Positions 1-64,000 of a stretch of 64,000 nt of DNA are shown here, piece by piece. The stretch's first letter is position 1. Each line of letters opens with the position of its first letter. The stretch lies in the IMG/VR virus record IMGVR_UViG_3300020165_000009; one strand, 5' to 3'. The notes under the pieces are model-generated. The model saw only the letters and a program-made list of their open reading frames with translations. It searched no databases and had not been told where the DNA came from. Position numbers and translations under genes: made by a program. Source of the stretch: a virus.

Positions 1-2
1 TG

Positions 3-1760
3 GCTCATCCATTTGACCTACCTCAAGTTAAGACAGGTAAGGATTTAGTGAGCTTCTTCGATAGAGCTGTTAGTTCTATTAAGACAAACCCACCTTCTGT
101 TAAGATTGACGGTGTGAATGCTAGTTTTAGACTCATTGATACACCTGAAGGTAAGGAATTCGCACTCGACAGAGGTAGTATGAAGCCTCTAGACCTTGAA
201 GGTATCACAATCGATAAGCTTGTAGCTAGATTCGGCGAGGGACATGGAATGGTTAATGCAGGCCGTACACTATTGACCATTATGAATGAGTCTATAGATG
301 AAATTACACCCGAACTCAAGCAATTAGGTATGTGGGATAATGCAAATAGATTTTTTAATACAGAGTTCGTGCAAGGTACTACTAATGTACTACAGTATGA
401 TAATGATTTCCTCGCGATCCATGGTATTAACGAGTTCTATCAAGCGACTCCTAAGAGAAGAGCCAGTAAAGAGGTTGAGTACAATCCAAAGGTACTTGAT
501 TCACTTATTGAAAAGCTTGATAAGACTGCAGCAGAATATAATTTTAAAGTATATGGTAGTGTACCTGCCACTTTAACTAAGCAGCCTAACTACGCACACG
601 TGCTTAGTAAGAACTTTAACGTTAATGTAGGTACAGAAAGAATTTCAAAGCCCTTGCGCGATTATTTAAATGATGCTAATAACCCATTCGGGGATAAGAT
701 CACATTACAGGATGGTAAAAAGGTAGGAGCTCTTAGTAAGTTCGTCTATCTACAGATTCTTAACGGTGTACCACTCGATACATTTATAAAAGATGAAGCT
801 GATCACCAAAAGGCTATTGATGGAGCGGCAATATACCACGCTACTAGACTTTTAGGTGACGAGCTGCTAACAACCTTAACATCCGACATGGGTGACGTTA
901 AGTACCACGAAGGTATTGTTATAAGAGACCCAAAATTTCATAGCTCACCAGTCAAGGTTACCGGTGAATTCATTATTGGCGGTATGTCATCACAGTTTAG
1001 AAAAGAAGATGAAGAAGTGACGCCTTACTATTCTAATTACGTCACGGAACCACCAGTCAGAGGAGATTTCTTCGGTAGAGGTCGCTTTAAACAAAGTGTT
1101 GATGCAATAGGTGAGAGCTTTGATGCTGTCTACAACAGTATAATGCTAAGAGAGTTTGAAGAGCCTGACAATGAGCGCGTTGTTGTTATATACCCCGGTA
1201 GATTTCATCCGTTTCATAAGGGTCATTCATCAATATACAATAAATTGACGCAAAAATTTCCTTATGCCGACGTATATATTACTACTTCTGGTAAAACTGA
1301 TGAAGATACATCACCATTTACGTTTGACGAAAAGAAAGAGATGATGATATCAGCTGGTGTCGATGCTGATAAGATCGTTCAAGTAGCATCTCCTTATATT
1401 GCTAAAGAGATAACTGAAAGATATGATGGAGATAATACTAAAATCATCTACGTAGTATCTCAGAAAGATATGGAGGGTTCATCAGCTAGATTCAAATTTG
1501 GCACTAAGCGAGACGGTACACCTAGCTACTTTCAACCTTTTGAGAGTGTAGGTGAGAGTGAGTATATGTCAAAGCACGGCTATGTTGATGTACTACCGAC
1601 TATGGACTTCAAGATTAACGATAGAAGCGTAAGAAGTGCTTCAGAAATCAGAGATATGTATAAGAATGCTGATGATAGTCAAAGAGAAGATCTTATCCAT
1701 AGTTTATACGGTTCTAAGGACCGGAAGATAAAGAATATCTTTGATAATAAGCTAGTTTAA
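3..1760 (+). CDS. DUF6267-like phage protein fused to a C-terminal cytidylyltransferase-like (HIGH-motif nucleotidyltransferase) domain; 5'-truncated by window edge
   Basis: Frame is open back to position 3 (AHPFDLPQVKTGKDLV...KIDGVN); C-terminal part has YPGRFHPFHKGH and SPFTFDEKKEMM, typical of T4-like phage cytidylyltransferases. Confidence 0.65.
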   Translation, partial: AHPFDLPQVKTGKDLVSFFDRAVSSIKTNPPSVKIDGVNASFRLIDTPEGKEFALDRGSMKPLDLEGITIDKLVARFGEGHGMVNAGRTLLTIMNESIDEITPELKQLGMWDNANRFFNTEFVQGTTNVLQYDNDFLAIHGINEFYQATPKRRASKEVEYNPKVLDSLIEKLDKTAAEYNFKVYGSVPATLTKQPNYAHVLSKNFNVNVGTERISKPLRDYLNDANNPFGDKITLQDGKKVGALSKFVYLQILNGVPLDTFIKDEADHQKAIDGAAIYHATRLLGDELLTTLTSDMGDVKYHEGIVIRDPKFHSSPVKVTGEFIIGGMSSQFRKEDEEVTPYYSNYVTEPPVRGDFFGRGRFKQSVDAIGESFDAVYNSIMLREFEEPDNERVVVIYPGRFHPFHKGHSSIYNKLTQKFPYADVYITTSGKTDEDTSPFTFDEKKEMMISAGVDADKIVQVASPYIAKEITERYDGDNTKIIYVVSQKDMEGSSARFKFGTKRDGTPSYFQPFESVGESEYMSKHGYVDVLPTMDFKINDRSVRSASEIRDMYKNADDSQREDLIHSLYGSKDRKIKNIFDNKLV

Positions 1761-2068
1761 ATTTTTTCTATTGAAGCAATGTTTGCGTAATATGGTGTAT
1801 TACTTAACACTACTTTGACTTCATCACCGGGCTTGAAGTCTTTACTGAGCTTAGGATCAAAACCAAACTCATCTTTCATTCCCCATTTGGTTTTAGCATC
1901 GTGACCCTTAAAAGTCATAACCCATACTTTACCAAATCTACCAGGTGATCTTTGAGTTTGGTAAACATCGGAAATTGTAAGGTCTAGTTCTTCTCCGATA
2001 TTATTCGCGAGAACATCATCATAAATAACAGCACTGCTCTCTTCAAAATATTGTTTAAATTTTATCAT
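1757..2068 (-). CDS. Hypothetical protein with capsid-targeting-like N-terminus (MIKFKQYFEE)
   Basis: Start moved to ATG at 2068, just after the stop of the upstream gene; leader resembles T4 internal-protein CTS. Confidence 0.55.
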   Translation of the reverse strand: MIKFKQYFEESSAVIYDDVLANNIGEELDLTISDVYQTQRSPGRFGKVWVMTFKGHDAKTKWGMKDEFGFDPKLSKDFKPGDEVKVVLSNTPYYANIASIEKI

Positions 2069-2072
2069 ATAA

Positions 2073-2732
2073 CTAAGCTCCTTCGAATCCTGTATCTCTA
2101 GCGGCGGGGTCTTCACTGATATCATCGAACTTCAAAGTCCTGATACCTCCATCTTCATCCTCTGCATCTTCTACTTGCTCATGATTATCCTGATAATCGA
2201 GGTGGTGGAATACTGAAGAGAGATAATCTGATGCCTTTGTAATTTTTGCTGCAACCCAACCATCTAGAGAGTCTACATTGGCTATATGGTCGAATAATTT
2301 CGATGAATATTCAGCGGCTTTAAGTAGGTCAGCTCTCGCCATATCAACCTCACCATCATAATCGTCCTGGTCGTGGTCGTGATCACAGTCATCATCTATC
2401 TCACCAGCTTGTATATATACTGTCTCATCTTCAGCAACACCACGAACATTTGGTATATGACGTACCCGTGAATGGGGCGTAGTACTACCAATTGATGTTA
2501 CTCTAATCATAGAGGGTGTACCGTGACCTAAACCAAGATCGTCCTCTTCAGGAATCTCTTCATCATTAGGATTGACATAAGTCGGGTCTGATCTAAACTT
2601 CGGACCACCTCTACCATCTGAATCTGCATCTCCTTTACGGAGATGACCGCCCTTTGTATAGTGTTTACCTTTTGGAGCTTCTTTTGCTTCCATGTACGCC
2701 TCATATATGAGTTCAGATTCTACCTTAGCCAT
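2073..2732 (-). CDS. Acidic hypothetical late protein, probable internal head protein
   Basis: TATAAATA late promoter 5 nt before ATG; LIYEAY leader; C-terminal MARADL...WVAAKITKASDYL motif recalled from T4-like phage proteins. Confidence 0.6.
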   Translation of the reverse strand: MAKVESELIYEAYMEAKEAPKGKHYTKGGHLRKGDADSDGRGGPKFRSDPTYVNPNDEEIPEEDDLGLGHGTPSMIRVTSIGSTTPHSRVRHIPNVRGVAEDETVYIQAGEIDDDCDHDHDQDDYDGEVDMARADLLKAAEYSSKLFDHIANVDSLDGWVAAKITKASDYLSSVFHHLDYQDNHEQVEDAEDEDGGIRTLKFDDISEDPAARDTGFEGA

Positions 2733-2764
2733 AATAATATTTATACTATGTATTAAATAATTAT

Positions 2765-3190
2765 ATGGAATTTGATAAGTTATATAACCAGCTCATGGAA
2801 TCCTTACAAGAGGATGCAAAGAAGTGTTGGGACGGGTATGAAAAGGTTCCGGGTATTCCGCGTAGTAAGCAAGGCTCATGCAAGAAAAAAACTGAAGGTG
2901 AAGAAGTACCTGAAGAAGATGCTGAGTATAGAGGCAGGAAGGTAACTCTTAATAAGCCCACCAGAGGTGATGTTAAGAAGTTTAAGGTATATGTAAAGGA
3001 TCCTAAGACTGGTAACGTTAAGAAGGTTAATTTCGGACATGGTGGTACGTCTGCTAAGAAGAGAGGTGAGAAGACAATGAAGATTCGTAAGAGTAATCCA
3101 AAGGCTCGTAAATCTTTTAGAGCTAGACACAAGTGTGATCAAAAAAAAGATAGAACCACTGCAGGTTACTGGTCATGTAAGAAGTGGTAA
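2765..3190 (+). CDS. DUF6321-like basic phage protein
   Basis: VTLNKP-RGDVKKFKVYV-GNVKKVNFG-RKSFRARHKC-AGYWSC motifs; TAAATA just upstream. Confidence 0.65.
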   Translation: MEFDKLYNQLMESLQEDAKKCWDGYEKVPGIPRSKQGSCKKKTEGEEVPEEDAEYRGRKVTLNKPTRGDVKKFKVYVKDPKTGNVKKVNFGHGGTSAKKRGEKTMKIRKSNPKARKSFRARHKCDQKKDRTTAGYWSCKKW

Positions 3191-3224
3191 TAGAGTATAA
3201 AGCTATATATTAAATAATTATACG

Positions 3225-4112
3225 ATGAGTATTAAGACAACCATAAATACCCCAGAAAATACTCTCAACTACATGAAGTATGTTGAGATTGAAAATGATA
3301 CTCGCTACCCAGCAGTAACTGGTGGATCGGGTCAAGATGTTTTTAATAAGTCTGCAATTTTAGTACAGCAAATCGACCCGCTCGGGTTAGATATCGGTGG
3401 TCAATCAGGTACTGATTATGTTGAAAAATTTGGTGCTAATTTAGAACTTGGGAATAACTTAGAAACTATATGGGAGACAGGTGGTCTATATACCTTTTTA
3501 ACTACTGCTGGTCCAATTTCAGCGGTAAGTACAGATGCTACAGATAATCAAGCGGGTACAGGAGCACGTGAGATAGAAATTTTAGGTCTTGATGAGAATT
3601 ATGAAACTATAACTGAGCTGATTTCAACTAATGCGACTGATGGCCGGAATGGTGGTCCTGTATCTACTCAAAACTTTTTAAGACTCTACAGAGCTAGAGT
3701 AACTAAAGCAGGTTCAACTGGTACCAATGATAGTGTTATAACGATGAAATCAGGTGGTATAACGGTAGTTACAATAGGCACGCATGGTACCGGTGCCAAT
3801 GAAGAAGGTTTTGGTCAATCACAGACAGGAGTATACACTATACCTGCAGGTAAGACGGGGTATTTAACGCAGTGGACCATGGGATGTAGCCGATATAATG
3901 AAGGGGTAAATGCCTTTATTTATGTAAGACCAATTAACGGGAATGGTACTACATCTATATTAGATAATGTCTTCTTTATCGGTAATACAATAAAAGATTA
4001 TAAAGTACCACTACCTCTAGAGGAAAAAACCGATATCGAAATCAGAGCATATAACGGCGCAACTGGCATACCTGTCAACACTACGTTTAATATAATCTTA
4101 GTAGCTAATTAG
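3225..4112 (+). CDS. Putative virion structural protein (beta-rich, G/T-rich)
   Basis: Late TAAATA promoter; KFGAN...ETIWETGG and GFGQSQTGVYTIPAGKTGYL motifs resemble marine phage structural proteins. Confidence 0.5.
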   Translation: MSIKTTINTPENTLNYMKYVEIENDTRYPAVTGGSGQDVFNKSAILVQQIDPLGLDIGGQSGTDYVEKFGANLELGNNLETIWETGGLYTFLTTAGPISAVSTDATDNQAGTGAREIEILGLDENYETITELISTNATDGRNGGPVSTQNFLRLYRARVTKAGSTGTNDSVITMKSGGITVVTIGTHGTGANEEGFGQSQTGVYTIPAGKTGYLTQWTMGCSRYNEGVNAFIYVRPINGNGTTSILDNVFFIGNTIKDYKVPLPLEEKTDIEIRAYNGATGIPVNTTFNIILVAN

Positions 4113-4150
4113 GTTAGTTGTGAAAAAGAAAGAAGTAAATAAATAATCTT

Positions 4151-4735
4151 ATGAGTGGAGTTGTACCAAGAGCAGGCCAAGTAAGTATATCGTGCATCAA
4201 TTCGGTAAGAAGGTGCAAGACTAATCAGCAATCCCGTATTGTCGAAAATCCAAATACTTACGCTACCGGTAGTCAAAACTTCTATAGAAATCGGGCTGCC
4301 ATGCGCGGGTTTAATGGAGAAGATAACGGTCTGTATTTTTCTGAATTTAGAGGTGCTCAAGTACTGACAGCTTGTATTCGTACATTCCCTGAAAGTAACG
4401 GAGGTACATATGGTACCATCAATGATGGTCGGATTCAGGCGTGTATTAGACCTGATACTATCAACACAGACGGTGGTAATAGGTATTATGGTTACCGGAT
4501 CAACGGCTCTGGTCCGTTTCAAATATGTACAAACAATAATGTTAAAACGTGGACCGGTTTAGAGGGCGGTGGTACAGGAGCTGGAGGTACTGCAAGTGGT
4601 GGATTTAGAGACTATTGTGTCGAGCTGAAAGATAATACATTAGGTGCAAATATTAGACAAACTGCTCGCGTTACTTATGCTGGTGGTCAGAATCTATACG
4701 GGTGCGTGCAGAATCAAGATAATCTTAGCGTCTAG
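4151..4735 (+). CDS. Putative tail-fibre tip adhesin (gp38-like), Gly/Cys-rich
   Basis: N-terminal VPRAGQVSIS...FSEFRGA motif, GGGTGAGGTASGG run, late promoter, followed by a chaperone-like gene. Confidence 0.45.
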   Translation: MSGVVPRAGQVSISCINSVRRCKTNQQSRIVENPNTYATGSQNFYRNRAAMRGFNGEDNGLYFSEFRGAQVLTACIRTFPESNGGTYGTINDGRIQACIRPDTINTDGGNRYYGYRINGSGPFQICTNNNVKTWTGLEGGGTGAGGTASGGFRDYCVELKDNTLGANIRQTARVTYAGGQNLYGCVQNQDNLSV

Positions 4736-4783
4736 TGAAGTGGCTTTATGTTGATGTTTTAAGCGACAGTACTAAATAACCGT

Positions 4784-5674
4784 ATGCACTTTGAATATGT
4801 ATTACAGGAAGTAAGCAAGCGCTTTTTATATACTATAAATTACACGGATGATTCCGGAGAACGGTTATACGCGCTAGTAACAACATCACCTGATATAGCT
4901 CCGGAGGAGGTGGTGTCTGAAGTACACAGCATTACAGAACTCAAGGAATTTGTCTTTTGGGATTTGTTTAGGAAAAAAATATTACGCCTGCCTACTGCGG
5001 AAGGTGATATTAGTTTCACCTTCCATAATTTGCACCTATTACCTGGTGATGATGTCGCTGAGCTTCTAAACATCACGGATCAGCAGATCATAGATGAGCA
5101 TAATAAAGAAATTATTAATATACACAATAAGCGACGTCAGGTCATTATAGATATACAAACTGAATTAAGTGCTGAGTATAATATGGTATTTACAGAAGAA
5201 GATACAATGTGCTATATAAATCTTATTAATACACACCGATTTGCGGAGTTCGAGCCAGGTAGGCATGCATACCTGATCAAGTTGTGTATGCTACTCAAAA
5301 GCACACCCTATAAGCTCCTAAGAGGGCCGATGGATATGCAGGATTTTGAGAGAGCAAAAGATCAGTGGTTATTTGTAATTAAGAGTCATGTTGAAAAAGC
5401 TAAGGCTCAGCTCGATAATGAGGCTGCCTCACTAGACGGTAAAGCAGATACATATGAATACGATTTAGAAGAGATTGAAATTATAAAAAACTTACTTGAT
5501 GAGATTCCCGAGGAGTTTAGAGATGACCTAGATGAGTGCACAACATATAAAGACCTGCTCGAAGCATGGCCACCGCTATTACTACCAGCGCCACAGTTTA
5601 TTATTGATCCAAAAACGGGAGTAAATGTTTTCGCAGCACTCGAAAAACAGATCGAATGGAAGCTTTATGATTGA
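4784..5674 (+). CDS. Hypothetical protein; C-terminus resembles tail-fibre assembly chaperones
   Basis: Ends ...KDLLEAWPPLLLPAP; similar to the C-terminus of 10730..11107. Confidence 0.45.
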   Translation: MHFEYVLQEVSKRFLYTINYTDDSGERLYALVTTSPDIAPEEVVSEVHSITELKEFVFWDLFRKKILRLPTAEGDISFTFHNLHLLPGDDVAELLNITDQQIIDEHNKEIINIHNKRRQVIIDIQTELSAEYNMVFTEEDTMCYINLINTHRFAEFEPGRHAYLIKLCMLLKSTPYKLLRGPMDMQDFERAKDQWLFVIKSHVEKAKAQLDNEAASLDGKADTYEYDLEEIEIIKNLLDEIPEEFRDDLDECTTYKDLLEAWPPLLLPAPQFIIDPKTGVNVFAALEKQIEWKLYD

Positions 5675-6539
5675 TCTATCTAAGAACATACACTATGATG
5701 AGATTTTTTTAGGTCAACTTCAAATATGTTTGAGTAGCCTTAATATTGGTAGTAATGGGCTGCTGAGGGATGATGGTGTTATAGATATTATATCTAGCTA
5801 CTATAATATTGATAAGAAAAATTTATCGATAGGTTTTGGCTCTGGGGATGTATTGAAGAGGATTATAGATTTACCAGAAGTAGATCACTTATATGTTGTT
5901 GAACCGACGTTTAGAGGTGCGATGGTATACGCTCGTAATAAAGGCATATCATACAGACCGTTACATTACACTACATTTAACGAAGTACAACTATCATCAC
6001 TCCCCACCAATGGTATTATTTATATAGCAAACCCGAACGGTAATAACGGTCACAGTTTTAAAAGAGAAGACCTACTCGCGATCATTAAACGTAGTAAGTT
6101 AACTATCCTAGATGAAGCGTACATTGAGTTTGGTGGTGAGTCACTTATAACTAATGTAAGTGATAAGTTAATAGTATTGAGAACATTTAGTAAGAGTTTA
6201 GGTATGCCTGGTATTAGGTGCGGTTTTGCAGTATCATCAGAGTCAAATATTAATAAGCTAAGAAAACGTGATTTACTGTATAACTCTACAAGTTTAGCAT
6301 ATCATATCTTAAACGAAAAAATTGATCAGATACCGCTAATTGTTGATAGAATGAAGCAAGGTAAGGATTTTTTACAACAGAATTTTAATCATATAAAATC
6401 TGATGGTAATTATGTTTTATTGGATACTAAGTATGCCGATACATTTAGTAAATTTTGTAAATTCTCCACGCGCGGCGATTACTTGAGGATAGCATTAACA
6501 AATAAAAGATTATTAAAGGAATGTCTACGGATGGGTTAA
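5667..6539 (+). CDS. PLP-dependent class I/II aminotransferase (HisC/CobD-like)
   Basis: YIANPNGNNG, ILDEAYIEF, LRTFSKSLGMPGIRCG (PLP lysine motif); start refined to MIDLSK. Confidence 0.85.
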   Translation: MIDLSKNIHYDEIFLGQLQICLSSLNIGSNGLLRDDGVIDIISSYYNIDKKNLSIGFGSGDVLKRIIDLPEVDHLYVVEPTFRGAMVYARNKGISYRPLHYTTFNEVQLSSLPTNGIIYIANPNGNNGHSFKREDLLAIIKRSKLTILDEAYIEFGGESLITNVSDKLIVLRTFSKSLGMPGIRCGFAVSSESNINKLRKRDLLYNSTSLAYHILNEKIDQIPLIVDRMKQGKDFLQQNFNHIKSDGNYVLLDTKYADTFSKFCKFSTRGDYLRIALTNKRLLKECLRMG

Positions 6540-7378
6540 ATATATCTGATCATAGGGATGCTCAATCTAATATAGATAAAGCTAGTAATATATACTCTAT
6601 GCTACGTGCTGTTGAGATTAACCCAACTGAGCTATGTAACCGGCGGTGCTCATTTTGCCCTAGACATGATTCTAAACTATATCCAAACACTAATAACCAT
6701 ATAAGTGTAGATACAGTTAAGAGTCTATGTAACAGCTTAAGAGATATTAATTTTAATAATAGAGTAGGGTTCGTTGGTTTTGGTGAGCCTTTATTACATG
6801 AAGATATATACGAATGTATCCGAGTCACTAGAGATATACTACCTGGTCTAAAGTGGCTAGAGATTAATACGAACGGCGATTTATTAGATAGAGAGACCTT
6901 AGAGAACCTTCATACAGCAGGTTGCTCTCACATTGCAGTAAGTATGTACGACGAGGATATAACTGATAGACTAACAGCGATGAAGGAGGATATACCTATT
7001 AATTTCATATTCAGACATCACTACGATAAGAGTAATAATTATAATCTGAATATAGTTAATAGGTCAGAATTACTAAAAGGCGATGCCACAGCTTATTTCG
7101 ATACACCGTGCCATATTCCATTTTATAAAGCCATGATTGATTGGAATGGCGATGTATTGTTATGTAATAATGATTGGAAGAGAAGTAAAATATATGGCAA
7201 TATAAACGAAGTAAGTTTTGATAAAATTTGGTTTGGTGATGAGTTGAATGCTCATAGAGATAAGCTGATGTGTAGTAGATCGCATTGCGATCCATGTAAG
7301 AACTGCTCTGTTGGTGGATTATTAAGAGGAGCTGAATCAATAGAGGTGTATACCGAATATCATGAAAGAGTGCATTAA
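6521..7378 (+). CDS. Radical SAM/SPASM(twitch) protein, BtrN-like
   Basis: CNRRCSFC, FGEPLL, NTNG, C-terminal C-x-x-PF...NGDVLLC...CxxC. Confidence 0.9.
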   Translation: MSTDGLNISDHRDAQSNIDKASNIYSMLRAVEINPTELCNRRCSFCPRHDSKLYPNTNNHISVDTVKSLCNSLRDINFNNRVGFVGFGEPLLHEDIYECIRVTRDILPGLKWLEINTNGDLLDRETLENLHTAGCSHIAVSMYDEDITDRLTAMKEDIPINFIFRHHYDKSNNYNLNIVNRSELLKGDATAYFDTPCHIPFYKAMIDWNGDVLLCNNDWKRSKIYGNINEVSFDKIWFGDELNAHRDKLMCSRSHCDPCKNCSVGGLLRGAESIEVYTEYHERVH

Positions 7379-8045
7379 TATTTTTATCGGGTTAGATGAA
7401 GCGCATCCCGAAGCATATGATGTATGTCGTGAAAGCATATTAAAAGGTAATAAGAAGTATGAGCTTAATATTAAACCTATTAATTATAATACTGTTTCAG
7501 ACTATTACAGAGCTAGGAATGAAACAGAATCTACTCAATTCTCGTTCGCTCGTTTCTGGACTCCATGGGAAAGCAACCGAACAGGGGTAAGTATATTTGT
7601 GGATAGCGATTTCGTCTTCTTGGAGTCCATAGATAATCTTATTGATCTATATGATGATCGATATGCTGTAATGTGTTGTAAGCATAAAGATTACGAACCT
7701 AAAGGCGACGTTAAGATGGGAGGTAAATTACAATCTAAGTACCCGAGGAAGAATTGGAGTAGTTTAATTATTTTTAACAATTCATATCTAGCAAACGATG
7801 CATTATGTCCTATATTTTTAAATACATATACAGGTGCACACTTGCATAGATTCGAATGGCTTCAAGATAGTGAAATTGGCTCAATACCTGTGGAGTGGAA
7901 CTGGCTAGTTGATTACTATACGGAGACAGAGAGCTTCAAACCCAAAGCCCTCCATTATACTGATGGTGGTCCGTGGTTGAACCAACATAAGAACTGCTCC
8001 TATAATAAGATTTGGAAAGCAATACATAATGAGATATCTAGATAA
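7362..8045 (+). CDS. Glycosyltransferase (GT8-like)
   Basis: STQFSFARF, FVDSDF (DxD), YPRKNWSS, WNWLV, HYTDGGPW. Confidence 0.85.
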   Translation: MKECINIFIGLDEAHPEAYDVCRESILKGNKKYELNIKPINYNTVSDYYRARNETESTQFSFARFWTPWESNRTGVSIFVDSDFVFLESIDNLIDLYDDRYAVMCCKHKDYEPKGDVKMGGKLQSKYPRKNWSSLIIFNNSYLANDALCPIFLNTYTGAHLHRFEWLQDSEIGSIPVEWNWLVDYYTETESFKPKALHYTDGGPWLNQHKNCSYNKIWKAIHNEISR

Positions 8046-8973
8046 TTTTTTAAATAACCATGATAGAGAAGTAGATGAGGGTGCATTTAAACCCCACACT
8101 CTTAATGAGAAATTTGGTAAGATGGTTAATATGCAGACTATTTTTAATTGTAACCTGAATTGCTGTTTTTGTAGAGGATCTATACCTAATATAAAGGAAT
8201 TATCAAGGGTAAAGACAATGACGCAAACTAATTTCGAGATATTTGTTAATAAATTTGCTGATTATGGTATAAAGTATATTGAGTTAACACCGGCGATTGG
8301 TGAGCCTTTTTTAGATAAGGAGTTTGATAAAAAGCTAAAATATTTAGAATCAAAAAAAGAGATTGATCATTATCTCGTAACGACTAACTTAACAATACTT
8401 CAGCCTAAGCATTTCGAATTACTTAAGAACTTAAAAAAACTTATTTTAACGGTATCATTATACGGGTACGATAGCGAGTCTTTTAGCGCAAATACCAATA
8501 AAGATAACTTTAAGGTGTTTGAAGAAAAATTTAATACCTTATTTGATACCCTAAATGAAGGTGTTGATTTTTTAGTTGAAATAAACATAAGATGTGGTCG
8601 ACACTTAACTGAATTTCCTAAGAACGATCTCTATATTAAGCTTTTACGACTTAATAAGTTAAAGAACGTTAAAATAAATCAAGAGGATATATACAACCAT
8701 AATAGAGGAGATAATTTAAAGGATTTCGAAACGGAAAAGAGGCCTAGGTCAGGTATTTGCCCCTTCGGACCAGGTGTAGGTGGAGGTGTTTTACCTAATG
8801 GTGATTTTCTATTCTGCCCGTTTAATGATCTTAATAATACCGGTGTTGTTGGTAATCTTTTTAAACAGTCCTTAGAGGAAATATATAATAGTGACGGTTG
8901 GAAGAGAGTTGTTACTGAGCATAAGCAAGATAAATATACAGGTATATGCGAGAATTGTACAGAGACCTGGTAG
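8029..8973 (+). CDS. Radical SAM/SPASM protein
   Basis: CNLNCCFC, GEPFL, NGDFLFC, C-terminal CENC. Confidence 0.85.
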   Translation: MRYLDNFLNNHDREVDEGAFKPHTLNEKFGKMVNMQTIFNCNLNCCFCRGSIPNIKELSRVKTMTQTNFEIFVNKFADYGIKYIELTPAIGEPFLDKEFDKKLKYLESKKEIDHYLVTTNLTILQPKHFELLKNLKKLILTVSLYGYDSESFSANTNKDNFKVFEEKFNTLFDTLNEGVDFLVEINIRCGRHLTEFPKNDLYIKLLRLNKLKNVKINQEDIYNHNRGDNLKDFETEKRPRSGICPFGPGVGGGVLPNGDFLFCPFNDLNNTGVVGNLFKQSLEEIYNSDGWKRVVTEHKQDKYTGICENCTETW

Positions 8974-9755
8974 GTAAAGATGTAATTACCTTTACATCAG
9001 ATAAAAACTACATACCGTTCGCAAAAATATTAGTCAATTCAATTCAAAAAAATTCTCCAAACGTAGAAATTGTTGGGAGATTTGTCAATTGCGAAGACGA
9101 AGATCTAGCTTGTTTTGATAGCATTAGTATTATTTCAGATAAAACAGAACTATCCACGGTACGTAATTTAAAAACAAAAGAGGGTCTGTACGCGGTAGAT
9201 AAAGAGGATCTTGTTCTTAAAAATAAAACTACGATTAAACCGCTGAGATTGTTCTATAGCGAGCTTATAGCTTATTGCTCAAATATAAAATTTGATACCT
9301 TGAAGAGGCTGCTTAAACTTCAGGTAGGGAGTGTAATTTATCTTGACGTTGACTCAATAGTAAGAGGCGAAGTATATAGACTATTTGCTGATTTAAGTAA
9401 ACATGACTTTTGCTTTTTCAAAGATAAGCCATATAGCGAGCAATTAGATACTAAAAGACTTATTGATGAGGATTTTTTGTATCACGGTGGATTAATAGGT
9501 GTCCATAATAATAAAGATACACGAGATATAATTAAATGGGCTTGTAGTGTTGTTAATGCAGAAATTTTTGACTGGGATGTGGATGAGAGAATAATTACTG
9601 AGTTCTTAGAGTTATCTAAAAGTATAAAGAATATAGATAAAAAATATAAAGACGAGGATTTAGAGAGTGGTTCTATAATTTGGTCTGGTTCCGGGAATAC
9701 AAAATTTACGCACGACAGATATATAGAAGAATGTAAAAAGTATGGTGATCTATAA
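8946..9755 (+). CDS. Glycosyltransferase, GT-A fold (GT8/GT77-like)
   Basis: N-terminal FTSDKNYI, YLDVDSIV DxD motif; paralogous to 16125..16889 (both end with WSG). Confidence 0.7.
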   Translation: MRELYRDLVGKDVITFTSDKNYIPFAKILVNSIQKNSPNVEIVGRFVNCEDEDLACFDSISIISDKTELSTVRNLKTKEGLYAVDKEDLVLKNKTTIKPLRLFYSELIAYCSNIKFDTLKRLLKLQVGSVIYLDVDSIVRGEVYRLFADLSKHDFCFFKDKPYSEQLDTKRLIDEDFLYHGGLIGVHNNKDTRDIIKWACSVVNAEIFDWDVDERIITEFLELSKSIKNIDKKYKDEDLESGSIIWSGSGNTKFTHDRYIEECKKYGDL

Positions 9756-10737
9756 TAAACATAGCTATCTCCCGAAATATTATGAAACATTACCGGACGA
9801 TGAGGTATCTACTTTTTTAAAGTTTCATCATTGTCATTTAAATTTTTTAAAAACCAGGAATTATATTAAAGGTTTAAATTTACATGAACTCACTCTAGAT
9901 AGTTTAGTAGACTATCTTTATTCTGAGTTATATAAAGAAAAATTTAAAAAGAGTGATATTGTAAGGAACGGTTATCGTATAAATTGCAAGCAATACACGA
10001 AACTAAAAAAGAATAACTTCAAAATAGAGTATAGCTCTGTGCCGCGTTTTGATTATGGTACCGGAGCGTTTAAAGTGAAGGTAGGTGATATTAAGACAGC
10101 AGTATTAGACCCGAACATTGTTAATATTGGTAAGCGAACACTTGTTATATATTTCCGTGGGCCGTGGAGAGATTTGGAAAATACAGCTAGTATGGATATA
10201 TTTCATACTATTTTAATTTATAAAATTATTGAAAAATACATAGATAATAATAATTTTAAATATTTTAATAATATTTTAATCGTCAGAGCAGCGCCACTGC
10301 ATGAAAGATTTGAAATATTTGATGATTTAAAACTTAATCATAGTTTTGAAACAGGGAATAATTTTATTACTCAGACTTGCTTATATTCTAATACACTACA
10401 TTTTAATGGCGGTGCTTTACCGGATTTAAATTCATATACTATACCTATAATATCAAAACAGTTTATTCATTTTAATAATTCTAATATTAAAGGCGTGGAT
10501 CGCGATCTTGTTTTAGACGCGATATATCCTGAAATACAGTATAAGGGCAACATAAAAAATTACAGCGAAGATCCAGAACTTTATTACGGTGGTAAAGCTT
10601 CTTGCTGGCGCGATGTTTGTTCAAATAATACAAATCTAAAAATTATTGAAAACTGCGCGGCATCAAATATATTAAACCTGGTCACCAATGTTATAGGCAA
10701 TATATACAAGCTAGAAAATAAGATAGATAATGAATGA
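9742..10737 (+). CDS. Hypothetical protein in modification island
   Basis: 331-aa ORF overlapping both neighbours; no motif recognised. Confidence 0.5.
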   Translation: MVIYNKHSYLPKYYETLPDDEVSTFLKFHHCHLNFLKTRNYIKGLNLHELTLDSLVDYLYSELYKEKFKKSDIVRNGYRINCKQYTKLKKNNFKIEYSSVPRFDYGTGAFKVKVGDIKTAVLDPNIVNIGKRTLVIYFRGPWRDLENTASMDIFHTILIYKIIEKYIDNNNFKYFNNILIVRAAPLHERFEIFDDLKLNHSFETGNNFITQTCLYSNTLHFNGGALPDLNSYTIPIISKQFIHFNNSNIKGVDRDLVLDAIYPEIQYKGNIKNYSEDPELYYGGKASCWRDVCSNNTNLKIIENCAASNILNLVTNVIGNIYKLENKIDNE

Positions 10738-11107
10738 ATTACTTAAAATTTTTAAAGTTGAGTCAGAAGAAGAGCTTATGAATATGAATATAAGTGTCGC
10801 TACTCGTATATGGTTTGAATTTATACTGACCTATAAGGAAAGAATATTACAAGAAATGGACAGAGATCTTGCTGATACTCTAGATATACCTGTACCTGGC
10901 TATGAATATCAAGGCTCAGAATATAAAGGTGATAGAGATAGACTAAGGAAGGAGTTACTATTTACTAAAAATCTTATTGAGAAAACAACACCCTATGAAG
11001 AAGAAAGGCAATTTCAAAGCATCAAAGATGTCTTAACGTATTGGCCGACACTTTTTTTACCGTACCCTAGCTTTGTCGAAAAATACTATCAACAGCGGAT
11101 CGATTAG
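10730..11107 (+). CDS. Hypothetical protein, paralog of the C-terminus of 4784..5674
   Basis: KNL...KDVLTYWPTLFLPYP versus KNL...KDLLEAWPPLLLPAP. Confidence 0.55.
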   Translation: MNELLKIFKVESEEELMNMNISVATRIWFEFILTYKERILQEMDRDLADTLDIPVPGYEYQGSEYKGDRDRLRKELLFTKNLIEKTTPYEEERQFQSIKDVLTYWPTLFLPYPSFVEKYYQQRID

Positions 11108-11480
11108 CTATATATAAGTGCCTCAATAGAGGGATATCAGTAGTTGTAATATCAATTACATCTTTTTTCTCTAGTTTAGGAATAGGTAATTGTCTATCTA
11201 TTTTTTCTTTTAAAATACTATACGCGCCTCCAGGCACTATCATGAGCTCATGAAGACATGAGTGACTCGGATTACTCATAAATTTCTTATCCATAACAAG
11301 ATACATTACTATAATATATTCATATACTACTTTCTTAAAATCACTATTGTTAGTTTCTTGGATCAGATAATTTAGAGCCATAAAGATATCTGTTGCCGAT
11401 TTAATACCTTCTCTATTAATTGGCGTAAATTTAAGTATGTTTAATATACTACAAACTCTTTTATTAATATCGTCGTACAC
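11067..11480 (-). CDS. Hypothetical protein
   Basis: 137-aa ORF filling the gap; TAAATA 5 nt upstream of GTG start. Confidence 0.5.
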   Translation of the reverse strand: MYDDINKRVCSILNILKFTPINREGIKSATDIFMALNYLIQETNNSDFKKVVYEYIIVMYLVMDKKFMSNPSHSCLHELMIVPGGAYSILKEKIDRQLPIPKLEKKDVIDITTTDIPLLRHLYIANRSAVDSIFRQS

Positions 11481-11530
11481 ATTGATATTTACAATTGCAT
11501 TTATGAGAATATATACTAAAATATTTAATA

Positions 11531-12073
11531 ATGAAAGTTTGTAGAGAGTTTCTTACTAAAGAGAAAAAGGATGCACTCTCTGTATTTTTAGAAAACTCTT
11601 CGTACTGGGAGAGTTTTAGTGACAGTAAACATACAGAAAGAGACGCCTTTAACTTTACATTAAAGGCAGACGAACTACCTGATTTCCTCTCAGAATTTAA
11701 AACACCAAAGCATAACCTATATCACTTCGTCGCTATAAGAACATATAAAAGTGGTAGTATTGAAGAGCACGCCGACTTCGCTCTAGGAGAAGTACTAATA
11801 CACAAACAACCCGGGATGCTTATTAGCAAGCCAGAGACGGTTGTCTATTATGAAACTATTGATCCTAATATGGAGGGGGGTGAATTAGTGATTGACCAGA
11901 ATACGTTCAAGCCAATAGAAAACGCTGCAGTAATAATATCACCGAATACGCCTCACGCAGTTACAGCGATTGAAGAAACAGATAAACCGAGGGTTGTTTT
12001 AGTGTGTGAGCGATATAGAGTATTATCAAAGTATCTTAAGGATATTAAGACCCCAGAATATAAAAAAGGTTAA
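11531..12073 (+). CDS. 2OG-Fe(II) oxygenase
   Basis: HAD (HxD), EGGEL, PHAV...PRVVL. Confidence 0.75.
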   Translation: MKVCREFLTKEKKDALSVFLENSSYWESFSDSKHTERDAFNFTLKADELPDFLSEFKTPKHNLYHFVAIRTYKSGSIEEHADFALGEVLIHKQPGMLISKPETVVYYETIDPNMEGGELVIDQNTFKPIENAAVIISPNTPHAVTAIEETDKPRVVLVCERYRVLSKYLKDIKTPEYKKG

Positions 12074-12074
12074 T

Positions 12075-13034
12075 ATGAACATAGCAATCGTAGGAGGCGC
12101 TGGCTTTATCGGCAGACACACCGCTCGTGAACTTATATCGCACGGGCATACCGTATCAATATTTGATAATAACTTAGCTAACTGTCATGACTTCTTTAGT
12201 GAGGCAGAAATTCTGAGTTTACAGTTTGTGTATTGTGAGGCTCAGGATTATCGTATGCTTAAGAGTATGTTATCATACGGTGACGGGTTTAGCGCCGTAT
12301 ATATGCTTGCAGCTATATCAGATAGTAAGGAAAATCTAGCTGATATACCTCATGCAGTTAGTACTAACATTATGTGCCTCGCAAATACGTTAGAAGCCGC
12401 AAATAGTCTAAAGATACCGCGAATTATATTTTCATCTACTGTGTGGGTGTACAGTATATCACCAGATACTCAAGTGAATGAGGAGTCTCCTCTACATATG
12501 AACAGCTCTGACCATGTTTATACAACATGTAAGGTAGCGTGTGAGGCTCTAGTGCGTAATTTTTGTGCTGTTAAGGACATAGATTACACTATATTACGGT
12601 ATGGTATTGCATACGGCCCTGGTTGTCACCCAGATACCGTTATGTCTCGGTTTATAACCAACGCAATTACCAGTGTTCCGCTCACTATAACCGGGGATGG
12701 GAACATTTACAGGAACTTCTTGAACGTAAATGATCACGCTAAGGGGAACTGCCTAGCTTTATGTGATGAAGCAAAAAATGAGACTATCAATCTTGAAGGT
12801 CCTGAAAAAATAACACTCACTGAAGTCGCAGAAAGGGTCAAAGAGCTGCATTCAGGTGATACTATTATTGAATTTACAGGGAAACGGCATGGTGACTATA
12901 TAGGCAAGGTAGTTGATAATAAGAAAGCTGCAGCTATACTAGGCTGGAAACCTACAATTGATTTTAAAACAGGTTCTAAAACACTTTATGAGTACATCAA
13001 AAAAGATATTAATAATAGCGCCGCATGCGGATGA
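12075..13034 (+). CDS. NAD-dependent nucleotide-sugar epimerase/dehydratase
   Basis: GGAGFIG, FSST, YTTCK (YxxxK), LRYGIAYGPG; start refined to MNIAIVGG. Confidence 0.9.
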   Translation: MNIAIVGGAGFIGRHTARELISHGHTVSIFDNNLANCHDFFSEAEILSLQFVYCEAQDYRMLKSMLSYGDGFSAVYMLAAISDSKENLADIPHAVSTNIMCLANTLEAANSLKIPRIIFSSTVWVYSISPDTQVNEESPLHMNSSDHVYTTCKVACEALVRNFCAVKDIDYTILRYGIAYGPGCHPDTVMSRFITNAITSVPLTITGDGNIYRNFLNVNDHAKGNCLALCDEAKNETINLEGPEKITLTEVAERVKELHSGDTIIEFTGKRHGDYIGKVVDNKKAAAILGWKPTIDFKTGSKTLYEYIKKDINNSAACG

Positions 13035-13620
13035 TGAGGTATTAGGTGTCGGTGGCACTACACAAAAGCTTATCAGAGAAGGTCATGATGTATATCTTAT
13101 TATATGTTGTACACGCGAAAAAGACATTGAAGAATATAAAGAATGTACTACACACTTTAAGCAAACATTTCGCTTACCTTTTGAAGACGAGTCTCTAGAG
13201 GCACAAGTAACTCCTCTACTAAAGAGTATCGAGGAGGTATATACGGTTATAAAGCCAGATTGGACTTTTATACCTCGTGAGAATGACCTTAATCTAGATC
13301 ATAGAGCGGTACATAGAGCGTGTGAAGTAGTTCTTAGACGGTATCAAGAACATGCGCCAGTTAAGATTTTCGAGTACGAAATACCTTCTTCAACTACTCA
13401 GTCCTTTGATAATAATTTTAAAGGTAATGTGTATATACCGCTGACCCGCAATGACATTCTCACTAAGATAGATTTACTCACATCATATATACATGAAGTG
13501 AGAGTGTACCCTAATCCTAGAAGTAGCGAGGGCCTTCTCACTTACGCTAAATTTAGAGGTATGGAGTGTGATGCTGAATATGCTGAATACTTTAACTTAA
13601 TATACTCAAAAGACTTATGA
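12988..13620 (+). CDS. PIG-L/LmbE family N-acetylhexosamine deacetylase
   Basis: IAPHADDEVLG, DLNLDHR, YAEYF. Confidence 0.9.
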   Translation: MSTSKKILIIAPHADDEVLGVGGTTQKLIREGHDVYLIICCTREKDIEEYKECTTHFKQTFRLPFEDESLEAQVTPLLKSIEEVYTVIKPDWTFIPRENDLNLDHRAVHRACEVVLRRYQEHAPVKIFEYEIPSSTTQSFDNNFKGNVYIPLTRNDILTKIDLLTSYIHEVRVYPNPRSSEGLLTYAKFRGMECDAEYAEYFNLIYSKDL

Positions 13621-14237
13621 ATACACCATGGGATAATGTCTCAAAATTTGAAGAATTAATAGCAGACTACGCAGGTAGTAAATATGCTGTTGCGGTTGAT
13701 AGTTGCACAAACGCTATCTTTCTCTCTCTTAAGTATGCTAAGGATGTATTGAGGGAAGATGTAGATTATATTGAGGTGCCTAAGAAGACTTATATATCAG
13801 TACCCATGCAAGTAATGCATGCAGGATATAGAGTAAAGTTCACAACAGCTGAATGGATAGGTGCATATAAATTAAGCCCTCTATCTGTATATGATTCCGC
13901 TCAGAGATTCACAAAGGGTATGTATATACCGGGGTCTTTATATTGTTTATCTTTTAACCATAAAAAAACCCTATCAACAGGTAAGGGTGGTATGATTTTA
14001 ACAGATGATATCGATGCAAAAAAATGGTTGGATATAATGAAGTATGATGGTCGTACATCTATATTTTATAATGAAAATACTGATATTGATCAACTAGGTT
14101 ATCATATGTATATGGCCCCGGAACAAGCTGTTATTGGTATACAAAACTTCTACGGATTACCGGACAGGAACCCTGATAAAATGGGGTATAGAGATTATAA
14201 TCTCGATCTCTCTACATTAAAAGCATTCCATGAATAA
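13617..14237 (+). CDS. DegT/DnrJ/StrS sugar aminotransferase (short form)
   Basis: FEELIADYAGSKYAVAVDSCTNAI, DSAQ, LSFNHKKTLSTGKGGMI; only 206 aa. Confidence 0.8.
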   Translation: MNTPWDNVSKFEELIADYAGSKYAVAVDSCTNAIFLSLKYAKDVLREDVDYIEVPKKTYISVPMQVMHAGYRVKFTTAEWIGAYKLSPLSVYDSAQRFTKGMYIPGSLYCLSFNHKKTLSTGKGGMILTDDIDAKKWLDIMKYDGRTSIFYNENTDIDQLGYHMYMAPEQAVIGIQNFYGLPDRNPDKMGYRDYNLDLSTLKAFHE

Positions 14238-15045
14238 AAGAATTATAATTTTAGGTAACGGTAATTTAGGTAAATATTTAGAGCGGTATTTGAGTAAGCT
14301 TTACTCAGTTACAGTGTATGATAGAAGGCATTTTAATGCTATGTTCTTTTCTGATTCAGAGTTTTTTAGACGTAATATTAAATCAGGTGATGTAGTAATT
14401 AATAGTGTAGGTCTCTTAAAACCAAATATTAAGTCACAGGAAGCTGCATGGGAGGTAAATGCTGTATTTCCTCAAATTATGCAATCCATATGTGAAGATA
14501 ATAATGCCAACTTTATACATATATGCAGTGATTGCGTCTTTAAAGGAGATAGAGGTAAGTACCTAGAAATTGATGAGCCTGACTGCAACGAAGCCTACGG
14601 TATATCAAAAAGCCAAGTAACAGAAGGTACTATTATACGTACGTCATTTATAGGTAAATATGGCGGCTTACTTAAATGGGTATTAGATAGCTATGAGCTC
14701 GGAGCCGAAGAGATCACCGGTTATGATAACTGTATATGGAATGGTGTTACAACTCTAGAGCTATGTAAATATATCGCTTTAATTATTGATGCAGATGACT
14801 TCTGGGACGGGGTTCGGCACTTCCATACACCCGGCGCCATTTCAAAATATGATCTGTGTAGATTGATTAGTAATATTTACAGTTTAAATATTAATATTAA
14901 CCAAGTAAAAGCTACTGATATAAGTGGTACAATAGTAGGTGTAGGTAATAAGCTAGATAGAACGCTAGCGAGTACGCAGCGCTTACCATATGTACCTACT
15001 TTTAAGCAGCAGCTTAAAGAGCTTAAATTATATGATAGTAAATAG
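14230..15045 (+). CDS. dTDP-4-dehydrorhamnose reductase-like SDR (RmlD family)
   Basis: GNGNLG, HICSDCVFKG, YGISK, IIRTSFIG. Confidence 0.8.
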   Translation: MNKRIIILGNGNLGKYLERYLSKLYSVTVYDRRHFNAMFFSDSEFFRRNIKSGDVVINSVGLLKPNIKSQEAAWEVNAVFPQIMQSICEDNNANFIHICSDCVFKGDRGKYLEIDEPDCNEAYGISKSQVTEGTIIRTSFIGKYGGLLKWVLDSYELGAEEITGYDNCIWNGVTTLELCKYIALIIDADDFWDGVRHFHTPGAISKYDLCRLISNIYSLNININQVKATDISGTIVGVGNKLDRTLASTQRLPYVPTFKQQLKELKLYDSK

Positions 15046-16144
15046 TCACAATGAATGGGATCAACTAGAAGAAGTTATAGTAGGTGATGGTTTCCCGAGT
15101 GAACTACCCCTACTGGATTATTCGTTTAAATTGTTTTTTCATGAAAATCTCTGGGACGGCTGTCCGGACGGGAGAGACTATGAATTTGGTGAACAGACCA
15201 TTCAAAAACGGCATTGTGAAGAGCATGCAGAAGACTTAAATAAGTTTTGTGATCTTTTACAGTCACTTAATGTAAAGGTTAGGCGACCTAAGACACCTAA
15301 AAGAATAAGCAAGACTAAAACTCCGCTATGGAGCAGTACTAACCACCCCGCTCTTAATGTAAGGGATATGGCGATGGTTGTAGGTGATACTATCATTGAG
15401 TCTCCTCCGACGTGTAAATATAGATATTTTGAGAACGATTACCTACATCACCTATTTTTAGAGTACTTTAAACAGGGCGGTAAATGGATCCAGGCCCCTA
15501 AGCCCATAATGACAGATCATAGTTTTGATTTATCCGGAATTAATGAAGATAATGGTAAGAAGTATTATATAGACGTCAGGCAAAAAGAACATTATATGGA
15601 TTGCGGTGTTGAGATAATGTTTGATGCCGCTAATTGTGTTAGGATGGGTAGTCATATATTAATGAATGTATCAAACGAGAATCAGGAACTAGGCGCTAAA
15701 TGGTTACAGCAGGCCGTAGGTGACAAGTATAAAGTAATCACAACACCGCTCACAGATTCTCATATTGATTCATCATTTCTACCATTACGACCAGGTCTAG
15801 CTATTGTTATGAAGGAGCCTGAGTATGTAAGGCCACGGCTTCCTGCTGAGTTACAGTCATGGGATCTGGTGCATATACCTACTAGAAACCGGACTCAATC
15901 TGAAAAGGAAGCGCAGGGTATTAAGCTGGCGTCTCCGAGGATAGAATTAAATGTACTCTCAATCTCACCGGAGCTTATTATATGTCACTCCCAGTATGAG
16001 ACGGAGTTAAATAAGGTTTTAGCTAAGTATGGTATAACAGCAATGGGTACTCCGTTCCGGCATTGTGAGATTTTTGCTGGAGCACACCATTGCACTACCC
16101 TGGATGTAAGACGAAAGAGCAAATATGAAAACTACTTCGAATAA
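15032..16144 (+). CDS. L-arginine amidinotransferase (StrB1 inosamine-phosphate / glycine amidinotransferase family)
   Basis: VNSHNEWDQLEEVIVG, RD, FDAAN, HIDS, GAHHCTTLDVRR (catalytic Asp/His/Cys). Confidence 0.9.
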   Translation: MIVNSHNEWDQLEEVIVGDGFPSELPLLDYSFKLFFHENLWDGCPDGRDYEFGEQTIQKRHCEEHAEDLNKFCDLLQSLNVKVRRPKTPKRISKTKTPLWSSTNHPALNVRDMAMVVGDTIIESPPTCKYRYFENDYLHHLFLEYFKQGGKWIQAPKPIMTDHSFDLSGINEDNGKKYYIDVRQKEHYMDCGVEIMFDAANCVRMGSHILMNVSNENQELGAKWLQQAVGDKYKVITTPLTDSHIDSSFLPLRPGLAIVMKEPEYVRPRLPAELQSWDLVHIPTRNRTQSEKEAQGIKLASPRIELNVLSISPELIICHSQYETELNKVLAKYGITAMGTPFRHCEIFAGAHHCTTLDVRRKSKYENYFE

Positions 16145-16889
16145 CGCAATAACTTGCTCTACTGATTACAACTATATTCACTACCTGTATAAACTAGTAG
16201 ATAGTCTACATGCAAATAATACGGATGCTGATATTTTTATACGTATTGTTGATTTTACGCCGGATCAATTTGAGGAGGTGAGATCAAAAATAACAAGTAA
16301 TAAAGTAGAGTATATCATCGATCAACCTAATCTTAGTAATCGAAAGGATATATTAAAAGACGTTGATTCTGCAATGCATTATGTATATGGGGTTGATGTA
16401 TGTAGAAACGGTAGTAAAAATATTAAAAAGTTACTGTATAGTAAGCGTAGTGTGTATACATGTCATAGCCGCTTTAAGACGATTAGTATGCTATTGAATA
16501 GAGGTTATAATAATGTATTGAGTTTAGATGTAGATACTGTTGTTATAAAGGATATAAATCATATGTTTAATAATCATACATATGATGTGTCTATAGTACC
16601 TACTTATACGAGCAATAAGATTGAATTATGGTATAACGAGGGTCTTTTGCATATAGGTAATACACCTCAATCAGTTCTATTCTTTAAAGATGTTGAAAAC
16701 TTTATTTTTAATAGTGGTAGACATTTTGAGTGGAATATAGATTCTGAAGCTCTTGACAGGTGCTTCGCGAAGAGGCAAGATCTGAGAGTAGGTTATCTGG
16801 ATAATACCTATAAGGATAGAGAGTTCAATGATGATTCTTATATGTGGTCAGGTGATAGTATATGTAAGTATAACGAGAGGTTTAAATGA
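16125..16889 (+). CDS. Glycosyltransferase, GT-A fold
   Basis: CSTDYNYI, LSLDVDTV DxD motif; paralog of 8946..9755. Confidence 0.7.
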   Translation: MKTTSNNAITCSTDYNYIHYLYKLVDSLHANNTDADIFIRIVDFTPDQFEEVRSKITSNKVEYIIDQPNLSNRKDILKDVDSAMHYVYGVDVCRNGSKNIKKLLYSKRSVYTCHSRFKTISMLLNRGYNNVLSLDVDTVVIKDINHMFNNHTYDVSIVPTYTSNKIELWYNEGLLHIGNTPQSVLFFKDVENFIFNSGRHFEWNIDSEALDRCFAKRQDLRVGYLDNTYKDREFNDDSYMWSGDSICKYNERFK

Positions 16890-17680
16890 ATAAAATAATA
16901 CACCAAACATGGAAAAATAAGAATATTCCTAACGATACTTTTAAGAGAAATTGGGTTGAGTCGTGGAAGAACTTAAACCCAACTTGGGAGTATAAATTAT
17001 GGACTGATGAAGATATGCATGACTTTATCTCAACCAAATATAGTTGGTTTCTACCTACATTTGAGGCATATCCGGAGCAAATACAGAGAGTTGATTCATT
17101 CAGATACTTTATCATTTATGAATATGGTGGCTTATATGCTGATCTTGATATTGAATGCTTTAAACCATTAGACACCCTTTTAACGGACAATTGTATAATA
17201 TTTCAGACATACCCGGAGCACCAAATGAAAGCAATAATAGATGCAGATAACCGAGAGCACCCACTTCGTAAACACTTCCCGTTACATAAACTTAAGAAGG
17301 GGTATTTTTTAACTAATAGTATTTTTTACAGTAATGGTGGTCATAAATTTTTTAAGAAGTGTATAGAGGGCTTAGAGAAGAGTTACGAGGAAAGTAAACG
17401 GTATAGATTTACAGAATTTGACTTTTTAAATAAGTCGTGTGTATGCAATACACACATAACGATGTCAGCCGGTAGTGGATTTTTAACAAGAATGTTTTTT
17501 AAATATGGTAGGGTTTTTGATGTAAAGGATTATAGTTACGGTTTCTTTGAACCATACAAACACACCAGGCGTAAAGAAATTCTATTAAATCAAGAGGCTT
17601 TTAATAAAGAAAATTTATACGGTATGCACTGGAATCTAGGTAGCTGGATAAATTTAGAGGACTCTGAATATAAGATATGA
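16886..17680 (+). CDS. Glycosyltransferase GT32 (OCH1/DXD-sugar-binding family)
   Basis: KIIHQTW, SWKNLNP-WEYKLWTD, DSFRY, YGGLYADLD. Confidence 0.9.
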   Translation: MNKIIHQTWKNKNIPNDTFKRNWVESWKNLNPTWEYKLWTDEDMHDFISTKYSWFLPTFEAYPEQIQRVDSFRYFIIYEYGGLYADLDIECFKPLDTLLTDNCIIFQTYPEHQMKAIIDADNREHPLRKHFPLHKLKKGYFLTNSIFYSNGGHKFFKKCIEGLEKSYEESKRYRFTEFDFLNKSCVCNTHITMSAGSGFLTRMFFKYGRVFDVKDYSYGFFEPYKHTRRKEILLNQEAFNKENLYGMHWNLGSWINLEDSEYKI

Positions 17681-18393
17681 AGGTGACTGATATACATGTT
17701 TGTTATGTTATTAACGATAACAAGGATTTTATAGACCTTACTATTAAGTCTGCTAAACAACTGAAAAAATTCTTTAGATCTGAGGATCATAACCTAAAGA
17801 TCTATGCGTTAAGTGAAATGGAGCTGGAAGGATTACCACCATTTATTGAGAATGTAATCTCGCCTCATAAGGATATACCGTTGTTGTGGCAGCGTATGTA
17901 TATACCGGAGTTGATTAATTCTGATAAATGTATCTTCCTGGATAGTGATACTCTAGCATATACATGTATTAGTAAGTTATGGGATATTGATATTGGAGAC
18001 AGTTATATAGCGCTGGCTCCACACTATTGCATGCATACTATCCAGGAGATGCTTAACCACTACGGTTTAAATGAGTTTCCACTATACAGAGCCAAGGGAG
18101 ACGTACAGCAATATTATAATTGCGGTGTGTCTGTTATAAACAGTAGACTATGGAGAGACCTAAGCCTCATCGAAATACCACTCGAGTATTATGAGAGTAT
18201 TAAAAGTACATCGCACTGGAAAAATGATGAACCTACATATAACGTCTGTTTTTCTGATAATATATTTGAGCTCGATAAAACGTGGAATTATTACCCTATA
18301 GACGCCTATAAGAAAGCAAACATTGTACACTACTACGGTACGTACATTAAAGGTAAACCTTTTCATAATGAATTTGCTATTCATCCAGACTGA
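17677..18393 (+). CDS. Glycosyltransferase family 8
   Basis: IFLDSDTL, YYNCGVSVIN, WNY, IVHYYG. Confidence 0.85.
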   Translation: MKVTDIHVCYVINDNKDFIDLTIKSAKQLKKFFRSEDHNLKIYALSEMELEGLPPFIENVISPHKDIPLLWQRMYIPELINSDKCIFLDSDTLAYTCISKLWDIDIGDSYIALAPHYCMHTIQEMLNHYGLNEFPLYRAKGDVQQYYNCGVSVINSRLWRDLSLIEIPLEYYESIKSTSHWKNDEPTYNVCFSDNIFELDKTWNYYPIDAYKKANIVHYYGTYIKGKPFHNEFAIHPD

Positions 18394-18407
18394 TATAAAT
18401 AATTTAT

Positions 18408-18605
18408 ATGAAAGAAGAAATTCAATTAAACATCCAAGACCTAGCAGAATATCAAACTCACTTCCAAACGGATGTTAGTTTGTTTCTTGAAAAAGAGAAC
18501 AAATCTGCAGCTACTAGAGCTCGTAAATCGCTACTAGAAATTTCTAAGCTATGTAAACAGATTAGAAAAGAAATCCAAGAGATTAAGAATAGCGCTGCGG
18601 CCTAG
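18408..18605 (+). CDS. Histone H1-like (Hc1-type) small DNA-binding protein
   Basis: NKSAATRARKSLLEISKLCKQIRKEI motif; TATAAATA upstream. Confidence 0.65.
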   Translation: MKEEIQLNIQDLAEYQTHFQTDVSLFLEKENKSAATRARKSLLEISKLCKQIRKEIQEIKNSAAA

Positions 18606-18629
18606 TACATATACTGCTTAAATAATAAT

Positions 18630-19049
18630 GTGAAATCATTTAAGCATTTTTTTGAAGCAAATAAGCCCCTTGGCTTAATAGAGACGCTTCATTTTCAAGA
18701 TTTAGGTCCCATTGAAGCTAAAGTTGATAGCGGCAATGGGGCTTATAATGTACTGCATGGTCAAAATATCCAAGAAGTTGCAGATGGTCAAATATCATTT
18801 GATACTGTAAATGGAAAAACACTAACTGTGCCAGTTGAGGAGTATATCGATATTAATATCGGCTCTGGTAATATAGAGACAAGACCTGTAGTCAAATTTG
18901 ATATAGAGGTCGGTGATGAGAGTTACCCTGGTACAAGTTTCTCTATAGGTGATAGGTCATCTAACGAATATAAGATTCTATTAGGTAAGGACTTTATCGA
19001 ACAGCTAGGCGGCTTAATCGATGTAAGTGCTGAAAACAACCTCGATTAG
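18630..19049 (+). CDS. Retropepsin-like (RimK-associated) aspartyl protease with capsid-targeting-like leader
   Basis: IEAKVDSGNG, ETRPVV, DRS...ILLGKDF; leader MKSFKHFFEA. Confidence 0.75.
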   Translation: MKSFKHFFEANKPLGLIETLHFQDLGPIEAKVDSGNGAYNVLHGQNIQEVADGQISFDTVNGKTLTVPVEEYIDINIGSGNIETRPVVKFDIEVGDESYPGTSFSIGDRSSNEYKILLGKDFIEQLGGLIDVSAENNLD

Positions 19050-19576
19050 TACCAGTCAGGTTTATTAACTGACGTCCAGGTAGCAAAAGGCTTATCTTCT
19101 CTAATATAAGATCTATACTGATCTATTACTGACAGTCTTTCGAAGTCTTTATCTCGTCGACATTTGCAGTCTTGATTAATAGCGACAGCAAATTCAGTCA
19201 ACCCAGTTTTATTAATAATAGTATTGTGTAAATTACTCTTACACCATTTAATAAAATCTAATGTAAAATGTTCTTTTGAGCCTGGCCATCTAACCATTCG
19301 CTCCGTAAACATTTCAAGTGTGTGGTCGACTAACCACATAAAGTTATCAGTCGTCTCACGTGCCCATATACTGCATTGATGATTGAAGTAGCCTTTACCT
19401 CGTTTACGTGGTTTACCAGTTGACGTCCTAGGACAATCTTCGTGATTTAACACTTCTTGAGGAAAGGCGTGTGCTAACATTATAGCACCTTCAATTTGCA
19501 TCTTTGAACGAACATGTTGATCACATAATTCCTTCGCAGCAATAACAGGATCATTATCAGTACAAAATATATTCAT
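19046..19576 (-). CDS. Pyrimidine-dimer DNA glycosylase/endonuclease V-like protein
   Basis: MNIF...DPVIAAKELCDQHV-KM-IE-A-ML, NHQCSIWAR, YRSY, WT...PDW. Confidence 0.7.
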   Translation of the reverse strand: MNIFCTDNDPVIAAKELCDQHVRSKMQIEGAIMLAHAFPQEVLNHEDCPRTSTGKPRKRGKGYFNHQCSIWARETTDNFMWLVDHTLEMFTERMVRWPGSKEHFTLDFIKWCKSNLHNTIINKTGLTEFAVAINQDCKCRRDKDFERLSVIDQYRSYIREDKPFATWTSVNKPDWY

Positions 19577-19600
19577 ACCGATATTATAATAGTGTTCCTA
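19574..19600 (-). promoter_or_regulatory. Isolated copy of the GGAAC-N5-TATAAT promoter module
   Basis: Minus strand reads TAGGAACACTATTATAATATCGGT-ATG, matching the 59-64 kb repeats. Confidence 0.75.
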
Positions 19601-20251
19601 CTATCTACCCCAGTCGTTAACGAACGTATAGAACTCACTACGCGTAGATGTATCATCGAGAAAGTCACCACTAATCTTCGCAGTCTTCATCTCGCACCCA
19701 TCATGCTTAATACCGCGGAGGCATGCGCAAGTATGAGATGCAGAGATCATTACTGCAACACCTTTATTACCTTCACATACTTCATCAATTGCTTTATGAA
19801 TCTGAGTAGTTAGACCTTCTTGAATCTGCGGTCGTCTAGCATAATGCTCTACAATTCTATTCAGCTTACTCAGACCGATAACTTTACCATCGGCAGAGGG
19901 TAAATAAGCTACGTGACATCTACCCGTAAATGCTAGGTGGTGATGCGAACATAGACTCTTTACAGGAATACCACCCTGAAATACCATCCCATTATAGCCA
20001 TCAGAAGGGAAAGCTGTAATATTAGGTAGCTCATTATAACAACCAGCTGCAATATCATTTACATAAGCTTTAGCAACACGCTTAGGTGTACCATCACTAT
20101 TAGGATCGTTTCTCCAGTCAATACGTAAAGCATCTAGAAACTTTTCATAAGCTTCTGTAGCGTTAAGGATAACCTGTTGTTTTTCGTCATCGCTGAGCGG
20201 CATATTACCATTAGCGGTTGGTAGCTTGGTTAGTTTAATTCTATCGGACAT
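19601..20251 (-). CDS. folE: GTP cyclohydrolase I
   Basis: TPKRVAKAY, SLCSHHHLAF, VIGLSKLNRIV, RRPQIQE, HTCACLRG. Confidence 0.95.
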   Translation of the reverse strand: MSDRIKLTKLPTANGNMPLSDDEKQQVILNATEAYEKFLDALRIDWRNDPNSDGTPKRVAKAYVNDIAAGCYNELPNITAFPSDGYNGMVFQGGIPVKSLCSHHHLAFTGRCHVAYLPSADGKVIGLSKLNRIVEHYARRPQIQEGLTTQIHKAIDEVCEGNKGVAVMISASHTCACLRGIKHDGCEMKTAKISGDFLDDTSTRSEFYTFVNDWGR

Positions 20252-20301
20252 ACCCTTATTATATAGTATAGTCTAACGAAAGCAATAAATATATTTACAA
20301 T

Positions 20302-21816
20302 ATGAGTGATTTCTTAAAATTAGTCCAGGAAGCGACACCGCCACATGTAATTGATCATTATGATAAAAATGCAAAGACAAAGAAGGGCGGTATACTTAAT
20401 AAAGTTGTGAGTGGTGTGCAGAAAGTATCGAGTGCTATAGATACCATTGAGAAGTATGGTACAGGTAAGTGGGATATCAATGATACTCTGCAGAAGATAT
20501 TAACAAAACAACTAGATAAGAGTACGGATAAGATGGGATTATTTGGTAAATCAAATTATAGTCAAATTAAACTCGGAGCTGATATCACTGACAAAATTAA
20601 TAATTATACCGATGGCGAGGACTATGACGTTAAGGCTGGTATTGAGAGAGCTAAAGCTGGTATTGAGAGGTCACGTGAGGGTATGAGTGGAATGCGCGAT
20701 ACTTTAGATGGGGCGTCGCAAAAGACTGACCCAGTTACAGGTGAGTCTACATTAAATGGTGGTTTTCTGAACATGATTAGTGAAGCTACGGCCGTATTAG
20801 ATAGAGATAGAGATGGTGAGTTTCAGAATACAGCACAAATGAAGGGTGATAAGGAGGGTAAGTCTGCACAATTAAAGGTCTGGGATGTGTTAAAGAGTGC
20901 TTTGGATTTACCAGAAGATGCACCTATGAAACTTACTCACCCAGATCCTCAATTGAGAGGTAAGAAAGAATTCGACAGAAGAATTGACTGGATTGCAAGA
21001 GGTGTACCTGCTTTTCTTAAGAATGTTAAAGAGGAATACCCAGATATACCATTTATCTTTAAAGATCATAGTAAAGAGGATGGATTGTCAGTCTCAGCAA
21101 TTGAGCAGGACGAGGAAGAGTTTAACTTTAACGATACTACTAGACAGAATTGGATCAAAACCCTAGGTGCAGAAAAAGCAGAGAAAATTGTTAGAGGGCT
21201 TGTAGATATATATCCCGGTGATCGTATTGTGTTTGATGAGCCAGTAGAAGATGAGCCAGTAGAAGACGAGCCAGTAAAACTAACTAGTGAAAATGCCTTG
21301 TTCAAACTAGCAGGCAGAACAAGCTTCGGTGCTAAAGGTATTCAATACACATTAAAGCCTGAGTTAGCGGATGTATCTAATATGCTTGAAGAGCGTGGTA
21401 TAAAATATCTAACGTTCTTATTACAGACAAACGATAATGCATTCAAGGCTCCAGAAAGTAATAATGGTGTTATATATGCGTATGATAATAATAACCAACC
21501 CATCAATCCAATAACTACTAAGGATGTAAATTTTCAATGGAACGGTCAAGAGGGCTTATATACTCTTAGTACTAATAATGCTACATTAATGGGTGTTAAG
21601 TATAGTGAAGGTCAGTTTGCTATTAATAAGGATGACGTAATGCCATTAACAGATGGTAATCATGTATTATATAGACCTGATGAAAATTCAGTATATATGA
21701 AATTTAAGATAGTACAGGATATGAACAACGCTGACAAGTACCTGATAGATAAGGATAAAGGAGTTGCAGCGACCAAGGAAGATATAGCAGAAGCAGAAGC
21801 AGTTGGAGACAAGTGA
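20302..21816 (+). CDS. Large hypothetical late protein, possible internal/ejected head protein
   Basis: TAAATA upstream; MSDFLKLVQEA leader and internal FLNMISEA resemble gp21 cleavage contexts. Confidence 0.55.
   Translation: MSDFLKLVQEATPPHVIDHYDKNAKTKKGGILNKVVSGVQKVSSAIDTIEKYGTGKWDINDTLQKILTKQLDKSTDKMGLFGKSNYSQIKLGADITDKINNYTDGEDYDVKAGIERAKAGIERSREGMSGMRDTLDGASQKTDPVTGESTLNGGFLNMISEATAVLDRDRDGEFQNTAQMKGDKEGKSAQLKVWDVLKSALDLPEDAPMKLTHPDPQLRGKKEFDRRIDWIARGVPAFLKNVKEEYPDIPFIFKDHSKEDGLSVSAIEQDEEEFNFNDTTRQNWIKTLGAEKAEKIVRGLVDIYPGDRIVFDEPVEDEPVEDEPVKLTSENALFKLAGRTSFGAKGIQYTLKPELADVSNMLEERGIKYLTFLLQTNDNAFKAPESNNGVIYAYDNNNQPINPITTKDVNFQWNGQEGLYTLSTNNATLMGVKYSEGQFAINKDDVMPLTDGNHVLYRPDENSVYMKFKIVQDMNNADKYLIDKDKGVAATKEDIAEAEAVGDK
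21235..21279 (+). repeat. 3 x 15-nt coding tandem repeat (DEPVE)
   Basis: gatgagccagtagaa gatgagccagtagaa gacgagccagtaaaa. Confidence 0.85.
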
Positions 21817-21903
21817 TCTCTCCCCCGTCCCTCTTATCTAAAGATATTTTAAGCTTACCATTTTTATAAATCAACTAGTTTTTTTTTATTTTATTAATTT
21901 AGT

Positions 21904-21930
21904 TGATTATGATCTTCTATAGGTTATAAT
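21904..21930 (+). promoter_or_regulatory. Sigma70-type promoter for queD
   Basis: TTGATT...TATAAT ending a few nt before the ATG at 21937. Confidence 0.6.
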
Positions 21931-21936
21931 ACAATT

Positions 21937-22566
21937 ATGAAATACTTATCTACTAAGGTTATACCCATGGGCAGTACTGCTTTTCGTCAATGGAAGGCGT
22001 ATAGTCATTGCAAATTTATTCACGGATACCGTTTACAATGTAAGTTATGGTTTTCAGCTGATGAGTTGGATGACCGTAACTGGGTATTTGATTTCGGTGA
22101 CTGTAAAGATATTAAGACAGCTTTAGAGGATCAATTTGACCATACTACGTGTGTAGCTGCAGATGATCCAGAGCTTCATAGCTTTCAGCATTTAGCTGAC
22201 CGTGGATTAATACAACTTCGTATTATGCAAGATGGTGTTGGAGTCGAGAGAGCGGCTGAGTGGGTATATAACAAAGCAAGTGAGATTGTTAAGGATAAGA
22301 CGCAAGGTAGAGTTACAGTCGCAAAGGTTGAGGTATGGGAGCATGAAGGTAATAGTGCCGTCTATGAACAATCGACTAGCTCTGCAGAAGATAAAAGTAA
22401 TGCAAAGCCTGATGTAGAAGCTGCTATGCGGACCGCAGCTGTTGTTGAAAATACGGTAACTGAAGTACCGCCTGCAGAACCTAATACCGAGCCCGGTCAT
22501 CCCCCTAAGCAGAGAGTAACTCAGGGTATGTCAAATCCATTCGGTGGAACGAGTTGGGGAGAGTAA
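21937..22566 (+). CDS. queD: 6-carboxy-5,6,7,8-tetrahydropterin synthase (QueD/PTPS) with low-complexity C-terminal extension
   Basis: SHCKFIHGY, WVFDFG, FDHT, VEVWEHEGNSA. Confidence 0.9.
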   Translation: MKYLSTKVIPMGSTAFRQWKAYSHCKFIHGYRLQCKLWFSADELDDRNWVFDFGDCKDIKTALEDQFDHTTCVAADDPELHSFQHLADRGLIQLRIMQDGVGVERAAEWVYNKASEIVKDKTQGRVTVAKVEVWEHEGNSAVYEQSTSSAEDKSNAKPDVEAAMRTAAVVENTVTEVPPAEPNTEPGHPPKQRVTQGMSNPFGGTSWGE

Positions 22567-22829
22567 TGAGTTTAGATAATGCTTACAATAGAGTACCAAA
22601 ACACACTGTAGGCAGTACAGGTATGGGAGCGCCTGTAGCGAGAGAAAGAGACCCTCAGCTCCAAAAACTGGAAAATGATATATTTGCAAAAATGAACCAG
22701 GCTATTGTACCTCGTACTCCTACACCGGACTTACCAGAAGTAAGGAGTATCGAGGTACAATCAGTTGGTTTTGAGCAAGCACTTAAAGAACTAGCTAATG
22801 GTATCGAGTCTCTCGACGATAAACCTTAA
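22566..22829 (+). CDS. Hypothetical protein
   Basis: TAATG overlap with the queD stop. Confidence 0.5.
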   Translation: MSLDNAYNRVPKHTVGSTGMGAPVARERDPQLQKLENDIFAKMNQAIVPRTPTPDLPEVRSIEVQSVGFEQALKELANGIESLDDKP

Positions 22830-23561
22830 TACCTTGCTTCTTACAATGTCATCACCTGTAAATTTGTAGGTATTAATACCCTGATCGATGCATGATTGAG
22901 AGTCAAAAGCTTTGTATATAGTATCAAAGCCACCTTTATCATTAATATCTGATTGATTTGTATCTCCCACAATCATATACTTACTATGGTTGCCGAAACG
23001 AGTTAGTAGCGTTATTAGCTCACTTTTTGTAAGGTTTTGTGCCTCGTCAATAATAACACACGAATTACGAAACGTCATACCTCTTGTAAAGTTGACGGGT
23101 AAGCAGGTAATATAGTTTTTATGTAGTAGATTACTAGCTACGTTCGGGTGAATTAATTCATCTAGTTTATCTACTAGCGGCATAGACCATGGTGCGAACT
23201 TATCCTCCATCTCACCAGGTAGAAAGCCTAAGCTCTTAGATGCACTCTCTACTATAGATCTAATATATACTATACTATCAACCTCTCTATCTCTTAACAT
23301 ATTAAGAGCAGCTAAAACAGCGATGTATGTTTTAGCTGTACCAGCTGGTCCATCCACAAACCCCATCTTAGTAGCTGGTTCCATCATTGCGGTATAAAAA
23401 CTATGTTGTGTTGGAGTTAGTTTAAAATGATGACTTATTTTGAATGTTAAATCAAAATCAGTCTGATTATTTTCAACTATCTCATCCATAATGTTAACAT
23501 TAGTGCTGTGAGATCTCCCCGACGCCTTCGAACTCTTGCGAGTACTCTTTTTTGTAGTCAT
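22791..23561 (-). CDS. phoH: PhoH family ATPase
   Basis: GPAGTAKT, LGFLPG, RGMTF, IIDEAQN, GDTNQSD, DIVRS. Confidence 0.95.
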   Translation of the reverse strand: MTTKKSTRKSSKASGRSHSTNVNIMDEIVENNQTDFDLTFKISHHFKLTPTQHSFYTAMMEPATKMGFVDGPAGTAKTYIAVLAALNMLRDREVDSIVYIRSIVESASKSLGFLPGEMEDKFAPWSMPLVDKLDELIHPNVASNLLHKNYITCLPVNFTRGMTFRNSCVIIDEAQNLTKSELITLLTRFGNHSKYMIVGDTNQSDINDKGGFDTIYKAFDSQSCIDQGINTYKFTGDDIVRSKVLRFIVERLDTIS

Positions 23562-23679
23562 TACACATATTTATACCATATATACTCAGTCCATGAAGCG
23601 TAAAAAGTTCATGTAAAAGGTATAAATAGTATATGAATTAGTTGATTATAACCTACCATGAGTTATAATAATACTAGTT

Positions 23680-24438
23680 ATGAACTTAGAAAAAGAAACA
23701 TTAATACTCTCTGACGATAAAATATTTTATACGATAGAGGGTGAAGGTGAGTATATAGGTCAGCGCTCTTTGTTTATGCGCATGGCGATGTGCAATCTAA
23801 CTTGCATTGGTTTTGCCTCTGAAGACTCTCCTCATGGTTGTGATTCCTTTATCTCTTGGAGTATTAAAAATAAGATGACTTTTAATGAGATCTTTCAGAT
23901 GATGGAAGACAATAACTGGATTGAAAAACTTGAGAAGGGTACTATATGGAAGCTTACCGGTGGTGAGCCTCTAATTCAACAGAAGCAACTACTTAAACTA
24001 GTTGAAGCGTTTATTGAGAAGTATGACTTCACCCCGAAGATTGACTTCGAGACGAACGCTACTCTTATGCCTAGCCCGAGATGGAAGGAAGAGTTTGATG
24101 CTACCTTCACAACTTCACCGAAGTTAACTACTAATGGTGACCCGGAGAATAAGACCTATAAGCCTGAAGTTCTCAAGTATCACAAAGAGATTAACTCTGG
24201 TTTTAAGTTTGTTATTAATGACCCTGCTGAAGATATAAAGGAGATATGGAGTAAGTACGTTGAAGATACAGAGGGTATTAATGTAAGTCTCGATAGAATC
24301 TGGTTCATGCCGTGTGCTGGTTCACGTGTGGAACATATTGCTAATGCTGAGGCGGTTGTTGAATACGCGAAGTTAATGCACGTTCACTTCTCACCTCGAT
24401 TGCATTTATTAGTGTGGGATAAGGCTCTTAAAGTCTGA
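23680..24438 (+). CDS. queE: 7-carboxy-7-deazaguanine synthase (radical SAM)
   Basis: IFYTIEGEG-YIG, FMRMAMCNLTC...CDS, TGGEPL, ETN, SPKL, SPRLH. Confidence 0.92.
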   Translation: MNLEKETLILSDDKIFYTIEGEGEYIGQRSLFMRMAMCNLTCIGFASEDSPHGCDSFISWSIKNKMTFNEIFQMMEDNNWIEKLEKGTIWKLTGGEPLIQQKQLLKLVEAFIEKYDFTPKIDFETNATLMPSPRWKEEFDATFTTSPKLTTNGDPENKTYKPEVLKYHKEINSGFKFVINDPAEDIKEIWSKYVEDTEGINVSLDRIWFMPCAGSRVEHIANAEAVVEYAKLMHVHFSPRLHLLVWDKALKV

Positions 24439-24453
24439 GTATTATCTTTAAAT

Positions 24454-24490
24454 AAAAAAAAGCCGTTCAATTAATTGAACGGCTTTTTTT
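24454..24490. terminator. Bidirectional intrinsic terminator
   Basis: A7-GCCGTTCAAT/ATTGAACGGC-T7 inverted repeat between convergent genes. Confidence 0.9.
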
Positions 24491-24527
24491 GGTATAATAT
24501 GTAGTATAATATGTGTTATGTAAAATC

Positions 24528-24935
24528 TTACAGATAACCTAAATTAACTAGCCTTCTGATACGAGGGCTTATTGAATTTCTATCCTGCGCTGTTACAACT
24601 TGCTCTTCAACACCAGTATCAAAAGTAAACCGAATGGAATTAAATTCCGGGTCTATAATAGCAAACTCCATACCAGCGTATGAGTCGTCAATATCCATTG
24701 TGAATTTGTATTCTGTGTCGAGTCCAAAACCTCCATAGGATGGGAAGCCTTCTGCAGATACTGAAACTGCTGTTGAGTTGCCAGTAGCACCAGGTATGTC
24801 TTGATATAATAGCTCGCAATCTAGACCAGCTGGTTCTAAGCCGTTTGGAAATGTATCGATGTTATTGGCAGTATCTTCATTAGGTACATTTGGTGCACCA
24901 GAGAATGTTAAGGCGTTTGTAAATGAGATAGGCAT
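24528..24935 (-). CDS. Hypothetical late (probable virion) protein
   Basis: TAAATA 6 nt before ATG; no motif recognised. Confidence 0.55.
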   Translation of the reverse strand: MPISFTNALTFSGAPNVPNEDTANNIDTFPNGLEPAGLDCELLYQDIPGATGNSTAVSVSAEGFPSYGGFGLDTEYKFTMDIDDSYAGMEFAIIDPEFNSIRFTFDTGVEEQVVTAQDRNSISPRIRRLVNLGYL

Positions 24936-24956
24936 ATTATTATTTAATATAAAAAG

Positions 24957-25178
24957 TTATTTTTTAGGAGGTAACCCGTAACGCTCTCTAAATGTAAGCT
25001 TCTTAGTTGGTGCTTTTTTAGACGTCTTCTTTACTGCCGGCTTCGTAGATGTAAAGAGAGCAATTGCTTTTGAGAGCAAGTTACTCTTTTTAAGTTTCTT
25101 ATCTAACTTAACACCCTTGTCTTTGCAGAGAACTTCGAGCTCGTCTTTAGACATACTTTTTAATTCTTTCTCGGTCAT
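24957..25178 (-). CDS. Small basic protein with HeH/Rho-N-like helical domain
   Basis: LKSMSKDELEVLCKDKGVKLDKKLKKSNLL pattern; Lys-rich tail. Confidence 0.55.
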   Translation of the reverse strand: MTEKELKSMSKDELEVLCKDKGVKLDKKLKKSNLLSKAIALFTSTKPAVKKTSKKAPTKKLTFRERYGLPPKK

Positions 25179-25226
25179 ATTAATATTTATGGTTGAATGT
25201 ATTATTTTTAAGGTTAAATAATATTT

Positions 25227-25430
25227 ATGGAAACAATAATTACACTAGTAGTATTCATCGCCGGTTTTATTACTGGCACGTTAGTTGCTCGCAATAACAT
25301 TAAGAAAATTAATTCAATCGTAGAGGATGCAGAAGATTTTACCGCAGCAGTTGATCGTAAAATTGATAAACTTCGCGATGAAGTAACTAAGAAACCTACC
25401 AAACGTGGGCGACCAGCTACTAAAAAATAA
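25227..25430 (+). CDS. Small single-pass membrane protein
   Basis: N-terminal hydrophobic helix, coiled coil, basic tail; TAAATA upstream. Confidence 0.55.
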   Translation: METIITLVVFIAGFITGTLVARNNIKKINSIVEDAEDFTAAVDRKIDKLRDEVTKKPTKRGRPATKK

Positions 25431-25445
25431 TTTAATATTATAAAT

Positions 25446-25520
25446 TCCTTGATAGCTCAGCGGTAGAGCGGGTGACTGTTAATCACTAGGTCCAAGGTTC
25501 GAATCCTTGTCGAGGAGCCA
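25446..25520 (+). tRNA. tRNA-Asn (anticodon GTT) with encoded CCA
   Basis: Acceptor stem TCCTTGA/TCGAGGA, D-arm AGCTCAGCGGTAGAGC, anticodon loop CT-GTT-AA, T-loop GGTTCGAATCC, 3' CCA. Confidence 0.95.
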
Positions 25521-25525
25521 CTTTC

Positions 25526-25557
25526 AAATAAGCAACCTATCGGTTGCTTATTTTTTT
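25526..25557. terminator. Intrinsic terminator after tRNA, probably bidirectional
   Basis: AATAAGCAACC-TATC-GGTTGCTTATT followed by T run. Confidence 0.85.
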
Positions 25558-26035
25558 ATTTACCACCTGGGGTGAAGTAGAATCCGATGATGCACCCCAA
25601 AGTGGCGACTGAGACCAGAGAGATGTGCCCTGTTGTAATGGCTGTTGTGATCGGGTCCGATGAGGGAAAAACAACCAATCCCCAGAGGAGGGAGAAATTT
25701 TCTTTATTTTCGGGTGGTGTAAAGGTGACGAGCTCGACTGCTGGCCAGAGGGTGCAAAGAATCGAAATGACTGCGAAGTTGAGCATCCCGATAAGAGCAA
25801 TAATGCGGCGAGTGCCGCGTGTGAACATACCAGCATCCTTATCCGCTTCACCGAACACTGCTTGTTGAAACTCAGCGTTTGATTTTTGGAGTGACATGTC
25901 TCTGATGAGCTCCCTCTTAGCACGCGCTTCATTTGCAAGTGATCTACTCTGCGCAATACCGCCGATAATTTTAAGCATCGAGCCCATACCAGTTGCTCCA
26001 AGTGTTGATAATAACATCGTAATAAGTCCAAACAT
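25556..26035 (-). CDS. Multi-pass membrane protein, putative holin
   Basis: Several hydrophobic helices ending IIGFYF, as in 3-TM phage holins. Confidence 0.5.
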   Translation of the reverse strand: MFGLITMLLSTLGATGMGSMLKIIGGIAQSRSLANEARAKRELIRDMSLQKSNAEFQQAVFGEADKDAGMFTRGTRRIIALIGMLNFAVISILCTLWPAVELVTFTPPENKENFSLLWGLVVFPSSDPITTAITTGHISLVSVATLGCIIGFYFTPGGK

Positions 26036-26113
26036 ATCATTTTACCTCCATTTTATATAAATATTTATACAGAACCGAAGCACTTCATGTAAAATGAATT
26101 GTATAACATTGAA

Positions 26114-26317
26114 ATGATTACATTTAAAACATTTTTTGAAAACTACGCCGATGGTAAGGTCAAGGGTAAAAGTAAAACGGGACGAGTAAAGCGAGCAGGT
26201 GCTAGTTGTAAGGACTCTATAACTGAACTAAAACGTAAAGCTAAGAAGTATAGTGGTGAAAAGGGCAAAATGTATCAATGGTGTCTTAATATGAAGAGAG
26301 GTAGAAAGAAGAAGTAA
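26114..26317 (+). CDS. Small basic protein with capsid-targeting-like leader
   Basis: MITFKTFFEN leader then YADGKVKGKSKTGRVKRAGASC. Confidence 0.6.
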   Translation: MITFKTFFENYADGKVKGKSKTGRVKRAGASCKDSITELKRKAKKYSGEKGKMYQWCLNMKRGRKKK

Positions 26318-26321
26318 TTAG

Positions 26322-26537
26322 ATGTTTATACTGGCTGGAATAGAACAATTGTTATTTGAAGTATTAGGTAGCCTCTTTAAAGAAGCTCTTAAGAAAATGG
26401 TAGCTGCGGCTGCATCACTAAAAGATGCTCCAGCTAGTTTTTTTATAACAGTCGGAGTTGTATGTACTAGCCTTATTGCATTAACTATTCTCTGCAAAAG
26501 ATATAAAAGAAGTAAATTTAAAGAAAATGAAGCATAA
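26322..26537 (+). CDS. Small membrane protein
   Basis: One TM segment; overlaps SOD start. Confidence 0.45.
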   Translation: MFILAGIEQLLFEVLGSLFKEALKKMVAAAASLKDAPASFFITVGVVCTSLIALTILCKRYKRSKFKENEA

Positions 26538-27153
26538 TTACGATCAACTAACTAACCTCATATTAGAGGGTCTAGGCGGGTATAAGCCAATCACACTACC
26601 ATACTCATTTAATGATTTAGAACCTCATATTGATGCGGAGACAATGAAGCTCCACTATAATAAGCACTATAAGGGCTACGTCAAAAAGCTAAACGACGCT
26701 ATCGGTAAAACTCACATACCATTGAGAGAATTAGTAGTTAAAGCTGCAAACAGAAAAGCAGATGTACGTAATAATGCTGGCGGAGCATACAATCATCAAC
26801 TCTTCTGGAATATGATGACACCTCATAAACATTCATGCAGAGGCTTGATAAAGGAAGCTATTGATAAGAAGTTTGGTTCCGTTGACAGTTTTTACGAAGA
26901 GTTTACAGCACAAGCAAAGTCGCATTTCGGCTCCGGTTGGGTATGGCTTATTAAAAGGGGTAATACCTTGAAGATTGTACAAACAGATAATCAGGATAAT
27001 CCTCTTATGTTTGATCAAGGAGAACCAATACTAGGTATTGATGTCTGGGAGCACGCCTATTATAAAAAGTATGGGCCGGATAGAGAGAAGTATATTAAAA
27101 ACTTCTTAAAGGTGGTTAACTGGGATTATTGTAATCAGCTATTATCGCTTTAA
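26527..27153 (+). CDS. sod: Fe/Mn superoxide dismutase
   Basis: LPYSFNDLEPHID, HYNKH, NNAGGAYNH, FGSGWVWL, DVWEHAYY. Confidence 0.95.
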   Translation: MKHNYDQLTNLILEGLGGYKPITLPYSFNDLEPHIDAETMKLHYNKHYKGYVKKLNDAIGKTHIPLRELVVKAANRKADVRNNAGGAYNHQLFWNMMTPHKHSCRGLIKEAIDKKFGSVDSFYEEFTAQAKSHFGSGWVWLIKRGNTLKIVQTDNQDNPLMFDQGEPILGIDVWEHAYYKKYGPDREKYIKNFLKVVNWDYCNQLLSL

Positions 27154-27805
27154 CTTCCTCTTTAAGGTAGTTGACGTGTATTTTTGACCACTCATGTTTT
27201 TCAGGATTTTTGTAGAAGATAACTAACCCATCACACTTCTTACCTGAGATTGCTTCATACATATGAGCATATAAAGATAGCTGCAGCGCATACGAATTAA
27301 ACTCACATACAGTTAGGTGACTCACCGGGCCATTCATATACTCACCATACTCATTGGTGTATCTGAAACGCTTATTTGTTTTAAAGTCTCCTACCTTAAA
27401 ACTATTTGTATTTTCATAAATTAAATCACCTGTACCTGCAATTCCATTAACTGTATCATATAGCTTTTCCTCAGCGCGCAGCTTAGGATAACCTTTAAAT
27501 ATATCTGCATGTGACTTGTACGATTTATAAAGATCTTTATATTGGTCTTCTCGTTTATCATCTACGAGAAAATCCTCCATTACTTTATGTATATGGGTAC
27601 CGTAATCACACGCTTTGTTTTTAACATCTTCCCATTGCTCTAGAATAAAGTCAACATGAACACCCTCACGCTTTGCAACTCGAGTTGCGTTACCTATTGC
27701 ATCAAACTTAGGTTTATATTTACCGAGCAGAGTTGTTACTGATATTAACTGCTTACCAGTCTCTGTATCTGTATACGTATGAGATGCTTCGTCAAAATGG
27801 ATCAT
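27116..27805 (-). CDS. PD-(D/E)XK (Cas4/RecB-like) exonuclease
   Basis: SVTTLL, GTHIH, IAGTGD, GDFKT, YALQLSLY. Confidence 0.85.
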   Translation of the reverse strand: MIHFDEASHTYTDTETGKQLISVTTLLGKYKPKFDAIGNATRVAKREGVHVDFILEQWEDVKNKACDYGTHIHKVMEDFLVDDKREDQYKDLYKSYKSHADIFKGYPKLRAEEKLYDTVNGIAGTGDLIYENTNSFKVGDFKTNKRFRYTNEYGEYMNGPVSHLTVCEFNSYALQLSLYAHMYEAISGKKCDGLVIFYKNPEKHEWSKIHVNYLKEEVKAIIADYNNPS

Positions 27806-27861
27806 ATTATTATTATAACTTAAGACCTTGAAAATGCAAATTCTTATTATAAAATATATGT

Positions 27862-28689
27862 ATGAGATTAGCTATTAGCGGTACGGGTTGTCAAGGGAAA
27901 TCAACATTAATTAAGGACTTCCTAGAAGAATGGCCCATGTATAAAACTGAAAGTCAGACGTACCGTGACGTACTTACTAGTGAGAAGTTACCTCACAGTA
28001 AAGAAGCTACTAAAGAGACACAATGGAGGATTCTCAATCATATGATTGATGAGATGCAGACCTTTAACCCCGGTGATAATGTCATTATGGACAGGTGCCC
28101 TATTGACAACTTAGTTTACTCTCTTTGGTGTTTTGAGAAAGGTGTTGGTGATATTGATAAGGAGTTTATTGATAAATGCATACCTCTTGTCTGCGAGAGT
28201 TTAAAGAATATAGACATCATATTTTTTACACCTATTACTAAAGCTGCTCCTATTACCCCTGTTGAAGATGGTGTACGTGAAACAGATTCTACCTATATTA
28301 AAGAAATTGATAACCTATTTAAAATGATAGGAGCTCAGCATATTGAAAACAACGGCCTCAATCCATTCTTTCCAAAAGAAGATGCGCCGGGTTGGATTGA
28401 AGTATTCGGAGACAGGCCTGTTAGAATCGCCATGATTAAGCAATATATCGATGAGACCGGTGATCTTGTCGGTGGGTGGGAATGTGCTCCGGAGCCTGAT
28501 ATCGTCGACCCTAATAATCAATCTGTTGGTGATAACGAAGAAGCAGCTGCAATGAAAGCATTAATCGATGATCAACAAAATGCTAAAGTGTTTGAGAAGG
28601 ATCTCGCAGATCAGAAGCAGCTAATTAAAGATACGCTAGGTGATAAAGAAATCGATGAGATTAACAGTCTATATAATCCCAAAGCTTAA
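27862..28689 (+). CDS. P-loop nucleotide-kinase-like protein (AAA_28/NadR-type)
   Basis: ISGTGCQGKSTL, MDRCPID-L-Y, EDGVRE. Confidence 0.7.
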   Translation: MRLAISGTGCQGKSTLIKDFLEEWPMYKTESQTYRDVLTSEKLPHSKEATKETQWRILNHMIDEMQTFNPGDNVIMDRCPIDNLVYSLWCFEKGVGDIDKEFIDKCIPLVCESLKNIDIIFFTPITKAAPITPVEDGVRETDSTYIKEIDNLFKMIGAQHIENNGLNPFFPKEDAPGWIEVFGDRPVRIAMIKQYIDETGDLVGGWECAPEPDIVDPNNQSVGDNEEAAAMKALIDDQQNAKVFEKDLADQKQLIKDTLGDKEIDEINSLYNPKA

Positions 28690-28709
28690 GCTCTCAGCCT
28701 AAATCACTT

Positions 28710-28916
28710 TTACGGATTTAACGCTGCGGAGAGCTCTGCGATCTGAGTTGTATGTAGTTCGATAGTACTACCGAACGTAGTATTTTCTAAACCTACAACG
28801 AAGTTGCTAAAATTTAACCTATTAGTCGCATTAGGTGTCTGGAGGATTATAAAGTCTCCATTAACGACTTGATTGGTTTCCGGTAACTGATTGATACTAA
28901 CGTCTGTGCTTGCCAT
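28710..28916 (-). CDS. Small late protein resembling a tail-fibre N-terminal module
   Basis: VSINQLP...GDFIILQ pattern; TAAATA upstream. Confidence 0.5.
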   Translation of the reverse strand: MASTDVSINQLPETNQVVNGDFIILQTPNATNRLNFSNFVVGLENTTFGSTIELHTTQIAELSAALNP

Positions 28917-28944
28917 ATAAATTATTTATTATAAAATATATATA

Positions 28945-29739
28945 ATGTCAAAGATTGGTGTAGGTATAATAACGTGTAATAGAAATGATTTTTACATTAG
29001 GTGTATTAAAAGCATTAAATCTGACTGGTTCGATGAGATTGTTACCATTAATGACGGTGATGAGCCTATAGCAACTACAGACGCTCCTCATCGTCATATT
29101 ATTAACAACGGGAGGAATTTAGGTGTTTGTAAGAGTAAAAATAAAGCGCTTACACACCTATTATCAAAAGGCTGTGAGTATATTTTTCTCGTAGAGGATG
29201 ATATGGTGTTTAAAGGTAATGCGTTTGAAGAATATATTAGAGCAAGTAAGATTACTGGTATACAACATATGTCGTTTGCATACCATGGACCGGCTAATAA
29301 AGGTAATATTAGTAAAGGTAAACCTAAGCCGAGAAAGGTAATTGATTACGGTGACGTAAAAATTGCACTAAATCAGCACTCAGTTGGTGCTGTATGTTTT
29401 TATACCAAGGAAGCATTAGATAGTGTAGGTATATTTGATGAAGAGTTTGATAAAAATAATTTTGAACATGTAGAGCATTCTTATAGTCTCGCCAAAGCCG
29501 GTTACAGTACACCTTACTGGTGGTGGGCTGATATAGCTAATAGTTGCGATCTTATTCAAGAACAGGCTTGTAGTGAAGAATCCTCGTCAATAAGAAGAGG
29601 TGATGATTGGCAGCAAAAAATAATCGACAGTGCATACTTATTTCAGAAGAAGCATGGCTATATGCCGGCATGGCAAAATGCAGTCCCCGATACACCATTG
29701 CCTGACGTTATTAAGATTTTAAAGAGTATGAAAAAATGA
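28945..29739 (+). CDS. Glycosyltransferase family 2
   Basis: GIITCNR, INDG, NLGVCKSKN, FLVEDD, VGIFDEEF. Confidence 0.85.
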   Translation: MSKIGVGIITCNRNDFYIRCIKSIKSDWFDEIVTINDGDEPIATTDAPHRHIINNGRNLGVCKSKNKALTHLLSKGCEYIFLVEDDMVFKGNAFEEYIRASKITGIQHMSFAYHGPANKGNISKGKPKPRKVIDYGDVKIALNQHSVGAVCFYTKEALDSVGIFDEEFDKNNFEHVEHSYSLAKAGYSTPYWWWADIANSCDLIQEQACSEESSSIRRGDDWQQKIIDSAYLFQKKHGYMPAWQNAVPDTPLPDVIKILKSMKK

Positions 29740-30461
29740 TATCTTTTATTATAGCTTACAAGCAAGATACTAAAGAAAGGGCTGTAAATTTAGAATACTG
29801 TAAGAAGTATTATAAACAATTGGTACCTGGTTGCGAGATTCTGATTAAAGAATCATCTGATAATAACTTCAATAAGTGTAAGTTATATAACAAAGGAGCT
29901 TTAGAGGCCAAGCACGATGTGTTGTGTTTTTTAGATAGTGATGTGTTTGTTTCAAAATACTCTATTCAGAAATCTATTGAATTGGCAGATATGGATAACG
30001 TCATTATAGGTTATAATGGAGTGGCTATATATCTATCATATAAATCTAAACGCACATTAACTAGTGATTTAAAATATCAGAATATGCTAGAGATACTACC
30101 GGTAAACTACGTACCGACTCGATTAGAGAAAAATGAGATGTTTGAGGTAGGTAATCTTAAAGCAGTCGGTGGCTGTTTAGTAATGTCTAGAGACTGCTTT
30201 AAAGATGTTAACGGATTTAATCCTAATTTTATTAACTGGGGATATGAAGATAATGAGATTGTAACCAGATGCCATAAACTCAAAAAGAATGTTATTTTAG
30301 CTAATACAAAAGACCCATATCTATTTCACTTACCTCATCATGATGTAGAGGGGGATAAGAGTGTACATGACTTTTACACAAACAATCAAACCGAGTATAT
30401 GAAAGTATGCGAGATGAATTATAATGATTTACAAAAATACATAAAAACATGGAAGCTATAG
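29736..30461 (+). CDS. Glycosyltransferase (GT2/GT7-like)
   Basis: FNKCKLYN, FLDSDV, VNGFNPNFINWGYED. Confidence 0.85.
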   Translation: MISFIIAYKQDTKERAVNLEYCKKYYKQLVPGCEILIKESSDNNFNKCKLYNKGALEAKHDVLCFLDSDVFVSKYSIQKSIELADMDNVIIGYNGVAIYLSYKSKRTLTSDLKYQNMLEILPVNYVPTRLEKNEMFEVGNLKAVGGCLVMSRDCFKDVNGFNPNFINWGYEDNEIVTRCHKLKKNVILANTKDPYLFHLPHHDVEGDKSVHDFYTNNQTEYMKVCEMNYNDLQKYIKTWKL

Positions 30462-31117
30462 ATGTAATTATACTCTCAAATACAGCTAATTTAGAGTATT
30501 ACAGCAAACTAAAAAAGTGTATTAACTCTCTAAAGTCGAGTACTAATATTAAAACTAATATTATTGTTATTGAGACAAACAAAAAATTAAGAGGTAAAAA
30601 TTTAAAGCTACCAATCGATACACTCTATATTCCCGAGGATGCAGAATTTAACTATAATAAGTTTCTGAATTATGGTCTCACTTTCTGCAAACACGATTAT
30701 TTGTGTATATCAAATAACGACGTTTATTATAATAAAGATGTTTTATGTACCCTAGTCGATCACTTAGATGATTATGATTCCGTTAGCCCGTGGGATGATA
30801 ATTCTACGTGGCGGTTCCATCAAACCAAGGGAATACATGTAGGTTACTCTACCAGGATGTTTGTAACCGGTTGGTGCATTGTAACAAAGAGAGTCACTAT
30901 AGATAAAATCGGTGGTAAGTTTGACGAGAGATTTTCTTTCTGGTTTCAGGATGATGATTATTCTAAGCTATTAGAGACTAATAATCTAACGCATGCGTTA
31001 ATTGGTGATGTATCGGTATGGCACGACTGTGGTCAGAGTCACGAACTATTCAGTAAAGAGGATAGAGAGAAACAAACACATGGCTTATCAGAGGTCTTTA
31101 ACGAAAAATGGAAGTGA
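30449..31117 (+). CDS. Glycosyltransferase family 2
   Basis: FNYNKFLN, ISNNDV, FDERFSFWFQDDD. Confidence 0.8.
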   Translation: MEAIDVIILSNTANLEYYSKLKKCINSLKSSTNIKTNIIVIETNKKLRGKNLKLPIDTLYIPEDAEFNYNKFLNYGLTFCKHDYLCISNNDVYYNKDVLCTLVDHLDDYDSVSPWDDNSTWRFHQTKGIHVGYSTRMFVTGWCIVTKRVTIDKIGGKFDERFSFWFQDDDYSKLLETNNLTHALIGDVSVWHDCGQSHELFSKEDREKQTHGLSEVFNEKWK

Positions 31118-31923
31118 ATAAAAAAATTACATTGCGAGATAGTAACTTCGCTGGTAGGGATGTCTTGAGTATGCCAGGTGTTAATTTTTCCTGGTATACA
31201 GGTGACAATATAGTTAGTGAGCACGTTTTCTTTACAGATAAAAAATTGCAGGATGTAGATGAGGCTCAGTATAGCAATGTTAAGAAAGTTGCGTGGCTGC
31301 TCGAACCTAAGGGTATCGACCCGTCTATATATGATTGGATCTTAAAAAATTATCATAAATTTGATAACGTACTAACATTCGACCGTAATATTATATCTCA
31401 AATTGATAACGGTATATTTCAGCCGTACGGTACCTATTGGGTTGAGAAAGATAGCCCTGTAAAGAGTCGCTCAGTCTCTATGATTGCATCCTACAAAAAA
31501 GAAGCTACTGGTCACAAGATCAGACACTCAATATATAAACACTTTAAGAGCCGTATAGATACGTTTGGTACTATTACCGGAAGCCGGTTAACTAATAAAG
31601 ATGCAGGCTTGAGGGATTTTAGATTTTCTGTTGCTATTGAAAACTGTATACAAGATGGGTATTTTACTGAAAAAATACTCGACTGTTTTGCTACAAAAAC
31701 CATCCCGATATACTGGGGTACACGTACGGTTGGAGAGTTTTTTAATACAGATGGTATTATATTTGTGGATGATTTTAAGAGTATTGAAAGTCTAATTAAC
31801 TCTCTCAGCGAAGACGTGTACAGTAGTAAGCTCGAGGCAATTCAAGAGAACTTTAATAAGATAGACGACTACCATATACCGGAACTGTACATTGAGAAAA
31901 ATTACAAGGGCTTGTTACATTAA
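31108..31923 (+). CDS. GT10 (fucosyltransferase-like) glycosyltransferase
   Basis: FRFSVAIENC, YFTEKILDCF, IPIYWG. Confidence 0.8.
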   Translation: MEVNKKITLRDSNFAGRDVLSMPGVNFSWYTGDNIVSEHVFFTDKKLQDVDEAQYSNVKKVAWLLEPKGIDPSIYDWILKNYHKFDNVLTFDRNIISQIDNGIFQPYGTYWVEKDSPVKSRSVSMIASYKKEATGHKIRHSIYKHFKSRIDTFGTITGSRLTNKDAGLRDFRFSVAIENCIQDGYFTEKILDCFATKTIPIYWGTRTVGEFFNTDGIIFVDDFKSIESLINSLSEDVYSSKLEAIQENFNKIDDYHIPELYIEKNYKGLLH

Positions 31924-31985
31924 TAACGTGAAAATACTGGTTAGCAGTAGCATTAGTACTACTACGACATTATAATAGCTATAAT

Positions 31986-32558
31986 ATGAATATACAGGAA
32001 GAGTATACTAATCGAAAAAATAATAGTTCTGATATTAATGAACATTTAGAGACATTATACAAATATGGTAAAAAGTGTAAATCTATAACAGAGCTCGGCT
32101 CACGTCACGGTGACAGTACTGTTGCTCTACTTAACAGTCAACCGGAAACAATGGTTAGTTATGACCTTTTTAAATCTGAATTTATTGATGAAATTAAATT
32201 AAAGAATTATAAGTTTATAACAGATGATTCCCTTAAAATTAGTATTGAAAAAACTGATTTACTTTTTATAGATACCCTTCATAGATATTTTCAATTATAT
32301 AATGAATTAGGTTTACATGCTAAAAATGTACGTAAGTATATTATTTTACATGATACTGAAACGTACGGTTATTCAGATGAGCCTTTATATGCCTCGCATA
32401 TAGCTGTAAAAATGAGTGATAAGGTAATTGCTACTAAAAAGAAAGGTCTTAAACAAGCTGTAAATGATTTTCTACATGAAACAAAAGAAGGTAAAAACTG
32501 GGCTGTTCATGAGGAATTTAAAAACAATAATGGCCTCACAATTCTATCGAGAATTTAA
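31986..32558 (+). CDS. Class I SAM-dependent methyltransferase
   Basis: ELGSRHGDST, DLLFIDTLH, ILHDT, NNNGLTIL. Confidence 0.8.
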   Translation: MNIQEEYTNRKNNSSDINEHLETLYKYGKKCKSITELGSRHGDSTVALLNSQPETMVSYDLFKSEFIDEIKLKNYKFITDDSLKISIEKTDLLFIDTLHRYFQLYNELGLHAKNVRKYIILHDTETYGYSDEPLYASHIAVKMSDKVIATKKKGLKQAVNDFLHETKEGKNWAVHEEFKNNNGLTILSRI

Positions 32559-32609
32559 ATGAGAATAACTAGTTGATAAGTTATTATTAATACGCTATAA
32601 TAAGAATAT

Positions 32610-33197
32610 ATGATTATTAAAGATATTCAAGTTTACGACGGCCCTCTCATTCATAAGAGATTCGCATACGATTATTTCCGTAATAAAGTATTACCTACTG
32701 GTAATATAATTGCTTTTAGATGTCCGATGGATGTGAGCATTGATGGTATGATTGACCAAGAAGATGTGCTGCAGGGAGATTATATATATAGTGATGATGC
32801 AGTTAACTTCTGTTGGGAGATTCCAAACTTAGATAGGTTTGGAGCCGTAGCGTTTCAGCGCTTACTCAACACTCAGATTGCTAGTATACTATCTGGTTTA
32901 ACCAATAAGCCGATTGAGGTAGATGGAGACGACCTCATGGTTCATGATGAATTTGAAGGAAATGACGGTAAGCTACAAGCTGTTGGTAAGTGTAGTGTTA
33001 GTATTACATACTCAAAAGATAATGTAGCTATTGGGCATACGGGTATTAATATTAATGCTGGTAGTAAAGCTCCTGCATTTGCTTATAGTACTAAACTTAA
33101 TGAGGAGCAGACTCAAGAGTTTATGACTAGGGTTATTGATACCTTTTACGGTATGGTAGATGATATCTTCATCGCTACTACTAAGATTAATCTATAA
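32610..33197 (+). CDS. DUF366-like protein (biotin/lipoate-ligase-like fold)
   Basis: YDG, IIAFR-PMDV, IYSDDAVNF, FQRL, DGDDL, KCSVSI, HTGINI match recalled DUF366 motifs. Confidence 0.65.
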   Translation: MIIKDIQVYDGPLIHKRFAYDYFRNKVLPTGNIIAFRCPMDVSIDGMIDQEDVLQGDYIYSDDAVNFCWEIPNLDRFGAVAFQRLLNTQIASILSGLTNKPIEVDGDDLMVHDEFEGNDGKLQAVGKCSVSITYSKDNVAIGHTGININAGSKAPAFAYSTKLNEEQTQEFMTRVIDTFYGMVDDIFIATTKINL

Positions 33198-33559
33198 TGA
33201 CTATTTTTCAGTATCTAAATAGCTTACTCTATAGTAAGAAGGTAATAGATATGAACTGCGACGATGAGTCGCAGTTCAACCTGTTTATGGTCAATCGATG
33301 GGCTAGTATGTACTCACCTGAGATGGCTAATTATATTAACGAGTCGAGTAATAGGTATTGGAGCTTGTTTGATGATAAGCAGAATCAATATAACTATCTG
33401 TATAACCTATTGCCTCGTTTGAGATTTAAAAAGATTAGCTATCTCAAGAAGATTAAAAAGGATAAAGTGAAGAAGGAAGAAGAGCCAATCCTACCTGAGT
33501 TTATATCTAAGAGGGAGTACAAACATAATGTTGACTTACAGAAAGTGCTTTATAAATAG
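33197..33559 (+). CDS. Clamp loader small subunit (gp62-like)
   Basis: IFQYLNS, FMVNR, QYNYL, K-rich tail. Confidence 0.7.
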   Translation: MTIFQYLNSLLYSKKVIDMNCDDESQFNLFMVNRWASMYSPEMANYINESSNRYWSLFDDKQNQYNYLYNLLPRLRFKKISYLKKIKKDKVKKEEEPILPEFISKREYKHNVDLQKVLYK

Positions 33560-33564
33560 TCTAT

Positions 33565-33999
33565 ATGGCTGAAGCATCTATTGACAACCTAGCAACAAAA
33601 AGAAGTCTAATTGATCTGAGCTCTCATAGCGATGGAGACTTCGATTTAAGTAAAGAGTTTATTTTATCGTTTGTATATGACGATATTATTTTAGTTGAGT
33701 ATATTGATGAAGCACCGGATGCTTCCGGTGATAATATTATGAGAGATGGTATTTATATACCCACTAATACTCTCACAAAAACGTGGCGTAAAGCTAAGGT
33801 CATTCTGGCTGGCCCGGAATGTAAATATACAAAAGCAGGTGACATCGTTATGTTTCCTAATGATAAAGGAGCGTCAGTTGCAAATATTCAGATCGCTGAT
33901 TATGGTACAATAAACAAGGGTATGTTTTTGAATGAGCAAAGATTGTTCGGTATTTGCAAGAGACGAGAAGATATAGAAGACGGTAATGCCAAAAGTTAG
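33565..33999 (+). CDS. GroES-like co-chaperonin
   Basis: DDIILVE, GIYIP, AKVILAGP, KAGDIVMF, LNEQRLFG; TATAAATA promoter. Confidence 0.75.
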   Translation: MAEASIDNLATKRSLIDLSSHSDGDFDLSKEFILSFVYDDIILVEYIDEAPDASGDNIMRDGIYIPTNTLTKTWRKAKVILAGPECKYTKAGDIVMFPNDKGASVANIQIADYGTINKGMFLNEQRLFGICKRREDIEDGNAKS

Positions 34000-34351
34000 C
34001 CGTCAGAGTTTATTGCAGTTATTAGATAATAATGTCTGTGAAATAACATTTATCAAGCGTACAACAGGTGAAGTGCGTACGATGCTCTGCACGAATGATC
34101 AGACTATTTTAAATAGTGTAAACGGTCGTACCACATTAAACTATAAACCACCTTCTAGGCTGCCTGAGTATGCACCAGGGCCAAAGAACCTAGTATTAAC
34201 TTGGGACGTCTTCATGCAAGATTGGCGAATGGTTAACATGGATACTTGTAACCTTATTAAGAGTATACCACGTGATGAGTTCTGGGAGTATTTTAACACT
34301 AGTGTTTATACTATGACGACAGAACAGAAACAACAATTTATGGGTAAATGA
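33986..34351 (+). CDS. SH3-fold/WYL-like phage protein
   Basis: ITFIKRTTGEVRTMLCT...WD...WR. Confidence 0.6.
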   Translation: MPKVSRQSLLQLLDNNVCEITFIKRTTGEVRTMLCTNDQTILNSVNGRTTLNYKPPSRLPEYAPGPKNLVLTWDVFMQDWRMVNMDTCNLIKSIPRDEFWEYFNTSVYTMTTEQKQQFMGK

Positions 34352-34695
34352 GACAGGTAGCAGCTATAGAGACACAATTGAACGACTTCCTGCTAAGGGA
34401 CGTAGTATTTCTCCTGAGTAATGGAAAGACCCTTAAAAAAGGTAAATTAATTTTATTTAAGTTTAAGGAATTTCATTTTGTATTTACGCTAAGGAATCAT
34501 AAAGATGAAACACGCGTGTATGAAATACCCTACCCGTATAACTGGGAACGGCAAGACGCTGGTAATTTAAAGTTCTCATATGACCTAGCGGAGCTCGCTG
34601 GTACTAGTAAGACCCTATTTTACCGTATAAAGGTACTTGACAAATCTAATTGTAATAAATTTTACGATTCAAGCCTTGTTTTATCTGTTGTGTAG
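34348..34695 (+). CDS. Hypothetical protein
   Basis: ATGA overlap with upstream gene. Confidence 0.55.
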   Translation: MRQVAAIETQLNDFLLRDVVFLLSNGKTLKKGKLILFKFKEFHFVFTLRNHKDETRVYEIPYPYNWERQDAGNLKFSYDLAELAGTSKTLFYRIKVLDKSNCNKFYDSSLVLSVV

Positions 34696-34709
34696 CTTAT
34701 ACTGGTTAC

Positions 34710-36332
34710 ATGGTAGGTAAACTTTTAAATAACTTTCCTCAGGGATATACCCCGAGTAGTCAACAAGATAAGATAATTAGAAAAATTGACGGAGCATTTA
34801 GCTCTGGAAATAAATTCGTTATATGTTGTGCGCCTACCGGAAGTGGTAAGAGCTTTATATCAAAAACTCTCGCGAATGCTTCAACTCCTTTTACTGATAA
34901 CTTTACTGAGTTGGTTAATACATATGCAGCCTTTAAGATGGATTCTAACGGTAATTATGCGCATGCGAGCGAATGCAAAAATGACCTACCTGCCGGCGCG
35001 TTTGCATTAACTATTACAAAGGCTCTGCAAGACCAATACCAGGATTTATTCGAAGATACAGCTGTACTGAAAGGTAAGGCGAACTATAGAAGTACTATTG
35101 ACGAGAATATTGATGTCGAGCAAGAGTCTGTAGTAATGCCGAAGAAGATTCTAGATGCTCATAGACAGGCTAATAAATGTGACTATCATAATGACCGTAA
35201 TGCTGCTCTTACTAGTAAGTTCACGGCTTTAAACTATAAGATGTTCTTAGCGTTGCCCGATCATGTCAAGTATAAGAACTACATTATATGTGACGAGGCA
35301 TCTGAGTTAGAAGATGAAATCATAAAGCAATTTTCTGTAGCGATTGATATTCAAAGATTGCAGAAACTTAAAGTTAAGATCTTCCCGCTCGCATCTACTA
35401 AAAATACTGCTGTTAAAAAGTGGTTAAATGAAGTACAGTCAACCATTATTGAGCATATTAACATATTGACTGATGGTATTAAATTAGGCCTCTCAAATAA
35501 CGAGTTATCTAAGTTAAAATATCTTAGGAGCTTGCATAGTACTTTAGTATTGATTAGTGATACCTGGCAGCAGTGCGAGTATATTGTACAGGTAGAGGAT
35601 AAGTTTAATATCAGACTTACTCCGCTCAAAGTTGATACCCTCTCGAGCTATATCTTCAAGTATGCTGAGAAAGTTTTATTGATGTCAGCTACAGTTATTG
35701 ATCATAAGAACTTAGCTAAGACTCTAGGTATTAAGGAATATAAATATGTCGAGTCTGGTAGCTCATTCGACCCAGCTAAAGCACCTATATACATATCTAG
35801 ATCTAATCGGCTTAATCATGCTAACCTACAAAAAGCTCTACCATCGATTGTAGAGCAGATAAAGGAGATTTGTAAGAATCATAGCGGTGATAAAGGTATT
35901 ATACATACACATACAAATTACATTACCGGGTACCTTCAAAGAGGTTTGAGTGATTCGAGGTTTCTTTACCGAGATGGTATGACCCGTAATGAAGAGATCT
36001 TAGAAGAGCATACAGCGTCAGATCAACCAACAGTATTAGTAAGTCCATCCTTAGGACTAGGAGTCGATCTTAAGGGAGACCTAGCACGTTTTCAGATTAT
36101 TATTAAAGCTGCGTACCTACCACTCGGGGATGATAGAGTAAAAAAGATGTTTGAGCAGGATAAGCAATGGTATGCTAATAAGATGCTTTCAAACTTTATA
36201 CAACAATGCGGTAGAGGTATACGTAATCAGGATGATCATTGCGTTACGTATGTTCTCGACGCTAATATATATGATGCGGTTATACGTAATAAATCAAAAC
36301 TACCCAAGTACTTCCTAGATAGATTCGTATAA
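34710..36332 (+). CDS. DinG/XPD-family SF2 helicase
   Basis: APTGSGKS, LQDQY, LKGKANY, DEA, MSAT, GVDL, QQCGRGIR-QDD, LD. Confidence 0.85.
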   Translation: MVGKLLNNFPQGYTPSSQQDKIIRKIDGAFSSGNKFVICCAPTGSGKSFISKTLANASTPFTDNFTELVNTYAAFKMDSNGNYAHASECKNDLPAGAFALTITKALQDQYQDLFEDTAVLKGKANYRSTIDENIDVEQESVVMPKKILDAHRQANKCDYHNDRNAALTSKFTALNYKMFLALPDHVKYKNYIICDEASELEDEIIKQFSVAIDIQRLQKLKVKIFPLASTKNTAVKKWLNEVQSTIIEHINILTDGIKLGLSNNELSKLKYLRSLHSTLVLISDTWQQCEYIVQVEDKFNIRLTPLKVDTLSSYIFKYAEKVLLMSATVIDHKNLAKTLGIKEYKYVESGSSFDPAKAPIYISRSNRLNHANLQKALPSIVEQIKEICKNHSGDKGIIHTHTNYITGYLQRGLSDSRFLYRDGMTRNEEILEEHTASDQPTVLVSPSLGLGVDLKGDLARFQIIIKAAYLPLGDDRVKKMFEQDKQWYANKMLSNFIQQCGRGIRNQDDHCVTYVLDANIYDAVIRNKSKLPKYFLDRFV

Positions 36333-36360
36333 CCGGCTGTATTTGTATAAATATTTGTCG

Positions 36361-37020
36361 ATGGAGACATTTAAACAATACTACTACCTCGATGAAAATT
36401 TAAAGAGTGCAATCGCTGCTGGTGCACTAGGCCTAGCTTCGCTTGCTGGCGGTACAACAGCAGACGCGTCTGGTATTACGTTCTCCTCACCCTCTAAAGC
36501 TGCTCTAAAGGTATCTCCATCACCTATATATAATCCTAGTTTTATTCAGGAAGTAAAGAGCGCCGAAAATTCCGTAATGTCTGGTTGGAAAAAAAATAAA
36601 TTCTACCCTTACTCGAGCGCAGAGGGCGGCACAAATACAATAGGGTACGGCCATAAACTCACTAGTAACGAGGCCAGGTCTGGTAAGTTCACGCCCGGAT
36701 TAACCGAAGCACAGGCCACTGCTCTACTTTTAAAAGATCTTCGCCACTCTGAGGGTAGGTTGAAGAAGCATTTAAGAGATAAATTTAAAGTAGACTATAA
36801 TCAACTAGGTGTCGATCAAAAACAAATACTGCTCGATTTCACTTTCAACGTAGGTAATGTAGTTGCTAAATTTCCCAAGTTTACGCAACATGTACTCAAT
36901 AAGAACAAGGTAGGTATGCTTGAGGAGTATGAGAGAACGTACCGAGATGCGAGAGGAGTAAAACATCCAATACAAGACCGAAACGAGAGAACACGCCGCT
37001 TTATTGAGGAGCGGTTTTAG
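36361..37020 (+). CDS. GH24 lysozyme with capsid-targeting-like leader and hydrophobic segment
   Basis: E...TIGYGH, LDFTFNVG, FPKF; leader METFKQYYYLDE then AIAAGALGLASLAGG; TATAAATA upstream. Confidence 0.8.
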   Translation: METFKQYYYLDENLKSAIAAGALGLASLAGGTTADASGITFSSPSKAALKVSPSPIYNPSFIQEVKSAENSVMSGWKKNKFYPYSSAEGGTNTIGYGHKLTSNEARSGKFTPGLTEAQATALLLKDLRHSEGRLKKHLRDKFKVDYNQLGVDQKQILLDFTFNVGNVVAKFPKFTQHVLNKNKVGMLEEYERTYRDARGVKHPIQDRNERTRRFIEERF

Positions 37021-37249
37021 ATTTCTTCTTCTTTTTCTTCTGCCTTACCGGTAGAGTAACAAACATCGTCTTCATTTTTCCGCCCGGCTGACCCTTAAAT
37101 CCAGAAATAGATTTTGTACTATGCGGTTCGTTCAATTGAGGATTAACAGTACCGTACTTACCACTAGGTCTGACCTTAGCCGGTCTCTTAGTATCAGTAG
37201 GAGCAGTAAAGTCCTCTAGAAGTTGATTATACAAATCATTAAAGGTCAT
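37001..37249 (-). CDS. Small basic late protein
   Basis: Leader MTFNDLYNQLLED; TAAATA 5 nt before ATG. Confidence 0.55.
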   Translation of the reverse strand: MTFNDLYNQLLEDFTAPTDTKRPAKVRPSGKYGTVNPQLNEPHSTKSISGFKGQPGGKMKTMFVTLPVRQKKKKKKSKTAPQ

Positions 37250-37301
37250 ACTACTATTTAGAGTTTAAAGTTGAAAATCCCACAATATACCATATAATTA
37301 T

Positions 37302-37673
37302 ATGATGCCCAGCACCCAAAAGATTAATTGCGTCGTCACAGGTAAACCTACCGTTTACTCTGGTGACTTCCTCCAAAAGAAGATAGATGAATACGGTAGT
37401 GAGGATAATCTCACAAAATACTATATTTGCAGAGAAGTTAAGGCCTTTCTTAAGAAGGGTTATAAGTGTGAGGATATACGAAAGGTGTTAAACGTATGCG
37501 AGAGTGTACTATACCCCGCTGAGGATATTATAACACATATACAGGAGAAGTTTGGTAAGAAAAGTATCTTAAAGGATCATCCTAGCTTTAATAACGCGTT
37601 GACCGGATTTACTTATAATAAAACTGATTCTGACGTTGAACATTTTATAAAGGAGTATATAATCAAGGTATGA
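37302..37673 (+). CDS. Hypothetical protein
   Basis: TTGAAA-17-TATAAT directly upstream. Confidence 0.55.
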   Translation: MMPSTQKINCVVTGKPTVYSGDFLQKKIDEYGSEDNLTKYYICREVKAFLKKGYKCEDIRKVLNVCESVLYPAEDIITHIQEKFGKKSILKDHPSFNNALTGFTYNKTDSDVEHFIKEYIIKV

Positions 37674-37888
37674 ACTTAACTGCTCGAATTAATAACGATA
37701 AGGTGGAAATCTTTGATGTGCAAACCGGGGGCATCCATGCATCCCATAGTCTTCCGCCAGGTAAATATAGTGGACCTACTATCTCCGGTAATATGGTTTC
37801 TGTGACTATTATGACCCCTTATACTGGTGATAAGATTAGAACTATCGATCTCAAGACAGGCGCAATGGTTAGTGAAATCTCAATGTAA
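37670..37888 (+). CDS. Hypothetical protein
   Basis: ATGA overlap. Confidence 0.5.
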   Translation: MNLTARINNDKVEIFDVQTGGIHASHSLPPGKYSGPTISGNMVSVTIMTPYTGDKIRTIDLKTGAMVSEISM

Positions 37889-38403
37889 TGGTTGATATAA
37901 GATTAGTTGACCAACCTGTCGATACTGATAAGTTTGAATCATTCGATGGTGATATGCCTACCCTGTTTCTGGGATTCGCTATTAAAAATGAATATGACCA
38001 TAAACGTCTCTCTATTAATAAAAAATATAAACCAAGAAAGATACTACTAGCGTTTGAGAAGGAAGCAGATGAATATGCCATATTACCGTTATATGGGCTT
38101 TTTCTACAGTTGAATAAGAACGGTAAGGAGTTGGCTGATACTCTTCTAAAGCAGCAAAAAGAAAAAGCAGTAGATATTTCGACATACGAGCAGATATTAG
38201 ATGAGTATGGTATGACATGTCACGACGCATATTCGTATCTTAATAACCGTATATTCCCTATTGACTTTAACGCATTTACACGCCTAACAGATAATCCTAT
38301 TATCAATGATAAGAAGATTCTCCAGCACTTACTCAAATTAAATGAGAGTGAATTTAATTTTCAGAGATTCGGTGCTTTTAAACTATTAATCCTAACAAAA
38401 TAA
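37888..38403 (+). CDS. Hypothetical protein
   Basis: TAATG overlap. Confidence 0.55.
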   Translation: MVDIRLVDQPVDTDKFESFDGDMPTLFLGFAIKNEYDHKRLSINKKYKPRKILLAFEKEADEYAILPLYGLFLQLNKNGKELADTLLKQQKEKAVDISTYEQILDEYGMTCHDAYSYLNNRIFPIDFNAFTRLTDNPIINDKKILQHLLKLNESEFNFQRFGAFKLLILTK

Positions 38404-38420
38404 AGTAAATAAACTCATAT

Positions 38421-40676
38421 ATGAACATCGTGAAGAGAAACGGGGAATTAGTACCCTATAACGTAGACAAAATTCACCGAGTTATTGAATGGGCTGTAGA
38501 AGGTATTAAAGGCGTAACGGCGTCTGATATCGAAATTAATGCTGATCTGCAGAAGAAAGAAGGTATGACGACAGTCGAAATTCACGACGTCTTAGTTGAT
38601 TCAGCTGCAAATTTAATCAGCCTTAGTTCACCTAATTATCAATATGTTGCAGCGCGTCTATTATCATACCATCTACGTAAAGAGGTATGGGGTGGTAAGA
38701 ATCCTCCTAAGCTTGTCGACTTCATTAATGAGAATGTACATGATCATGATGTATATGATGAAGATATATTGATGATGTATAATAAGACAGAGATTAATAA
38801 ACTCGACGAATACATCGATCACAGCCGTGATGAAAACTTCACTTATGCAGGTATGCGGCAGCTGTGTGATAAGTACCTTATTCAAGACAGATCTACTGGA
38901 AAGCTTTATGAGACCCCTCAATTTGCTTATATGATTATTGCTATGGTGTGCTTTGGTCAATATACTGGCGATACGCGGATTGCTTATATAAAGAAAGCTT
39001 ACGATTACTTCTCAAAGTTTAAGATTAATATACCTACACCGTTAATGGCTGGTGTACGTACCAAGATCAGGCAGTATGCATCTTGTTGTCTAATTGATAT
39101 CGATGATACACTACCTTCTATCTTCTCGTCTTCCGCAGCAGCTGGTTTCGCTACAGGTTCAAGATACGGTATTGGTTTAAACATTGGCCGTGTGAGACCA
39201 ATTAACTCTCCTATTAGAAATGGTGAGGTCTTACATACAGGTGTTATCCCGTTCCTTAAGTTAATGGAATCCACCGTCAAGTCTTGCCATCAGAATGGTA
39301 TTAGAGGTGGTTCTGCTACAGTTAACTTTCCCTTCTGGCACTATGAGGCTGAAGATATGCTAGTACTTAAGAATAACTCTGGTACAGATGATAACCGTGT
39401 CAGAAAGCTCGACTACTGTATTCAATTTAGTGAGCTGTTCTATAAGAGGTTTCTTAGGAATGAAGACATTACTCTATTCTCTCCGAATGAAGCGAAAGAT
39501 TTATATGATGCCTTCGGACATGAAAACTTCGATGAACTGTACGAGCAGTATGAACGTAAGACCTCATTAAAGTTTAAGAAGACTATACCGGCTCGATCTT
39601 TAATGTCCCTCTTCGTTAAAGAGCGCGTTGAGACTGGTCGGATTTACTTCATGAATATTGACCACTGTAATCAGCGTTCTGCGTGGGATACAGATGTTAA
39701 GATGACTAACCTATGCGTTGAGGTATTACACCCTACAAAGCCTCTGCAAGATACTTCTGATACTGACGCTGAAATTGGTATTTGTATTCTCTCGGCTATT
39801 AACGTGTTAGAGATTCAATCTGATGCTGAGATGGAGAAAGTATGTGATATTACTATTCGTATTCTAGATCAGCTTATCGATTACCAAGACTACTTCCTAC
39901 CTGCAGCTGAGAACTTTACTAAAAATAGAAGATCTCTTGGCATCGGTATTACAAACTTCGCTGCTTATCTTGCTAAGAAGGGTGTGGGTTACGAGGATGC
40001 TGAAGCACCGAACGTTGCTGATGAGCTAATGGAGAAGGTGCAATATAACCTACTCAGCGCGTCATGTAGTCTTGCAGAAGAAAGAGGAGCATGCGCTAAG
40101 TTTAATGAGACTAAGTACTCAAAGGGCTGGTTACCGATTGATACGTATAAGAAAGAGATCGACGAGTATGTGACGAGAGAGAGTTCTATGGACTGGGAAG
40201 CTCTAAGAGCAAGAATTAAGGAGTTTGGATTGAGACATAGTACAGTATCTGCTATTATGCCTTGCGAGAGCTCTTCGGTTATTCAATGCTCTACTAATGG
40301 TATTGAGCCTGTTAGATCTTATATAACATATAAGAAATCTAAAGCGAGAACGCTACCTGTTATTGTACCTAACTACTCTTCATATAAGAGCAAGTATACT
40401 CTAGCATATGATATGAAGAGTAATGAAGGTCTTATTAAGATCGTAGGAGCGTTACAGAAGTGGGTCGATATGAGTATTAGTGCTAATGTATATTATAACT
40501 ATGCTCATTACGAAGGTGGAGCGTTACCAGATTCTAAGGTAATCAAAGAGTTATTATTAGCGTATAAACTAGGTTGGCGTACTGGTTATTATCTAAATAC
40601 AGATGATGGTGATAAGCAAAGCTCAGGTGAGGATGCAGTCGATGACGGTTGTGAATCTGGAGCTTGTGCAATATAA
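38421..40676 (+). CDS. nrdA: Class Ia ribonucleotide reductase alpha subunit with ATP cone
   Basis: IVKRNG ATP cone, ETPQF, PTP, ASCCL, TNLCVE, MPCESSS, NGIEP, C-terminal CESGACAI. Confidence 0.97.
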   Translation: MNIVKRNGELVPYNVDKIHRVIEWAVEGIKGVTASDIEINADLQKKEGMTTVEIHDVLVDSAANLISLSSPNYQYVAARLLSYHLRKEVWGGKNPPKLVDFINENVHDHDVYDEDILMMYNKTEINKLDEYIDHSRDENFTYAGMRQLCDKYLIQDRSTGKLYETPQFAYMIIAMVCFGQYTGDTRIAYIKKAYDYFSKFKINIPTPLMAGVRTKIRQYASCCLIDIDDTLPSIFSSSAAAGFATGSRYGIGLNIGRVRPINSPIRNGEVLHTGVIPFLKLMESTVKSCHQNGIRGGSATVNFPFWHYEAEDMLVLKNNSGTDDNRVRKLDYCIQFSELFYKRFLRNEDITLFSPNEAKDLYDAFGHENFDELYEQYERKTSLKFKKTIPARSLMSLFVKERVETGRIYFMNIDHCNQRSAWDTDVKMTNLCVEVLHPTKPLQDTSDTDAEIGICILSAINVLEIQSDAEMEKVCDITIRILDQLIDYQDYFLPAAENFTKNRRSLGIGITNFAAYLAKKGVGYEDAEAPNVADELMEKVQYNLLSASCSLAEERGACAKFNETKYSKGWLPIDTYKKEIDEYVTRESSMDWEALRARIKEFGLRHSTVSAIMPCESSSVIQCSTNGIEPVRSYITYKKSKARTLPVIVPNYSSYKSKYTLAYDMKSNEGLIKIVGALQKWVDMSISANVYYNYAHYEGGALPDSKVIKELLLAYKLGWRTGYYLNTDDGDKQSSGEDAVDDGCESGACAI

Positions 40677-40705
40677 ATAAGTAACACTAATATAATATAA
40701 TTAAC

Positions 40706-41767
40706 ATGAAGACTGTTCTAAATACAAAAAATATCGATACAACAAAAGAGCCTATGTTTCTAGGCGAAGATCTATCCCTACAGAGGTATGATAGGTTTAA
40801 GTACCCGAAGTTCTTTGAGCTATGGAGAAAGCAGGAAGAATTTCACTGGCTACCAGAAGAAGTATCTTTAACGAAGGACCGTAATGACTACGAAAATCTA
40901 ACGGATACAGAGAGATTTATCTTTAATAGTAATCTTAAATGGCAGACTATGACTGATAGTATGCTCTCCAGAAGTATTCATAATATTAAGAACTATGTAT
41001 CTAACCCAGAGCTAGAAATCTGTATGACTTCTTGGGCGAGATTTGAAACTATCCATAGTTATTCATATACATATGTACTACAGAATATCGCCAAGGATGC
41101 TACACAGTTCTTTGATTCTATTCTTGAAGATAAGGAGATTGTTAAAAGAGCGAATGAAATTAGCAGCGCATATAACACTCTACTAGGCGATGACGGTGGT
41201 TGTATGAAGCAACGAATTTTTAATTCTGTACTAAGTACTCAGATTACTGAAGGATTAGCCTTCTATACCTCTTTCGCATGCTCGTTCTTCTTCGGCTATA
41301 AAGGTAAGATGGAAGGTACGTCAAAGATCGTCGGTCTGATTGCACGTGATGAGAATCTACATACTGCTATTACACAGAATATTATGAAAAACTGGCGTGA
41401 TAATCCGGATGAAGGTTTCCAGGATATTGTTAAAGACAATGAGCAGAAGGTCTATGATATGTATCGCCTCGCTGTCGCGAACGAAAAGAAATGGGCTGAA
41501 TACCTCTTCTCTAAAGGGTCTCTCCTAGGGTTAAACGCTGACATGTTAGGTGGTTACATTGAATGGTTAGCTAACAATAGACTCAAGTCTCTTGGGTATG
41601 ACAAGATATTTGATGCGCCTACTAACCCTATTGGAGGCTGGTTAAACAGTTTTACAGATAGTTCAAAAGTACAGGTTGCTCCTCAGGAGACTGAAATTAG
41701 TTCTTATAAGATCGGTGCAAGAGATACTGAGATTGATTCATCTGATTTTGATGAATTTGAACTATAA
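40706..41767 (+). CDS. nrdB: Ribonucleotide reductase beta subunit
   Basis: FHWLPEEVSL, ETIHSYSY, EGLAFY-SFAC, IARDENLH, VAPQETEI. Confidence 0.97.
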   Translation: MKTVLNTKNIDTTKEPMFLGEDLSLQRYDRFKYPKFFELWRKQEEFHWLPEEVSLTKDRNDYENLTDTERFIFNSNLKWQTMTDSMLSRSIHNIKNYVSNPELEICMTSWARFETIHSYSYTYVLQNIAKDATQFFDSILEDKEIVKRANEISSAYNTLLGDDGGCMKQRIFNSVLSTQITEGLAFYTSFACSFFFGYKGKMEGTSKIVGLIARDENLHTAITQNIMKNWRDNPDEGFQDIVKDNEQKVYDMYRLAVANEKKWAEYLFSKGSLLGLNADMLGGYIEWLANNRLKSLGYDKIFDAPTNPIGGWLNSFTDSSKVQVAPQETEISSYKIGARDTEIDSSDFDEFEL

Positions 41768-41809
41768 AAGAAGTTGATTTAATAATTCTATACGTTATAA
41801 TAACCGTAT

Positions 41810-42535
41810 ATGAATATGAAAAATACAATTAAAACCGCTATCCTTTCATTGCTTGCAGCTACTGTTGTAAATGGTCAAGGCGTACAGAATACTAAAGATC
41901 AGAATGCAGTCGAGTTCGGCTACTACGAGCAACGTATCCACCGAGGGCAAGTAGACGCCACAGACGCCGCATACCTTAAGGCTTCGTCTGAGGTTGGTAC
42001 GCTTCGTAATCTTAGTATTGTTGGTAGTGTTGAGCTCGTAGAAGACGACAGAGACCAGCTTCACGCATCCCTAGGTACAGTATTCAATACACCAATCGGT
42101 GATATCGATACCCGTTTAGTAGCTCATAAAACTGAAGGTTCAGATTTTACCTTTGAACTCGAAGGCCAGTACAAGGTATCTCCCTTCAACTTCGTTGACG
42201 CTATCCTCTCTCTAAACGTAGAGGATGGAAGCGGTACAATTGATTACTCGACTCAGATGATTTATACACCCGCTCTAAACATCTCTAAGAGGTTTACATC
42301 TGAATACTTTGATCTCATTCTCGGCGGCGAGACCGGTAAGAGTTATGGTCTCGATGACAGCTTTCAATACATTCAACTGTATACTCGAGTAGAAACTATC
42401 ATTAATGAAACAGCTCATGTCTATGTACAGTTTAACTGGCTTGATAATGATGACGTAGTATATGATGCTACCACATTTGCTTCAAGTGAAGACTTCGACT
42501 CATCTATCCAGGCAGGTGTTTCGTTTAAATTCTAA
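41810..42535 (+). CDS. Outer-membrane beta-barrel protein with signal peptide
   Basis: MKNTIKTAILSLLAATVVNG signal peptide, amphipathic beta strands, C-terminal beta-signal AGVSFKF; sigma70 promoter upstream. Confidence 0.7.
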   Translation: MNMKNTIKTAILSLLAATVVNGQGVQNTKDQNAVEFGYYEQRIHRGQVDATDAAYLKASSEVGTLRNLSIVGSVELVEDDRDQLHASLGTVFNTPIGDIDTRLVAHKTEGSDFTFELEGQYKVSPFNFVDAILSLNVEDGSGTIDYSTQMIYTPALNISKRFTSEYFDLILGGETGKSYGLDDSFQYIQLYTRVETIINETAHVYVQFNWLDNDDVVYDATTFASSEDFDSSIQAGVSFKF

Positions 42536-42547
42536 CCTAACCAAAAC

Positions 42548-42586
42548 AAAAAAATGTCCCTTTCAGCCGAGAGGGACATTTTTTTT
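42548..42586. terminator. Bidirectional intrinsic terminator
   Basis: A7-TGTCCCT...AGGGACA-T8. Confidence 0.85.
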
Positions 42587-42716
42587 ATGTTTATATATAA
42601 AAAGTGTACTGCACGTGCCTAAATAAAACTAAGCAGGGAGAACATATAAAATATTAAACTAGGGTTGGATGGTGGGCAATTTTAATACCGGGTGTTTCGA
42701 GGTCGCGTATTATTAA

Positions 42717-43142
42717 TTATTTTTGATTACGTCTTATGGCACTAATATCTTCCTTTATAGACCTCTCCGAGGCCTTTATGTAGCTAATATCTCTCCTAAT
42801 CTCAGCAATATCAACTTCTAGTTGTTTCATCTCCCTTGAGAGTATAATCTCACCATCGTCAGAAATTAGTTTAGATATGAGACTTTCAATTTTAATGACT
42901 ACTGCTGCTAACTCCTGAAGCCGGTCTCGGTTTGAGCCTACTAGAAACCGTATTGACTCGGTCTCTTTTTCTAGATTTTCAACTTTTAAAAGTAATATTT
43001 GTCTATTTTTAGCATATACCTCATTGCTCACATACTGACTGTTAAGCCATAGAGCTGCGGTCGCAGCTACCAACGCGATGATAAACGTTGAAAAGTGAAA
43101 TCCATCAAAAAAGTTCTTTAGGGAACTACGGGGAGTTATCAT
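42717..43142 (-). CDS. Membrane-anchored coiled-coil late protein (possible lysis accessory)
   Basis: TM segment FIIALVAATAALWL followed by heptad repeats; TAAATA upstream. Confidence 0.5.
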   Translation of the reverse strand: MITPRSSLKNFFDGFHFSTFIIALVAATAALWLNSQYVSNEVYAKNRQILLLKVENLEKETESIRFLVGSNRDRLQELAAVVIKIESLISKLISDDGEIILSREMKQLEVDIAEIRRDISYIKASERSIKEDISAIRRNQK

Positions 43143-43199
43143 GTTAGTATTTAAGTTGCCCTTATGCCTATTACATAAAAAAAACTATTTTTTTAAAAG

Positions 43200-45395
43200 C
43201 TATTTTTGACCATTCGATCTCGGAGAGGCAGCTGATCGACCCGCGTCGCCATTTAGCGATGTAGCAGCTTCCCTGACAGCATTATTCGTATCTTTAAGCG
43301 TTAGAGGTAGATTAGCAAAAGCATGGTTATGGTCAGCGACGATCAGGGAGCTACTATTAATCGTAATAGTACCGGACCATGTACCTGCGCTTTCGTTTAT
43401 ACTACCAGCGAATGATGCCGTGTAGGTAGCACCGGGTTTTAACCTGGCTCCTGTAAGTTCTGTTAGTTGATACTCCCTAGGAGCTGTTACATGTTGTAGG
43501 TACGTTTCACCCTCAACGAGCATACCACCGCCTATAAGAACGTTTTTGGATACACCTAAACTACCATCGACTAAAATCTGTCGCTGTCTCTTATTTCTTA
43601 ATCTAAGTATATCAGCCGAGATATTAACTACCTTACCGTCGATATTAACCTCATTAGAAGAACCGACATTAACTTGTTCACCGGTTACATTCGTAATGGT
43701 ACCTACAACATTAGTAGGTCCGTAAGACTTTAGGTTTAAACCACCTGCACCTACGATAACATTGTATCTATTAGCAACATTAAGAGTAGATGTACCTCCA
43801 GGTAAGTCTTGTACATGTACATACTCAACGAGAGGAGAGCCTTCACCATCCACATATACAGTACCTCCAGACGATTTTATCTCACTGCTAGTAAATTTAC
43901 CGATAGGATCATATCTAATACTACCGAAATCATTCATTTCAAGCCCGATATTTTCTACCTTATTTTTAGTGATACTAATAATCTCACTACCACCAATACC
44001 TAATCCTTGCTCGATACTAGTTAGCTGTTCTATGTTAGCATCGAGAATTTCCTTTAATTGATCTTTCCTCTCGTCTATCTCCCATGTACCGCCTTCTGTT
44101 GATGGGCTCGGCTCCGGGACAGAAGGAGATGCACCTGATGGCCCGGATGCTGTACCGTCTAATATAACGACACTTTGGTCATTAATGTATGTACCTAGAT
44201 CACCCGGAGCGGAGCTTGAATCACCAGCTAATGTAGGAATTACCTCTGTACCTGCCGGGTTAGCTCCGAATGTACCTGACTGCTCTTGTAGATCACTGTT
44301 TCGACTCAATGTAACAAAACCGTCTGGGCTTCTGACGTCGTTATTACCCGTTCTTTTTATTTCAAAAAGCTGCTTGAACTCCTGAATGGGGCCAACAATA
44401 TCTTTCCACTCCTGAAACGCTGCTCTATCTAAGTTACCGACTTTCTTATATTTGTCTCTCAGGACTATTTCGTCAAAATCCTTCTGTGTAAACTCGTTCC
44501 TAAACCCATTGACAGTCTCATAATAATCATTCTGGACAAGAGTATTTTTGTTTGTAGTTGCTAACTCAATCGTAGCATGGTTATTCATCTCATAGTGTGA
44601 ACCTGAATATTGACCTAAAACTACTTTCTCACCTAAGTCTGTATTCACGAACTCTAGACTACCACCTTTTTGATTAATTACAAATTTATTTCTATATGTA
44701 TTTGCATCTGTATTATCATCCGTTGTACCAGCAGATCTGTTCTCGTACGTACCTGGATAATCATTGACACCTTTATCACCAAATATACCTGCCCAGTCCT
44801 CCTGACCGTAACTACTAGCGAAATATACAGGGAACTGTATATTACCTTCTCTGAAGAACACCCATACATGCGCACCTACAGCAGGTATAGAGAACGAGCC
44901 GCTAGCGGCATTATTATATGCATTAGGGGTGTAATTGTATGATAACGGGTTAGGCCTATTTGCGTAAGCCTCTGCTGTATCGAAAGCGTCGCTGAAAGTG
45001 ACCTCTTCATCATAAAGAGAATGAGGAGCATTACCATCGGCACCAGAAGCGCCTTCCGTTATAGTGCTTAGGAAATTAGAATACGACTTAGAGCCTGCTT
45101 CATTATAGTTGTTAAATCTACCGGTAGCATTCTCACCTACCAACGGCCCCGCGTATTCAGCCCATGGTAGTATTTGCTTTAGTTCATTTAATATAGGGGT
45201 AGTATCGCCGTTTACATTATCTCCAAAGAGACTGTCGATGCTCTTATCTGATTGACCATCGAGCCATGAAGAGTCTGAAAGAGGTGTGAGGTGAGGTATA
45301 AAGACTTTAACCCTACCGTATTGATCTGGGTCATTATTCTGTATAACGACACCTAGGTAGTTACCGAACTTCTTTTTTTCTTCCTTTTCCTCCAT
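43200..45395 (-). CDS. Baseplate hub/central spike protein, gp5/VgrG-like, lacking an internal lysozyme domain
   Basis: YLGVVIQNNDPDQYGRVKV, LPWA, PAVGAHVWVFF-P-YF OB fold; beta-helix-like C-terminus. Confidence 0.8.
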   Translation of the reverse strand: MEEKEEKKKFGNYLGVVIQNNDPDQYGRVKVFIPHLTPLSDSSWLDGQSDKSIDSLFGDNVNGDTTPILNELKQILPWAEYAGPLVGENATGRFNNYNEAGSKSYSNFLSTITEGASGADGNAPHSLYDEEVTFSDAFDTAEAYANRPNPLSYNYTPNAYNNAASGSFSIPAVGAHVWVFFREGNIQFPVYFASSYGQEDWAGIFGDKGVNDYPGTYENRSAGTTDDNTDANTYRNKFVINQKGGSLEFVNTDLGEKVVLGQYSGSHYEMNNHATIELATTNKNTLVQNDYYETVNGFRNEFTQKDFDEIVLRDKYKKVGNLDRAAFQEWKDIVGPIQEFKQLFEIKRTGNNDVRSPDGFVTLSRNSDLQEQSGTFGANPAGTEVIPTLAGDSSSAPGDLGTYINDQSVVILDGTASGPSGASPSVPEPSPSTEGGTWEIDERKDQLKEILDANIEQLTSIEQGLGIGGSEIISITKNKVENIGLEMNDFGSIRYDPIGKFTSSEIKSSGGTVYVDGEGSPLVEYVHVQDLPGGTSTLNVANRYNVIVGAGGLNLKSYGPTNVVGTITNVTGEQVNVGSSNEVNIDGKVVNISADILRLRNKRQRQILVDGSLGVSKNVLIGGGMLVEGETYLQHVTAPREYQLTELTGARLKPGATYTASFAGSINESAGTWSGTITINSSSLIVADHNHAFANLPLTLKDTNNAVREAATSLNGDAGRSAASPRSNGQK

Positions 45396-45432
45396 GTTAA
45401 TATTTAAAAGAAAGTAGTTACATTGCTATAGT

Positions 45433-46929
45433 TTATGGTTTAGCTGCAAGTACGAGAGCTGCTTCTGCATCTCTTCTCCGCTGCAAGCCTGGGACTGAAG
45501 GCCATATTCTCTTCATATCTGAAAGTTGCGTAGCTATATAACCGTAAATATCAGCTACAGGTATATTCCCTAGAAGTGCTTCATGAATGTTTCTCATCTC
45601 TAGTCTACTACTCGAACTACTTAGCGACCCGCCGCGATTGAATACTAGTGACACCAGTGCACCGAATGCATCAGCATTTAATTTACCCGGGGACATAGTG
45701 GTTTGAATCGAGCGTGGGAATGTACGCTTAGTCCTGTTAACTTGCGTTGGTATAGTATTGTTAACATATACCTGCTCTGCTGCTGCCCATGGTATAACTA
45801 TATCTCTTACAGAACTTAGAGCGTTTTTTGCTGCTGTTTTCTTGAGACCTACGACGCGCTCTAGCCGCACATAATCTCCCGGGTCTAACTTGTCGCGCCA
45901 GTCTAGTGCAAAGGCACTCTTACTATAATAACCTAAGTCATAACCGACGCCAATTGTAACACCAGATTGTACACCCGGCCAGGTAGGCCGACTGAGCCGA
46001 GCATTATAGTAATTAGCACCACCACCTACTTCAAAGTCTAATATTAACTTATACGCTTTATCGCTTAGGAGTGGTGATGGTGATGAACCACCGCTTGGTA
46101 CGCTTTGACTGCCCGTGGTGGTTACGCCAGGTAATCTCGGACTGGCTATAGCAGGTACACCTGTGGTTGTTACACCAGGTAAAGACGATCCCCCTATACC
46201 TTTACTAGGTACCCTGCCTAGTGTATTTAGTAGAGCTGCAGATGTGGCCTCTCCTCGCTCAGCGATTGTTGCCCCTGCCTTTAATGCCGCAGCTGCTTTT
46301 CCGAGTACGTTATCTGTTATTAAGCTTTTTGCTGACTCTAGTGCGGAAGTATCTACCCCGAAATCACGTAAATCTGTATTTGCAAGCTGACTAACATTAG
46401 TAGTAACGTCGCCAAGCATATCTCCGAACGATGAAGCTGTTTCTGTTACCTTAGTTAAGTCAGCCGTTACACATTCTTTTTGCTGATTCAGAAAATCAGT
46501 AGCTGCAATTCTTATATTTAACTTCTGATCTTTTAGAGCATTTACAGCACCTAATGCATCTTTTGCTACCTCTGGTAGTTTATCAAAAATTGCTGCTGAT
46601 GCTAACGCTTTTATTTTACCTAAATCAGGTATCTCACCATTAAGGACATTTGTTGCAGCACTTTGAATCTCACTAAAATCAGGTATCTCGGGCAATAATC
46701 CAGTTAACTTATCTCTGTAATTATTAACAGTGCTACTTACAAGCGCTTCCATATCTGGTGTAACGGACGCTATAACCGCATCGACCTTAAAATCCTTAAT
46801 ATCCGGTGACAGTCCACTTATTTGTGAAGGTAGAGCTCCAGTAAGTTTTGCAGCTATATCGTCAATTGGTAACGCGTTACAGAGACTTGGAATCTCTGGA
46901 ATTGGAATATCGGGTATACTAAATGCCAT
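45433..46929 (-). CDS. Baseplate/tail-associated protein with C-terminal pesticin/GH24-like lysozyme
   Basis: FEVGG, PTWPG-SGVTIGVGYDLG, LVSLVFNRG, GLQRRRDAEA; LPGVTTTG linker repeated twice. Confidence 0.75.
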   Translation of the reverse strand: MAFSIPDIPIPEIPSLCNALPIDDIAAKLTGALPSQISGLSPDIKDFKVDAVIASVTPDMEALVSSTVNNYRDKLTGLLPEIPDFSEIQSAATNVLNGEIPDLGKIKALASAAIFDKLPEVAKDALGAVNALKDQKLNIRIAATDFLNQQKECVTADLTKVTETASSFGDMLGDVTTNVSQLANTDLRDFGVDTSALESAKSLITDNVLGKAAAALKAGATIAERGEATSAALLNTLGRVPSKGIGGSSLPGVTTTGVPAIASPRLPGVTTTGSQSVPSGGSSPSPLLSDKAYKLILDFEVGGGANYYNARLSRPTWPGVQSGVTIGVGYDLGYYSKSAFALDWRDKLDPGDYVRLERVVGLKKTAAKNALSSVRDIVIPWAAAEQVYVNNTIPTQVNRTKRTFPRSIQTTMSPGKLNADAFGALVSLVFNRGGSLSSSSSRLEMRNIHEALLGNIPVADIYGYIATQLSDMKRIWPSVPGLQRRRDAEAALVLAAKP

Positions 46930-46975
46930 ATAATTATTTACTGGATATATGCAGTTTAGCCGCTATAATATGTAT

Positions 46976-47764
46976 ATGACGAAGATGATATCCCACGAAA
47001 CGCCTCTATCTATGCTAGAGGAATCAATTACATATAATGATTATGACTACGCTCTAGTACATCTATTTGAAACTCATCCTGATTATCTAAAGTTTTTCAA
47101 ACGCTCTCTGGCCTGTGGTAGAGAGGTTCTACTAGATAATAGTATATTTGAATTAGGTAAATCATTCGATAGTGTTAAATTTGCCGAGTATGTGAAAGAG
47201 TTACGACCGACATACTACATTGTACCTGATGTATTAGAGGATGGTTACCAGACGATGGTAGATTTCTCTAATTTTACTAAAGAATACACCGACTTACCTG
47301 GTTTGAAAATAGGTGTCGTGCAGGGCCGTACATACGATGAGTTAGTTGAGTGTTATCAGTATATGTCAAGGCACGCTGACTATATCGCGATTAGTTTTGA
47401 TTATAGCTACTATATTGCGACTGGTAGGGGCGGTACAGAATTAGAGCGTTGGTGTACAGGTAGACAGAAGTTTATTCGTGATCTTATCAATGATGGTGTC
47501 TGGAATTGGCAGAAGCCTCATCACCTACTCGGTTGCTCATTGGCTTCAGAGTTTGGGCATTACGGTGATATTAAGAACATTAGAACGATCGATACCTCTA
47601 ATCCGGTTGTAGCTGGTATTAAGGAACTACGTTATAATGGTAATCTAGGGTTAGTAGATAAGCCTTCTATTAAGTTAGCTGATCTTATCGATCATAAAGT
47701 AACTGATACACAGAAAGAGGCTATCTACTATAACGTTATGCAATTTAAATCCATTATACAGTAA
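46976..47764 (+). CDS. TGT-fold deazaguanine transglycosylase-like protein (DpdA3-like)
   Basis: LLDNSIFELG, IVPDVL, GVVQG, HHLLG, IDTSNP; contiguous with a kinase and queF; start refined to ATG 6 nt after TATAAT. Confidence 0.65.
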   Translation: MTKMISHETPLSMLEESITYNDYDYALVHLFETHPDYLKFFKRSLACGREVLLDNSIFELGKSFDSVKFAEYVKELRPTYYIVPDVLEDGYQTMVDFSNFTKEYTDLPGLKIGVVQGRTYDELVECYQYMSRHADYIAISFDYSYYIATGRGGTELERWCTGRQKFIRDLINDGVWNWQKPHHLLGCSLASEFGHYGDIKNIRTIDTSNPVVAGIKELRYNGNLGLVDKPSIKLADLIDHKVTDTQKEAIYYNVMQFKSIIQ

Positions 47765-47765
47765 T

Positions 47766-48320
47766 ATGATAGTTAGTTTTACAGGAGCTCAAAGTACAGG
47801 TAAGTCTACTCTACTTAAAAGATGTAGAGATGATGAAAAGTTTAAATCGTATGAATTTGAACCTGAGGTAACTAGATGGGTTAAGAAGACATATGACCTC
47901 TCTATTAATGAGGATGGTGATGAGTTTACGCAGTTAGCTATTCTAAATCGACATATGCATAATTATCTTACATATAAAGATAAAGATGTTATTTTAGATA
48001 GATGTATATTGGATGGCTTGGTGTATACGAGGTACCTGCATTGCAGTGGTAAGGTAGGTGCGGATGTAATGGAGTATGCGTCGTATCTATATCGTAAGCT
48101 TGTTGATAAGGTGGATGTTATATTCTACACTGAACCTGACATCCCATTGGTTGACGACGGGGAGAGAAGCATCGACGTAGAGTTTAGAAACAATATTGTA
48201 GATATATTTGAGAGGGTTTTAGCTTCAACAGAGACCTCAACTAAGGTAGTTAGATTGAAAGGATCAGTTGAAAATCGTATGAAAGTAGTATATAATGAGA
48301 TAGAAAATTATGGCAAATAA
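47766..48320 (+). CDS. Deoxynucleotide monophosphate kinase-like P-loop protein
   Basis: FTGAQSTGKSTLL, LDRCILDGLVY, DDGERS. Confidence 0.75.
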   Translation: MIVSFTGAQSTGKSTLLKRCRDDEKFKSYEFEPEVTRWVKKTYDLSINEDGDEFTQLAILNRHMHNYLTYKDKDVILDRCILDGLVYTRYLHCSGKVGADVMEYASYLYRKLVDKVDVIFYTEPDIPLVDDGERSIDVEFRNNIVDIFERVLASTETSTKVVRLKGSVENRMKVVYNEIENYGK

Positions 48321-49245
48321 AGAACTAGATAATAGCAGAATTAGTAAGCACTTAGGACAGACATCGCAGTATAAGAGTCAATATGACCCTGAATTGCTTG
48401 TTAAGGAGCCTAGATCAAATAATAGAGGATACCTAGGTATTGTAGAGGGTGATTTACCCTTCGTCGGTTATGATACGTGGAATGCGTATGAGTGTTCCTT
48501 TCTTCTGAGTAACGGACGACCTGTAACCGGTGTTGTAAAGATTGTATATGATTGCAATAGCACATATATCGTCGAGAGTAAGAGTATTAAACTATACCTT
48601 AACTCCTTTAATATGACGCAGTTTGAAGGTAGTCAAGATGGAGCAGTAGCGCAGTTCGAATCTAAAGTTAGTGAAGATCTTAGTCAGCTACTCGAGACTG
48701 ATGTAGCTGTTAACTTCTTCGATCCGGCAGCCGTCGATCAGTACGATGTATCTGCTCATCAACAATGGTCGTTGGATAAGTATGACACGCTCGAAGATCA
48801 GGTATGTGATAAGGATATTGAATATACCGTATATAACGAGACGCCTGAGCTCCTAGAAGAGGGTAAGACGTCAGGTGATACAGACGTTGAAGTTAAGTAT
48901 CACTCAGCGTTGCTTAAGAGTAACTGCCGAGTAACGTCTCAACCTGACTGGGGTGATGTAATGATTCATATGAAGTCCAAGCATGCAGTTGATAAGGCAG
49001 CTCTATTGAAGTATATTATCTCCTTTAGAGACGAGTGTCACTTCCATGAAGAGATCTGCGAATGTATCTACCAGCGGCTGATGAAGGCATTTGAACCTAC
49101 TGAGTTAGGTGTTATGTGTCTCTATGCACGCAGAGGTGGTATTGATATTAACCCTGTTAGAGCGTCAGATAAGAACGTATTAGTTCACGTAGCTGATACC
49201 TTGATTGATCCGCAGAGAGTACATATTAAAACGTCTAAGCAGTAA
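48310..49245 (+). CDS. queF: NADPH-dependent 7-cyano-7-deazaguanine reductase (bimodular QueF)
   Basis: DTWNAYE, VESKSIKLYLNSF (QueF motif), LLKSNCRVTSQPDWG (catalytic Cys), FHEEICE, YARRGGIDINP. Confidence 0.93.
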   Translation: MANKELDNSRISKHLGQTSQYKSQYDPELLVKEPRSNNRGYLGIVEGDLPFVGYDTWNAYECSFLLSNGRPVTGVVKIVYDCNSTYIVESKSIKLYLNSFNMTQFEGSQDGAVAQFESKVSEDLSQLLETDVAVNFFDPAAVDQYDVSAHQQWSLDKYDTLEDQVCDKDIEYTVYNETPELLEEGKTSGDTDVEVKYHSALLKSNCRVTSQPDWGDVMIHMKSKHAVDKAALLKYIISFRDECHFHEEICECIYQRLMKAFEPTELGVMCLYARRGGIDINPVRASDKNVLVHVADTLIDPQRVHIKTSKQ

Positions 49246-49267
49246 GCTTAATAATACATATTAACAT

Positions 49268-49300
49268 AAAAAAAGGGTATCGGCGAAAGCCGATACCCTT
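49268..49300 (-). terminator. Intrinsic terminator downstream of major capsid gene
   Basis: AAGGGTATCGGC-TTTC-GCCGATACCCTTTTTT on minus strand. Confidence 0.9.
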
Positions 49301-49329
49301 AAGTTTGTTTATCTTATACTGTCTAAGTC

Positions 49330-50808
49330 TTAGAAGTACACGCTGTTTGAAGCAGGTGTAAATGAGACCCCAAGTCCAGTAACGAGAATAGTGTGGTAGT
49401 AGAGGTTAGCTCCAAAGATATTATCAACTACGCCGTAACGTGTAAGCAAGCCTACACGTGGTGCGAAGTCATTAGGACCAATGGTGCGCTGAACCATAAC
49501 CGGGATGTACGGACAATAGATAATACCAGTGTCATAGAACTCAGGTCCCTTGTAACCCAATAGGGCGTACTCAGGCTTCTCTGCATTAGCTGCATCGATG
49601 TTGTTACCATCTGTTCTAGTATCACGGTATACATTGAAACGTCCACCAAGATTACCGATCTTAGCTACTCCGACAGGCTGTGTGTTTACGTTACCTTGTA
49701 CAGGTGCCCACTGGAATTCAGGGAGCATCTCAAGGATGGCGCATACGCGTGGTGTTGCAACAATAAAGTTTGCAGCGCCACGACGGTTACGTACAGCAAT
49801 GCGGTTCGCTTCGATGATTAATCTTTGATAGAAATCACGATTACGTTCTACTAACCAACGACCGTCGGCGGAAGCAGGACTCCAGATGGAGTAACCAGCA
49901 CCCTCGCCCGCGTCCAGTGAAACCTGAATCATACGGACCAACATTTCACGGTCGATCTCGGCCTGAATTTCGTACGACATAGCGTTCGTTAATTCAGTAT
50001 CGATATCGATACCATTCATGTTTTTAAGGTCCTGTTCAAGTTCAACTGACCAGCGCGCGCCTAGGCGTCTAGTTCCAGCTTCTACTGCTGTCTTCTCGAA
50101 GGATACTTCAAAGGATGGAATGTTTCCAGTTACTTCGAAGTTCTTGAGAATAGCAGCTACACCCTTGTCTCTCTCACTGATTAGGTTATTTACGTTATAC
50201 GCAGTGTCGCCTGTACCAGAGAGATAAGCAGCGGATGTACCAGTGTATGCAGTTTGCAGGTAGTTGTAACCAGCCTCTTGACCTTCCGCATCCGCAAGGA
50301 TGGGACCCTGATCAACAGGGGTATTACCAGCGCCTGTTTTGCCGTCGATACCAGTACCAAGGGTTTCCCCAGAATAGCGATAGCGAAGAGCAAATGCAAG
50401 TCCAACAGGACCTGCCATAGGCTGCACACCAACAATCTCGTTAGTGATTAACTCGGGGAAAGTTCGTCTAATCATTGGAATCAAGATCTTCGGGAGACGG
50501 AAGTCACCTTGGGCGTACTCGTCGGTACCAGGGGTACCAAACGCAGAACGACCAGTGGTCTGTCCGGTTCCGACGGAACCACCGGCGCCAGCAACGTTAC
50601 CGTTGGTTGGTGCGTAGTTAGGTCCATTCTCTTGAATACACCATGCTTCTTGGTTTTCCAATAGCATTGCTGTGTTCAGTCGAGTGTGACTGTCTTCGAT
50701 GGGTGCAACTGACTTAGAAGAATAGTCCAATACTGGAGCCCATTTTTCTAAGAGGGAAGCTGCTCTAGATTCGTCAATATAAGCCTGTGATGGGCGGATT
50801 GAATTCAT
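49330..50808 (-). CDS. Major capsid protein (gp23)
   Basis: LLEKWAPVL, LLENQE, GVQPMAGPVGLAFALR, ELEQDL, EIQAEIDRE, YCPYIP, TRYG. Confidence 0.97.
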   Translation of the reverse strand: MNSIRPSQAYIDESRAASLLEKWAPVLDYSSKSVAPIEDSHTRLNTAMLLENQEAWCIQENGPNYAPTNGNVAGAGGSVGTGQTTGRSAFGTPGTDEYAQGDFRLPKILIPMIRRTFPELITNEIVGVQPMAGPVGLAFALRYRYSGETLGTGIDGKTGAGNTPVDQGPILADAEGQEAGYNYLQTAYTGTSAAYLSGTGDTAYNVNNLISERDKGVAAILKNFEVTGNIPSFEVSFEKTAVEAGTRRLGARWSVELEQDLKNMNGIDIDTELTNAMSYEIQAEIDREMLVRMIQVSLDAGEGAGYSIWSPASADGRWLVERNRDFYQRLIIEANRIAVRNRRGAANFIVATPRVCAILEMLPEFQWAPVQGNVNTQPVGVAKIGNLGGRFNVYRDTRTDGNNIDAANAEKPEYALLGYKGPEFYDTGIIYCPYIPVMVQRTIGPNDFAPRVGLLTRYGVVDNIFGANLYYHTILVTGLGVSFTPASNSVYF

Positions 50809-50939
50809 AATAGTTTTAATTTCCTTTCGTTAAATTATATACATAATGTATATAAAGTTTTTTGTTTCGACCCCAAGGCATGCATTTATAAAACATACAT
50901 GCCAGGTAACTCATGAGATAACATCTACAGGAGAAAGAA

Positions 50940-51797
50940 TTAGTACTTACTAAGCTCAGACATGTACGGGCTAGCAGCAGCAGCTGATTCAACAACTACC
51001 TGCTCCTGCAGTACATCTGACTTGGAAGTATCCTTCAAAGCTTCTGTTTTCAGGCTCTCAAGCCTGCTCTCTTCCTTTTTACCGAATAGCTTCAGTGTGT
51101 AGTCAAAGTTCTCAGCGATATAGTCATGAGACTTACCATTGAGCATCTTCTTAACAAACTTACTTGTTCTTTCGTCGAGCCTAGATGTTTTCTGTTCAAT
51201 AAGAAGATTAGACTTAATATCATTAAGTTCTTCTATTACAGCATCTTTCTCTTGAAGTGCAGACTCAAGCCTTGAATTGGCTTCATTAATTTGACTCTTA
51301 CCATCTGAAACAGCATCTTTAATGCTTTGCTTCTCTAGAGCGCTATCTACTGCTAAGTGCTTACGTAAGCCCTCTAGTACAGTAATTGCTTTCTTGTTTT
51401 TAACTGCTTCTTTAATTTCAGCAGTTGGTACAGATTCTTCTAAGAATGCATCGAGGTATTCGGAAATGGACTCAACCAATTGAGCCTTGAATACTTCAGC
51501 ATCCTCATTTAAGGTATTTTCATACTTGGTAACAACAGCCTTAAGCTTTGATACTCTATCATTATCGATAGCTTTAACAACCTTTTCTAATTTAGCAGAA
51601 TGATCTGCGTCAATAGCTTCTAAGAGTTGCTCAAGTTTAGTTGAGTAAAGCTCGTCCTGCTCAAGCAGGGCTTTATCAACGTGTAGCTTAGCTTTTTCTT
51701 CTAAGCGGGAATTGAATGCATTTTCAATATCAGTTAAGACGACTTCGTCGACTTGACCGTTTGTTGCTTCTCTTAAGATGTCGGAAATTTTTTGCAT
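50940..51797 (-). CDS. Prohead core scaffold protein (gp22)
   Basis: Acidic coiled coil between gp21 and gp23; LVESISEYLD, C-terminal SPYMSEL. Confidence 0.85.
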   Translation of the reverse strand: MQKISDILREATNGQVDEVVLTDIENAFNSRLEEKAKLHVDKALLEQDELYSTKLEQLLEAIDADHSAKLEKVVKAIDNDRVSKLKAVVTKYENTLNEDAEVFKAQLVESISEYLDAFLEESVPTAEIKEAVKNKKAITVLEGLRKHLAVDSALEKQSIKDAVSDGKSQINEANSRLESALQEKDAVIEELNDIKSNLLIEQKTSRLDERTSKFVKKMLNGKSHDYIAENFDYTLKLFGKKEESRLESLKTEALKDTSKSDVLQEQVVVESAAAASPYMSELSKY

Positions 51798-51800
51798 AGG

Positions 51801-51950
51801 TTAAAAGATTGTTGTATTATTATTTATCATTTTAGTCTTAATTTTCCCGCTTATTGCCTTATTTAAATGAGAATCAGCGTTCTTATAGTCCTTATTGATG
51901 ACCTTATCGATAAATTTGACGATTTCCTTCTTAATATTCTGTTGACTCAT
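51801..51950 (-). CDS. Small prohead core protein (gp67-like); not in the ORF track
   Basis: Hand-translated 49 aa MSQQNIKKEIVKFIDKVINKDYKNADSHLNKAISGKIKTKMINNNTTIF; fills the gp21-gp22 gap. Confidence 0.65.
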   Translation of the reverse strand: MSQQNIKKEIVKFIDKVINKDYKNADSHLNKAISGKIKTKMINNNTTIF

Positions 51951-51956
51951 AATATT

Positions 51957-52625
51957 TTATAGACCTTTGATAAATTTTAGCATATTCTCTCTCAAAAACG
52001 CATCTGTGTTCTTGAGGGGCATAGTTGAGATAGTCTTTTCGAAATCATCGTATGCTTCCTCAAACTGTCCGTACTGATTGAGTACATATTGCTTGCTTTC
52101 TAGAATACCATTAACAAAAGCTTTTGGGAAGGAAGGATCAGCAACACAGTCGATTGCTACTAATTTAAAATCTTTTACACGGTTAACACCGTCGCGATTA
52201 CTTTCAGGGATTAGTTGACCTAATGCTCTAGAGCTCATACCAACCCTTACACCATCATTAATAAGGCTTCTTACAATTAAGCCTGTTGGTGTTGATAGTA
52301 CTTTACTCTTACCATAGAATACATTACCATCCTGAGACATCTCAGTTACAATATGACAGGCTCTTTCTAAATCTACATCAGCAGTTGAAGGGTGATTAAG
52401 CTCTCCCATTGCCCTGCCAGGCTTGACCATTTCTTCTTCGTAGCGTGAAACTTCGTCTCTCATCTCATTAAGAGAGTATATACGCTTGTTACGATTTACG
52501 TCTTCGGCCATCATATACGGGCCTTTAATAAAGAGACTCTGCTTGCCTTTAGTAGAGCCTTCTTCAACGACATATTCGAAGGACTCGCGAGGAGCTGGTG
52601 TTTCGACTATTAGATTCAATCCCAT
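51957..52625 (-). CDS. Prohead protease (gp21)
   Basis: NRNKRIY, AMGELNHP, GMSSRALG, DCVADPS. Confidence 0.95.
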   Translation of the reverse strand: MGLNLIVETPAPRESFEYVVEEGSTKGKQSLFIKGPYMMAEDVNRNKRIYSLNEMRDEVSRYEEEMVKPGRAMGELNHPSTADVDLERACHIVTEMSQDGNVFYGKSKVLSTPTGLIVRSLINDGVRVGMSSRALGQLIPESNRDGVNRVKDFKLVAIDCVADPSFPKAFVNGILESKQYVLNQYGQFEEAYDDFEKTISTMPLKNTDAFLRENMLKFIKGL

Positions 52626-52687
52626 ATACCAATTATTTATAGTACGCGTACTCTTTTTCTACATTAAAAGTAAGAATTCTAGTAAAC

Positions 52688-53137
52688 TTAACGTATACCT
52701 AATTCTTTCTCAGTTAAAATAAGAAATTCATACCCCTTTTGATCAGCCCACCTTTTAGCCGCCTCCCATTTCGCCTGATTTACCACCCAAGTTCGTTGCT
52801 CGTATATCAGCGTAGTTTTCTTTTTTGCCTTTGTTGTTGTTGGTCTAGCTACAGAGCCACTAGGTTTTATTTCAATAAGATACTTCTTAGGTTTATTATC
52901 TCTATTAAGAAACACTATATAGTTATCAACAAAATACCTATGCACTCTTTTATCTAATGGGCTCACATACGGTACAATGATACTCTCACTGCCCCATTTA
53001 AGTACCCTGCTATTAGAATCAGCCCACTTAAAAAATTTTAACTCCCAACTAGATCTATAAACAGGGTCCTTACCGCCGTCATACTTCTTTCTATTAATAG
53101 GCTTATATACACCCTGCCTATATTTTTTCTTCTTCAT
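52688..53137 (-). CDS. Head completion nuclease (gp4, TnsA-like)
   Basis: YRSSWELKF, WGSE, HRYFVD, IEIKP, NQAKWEAA, ILTEKEL. Confidence 0.92.
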   Translation of the reverse strand: MKKKKYRQGVYKPINRKKYDGGKDPVYRSSWELKFFKWADSNSRVLKWGSESIIVPYVSPLDKRVHRYFVDNYIVFLNRDNKPKKYLIEIKPSGSVARPTTTKAKKKTTLIYEQRTWVVNQAKWEAAKRWADQKGYEFLILTEKELGIR

Positions 53138-53140
53138 TCC

Positions 53141-53314
53141 TTAAAAAAACGGACCTGGTTCACCTGCTGTAGTAGACTTAGCAACACCTCTATCACTATC
53201 TCCAATAATTCTAAAGACGTTAAAAGGATCACTATCACCTATACCAGATAGATAGGCTGCACTAGTACCTGTATATGAGGTGTCCAGGTAGTTATAACCA
53301 GCTTCGTTACTCAT
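53141..53314 (-). CDS. 57-aa protein homologous to an internal segment of the major capsid protein; not in the ORF track
   Basis: MSNEAGYNYLDTSYTGTSAAYLSGIGDSDPFNVFRIIGDSDRGVAKSTTAGEPGPFF; TAATG coupling to the gp13 stop; ends 3 nt before the gp4 ATG. Confidence 0.8.
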   Translation of the reverse strand: MSNEAGYNYLDTSYTGTSAAYLSGIGDSDPFNVFRIIGDSDRGVAKSTTAGEPGPFF

Positions 53315-54498
53315 TAACCTACAAAGAACATAGGCGGATCACTGTCACCTAAACCAGGTGCACCTTCATATAACATAGTCTCTAAACTAGCTTTCTCTGC
53401 TAATCCCTGTGTCATAAGATCAGAAGAGTTTAAACTACCACCTCCAAATAAGGTTACTGTCCCATACTTACCTCGAATATTTGCAACCGTAATTTTAGTT
53501 AGCGCCAATGAGTATTGGTATACCCAGTGCTCTTTAATTATATCTCTTACCGGTCTCTCGACAGAGCACATGACAACACCGTAGAATCTACTAGCCGAAC
53601 CACCACCGGATCTCGGCTGAGGGTACATCCTCAACATCTGAGTACGGTCATCGAATGTATAACTACGTTTTGTAGCTAGTAGCTTCTCTCGCATCTCCAT
53701 CCAATCCTTAAGAACATACCAGCTAATCAAATCAAACCCGTAGCTGCCCATAGCGTAACTGAAGTATGTTTGCTGAGCCATTGTCTGCTCAATAGTAAAC
53801 AGCTGATTGACACCTGATGATGTACCTTCCTCAAAGTCCTGGACAGCTATAACTTTTCTGTAATCCATTACATCGTAATCGTAGCTATTAAAATACGATG
53901 TATCGACATTAGGAGAATCAGCTCCTGATGCAGAGCCTAATATACTAAAGGACTTAACCGGTTGTACTATAAATGAGCTACTGAGCGCTGGTAAATCCTC
54001 AAGAATCTTATCATATATTGTACCATCGACAATATCATTTGCGGATAAGTTGTTACCGCTCGTAAAGACGGTTGAAAGTGCACTGCTAGTAGTAAATTCT
54101 GATGATGGTATAGCTGATGCAGCTATATATGTAGCGTTAGTCGATTTATTTTCAATTCTATTAGTAAAGTCCGGTGATTTTACACCATCCAAATACTCCT
54201 GACCAAACGTATCCATCGTATTAATTGTAAAGAGGTGATCTAATTTGATGCCTTGGTTGAGTACATACAAGTCACTATCAAATAGAAGATACTCTTGAGT
54301 GTAGCCGGCGAACTTAGTAAACATCTCAACAGCAATCTGAATATTAGTATAGAGACTATCACGATGAATCTCTATATTAATAAAGGGATAACCTAATGTA
54401 TTAAGAATCCTATCACTCAGTTCATTAAAAGTATTGATCTTACTACTAAGATTTGTACTCTGAAATGCTGAGACTGGTTTTATATCGCACTTTGCCAT
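53314..54498 (-). CDS. Neck protein (gp13)
   Basis: LGYPFINIEI, WVYQYSLALTK, RGKYGTVTLFGGGSLN, PPMFFVG. Confidence 0.9.
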   Translation of the reverse strand: MAKCDIKPVSAFQSTNLSSKINTFNELSDRILNTLGYPFINIEIHRDSLYTNIQIAVEMFTKFAGYTQEYLLFDSDLYVLNQGIKLDHLFTINTMDTFGQEYLDGVKSPDFTNRIENKSTNATYIAASAIPSSEFTTSSALSTVFTSGNNLSANDIVDGTIYDKILEDLPALSSSFIVQPVKSFSILGSASGADSPNVDTSYFNSYDYDVMDYRKVIAVQDFEEGTSSGVNQLFTIEQTMAQQTYFSYAMGSYGFDLISWYVLKDWMEMREKLLATKRSYTFDDRTQMLRMYPQPRSGGGSASRFYGVVMCSVERPVRDIIKEHWVYQYSLALTKITVANIRGKYGTVTLFGGGSLNSSDLMTQGLAEKASLETMLYEGAPGLGDSDPPMFFVG

Positions 54499-54596
54499 TA
54501 ATAATATTTAGTTACATACACAAGCATTTAACACGTGTTACATAGATAAATATATCTCCTGCGGTATTAGTGTCTCTCTAGAGCACTTAACCTTAT

Positions 54597-56375
54597 CTAA
54601 ACAGCAGGCTCTACTGGACCAGCATCACCGCCTGCGTCGCCGCCTTCAGCTGCACCTTCGACTTCTCCACCAGTATCAGCTTCACCACCAGTATCAGCTG
54701 GTGCTCCACCAAAATCAGGTGCTATACCAGCTGGTGTACCACTCTGCATCCCAGGCACTTCATCACCCATACCGGCGCCGATCTGTAATTCGTCCTTCCA
54801 GTTCGGACCACCACCAGCTATCTGCTGCAGCTCCCATTGAAACTCAGCGTCCTTGCGCAATAGTTCTCTATTAGCTTTAATATCATTCTCATTCCATCCG
54901 AGATACTTCTTCTGACCGTAGGTGGCAGAGATAAACTCATTAGCTACTAAGTTATTATAGTTAGTAGCTTTCAGCTCGAGCTTCTGATTCTCTCTTAATT
55001 CAAAGAAGTTTGTAGGTACATTAAATTCGAGATGTATATTCTGCTCCTTAATGCCATATTTTTGCTTAGCACCTTTAAGCTCTAGATGTGTCAAGAAGCC
55101 ATTCTTAAGTCCGGAAGCAAATTGCTGCTGCAATCTAATAATAAACTTTGCGAACTTAAGTTCGTCGCGTAGTATCTCCTGACCATCTGAAACTCCAGAC
55201 TCTGGATTAAGCCTGTTCGTCGGTACCTTTAAAGATTTATAGAGCTTATTAACAAAGTACATTAGATCTGCTAGCTCACCTAAGTTAGCACCACCTTGTA
55301 GCTGTGTAACAGATGTACCGTCAGAACCGGCTCTCTTAGCGAACCAGAAGGAATCGAGCATTGATTGCGGGTTAAACTTCTGAACTGCACCTTCCTGGTT
55401 AACATCGAACGTTTTCTTTGACCAGTATTGTTGAATAAGCTTTCTAAGATACGCTTCTGCTTTAGGAGGTGCCATATTACCCACATCAACGTTGAATACA
55501 AGTCTCTCAGGTGCTCTTACTAAGCGGTAAATTACAATACTATCTTCAACAAGTGACAACTGCCTATAAGCTCTTCTAGAGTTCTCGATAAATGGTAGTC
55601 GAAACGATTTGTCTTGGTTCCATATACCAGAATGTACATATGTTACCTGATTAGTATCCATCGGCACAAACTCCATCTTATCAACCTTATCAGGCTTGTT
55701 AGGGTCAAAGACTGGCTTTCGTAAAATATAGCCTTTAATGAGCATATTCTGAATATTGTCATATACAGAGTCGATAAGATCTGACGGCAGCTGTACGATA
55801 CCTAATATACCTTCCTTCGTATACTCCTTATGAATAATATGCTCGAAGAATACTTCACCTTCACATAGCATCTGTCTAAAGTACTCAAATCCTTTTCTCT
55901 CTAGAGCAAAATAGTCGATATACTTTTCAAACTCCTTCTCAATAATAAGCTGATCTTCTTCTTTTAACTCTGTATTGCGTAGTTTTAGTTTAACAATGTC
56001 ACCATTAGCGTCAATGTTAATAACTTGGTCACATATCTCATCGAGTGCATCAGAGATTTCAGCGAATGACGCCATAATTCGATAGTCACGTAATCTACCT
56101 GACTTATTCTCTTCAATGTTAGCATATACTAGCTCGGCATATTGACCTTCTTTACTGACCTGACCCGCTGCAACACTATTATAGTCATTATTATAGAATA
56201 CAGACTGATCAGCTAGTGCTTCAGTTCTTCTTACACCAGTATTTTGAAACTCTGTATACTTCGGGTTTAGGTTACCAATAAGATCTTCCGCATTAGGCGT
56301 CTGATAAGGTAATCTACTAGCTACACTCTTCATGAAGTTAGAGTTAAAAAATGATTTCTTTTCGTTATCCGCCAT
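54597..56375 (-). CDS. Portal protein (gp20)
   Basis: YRIMA-EISDALDEI, EDSIVIYRLVRAPERLVFNVDVGN, KLYKSLKVP, RDELKF; Gly/acidic tail. Confidence 0.95.
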   Translation of the reverse strand: MADNEKKSFFNSNFMKSVASRLPYQTPNAEDLIGNLNPKYTEFQNTGVRRTEALADQSVFYNNDYNSVAAGQVSKEGQYAELVYANIEENKSGRLRDYRIMASFAEISDALDEICDQVINIDANGDIVKLKLRNTELKEEDQLIIEKEFEKYIDYFALERKGFEYFRQMLCEGEVFFEHIIHKEYTKEGILGIVQLPSDLIDSVYDNIQNMLIKGYILRKPVFDPNKPDKVDKMEFVPMDTNQVTYVHSGIWNQDKSFRLPFIENSRRAYRQLSLVEDSIVIYRLVRAPERLVFNVDVGNMAPPKAEAYLRKLIQQYWSKKTFDVNQEGAVQKFNPQSMLDSFWFAKRAGSDGTSVTQLQGGANLGELADLMYFVNKLYKSLKVPTNRLNPESGVSDGQEILRDELKFAKFIIRLQQQFASGLKNGFLTHLELKGAKQKYGIKEQNIHLEFNVPTNFFELRENQKLELKATNYNNLVANEFISATYGQKKYLGWNENDIKANRELLRKDAEFQWELQQIAGGGPNWKDELQIGAGMGDEVPGMQSGTPAGIAPDFGGAPADTGGEADTGGEVEGAAEGGDAGGDAGPVEPAV

Positions 56376-56416
56376 AGTCTTAATTATTTAATATTGTTTT
56401 TGCGATTATAAAGGTC

Positions 56417-57568
56417 CTACTGGGGGAATTCTATATATATCGGCTTATTGCCCCTACCCTCCTCGCCTGCAGGCGCTGTAGCGGAGAGATATGAATTGAT
56501 CGATGTATCCCAACCGGCACTATTATATGGCACAAATGCAAAGGTGCCTGACAAAGCTGATACGGGTAATGTCAGTGATAGAGAGTTTTCACTGTTAACT
56601 GTGTAATTAATTGGTTGACCGGATATAGCCCCCTGTCTGGTGAACTCATCAAATACGTCAACACTTGCTAGTGAGTCTGTATCTGATGCTGATAATATTA
56701 ATCCGTCGAGTAAGTTAAATCTCATACCCTCCAAACTAATCTCAAGATCATCCGGAGGCAGGGTATCATATACAACAGGTTCTTGTAATCTGACACCGTT
56801 AACGAATAGGCCGGTAACATACGGTGAAGCAGATGTCTCAAACGACTCAGTTGTATGACCTGACAGGTATGTACCAGTCATTGACTCGTACTCTGTAATG
56901 TGGCTCTCTGCTACAAAGTTCTGATCAATATAAAATATATTACCAGCTGGTTGGTCTTGATCCTTGAATAACCATCCTTTAATAGTAAATGTTGTATCTG
57001 CCGTCACACGTGCCTTTTGAGCACTTGTTAGTTCGATAGGGTAACTCATTGATACGTTACCGTTCCATAGTACTTCAGATCTAATCTCTTGATCTATATC
57101 CGTATTAAACTCTTTGGGTAGATACCATGATATAATAACATATGGGTTACAGAATGGTACGAAGTTGGATAGTATCTGATCGACGTCAGTCTGATACCGT
57201 GCAAGAATAGATACGTTGAGCTCTAGATTAATAGGTATAGGCGTCTTAATGTGGCGTGAATAAAGATCACCTGCCTTATCGCCCGCCTGATTAGCGCTAT
57301 AATAGAAGCCATCCAGCTTGTTAAACACTCGTGATACATCTCTTGATATACTAGATACTGAAACAGCAACCGCAGGTATAGTGATTGTTTTATTTAAGTT
57401 AACAATATCATGCATTACACGCTGCTTAGGTGCATACAGGTATCTAACGTTAATGCGATCCTCTTCTTCACGATCTTTATTAAATCTGCCTATAACGATA
57501 TCGTCAAACGCAGCTACAAACTGCGCGACCATGTCTTTAATCTCAAAATAGTACGGACGGGCTTTCAC
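56417..57568 (-). CDS. Tail sheath stabiliser/terminator (gp15) with C-terminal extension
   Basis: FDDIVIGR, YAPKQR, PIPINLE, QILSNFVPFCNP, FTIKGWLF. Confidence 0.8.
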   Translation of the reverse strand: MKARPYYFEIKDMVAQFVAAFDDIVIGRFNKDREEEDRINVRYLYAPKQRVMHDIVNLNKTITIPAVAVSVSSISRDVSRVFNKLDGFYYSANQAGDKAGDLYSRHIKTPIPINLELNVSILARYQTDVDQILSNFVPFCNPYVIISWYLPKEFNTDIDQEIRSEVLWNGNVSMSYPIELTSAQKARVTADTTFTIKGWLFKDQDQPAGNIFYIDQNFVAESHITEYESMTGTYLSGHTTESFETSASPYVTGLFVNGVRLQEPVVYDTLPPDDLEISLEGMRFNLLDGLILSASDTDSLASVDVFDEFTRQGAISGQPINYTVNSENSLSLTLPVSALSGTFAFVPYNSAGWDTSINSYLSATAPAGEEGRGNKPIYIEFPQ

Positions 57569-57576
57569 TTAATTAT

Positions 57577-58020
57577 TTAATCCCAAGGGAAGACATACCA
57601 CGAATCATTATCAGCAACGAGACCAGTAATGTCCTCATTGAATGAAGTACTTGATCGCTTGATGAGAGATGCGTATGTTATTGTTTTAATTTCATCATGA
57701 TCGAAATGATGTTTAATGTAATCCTTTACGGATGAAAATGTAAGGCCTGAGTCATTAATATCATCAACGATAAGGACATTACCTGCTAGCTGAGGTGCGC
57801 CATAGTATTGAATATTATCTACATCACGGGTACGTACTCCGAGCTGCTGTAGATTGTGACACTTAGTCTTGTAGGCTAAAATTGTAGCAGGTATCATACC
57901 ACCACGAGCTAAACCGAGAATAGTATCAAACCTCTCCATAGGTAGCTCCTTTAAAATACCTTCTATAGATTGGTCAATGTCTTTCCAATCGATGTGGGCC
58001 TTACCTTGATAGTCGTGCAT
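57577..58020 (-). CDS. Purine phosphoribosyltransferase (Gpt/Xpt-like)
   Basis: GLARGGMIPA, VLIVDDINDSGLT (PRPP loop), WYVFPWD. Confidence 0.88.
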   Translation of the reverse strand: MHDYQGKAHIDWKDIDQSIEGILKELPMERFDTILGLARGGMIPATILAYKTKCHNLQQLGVRTRDVDNIQYYGAPQLAGNVLIVDDINDSGLTFSSVKDYIKHHFDHDEIKTITYASLIKRSSTSFNEDITGLVADNDSWYVFPWD

Positions 58021-58033
58021 ACACAATTATAAC

Positions 58034-58534
58034 CTATGCTCGGCGCGATGCAAGAGTTATCTTACGCTTATATTGTGGTAATGCCATTTGTTGCATCACT
58101 TGATTGAGAGCCTTTACCTTATGTACTAGTACTGAGCCTGCATCAGCGATCTTAGCATTGATAGCGAGAATAGGCGCCTTCGATAAGTCGGCAAGATCTC
58201 TACGTATATTATCTGTTAATGTAGTTAAATTAACTCTACCATACCCTGTTATAACTATCGATGGATTGGAAGGGGTGTTAATAGTATCTTCATGCTTAAG
58301 GTCGATGTAACCATAAACCTCATCTTCATTATCAGAAGCGAGATCAACAGCTGACATAATACCGGCTGCATTAGCCTTACCTCTACCGATTAACCCAGAG
58401 AATTGATTAGCGTTTGAATTCTCAACATCGTCACCGGGCCTGTACTTAGCATTATTAGGGTTACGTTGCTGCATTGTACCGATAGCGGACTGGTTAAGGT
58501 ATGATTCAACAATGTTTCTATCTTCTTCTCGCAT
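58034..58534 (-). CDS. Hypothetical late protein
   Basis: TATAAATA 5 nt before ATG; leader NIVESY. Confidence 0.55.
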   Translation of the reverse strand: MREEDRNIVESYLNQSAIGTMQQRNPNNAKYRPGDDVENSNANQFSGLIGRGKANAAGIMSAVDLASDNEDEVYGYIDLKHEDTINTPSNPSIVITGYGRVNLTTLTDNIRRDLADLSKAPILAINAKIADAGSVLVHKVKALNQVMQQMALPQYKRKITLASRRA

Positions 58535-58542
58535 AATAATAT

Positions 58543-58986
58543 TTATACCATCTCATCGAATTTAATCATTAGCCTCTCCCATTCATGACATTCGAGCTCA
58601 CATGGGTTCTTGAGGTAGTTATCATTCATAGCTGCAAGATCTTTAAGTGAGTAAGCAATCTTCTTCTCTGGTACCTTCTGTAGCACAGCCTGTACCCAAT
58701 GACGAAACTCATGAGCAATAGACGATAAGAAATACTCTCTCTTCTTCTGCTTAGTATCGCAAGCATAAGATATCAGACCCACCTCAATTTCATCTTCGCC
58801 CCAGAAGTATGAAGAGCTCTGAGAGTTAATACCCTTAATACCAACTTCATAAGACCAATATTTACGAGTAGGTACTAGACTATTAGCAAGGTAGTTAAGA
58901 AACAATTCCAGCTTACGTTTATCTACATCAAACAAGCGAAGCTTCTTATTAATAGCCTTATCACATTTAAACTTAATATCGATCAT
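58543..58986 (-). CDS. Putative zincin-like metalloprotein
   Basis: IAHEFRHWVQ (HExxH) ... Y--NPCELE; preceded by GGAAC module. Confidence 0.6.
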   Translation of the reverse strand: MIDIKFKCDKAINKKLRLFDVDKRKLELFLNYLANSLVPTRKYWSYEVGIKGINSQSSSYFWGEDEIEVGLISYACDTKQKKREYFLSSIAHEFRHWVQAVLQKVPEKKIAYSLKDLAAMNDNYLKNPCELECHEWERLMIKFDEMV

Positions 58987-59044
58987 ACCATTATTATATC
59001 GGTGTTCCCTTATGCGATTTCCGGACTAGGTACTTTGTCTTTCT

Positions 59045-59590
59045 CTATGTCCATAGTCTATGATGGTGCTTAATAATGGCTCTCATACAATCCTTATCCT
59101 TCTTGAGTTTTATAGCTTCAAGTCTACCTACCTCTTTATAACACGCTGTTTGCTCAGGCGAAACGGTTATCTCATAATGTCCATCAACGGTTTCACTCTT
59201 GCTGAATAGTGTCTCAAGTGGCTCCCGTGGTGGGTACGCAGCATCTATCTTCTCATCTATATCATTACGACCAGTCTTAATCCAGTTATAAGCCTTCATT
59301 AGCTCTTTGTCAACCTCCATCTGCTCATCAGCATAGGCCTGACTTACAAACTTAAGCTTAACTTCTTCAGCCCAATCATAACCAATGTCGTGTACCCAGT
59401 TAACTTTGCGTTCAACCTCTACATGATGCTCAAGGCACTTAAATAACATCCGCGGAATAAGTTCAACCTTATCACAATATGTATCAGGTATAACATTAGT
59501 CAACCATTCCTGCTTAGGGTAGAAGAAGCATTTGACCTTATATTGTAGGTCCCACCAGTAGTGGCTGTTGAATAGTAATTTTAGTTTCAT
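59045..59590 (-). CDS. Hypothetical protein; true start may be 59627 via an A7 slip
   Basis: 181-aa ORF ending LWT; see finding on the A7 run. Confidence 0.6.
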   Translation of the reverse strand: MKLKLLFNSHYWWDLQYKVKCFFYPKQEWLTNVIPDTYCDKVELIPRMLFKCLEHHVEVERKVNWVHDIGYDWAEEVKLKFVSQAYADEQMEVDKELMKAYNWIKTGRNDIDEKIDAAYPPREPLETLFSKSETVDGHYEITVSPEQTACYKEVGRLEAIKLKKDKDCMRAIIKHHHRLWT

Positions 59591-60201
59591 TATACTAGGA
59601 TAGCCAATCTTTTTTTGTTGTTTCCATACTCTTATTATATCGGAGTTCCTATAAGGGCATCTTACTTCTTCCAGAAAGCCCCCTGCCGCAGGCCGCCCAC
59701 AGACGCGCCGCAGGCGCGCAAAAAAATCTCTCCGCGGCTCGAGCCACCCGCCGCTCCCATATGCACCATGCCCACAGTATATAGAGCTCTGATATCTGAT
59801 AGGAGTATCCCGGAGACGTCCTCATACTATAGAGGCGGGAAGCCCGCTAACTTAGAAGATAGGAAAGGTACTTAGAAGTGTTATATTCTCTTATACCCCT
59901 TTGGGGTGGATAGAAGGGTACTGTATATAGACGCTGTCCCTACACGGACAACCTAAGGAGACAGGGGCCATTCATATGTCTAATACAGTCGATACTCTCG
60001 GAAGGCTCGGAGCAAGCGGAGGCGAGAGAGAACGGGGGCTATATAAGAGGCAGGCGAGCGCGCACAAAAATTTTTTATGGCATGGGACTATACCATTCCT
60101 GATTCCTCTGCTCTATATATATACCTTTCCAGTGGCGTGATCTCTCAGAGCGGGTCTCTCTCTGACAAGCTTTGTATTCTGAGAACGCGGTGGTGGTATA
60201 G

Positions 60202-60232
60202 AAAAAGGGCCTAGCTCTCTCGAACTAGACCC
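60202..60232 (-). terminator. Intrinsic terminator closing the early gene array
   Basis: Minus strand GGGTCTAGTTC-GAGA-GAGCTAGGCCC-TTTTT. Confidence 0.75.
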
Positions 60233-60339
60233 ATTACAACAAATTAAAGCAAGAGGTAGACTGTAAGTTATATTATTAGTTGTAGTCTGTTTTAAGGAGC
60301 CTACCTCTTGCTATCATACAGCGTCGCAGCTGATTGATA

Positions 60340-60687
60340 TTAAACTGGTGACCATTCGATTACATCCGACTCTTCTGTCTTCCAATCGATAGTATTGGCG
60401 ATGTAATTGATCACGGTTGACTTGATGCCACCTCCGGGAGTGCGTAAGGAGCGTCCATCTGATGTCCAGGGCTTGATGTCGATAGTGTGATTAGGGAATC
60501 GATCTTGGAGTGATTGCTTGAGCTCATCTGCTAGTTCTGGATTGTCGTGAGCTAGCTTGGCTCCAAAGAGCTTGATGCGATTGTGACCTACTCTCTTATC
60601 GTTGTAGATGTTTCCTTCGAAATGGATCCCGAGTGATTCGAGAGCTGTTTTTACGTGACGTTGGTTTAGTATACTGTTCGTGTTCAT
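60340..60687 (-). CDS. Hypothetical early protein (cassette)
   Basis: ATG lies within a GGAAC module. Confidence 0.65.
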   Translation of the reverse strand: MNTNSILNQRHVKTALESLGIHFEGNIYNDKRVGHNRIKLFGAKLAHDNPELADELKQSLQDRFPNHTIDIKPWTSDGRSLRTPGGGIKSTVINYIANTIDWKTEESDVIEWSPV

Positions 60688-60708
60688 AATAATATTATAT
60701 CGGAGTTC

Positions 60709-60948
60709 CTATGCATCTAGCATTGCAGACTTCTTATGTCCTTCTTCTTCATTAGTGTTGTATCCTTTAGTGTAAGCTGTGATCTGCTCGGCGGACATAT
60801 CAACCATGTCTACACGAGGAGAGTTATATGAGCCTGAGCCATACATATAGCAGTGCGGGTCAAAGGGGCGATCGTAATAGCTATCTGCTGCTCCTCGATC
60901 ATATGGTGAGCCATGGGACTTGTCGTATTGTGGGGTTGTATCTGTCAT
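60709..60948 (-). CDS. Hypothetical early protein (cassette)
   Basis: HGSPYDRGAADSYY motif; TAG stop is part of the next module. Confidence 0.7.
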   Translation of the reverse strand: MTDTTPQYDKSHGSPYDRGAADSYYDRPFDPHCYMYGSGSYNSPRVDMVDMSAEQITAYTKGYNTNEEEGHKKSAMLDA

Positions 60949-60969
60949 GTCTATATTATACTACTGTTC

Positions 60970-61191
60970 CTAGACTACTCCATCTGGTACCCATTCAAAC
61001 ATACCTGGAATATCTTCTATAGGTTTGAGGGTGTGTTGTTCTACTTCGATATTATCGATGTTATCTTCTCCATCTAGTAGAGACCAGAACTTATCATATG
61101 CTCTAGCGAATCCATCAGCATCGATCCAGAGCTGCTTATCTTGTTCATCCTGACTGTATGCGAAATGATAACGATTGTTTAGCTTTTCCAT
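60970..61191 (-). CDS. Hypothetical early protein (cassette)
   Basis: Bounded by modules at both ends. Confidence 0.65.
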   Translation of the reverse strand: MEKLNNRYHFAYSQDEQDKQLWIDADGFARAYDKFWSLLDGEDNIDNIEVEQHTLKPIEDIPGMFEWVPDGVV

Positions 61192-61212
61192 ACTCTTATT
61201 ATATCGGAGTTC

Positions 61213-61470
61213 CTAATACTTTAAGTCCATGATAGGACAGAACCAAGCTTTCAATTGCTCTACCTCATAGTGTGCCCTACCGAAGTCTCCCTCCAGTTGC
61301 CAGTACTCTATCGTGTTGATGCTGAGGTTAAGCTTATCCATCAGGCGCTGGCACTCCTTACTACCCTCTGTAGCTGCTGCTTGTAGATCGCTTCCGGCCT
61401 TACTATATAGCCAATTGTAGCATCTCTGCATATAGAGTAGGTCTTTCGGTACATCTTCTGGGAGAGGCAT
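61213..61470 (-). CDS. Hypothetical early protein
   Basis: Start refined to MPLPED (TAATG overlap); stop within module. Confidence 0.6.
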   Translation of the reverse strand: MPLPEDVPKDLLYMQRCYNWLYSKAGSDLQAAATEGSKECQRLMDKLNLSINTIEYWQLEGDFGRAHYEVEQLKAWFCPIMDLKY

Positions 61471-61637
61471 TACTTGATTAGGTGGATGGTTAGTGTGATA
61501 GCAGCTGACCATACTACTACTGATGCTGCAAAGATAACGAATAGATTTCTTACTGAGTGGAGGTCTTGCTTGATCCTCTCTAGCTCTATCTTCTTGTCTA
61601 GGTCGTCTAGGACTTCTTGTATGGGATGTGCCTTCAT
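61470..61637 (-). CDS. 55-aa membrane protein; not in the ORF track
   Basis: MKAHPIQEVLDDLDKKIELERIKQDLHSVRNLFVIFAASVVVWSAAITLTIHLIK; ATGA and TAATG overlaps with neighbours. Confidence 0.65.
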   Translation of the reverse strand: MKAHPIQEVLDDLDKKIELERIKQDLHSVRNLFVIFAASVVVWSAAITLTIHLIK

Positions 61638-61849
61638 GATCCGTACTTCTCGTGCTCTACTGCAGCTGCATCATGAGTTTCTTTCTTCAGGTCATCTAGG
61701 GCCTGGTCCAACAACTCCTGGATTGCGCATTCTAGGTCCCAATTCTTTAGGTCGAGGCCCTTCTCCTTCATCTTCTTCATTAGGGCGAAGCCACTCAATG
61801 AAGAGCTCAAGCGCCCATATGCATATGGGTAGTTTATCCTTTTGTCCAT
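61634..61849 (-). CDS. Hypothetical early protein (cassette)
   Basis: ATG within module. Confidence 0.65.
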   Translation of the reverse strand: MDKRINYPYAYGRLSSSLSGFALMKKMKEKGLDLKNWDLECAIQELLDQALDDLKKETHDAAAVEHEKYGS

Positions 61850-61869
61850 AACTTATTATATCAGTGTTC

Positions 61870-62187
61870 CTAGTGCACTAGAGCATCACTCTTAATGTCT
61901 AGCTTAATCTCTCTTGGCTCTCTATAGCAGGGCTCGATATCGACAATAGTACATCTAGTGAACGATCCAGGTACATCATACACATCATGGAAGGCCTTGC
62001 GAACAGACTCTTCATCATACATAAACACATGCTCGTCGACCTGTAAGACATAGTCCATGCCTCCTTTGTTCTTGTAACGACCATAGGCTTCATCGCCTAT
62101 ATGGTCTTCACAACCATACCACTCCTTGTATTGTGTCTTGATTAGGACCTTCATCGTGTGGATTATTTTATAGTTCTTATTCATCAT
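61870..62187 (-). CDS. Hypothetical early protein (cassette)
   Basis: TQYKEWYG...YKNKGG motif; bounded by modules. Confidence 0.65.
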   Translation of the reverse strand: MMNKNYKIIHTMKVLIKTQYKEWYGCEDHIGDEAYGRYKNKGGMDYVLQVDEHVFMYDEESVRKAFHDVYDVPGSFTRCTIVDIEPCYREPREIKLDIKSDALVH

Positions 62188-62258
62188 ACTATTATTATAT
62201 CGGAGTTCCTAATATAGTAGGCAGTTTAGGCACTTACCTAGGTGTTATGATGAAATCT

Positions 62259-62594
62259 TTACCAGCCTAAGGCATGCCTTGGACCTTCTGGGAGATAGCC
62301 TAGCTGTGTACCTTCTTCGAGATATACCACATCCTCGAGCACTCCTTCGTCTTCTAAATTCTGCTCAGCCAATGCCTTCATATCTTTATGTGACATAGGC
62401 TCTTGATTATTTTCGTCAATCGATTGTCGGATCTCTTCAATCTCATTGTCGATCATTGTATGCTTATCCCATGGGACTACTTCTGCAATGGAGTACTCAA
62501 ATGGATAGCTAGGTTGACTCGCAAATCGAACTTCAGCGTTAGGTGACTGCTCAGCGATTTCTTCTAGTGCTTGGATTAGGTCTTGTATATTCAT
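62259..62594 (-). CDS. Hypothetical early protein (cassette)
   Basis: DLIQALE...EVRFASQPSYPFEYSI...QLGYLP; module upstream. Confidence 0.7.
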   Translation of the reverse strand: MNIQDLIQALEEIAEQSPNAEVRFASQPSYPFEYSIAEVVPWDKHTMIDNEIEEIRQSIDENNQEPMSHKDMKALAEQNLEDEGVLEDVVYLEEGTQLGYLPEGPRHALGW

Positions 62595-62620
62595 CGTGAC
62601 TAATTATATTGGTGTTCCTG

Positions 62621-62911
62621 TTAGTGAATCTCTGCCACTAGATCTAATCCAGCCTTCTCAATAATATCCATTAACTCGTCATTTAACATATCTAACTTAG
62701 CGAATAATCTAGAGTGGTTATTATTATCTACATCAAACTTAGTTCCTTCAAATCCCTTCTCATCACTCATCCATGAATCGATTCTCTTAATCTTCTGGAC
62801 AAGTTCCTCTCCGAGATATAATAAAGCAGTTTCCTTATCATCTCTCTCCATATCATTGAAGTATCTTGTTGCGCGAATCTTGCTTAGTTTGTTATATGTT
62901 ATATTCATCAT
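62621..62911 (-). CDS. Hypothetical early protein (cassette)
   Basis: Bounded by modules. Confidence 0.65.
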   Translation of the reverse strand: MMNITYNKLSKIRATRYFNDMERDDKETALLYLGEELVQKIKRIDSWMSDEKGFEGTKFDVDNNNHSRLFAKLDMLNDELMDIIEKAGLDLVAEIH

Positions 62912-62932
62912 ACTATTATTATATTAGAGTTC

Positions 62933-63142
62933 CTACTTCAAATGATTTACTGTCATCTTAATACCAATATCAATACCAGTTCGAAGTGCCTCTTTAAGAG
63001 CGCCTTCAAGCCGCCAAACACTCACATCATGAAAATCAAGACTATCTGACTTTTGTTCCTTAAGTGTTTTAATATGCATATGCTTCTTGGCAATTGCTGC
63101 TACCAACTCGTCCTGCTCTTTTCCTAAACAATCATTCATCAT
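62933..63142 (-). CDS. Hypothetical early protein (DUF6900-like)
   Basis: IAKKH--IKTL-EQKSDSLDFHDVSVW-L--AL. Confidence 0.6.
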   Translation of the reverse strand: MMNDCLGKEQDELVAAIAKKHMHIKTLKEQKSDSLDFHDVSVWRLEGALKEALRTGIDIGIKMTVNHLK

Positions 63143-63154
63143 ACTATTATTATA

Positions 63155-63298
63155 TTAGAGTTCCTCCTTAATAATCTCACCACCCTTTAGAATATAAAAC
63201 CAACAATCATCTTCACAATCATCAATCTCATATCCATAATCAACTCTCAACAACTCACCTCTATACTTCTTACCAACTTCTAATATATCTTTCATCAT
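63155..63298 (-). CDS. 47-aa acidic early protein; not in the ORF track
   Basis: MMKDILEVGKKYRGELLRVDYGYEIDDCEDDCWFYILKGGEIIKEEL; starts and stops inside modules. Confidence 0.7.
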   Translation of the reverse strand: MMKDILEVGKKYRGELLRVDYGYEIDDCEDDCWFYILKGGEIIKEEL

Positions 63299-63310
63299 AC
63301 TATTATTATA

Positions 63311-63475
63311 TTAGAGTTCCTTAATAAATTCCTCAACTACCTCTTTAAAGACACTTCCATCATCAAATTTGAACTCATCAGCTCCATTCTCGCCCCAACC
63401 TTCTTCAATAAAGTCTAGTACTTTTAAACCAACTTCATCTCCATATTTTTCACAAACACTTTTATAATTCATCAT
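63311..63475 (-). CDS. 54-aa acidic early protein; not in the ORF track
   Basis: MMNYKSVCEKYGDEVGLKVLDFIEEGWGENGADEFKFDDGSVFKEVVEEFIKEL; starts and stops inside modules. Confidence 0.7.
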   Translation of the reverse strand: MMNYKSVCEKYGDEVGLKVLDFIEEGWGENGADEFKFDDGSVFKEVVEEFIKEL

Positions 63476-63496
63476 ACTATTATTATATTGGAGTTC

Positions 63497-63766
63497 CTAA
63501 AATTGAATATACAAACCCTCTTCCAACTTATTAACTTCTTCTAATACCTTCTCTACTTTAATAGTCCAATCATCCTTACTATCATAATCTCCATCATCCT
63601 TCATATCTTTTATAAAGTCTGTAATCTGTTCCTTCCAAAAACTTACCTTAACAACTCGACCTATTAAGTCTAATCCTGACCACATATCATATAAAGAACT
63701 ACAAACATCAAAATCAACATTTGTATCGCCAAACTCAACTACCTTATAACCTTTTACTTTCATCAT
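63497..63766 (-). CDS. Acidic early protein (cassette)
   Basis: Bounded by modules. Confidence 0.7.
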   Translation of the reverse strand: MMKVKGYKVVEFGDTNVDFDVCSSLYDMWSGLDLIGRVVKVSFWKEQITDFIKDMKDDGDYDSKDDWTIKVEKVLEEVNKLEEGLYIQF

Positions 63767-63787
63767 ACTATTATTATATTGGAGTTC

Positions 63788-64000
63788 CTAAAACTCTACT
63801 AACACCTCATCATCAAACTTCTCAAGACTATTAAGCATTATTACACATTTGTCTTTCCACCAACAATATTCACTATTCTCTTCAACCCACTCAATAGTAC
63901 TTTCTAGAATAATCTTCAAAAACTCAACATCTAAAAACCTTCCTTCAATATCTTTCCCACTTCCATTCTCATAAATCTCTTCACATAATTTATAATCCAA
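63788..64000 (-). CDS. Acidic early protein, 5'-truncated by window edge
   Basis: Open to the window end; stop inside module. Confidence 0.65.
   Translation of the reverse strand: MDYKLCEEIYENGSGKDIEGRFLDVEFLKIILESTIEWVEENSEYCWWKDKCVIMLNSLEKFDDEVLVEF

Follow-up and report, generated by a model that had tools for sequence, protein, structure and literature searches.

A small gene apparently derived from the major capsid protein, between the gp13-like and gp4-like genes of an uncultured marine T4-like phage

The window (the whole 64,000-nucleotide stretch of DNA that was analysed) belongs to a marine T4-like myovirus that has not been cultured. Along its minus strand, a gp15-like gene (56417-57568) is followed by the gene for the portal protein gp20 (54597-56375; PF07230, 4e-98), which lies directly upstream of that for a gp13-like neck protein of 394 amino acids (53314-54498; PHROG 211, with PF26809 found on relatives). 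Then come the small gene with which we are concerned, referred to below as the mini-gene (53141-53314, minus strand), a gp4-like head-closure gene encoding 149 amino acids (52688-53137; PHROG 218, 1.4e-49, and PF08722), the gene for the prohead protease gp21 (51957-52625), an ORF of 49 amino acids (51801-51950), the scaffold gene and finally the gene for gp23, the major capsid protein of 492 amino acids (49330-50808), assigned by PF07068 (2e-89), an AF2 model and Foldseek. The 49-residue ORF is conserved to about 43% identity in distant loci and has no family match in Pfam, PHROG or NCBIfam; it may be a small prohead-core protein, placed like gp67 and gp68 of T4. In T4, the gene for gp14 follows that for gp13, and gp13 itself is a protein of 309 amino acids. 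In the window, gp13 is followed directly by the mini-gene and then by the gp4-like gene, with no gp14-like gene at the position that gp14 has in T4. The gp14 protein of T4 has about 250 amino acids, is essential and forms a hexamer under gp13 (PMC12929587); the mini-gene product is short, optional and without similarity to it, and is thus not a gp14.

The mini-gene was recognised by its homology to gp23 and by its reading frame. It has an ATG start and encodes 57 amino acids (P0001), of which residues 4-45 are homologous to residues 177-218 of gp23 and residues 46-57 form a family-specific tail. The tail has no counterpart in gp23; in the family it ends G-E-x-G-P-F-(F/V/I), with T48, G51, E52 and the hydrophobic end conserved. 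The ATG overlaps the TAA stop codon of gp13 (TAATG), and the start codon of the gp4-like gene lies 3 nt beyond the stop of the mini-gene, so that the coupling to gp13 and the abutment on gp4 described in an earlier reading of the letters alone (the sequence-only reading) are both present. The product has no match in Pfam, PHROG, NCBIfam or PADLOC families and no structural look-alike in the ESM Atlas. It does not belong to PF07068, having no Pfam match and spanning, with its 57 amino acids, the E-loop insertion only. Prediction for the peptide by itself gives a disordered chain. The gp21 cleavage motif (L/I)-x-E is absent from the alignment of mini-gene products, including near their ends. A near-DNA search and tblastn with the mini-gene against 50,697 cultured-phage records gave no meaningful match, the DNA of the window has no near match among the same records, and gp13 gives distant jumbo-phage matches only among cultured phages; judged by these searches, the clade that carries the mini-gene has no cultured relatives.

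The likeness to gp23 is close at the level of the peptide. Residues 3-45 of the product align with gp23 residues 177-218 with 28 of 43 positions identical (BLASTP, E 2e-15); over the first 24 of these three pairs differ (D/Q, S/A and I/T), leaving 21 identical. A tblastn search of the window places the gp23 copy at 50277-50155 and finds no other comparable match to the mini-gene within the 64 kb. Both searches agree with the sequence-only reading, which had counted the same 21 identities, and all of the synonymous differences that it listed (GAA/GAG, TAT/TAC, AGT/TCC, GCA/GCT and CTA/CTC) are there. The DNA of the two segments is identical at 54 of 71 bases (76%), the same codon is used at 9 of the 19 positions that encode the same residue, and near-exact agreement extends over no more than 17 of 18 nt. 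Residues E4, G6, L10, T12, T15, G16, L22, G24, G43 and A45 are invariant in the mini-gene family, and they match residues that are invariant in the gp23 of the clade (E178, G180, L184, T186, T189, G190, L196, G198, G216 and A218). The strongest conservation within the family, amounting to 21 invariant or nearly invariant residues, falls exactly in the gp23-like part, which is 80-90% identical to gp23 despite randomised synonymous sites. Since the core residues are shared, the peptide probably retains the local structure of the gp23 segment from which it descends.

What that segment does in the capsid can be approached through T4. An AF2 model of the window gp23 built from 25 close sequences (pLDDT 32) was unusable and was replaced by one based on an alignment of 126 relatives (pLDDT 79.6, pTM 0.79), which matches T4 gp23 structures with Foldseek E values of 1e-22 to 1e-18. 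The strands of the E-loop in this model are residues 135-145 and 233-243, with the copied segment between them. This intervening stretch answers, in the model, to the I domain of T4 and the linkers of that domain, and its core, residues 177-218, is what the mini-gene product corresponds to. The parental segment (gp23 residues 178-218; 50155-50277, minus strand) comprises the E-A-G-(Y/F)-N motif of I-domain linker 1 and a small I-domain core. Conservation of its first half, E-A-G-(Y/F)-N ... (Y/F)-(T/S)-G, extends throughout the gp23 superfamily, with E178 nearly invariant, and a profile alignment places this motif on E142-G156 of T4 gp23. In T4, linker 1 of the I domain (gp23 residues 132-160) has no order before the head expands and acquires it on expansion through contacts with neighbouring subunits; the I domain rests on its neighbour within the capsomer, the insertion stands out from the surface of the capsid, and the I-domain linkers, together with the N-fist, form the binding sites for Soc (PMC9546572). 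When the mini-gene product was co-folded with residues 103-492 of gp23 in two copies, the score was 0.00 and the partner pLDDT below 50, an outcome that carries no weight for or against docking.

A gp13-based scan of viral contigs yielded 80 loci (L001-L080), in which gp13 identity ranges from 50% to 100%. Intact homologues of the mini-gene, encoding 53-57 amino acids, lie immediately 3′ of gp13 in 16 of the 80 and form three sublineages: one of 57 amino acids (87-100% identity), another of 57 amino acids (77%) and one of 53-56 amino acids (about 60%). A search of 5.8 billion proteins returned 17 clusters of 53-57 amino acids together with one aberrant form of 71. This last protein (P0020, from an ENA contig of 523 bp) has the first 27 residues of the mini-gene product followed by an unrelated tail of 44 residues, and is probably the product of a frameshift or a chimera, its contig being very short. 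When the same proteins were used as a weak test for fused or longer forms, gp23 alone was obtained, with no fusion of the mini-gene product to gp13 or to gp4. In every pair of mini-genes with unsaturated dS, the pairwise Nei-Gojobori dN/dS is 0.04-0.2; the window and L007 differ by 22 synonymous and 5 non-synonymous changes (binomial p 3e-10), and L015 and L027 by 16 and 2 (p 5e-9). These ratios bear out the proposal that the peptide is conserved and not the DNA. The start of the mini-gene contacts the gp13 stop at all loci that have it, as TAATG, TAGATG or TAAATG, and the frame, start and coupling are retained across lineages in which gp13 is only 65% identical. The evolutionary pattern identifies the mini-gene as a genuine small gene, predicted to be translated and under purifying selection, and the suggestion that the hidden ORF would prove to be conserved in relatives was correct.

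The frame in which the mini-gene stands relative to gp13 varies with lineage, being a minus-1 overlap in some and in frame past the stop codon in others. In the lineage of the window the two genes are in different frames; in the third lineage (L015, L025, L026 and L027) the ATG is in the gp13 frame (TAGATG or TAAATG), where read-through would give a fusion of gp13 with the mini-gene product. Because the relation varies and the adjacency of stop and start is alone conserved, what is maintained is a coupling by reinitiation and not a fusion to gp13 by frameshift or read-through, a possibility that can be set aside. The mini-gene is thus predicted to be read by termination-reinitiation right after gp13.

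A tree was built on 42-residue segments from the mini-genes and from gp23. A single branch (SH-aLRT 94) sets all 19 distinct mini-gene sequences apart, and the group that they form lies inside that of the gp23 segments from the same clade of phages, which indicates a single old partial duplication of gp23. Homology to the gp23 segment is also attested by the BLASTP match and by the longer relatives of the mini-gene product, all of which are gp23. The mini-gene appears, therefore, to have arisen once, by partial duplication of the E-loop insertion of gp23 (the linker-1 motif and the small I-domain core). Nucleotide identity between a mini-gene and the gp23 of its own genome is 0.52-0.76, no higher than that to foreign gp23, and in L025 and L027 the resident gp23 segment has diverged while the mini-gene retains the ancestral N-Y-L type. 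These observations argue against ongoing conversion and against co-variation, neither of which was seen across the mini-carrying genomes compared; the co-variation with each phage's own gp23, which the sequence-only reading had offered as a check, is not found. The amino-acid identity of the two copies points instead to parallel selection on both. In distant loci the gp15-like protein has what might be taken for a third occurrence of the motif; it was attributed to chance, as its position is not conserved in the clade of the window.

In the gp13 tree the mini-gene is limited to one clade of 22 rows, and its distribution there calls for no fewer than three to four gains or losses. Three loci whose gp13 is 93% identical to that of the window (L008-L010) are without it, the difference being a clean 174 nt, and it is likewise missing from L017, although the gp13 of this phage is almost identical to that of the mini-carrying L015, and from the rest of L017-L023, whose gp13 is likewise close or nearly identical. 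Its distribution is therefore patchy and the gene dispensable: absence from near-identical relatives means that it is optional and that any structural role it has must be optional too. That it is a required structural piece is excluded by the same close relatives. Within that group, a phage has the same gp23 segment whether or not it carries the mini-gene, which implies that it does not compensate for a change in gp23. We take the mini-gene to be optional cargo, confined to a single clade of marine T4-like phages.

The junction between gp13 and gp4 is variable in other ways. Among the 80 loci, the two genes abut one another, often as TAATG, or are separated by the mini-gene alone, by the mini-gene and an opposite-strand ORF of 172-178 amino acids, or by an ORF of 85 amino acids. 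Beside the opposite-strand ORF, which belongs to no known family, there may be a fatty-acid desaturase of 381 amino acids (PF00487, 8.7e-14) or an ORF of 302 amino acids. In this clade the junction acts as a hot spot for cargo genes. The gp13 gene next to it ends in a segment of 14 residues, P-G-x-G-D-x-x-P-x-(M/L)-F-(F/I)-V-G (53317-53360, minus strand), which is almost invariant across the 80 loci, even among gp13 proteins with an overall identity of no more than 50%. In T4 the C-terminal arm of gp13 docks between the clip helices of the portal (PMC12929587), and the near-invariant C-terminus fits a portal-clip docking arm of this kind. Part of the arm, G-L-G-D-S-D-P, is encoded by a 22-nt sequence (53336-53357, minus strand) that has a near-repeat within the mini-gene (53226-53247, minus strand, encoding G-I-G-D-S-D-P), with 20 of 22 nt identical. 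The middle residue of G-(L/I)-G-D-S-D-P agrees in three of six sublineages and the motif is absent from the third mini-gene lineage. Chance or local conversion could account for the repeat; the idea that the mini-gene product mimics the gp13 arm was rejected, as the likeness is restricted to two sublineages and missing in the third.

The reading that we prefer for what the peptide does is put forward tentatively. The mini-gene product has the same core residues as the gp23 segment, and in T4 that segment acts in trans on a neighbouring subunit, from which we infer that the product would dock likewise, on gp23 or on whatever recognises the segment, as a free copy of a capsid clamp. The coupling to gp13 would bring late timing and a low dose. 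On the analogy with T4, the mini-gene product is possibly, though slightly less likely than not, a non-essential accessory of assembly or of the virion that docks in trans as the gp23 segment does and is made in step with gp13; most plausibly it would then assist or reinforce head completion, without being required for it, at the capsomers next to the portal or close to them, with a status like that of Soc or of the Hfq plug of T4. Two findings on T4 necks are in keeping with such a role: the gp13 anchor fills the gap between portal and capsid, touching the P domains of gp23 at the portal vertex (PMC12929629), and neck assembly uses Hfq, a non-essential helper (PMC12929587). T4 itself needs no filler because its portal morphs to fit the capsid (PMC7136217), and with the contact of the T4 I domain made within the closed ring of a capsomer, it is hard to see where a docking site would be free. 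The suggestion of a stand-alone loop that fills a contact at the portal vertex survives in part, the gp13 anchor being a precedent for an element there, but the closed hexamer ring leaves no such unsatisfied site as had been supposed. Also counting against an accessory role are the absence of the mini-gene from phages with close or nearly identical gp13 and no compensating change in gp23, the non-structural cargo at the same junction, the failure of the mini-gene to track its own gp23 and the disorder predicted for the lone peptide. It is doubtful that the product is, specifically, a free inter-subunit clamp acting in trans, whether by capping the capsomers of the portal vertex or, as a mimic, by occupying a factor of the host or of a rival phage that recognises the gp23 motif.

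The patchy presence of an optional gene at a cargo hot spot, in some of a set of near-identical phages, is typical of arms-race genes, and it could be proposed, along the lines of the decoy suggested in the sequence-only reading, that free gp23 motif blocks a host factor sensing or acting on unassembled capsid protein, or interferes with the gp23 of a co-infecting rival. A motif conserved across the gp23 superfamily would suit the target of a sensor, and it is constant in the mini-genes even where the resident gp23 has diverged. Nevertheless, we consider this unlikely. There is no similarity to anything in PADLOC, Pfam, PHROG or NCBIfam, the segment maps to residues 142-156 of T4 gp23 and not to the Gol region that triggers Lit, and late expression coupled to a neck protein of 12 copies is poorly suited to the titration of gp23, the late protein made in greatest abundance. 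Moreover, with the capsid sensors Lit and CapRel it is binding that activates defence, so that a mimic would be expected to trigger it and not to block it. For CapRel, activation in this way is summarised in PMC13728456. Equally improbable, in our estimation, is that the fragment has been domesticated for a new late-period function unrelated to mimicry, its likeness to gp23 reflecting ancestry and its residues serving a small fold of their own. The conserved tail without gp23 counterpart, the lack of co-variation with gp23 and the unrelated functions of the neighbouring cargo genes are in favour of this; peak conservation in the gp23-like part, maintained while synonymous sites were randomised, points to a constraint that the two proteins share.

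Other readings are less probable still. The window has at least seven ORFs of glycosyltransferase families (GT2, GT7C, GT8, GT10 and DXD sugar-binding), at 14990-18393 and 28945-31923 on the plus strand, and the T4 insertion protrudes from the capsid (PMC9546572); Ser or Thr make up 11 of the 57 residues of the mini-gene product, which has a Ser/Thr-rich loop, Y-T-G-T-S-A-A-Y-L-S-G. If this loop were a glycosylation site on the exposed insertion, the peptide could be a second substrate for, or a regulator of, glycosyltransferases of the phage. Both glycosylation of the capsid and the action of the transferases on protein, as opposed to DNA or the host envelope, are putative, and gp23 relatives throughout the superfamily have the motif; the proposal seems to us very unlikely. 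A radical-SAM/SPASM ORF is also found in the window (8029-8973). That the mini-gene is a decaying duplication or non-coding remnant might be thought from its shortness, its lack of a family and its absence from some relatives, and the sequence-only reading had named a dN/dS near 1 among the signs of such decay. Intact frames, low dN/dS (with p values down to 3e-10) and coupled starts, held at 65% gp13 identity, exclude decay for almost all practical purposes, and the selection test refutes it. A use as recombination donor for an alternative capsid loop, also raised at the outset, could draw on the DNA identity to the gp23 segment of the same genome. It is rejected as extremely unlikely: the best near-exact stretch of DNA agrees at 17 of 18 nt, identity to own as against foreign gp23 shows no sign of conversion, the mini-genes form a clade of their own, and the start codon and tail are under selection, neither of which a donor cassette would need.

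The accessory reading, and the mini-gene in general, can be set beside several known systems. Like gp24 of T4, it is a duplicate of the major capsid gene kept separately in the head module; gp24, in contrast, is a full-length HK97-fold protein that builds the pentamers, whereas the mini-gene product is limited to the E-loop insertion and is dispensable. It resembles Soc in being small, non-essential and late, and soc is patchy among T4-like phages. It differs in that Soc is not derived from gp23, in that no similarity to Soc of sequence, profile or family was found (PHROG, Pfam, NCBIfam), and in that binding of the mini-gene product to the capsid is putative. Head completion at the portal vertex of T4 involves the anchor of gp13 and, transiently, a plug of Hfq, and the mini-gene product is made with gp13; it is, however, a separate product of gp23 ancestry, and its likeness to gp13 is confined to a motif of seven residues in two sublineages. 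With Gol, the part of T4 gp23 that triggers Lit, and with the stretch sensed by CapRel, it has in common that a short piece of capsid protein forms a stand-alone recognisable unit. Gol, which we take to be residues 93-122 of T4 gp23, is not a separate gene, and the mini-gene product maps to residues 142-156 and beyond; a Gol-type trigger peptide for Lit was rejected on the basis of this profile alignment, and PADLOC gave no link to any defence system. Finally, gp67 and gp68 of T4 are small ORFs between the portal and prohead-protease genes, as the mini-gene is. Unlike these, it has no similarity to them (there is no PHROG match to place it in the prohead core) and no (L/I)-x-E, and it copies an element of the outer surface and not a core protein; the ORF at 51801-51950 is the better positional analogue of the two.

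On the evidence of homology and descent, then, the mini-gene is a capsid-protein-derived accessory gene. No stand-alone gene for a capsid loop was found in the literature on capsid decoys and mimics or on structures of the gp23 insertion domain, of which our coverage is incomplete; if the interpretation is true, this would be the first such mimic described in a tailed phage. Small phage ORFs are usually ignored, and here one emerges from sequence as a working gene of known ancestry. In T4, the element that was copied acts as a clamp between neighbouring subunits and takes on order as the head expands. Since natural variants with and without the mini-gene exist, its function is directly testable: the clean 174-nt indel between natural phages amounts to a ready experiment on whether it helps assembly, reinforces the portal vertex or serves in counter-defence. 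The finding also marks the gp13-gp4 junction as a hot spot for cargo among marine myoviruses of an abundant, uncultured group.

Follow-up and report, generated by a model that had tools for sequence, protein, structure and literature searches.

A set of small, acidic, early-type phage genes that move between positions is held nearly free of cytosine (C) by selection acting on the nucleotide itself. The selection is seen at synonymous sites, in the choice of amino acids and, in some lineages, in an intergenic repeat. At least five unrelated gene families, with 0-7% C, are concerned, each lying behind the promoter-like repeat of the array in which the genes reside, and poverty in C is a property of these particular gene cassettes, not of a position in the array. 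The window, by which is meant the whole stretch of viral DNA that was analysed (64,000 nt), ends within a group of such genes. C is counted on the coding strand throughout, unless the + strand is named.

Pfam searches place the window in a T4-like genome (Gp23, 2e-89; Portal_T4, 4e-98; T4-gp15, 6e-20) and also find a class I RNR. The phage is a marine one and a distant member of the T4-like group; its gp23 capsid protein is only about 35% identical to the capsids of cyanophages. The small ORFs form one co-directional array on the - strand, running from 64000 to 60232, each of them preceded by GGAACTCnnATATAATAnnAGTATG (Table 1). The repeat, 25 nt in length with the pattern GGAAC-N5-TATAAT, occurs 12 times in the window, where chance would give 0.07 copies. 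It links one gene directly to the next: the upstream stop codon lies within or just before the repeat, and the next ATG follows 6-7 nt past TATAAT. No Shine-Dalgarno sequence is found at the gene starts of the array. Its sole intrinsic-terminator-like hairpin lies at 60232-60207 on the - strand, with no other between 64000 and 60232 on that strand. Rfam has no match in 58500-64000; megablast of 60000-64000 and tblastn of the family B protein against 50,697 phage records found none either, and a scan of viral contigs with the 89-aa family A protein returned no relative.

Table 1. The array of small genes in the window, listed from its upstream end.
Feature	Position	Strand	Remarks
Family B gene, 3' 70 codons	63788..64000	-	Cut by the contig end; 84 aa in L001 and L003; 5 C in 210 nt (2.4%)
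Repeat GGAACTCCAATATAATAATAGTATG	63764..63788	-	Upstream stop, promoter-like TATAAT and next ATG 6-7 nt on
Family A gene, 89 aa, pI 4.4	63497..63766	-	11 C in 267 nt (4.1%)
Repeat copy	63473..63497	-	
Family C gene, 54 aa, pI 4.2	63311..63475	-	8 C in 162 nt (4.9%); E-L-stop end inside the next repeat
Repeat copy	63296..63320	-	
Family D gene, 47 aa, pI 4.4	63155..63298	-	3 C in 141 nt (2.1%), two belonging to the following repeat's CTC
Repeat copy	63140..63164	-	Downstream border of the strongly C-poor island
Two cassettes of intermediate C	62621..63142	-	69 aa, 12.1% C; 96 aa, 11.1% C
Remainder of the array, same repeat	60207..62594	-	Ordinary C (17-26%); ends at the hairpin 60232-60207

The depletion is conspicuous in simple counts. 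Between 63181 and 64000 the + strand holds 280 A, 220 C, 31 G and 289 T, G thus making up 3.8% of 820 bases. The preliminary description, made by hand, had given about 31 G for this interval, which proves exact, and was also right that 8 of the 31 fall within promoter repeats (three copies, at 63296-63320, 63473-63497 and 63764-63788) and that the coding strand of the ORF at 63155-63298 has just 3 C (3 G on the + strand). G on the + strand rises to 10.5% at 62601-62800 and 28.5% at 60401-60600. The last kb has a GC skew of -0.685, whereas values elsewhere in the window range from -0.22 to +0.25, and in 150-nt windows across the whole 64 kb the only stretch in which G is 6% or less is 63083-64000. 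The island is 68% A+T.

Such counts were compared with a null model in which the four protein sequences were kept fixed and their synonymous codons redrawn in 20,000 simulations, under two codon-usage references. The four genes would be expected to contain 63.8 C (sd 6.2) with the codon usage of 27 long genes of the window, and 99.8 C (sd 6.9) with that of seven ordinary cassettes of the array. They contain 27 (z -6.0 and -10.6, respectively), and under neither codon model did any of the 20,000 simulations reach 27 C or fewer. The proposed avoidance of C in the mRNA, or equivalently of G in the template, is thus borne out, with 27 C observed where 64-100 are expected. Ala, Pro, His, Gln and Thr, the five residues whose codons require C, account for 7 of 260 residues (2.7%) against 20.6% in the reference (binomial 1e-17), so that the constraint is, as had been suggested, strong enough to reshape amino-acid use. 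The objection that acidic, AT-rich proteins would give this depletion by themselves falls on the same simulations. Acidity does not explain it, because an array neighbour at 62259-62594 is as acidic (pI 4.09) and has 19.8% C.

The marks of selection on the letter are seen in both codon and amino-acid choice. At third positions C falls from 18.7% in ordinary cassettes to 2.7% in C-poor genes and is exchanged nearly one-for-one for T, which stands at 33% overall and 45% at third positions (+15.5 points), with G at 25-34%. The probability that 84 codons contain no C at the third position is 3e-8. TTC (1%), TAC (2%), ATC (1%) and TGC (0%) are rare, and where an amino acid is served by more than one codon block, Ser is written as AGT in 84% of cases, Arg as AGR in 93% and Leu as TTR in 69%. 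Relative to normal usage Pro and His are reduced to 0.02, Gln and Ala to about 0.2 and Thr to 0.67. The most enriched residues are Val, Cys, Trp and Phe, with Glu, Asp and Lys enriched too.

Comparison of homologues indicates that this state is actively maintained. A<->G and C<->T differences stand at 76:19 in C-poor genes and at 61:45 in ordinary cassettes. In the C-poor genes C occupies 3.5% of sites yet takes part in 22% of the differences between homologues, from which it follows that C keeps arising and being removed. A purge this deep suggests a cost attached to each C and not a mild compositional preference. The 180 C remaining in 28 C-poor genes obey no strong context rule (TC 24% against 28%, the loss of CC being trivial), so that readings based on a motif-specific RNase or on YC specificity are unsupported. 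The commonest contexts of these C are ACT (53) and ACA (36). Escape from ACA-cutting MazF, an option in the preliminary description, can be set aside, as 36 of the 180 remaining C stand in the very motif that should have been avoided.

The C-poor genes had originally been placed at the upstream end of the array and taken to be the first expressed. Relatives with longer contigs, from marine and estuarine metagenomes, reveal both statements to be artefacts of a contig break: in four of them (L011, L012, L013 and L018) the C-poor genes lie 1-8 kb within the array, with ordinary-C cassettes flanking them on both sides. The contig of the window merely ends in the island, and an early place in the order of expression is left unsupported. 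In L011, L012 and L013 the C-poor genes span about 1 kb, beginning some 1.2 kb into an array of at least 20 cassettes, and the cassettes on either side have 13-23% C. In L018 there are two islands separated by 4.6 kb, and the array runs to more than 30 cassettes; L014 has a single C-poor gene. The repeat is present in 20-34 copies in L011, L013 and L018. Many assemblies besides the window contig, L007 and ENA contigs of 0.9-1.5 kb, likewise end inside an island.

Borders are sharp, as exemplified by L018, in which C goes from 13.5% to 0.7% and then to 17.6%. Cassette order varies even among near-identical phages, being B-A-C-D in the window, D-B-A-C-E in L001 and F-B-A-E-C in L011, and in L018 A' stands apart from B-A. 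An effect of position on C content was considered and rejected. The homologues found elsewhere of the two cassettes at 62621-63142 have 10.5-18% C, and the intermediate values of these cassettes therefore go with their families and not with nearness to the island.

Clustering of 181 cassettes gave 48 families. Five of these have 2-7% C, namely the A/B superfamily (84-89 aa) and families C (54 aa), D (47-48 aa), E (55-57 aa) and F (27 aa); a further family has 8.9% C and all others lie between 11.7% and 25%. The C-poor proteins are without exception acidic, with pI values of 4.0-4.4. Full-length alignments of A, A' and B show 25-43% identity and unite them in one superfamily, all of it C-poor. 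In a profile search of 1.8 billion protein representatives this superfamily was found in only 19 clusters, and all 19 are poor in the five C-requiring residues, which mostly make up 0-6% of the protein and reach 11-15% in the four most distant clusters. Distant members in two marine contigs, L019 (from Tara Oceans) and L020, have 0-1 C per gene. There are 3 C in 677 nt in L019 and 4 C in 1032 nt in L020, the latter with a C-free run of 506 nt. Furthermore, the repeat of L020 reads GGAAATTTGATATAAT in place of GGAACTC..ATATAAT, and so has itself been purged of C. In L021 a member more distant still has 7.6% C, whereas its neighbours have 21-24%.

The family A protein is modelled with confidence (pLDDT 94.9, pTM 0.81) as three short strands and three helices. 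Foldseek gives no significant match to the A/B fold, its best E values being 0.49 in the PDB and 0.23 in BFVD, and VIA-align searches of the PDB and BFVD gave nothing convincing (best Z 4.8). The only match in the ESM Atlas is an unnamed viral cluster (TM 0.83), which is probably the same family. PHROGs and Pfam contain no significant family for any C-poor protein, the nearest approach being a weak HTH_23 hint for family E (E 0.03).

An independent case is provided by the cultured Flavobacterium phage immuto_2-6A, which has one acidic 118-aa gene (gp143, at 68330-68686) with 5 C in 357 nt. The gene sits in an array of cassettes, each with a promoter and a terminator, and forms a single promoter-to-terminator unit. 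Its C-free zone appears to extend from just past a -7-like promoter box, the presumed start of transcription, to the terminator hairpin. C has gone from the putative 5' leader and is kept in the promoter spacer just upstream, the start being placed by reference to the box.

Since the purge affects synonymous sites, residues and the promoter repeat, and lasts to 25% identity, some factor in the infected cell puts a price on every C of the message or every G of the template. From selection against C to any particular agent is a step that we infer, and 'C in RNA' and 'G in template' are indistinguishable by sequence alone. The reading that we favour, albeit at somewhat less than an even chance, is that the nascent message can fail at every C, through limiting or poisoned CTP or through a C-directed attack on RNA. 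CTP is normally the scarcest of the NTPs. In the infected cell its supply might be limiting, or a chain terminator, for instance the ddhCTP made by viperin, might poison it; alternatively, C might be the site at which new RNA is attacked. A message without C, needing no CTP, would be finished and translated where ordinary messages fail, and its products would be proteins needed whatever the state of the cell, takeover or counter-defence factors for example.

A hazard residing in the C of the message is consistent with the purging of synonymous C and with the low frequency of the five C-requiring residues (0.02-0.67 of normal). It fits a trait bound to genes, with sharp borders, while the place of the island and the order of its genes vary between relatives. 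It fits, too, the long-term upkeep seen in a superfamily that is C-poor at 25-43% identity and in all 19 of its clusters, the cost per letter to which the C counts of L019 and L020 and the repeat GGAAATTTGATATAAT testify, and the absence of C from putative leader to terminator in immuto_2-6A. It is less easily reconciled with the downstream genes of the same terminator-free array, which have ordinary C and would suffer equally, and it demands that at least five unrelated proteins all need this privilege. The argument may be extended to regard three-letter genes as a general viral answer to immunity or physiology directed at one nucleotide. C-free messages alone would then be completed under poisoning or withholding of CTP (viperin-type ddhCTP, pyrimidine starvation), and the small acidic products, including the 84/89-aa fold, would be inhibitors that reopen transcription. 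In this general form the proposal is rather unlikely.

Possible, though on balance unlikely, is a cost on the template side. If the guanines of the phage are replaced by a preQ1-type 7-deazaguanine, probably fdPreQ1, their excision or marking by a host enzyme, or their slow reading, would stop RNA polymerase only where they lie on the template, while G-free templates would stay readable and could not be cut into double-strand breaks; the acidic products would then disarm the attacker. FolE, QueD and QueF are clearly encoded in the window. QueE is represented by no more than a radical-SAM Fer4_12 match, and within the 64 kb there is neither QueC nor a DpdN-like formyltransferase. A DpdA3-type gene lies at 46949-47764. 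Pfam has no match to it; 94% of its length aligns at 50.8% identity with the annotated DNA guanine transglycosylase of immuto_2-6A, and its identity to Campylobacter group II phages is 45%. The gene order DpdA3, kinase, QueF is common to the window and immuto_2-6A. For both FolE and DpdA3, the best relatives all belong to Flavobacteriia phages, a similarity suggesting that the host is of this group.

Cultured phages with deazaguanine pathways give a divided answer. In immuto_2-6A, which has the C-free gene and in which DpdN has been shown, all G of the DNA is replaced by fdPreQ1 (PMC10516641). Replacement of G is also full in phiST and in CP220, a relative of CP21 (PMC10516641). The replacement base of phiST is dDG. 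Cellulophaga phiST, Chryseobacterium MA9V-3 and Campylobacter CP21, all of which are without QueF and DpdN, have no C-free gene. CP21 was entertained as a case and rejected: its stretches at 3-4% are short (230-300 nt), its genome has 13.6% C and G, and none of its ORFs is comparable. A T4-like relative, G001, has DpdA3, DpdN and QueF but no C-poor stretch in 87 kb, or 41% of its genome. Of the five pathway records other than the window, immuto_2-6A alone has a C-free gene, and the remaining four, the incomplete G001 included, have none. The trait is seen only with the QueF arm, in a very small sample of two lineages against three. Because it is so small, and because host group and common descent of the pathway act as confounders, this comparison cannot decide the cause.

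A template-side cost has further points in its favour. The promoter repeat of L020 is also purged of C, that is, of G on the template side, and glycosylases acting on modified phage bases exist, host Brig3 excising 5hmC to leave abasic sites (PMC13160076). Against it, every other gene of the phage, neighbours in the array that share the promoter among them, would be read from a G-rich template carrying the predicted modification. We know of no enzyme that attacks deazaguanine DNA, and this counts against the template. Of the original suggestion that a modified guanine impedes RNA polymerase, the presence of the FolE, QueD, QueE-like, QueF and DpdA3-type genes can be retained, whereas an intrinsic block is weakened by the normal template G of the neighbouring cassettes and by the lack of C-free genes in phiST, CP21 and MA9V-3. 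It is weakened also by the finding that 7-substituted deazaguanines inhibit bacterial RNA polymerases at initiation and not in elongation, without giving shortened transcripts (PMC4838386). The system in the window thus resembles DpdA3-type modification in its genes and in the order shared with immuto_2-6A, and differs in that the modification is here a prediction and that three phages with such a pathway have no C-free genes. The paper describing this type of modification makes no mention of strand-specific avoidance of G.

It is distinctly unlikely that the purge serves to keep messages free of structure. Without C there are no G-C pairs, and an unfolded, probably leaderless RNA might load ribosomes and be translated fastest, for instance in Bacteroidota hosts. 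Predicted folding amounts to -13.9 kcal/mol per 100 nt, against -22.5 in ordinary cassettes, the ATG stands 6-7 nt past TATAAT without a Shine-Dalgarno sequence, and the best FolE and DpdA3 relatives all come from phages of the Flavobacteriia. The last few C in a gene and spacer would add little to the unfolding, yet lineages reach 0-1 C per gene. For initiation, moreover, only the start region should count, and removal of G would do equally well but is never seen, G being retained at 25-34%.

Escape from Rho is improbable. Rho loads on naked RNA rich in C and poor in G, and on this account C-free, G-rich messages would be spared premature termination, allowing transcription to reach the rest of the array. 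Rho avoidance drives a purine and G-over-C bias of the sense strand in bacteria with runaway transcription, Rho sensing C excess over at least 150 nt and being favoured by T-richness (Dierksheide et al. 2026, PMC13323073). The C-poor genes are biased in the same direction as these Rho-avoiding sense strands (PMC13323073), selection for G over C reaches codon and amino-acid choice in both cases, and the array is without an intrinsic terminator from 64000 to 60232. Rho-avoiding bias, however, is genome-wide and mild. The present purge is confined to a few genes, which stand at 0-5% C beside ordinary ones, T mainly taking the place of C. Ordinary cassettes already have more G than C (23.7% against 17.7%), and the principal replacement for C is T (45% at third positions), which favours Rho. 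The composition associated with avoidance, namely less C excess over 150 nt and low T (PMC13323073), is not that of the C-poor genes. Rho would also leave unexplained both the purge to 0-1 C per gene and the occurrence of single purged genes among ordinary ones, as in L018 and in immuto_2-6A gp143.

That there is no selection on C at all is very improbable. C-to-U deamination of a highly transcribed non-template strand, a deaminase hit or import from a skewed source would yield the observed gain of T at third positions (+15.5 points) and the enrichment of Val, Cys, Trp and Phe, as expected from C-to-T changes. Arguments against a mutation bias or a foreign origin are that the borders fall sharply at cassette junctions inside one terminator-free unit, and that the trait tracks its families through shuffling and sequence saturation, with divergence to 25% identity. 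Reading frames have also remained intact although all three stop codons are C-free, and the switches of codon block, from TCN to AGT for Ser and from CGN to AGR for Arg, are impossible by single C-to-T steps. The enrichment of Glu, Asp and Lys is likewise against it. Hardly credible, finally, is an R-loop-prone stretch in which G-rich RNA on its C-rich template would prime replication, after the manner of the T4 origins oriF and oriG, which use R-loops with a transcript as primer: extreme GC skew immediately downstream of promoters in a T4-like phage would suit it, but the stretch is 68% A+T, appears from the models to consist of conserved, well-folded protein genes, moves, splits in two or shrinks to one gene among relatives, and as an origin would need no purge of single C.

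Parallels to the C-poor cassettes can be drawn from several known systems. In MazF-based single-protein production, mRNAs that lack ACA survive the mRNA interferase. Escape is achieved there, as it would be here, by lacking the target, but those messages are engineered and devoid of ACA only, whereas the present ones are natural and exclude a whole letter in all contexts. The G-less cassette of Sawadogo and Roeder is reportedly an in vitro transcription unit that can be completed with three NTPs; it is a laboratory construct giving RNA without G, in contrast to natural, translated genes without C. The PeSL cassettes of T4-type RB49 and phi1 and of other T4-like myoviruses, as their abstracts present them, are alike in being small ORFs without annotated function in a hyperplastic region, each bracketed by a conserved regulatory repeat, and in being gained, lost and reordered among close relatives (PMC2839356, PMC4122927). 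They are unlike the array of the window in the form of the repeat, which here is GGAAC-N5-TATAAT with the ATG 6-7 nt on, without a stem-loop or hairpin between 64000 and 60232. The array of immuto_2-6A, with a hairpin as well as a promoter, is in that one part closer to PeSL. The abstracts of the PeSL papers mention no excluded nucleotide.

In the literature searched, no published description was found of cytosine-free or C-less phage genes, or of a connection between ddhCTP and early genes. Natural protein genes that exclude one nucleotide, and thus specify folded proteins from about 15 amino acids, have likewise not been found in the searchable literature. The C-poor proteins provide natural examples of folding with a reduced alphabet. 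As immuto_2-6A is a cultured phage with one C-free gene forming a single unit, the cause is directly testable. The agent, once identified, would prove to be a nucleotide-directed defence or bottleneck of the host that has gone unrecognised, or else a cost incurred by hypermodified DNA, and its identification would mark the orphan proteins encoded by these genes as first-line takeover or counter-defence factors.

The C-poor island, the run of minus-strand small genes almost devoid of C on the coding strand, is a break point of assemblies from many samples (the window at its end, 64000; relative contig L007 at its end; and contigs L001-L006), and the order of cassettes at the island varies among near-identical phages. 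Together these observations suggest structural variation within populations at the 25-nt promoter-like repeats. Certain relatives carry CAG in place of the TAG within the repeat, and two cassettes are then called as a single fused protein, as in P0012 (139 aa) and P0013 (110 aa), where the repeat is translated as QELSYNNSMM.

Elsewhere in the window, three low-C stretches lie within plus-strand genes of the AT-rich glycosyltransferase region, and are far shorter and weaker than the island. Immediately downstream of the array terminator (60232-60207) is a GC-rich, 550-nt stretch without genes (59651-60200), for which an Rfam search returned no match at E 0.1.

The DpdA3-type gene, nucleotide kinase and QueF of the window (46949-49245) follow the order seen in immuto_2-6A, a cultured Flavobacterium phage with deazaguanine-modified DNA, and DpdA3, DpdN and QueF are contiguous in the T4-like relative G001. 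All the best FolE and DpdA3 relatives belong to Flavobacteriia phages, which suggests that the host is a member of the Bacteroidota. In immuto_2-6A, every gene of the small-gene array is preceded by a conserved box, GTTG...TATATTTAGGTATCAATAATTAAAAC, together with a GC hairpin carrying a T run, cassettes which resemble composite PeSLs, the promoter-early stem-loop cassettes of T4-type phages, in pairing promoter with terminator.

Low-C features and the immuto_2-6A array
Feature	Location	Strand	C content or size
immuto_2-6A array (L037)	NC_055915.1 67600-74200		~20 small genes
gp143, immuto_2-6A	68330-68686		C-free
60-aa gene, immuto_2-6A array	72224-72406		C = 5.5%
Short low-C stretches (n=3), window	7113-7291, 9505-9691, 17286-17445	+	C = 4.7-6%

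Within a single cassette family (window 60340-60687; L007:913-1194; L018:4010-4291), C content ranges from 10.6% to 26.4% across lineages, C-poor members having Val at sites occupied by Thr or Ala in the C-rich member. This family may offer material for tracing the steps by which C is lost from a gene or restored to it.
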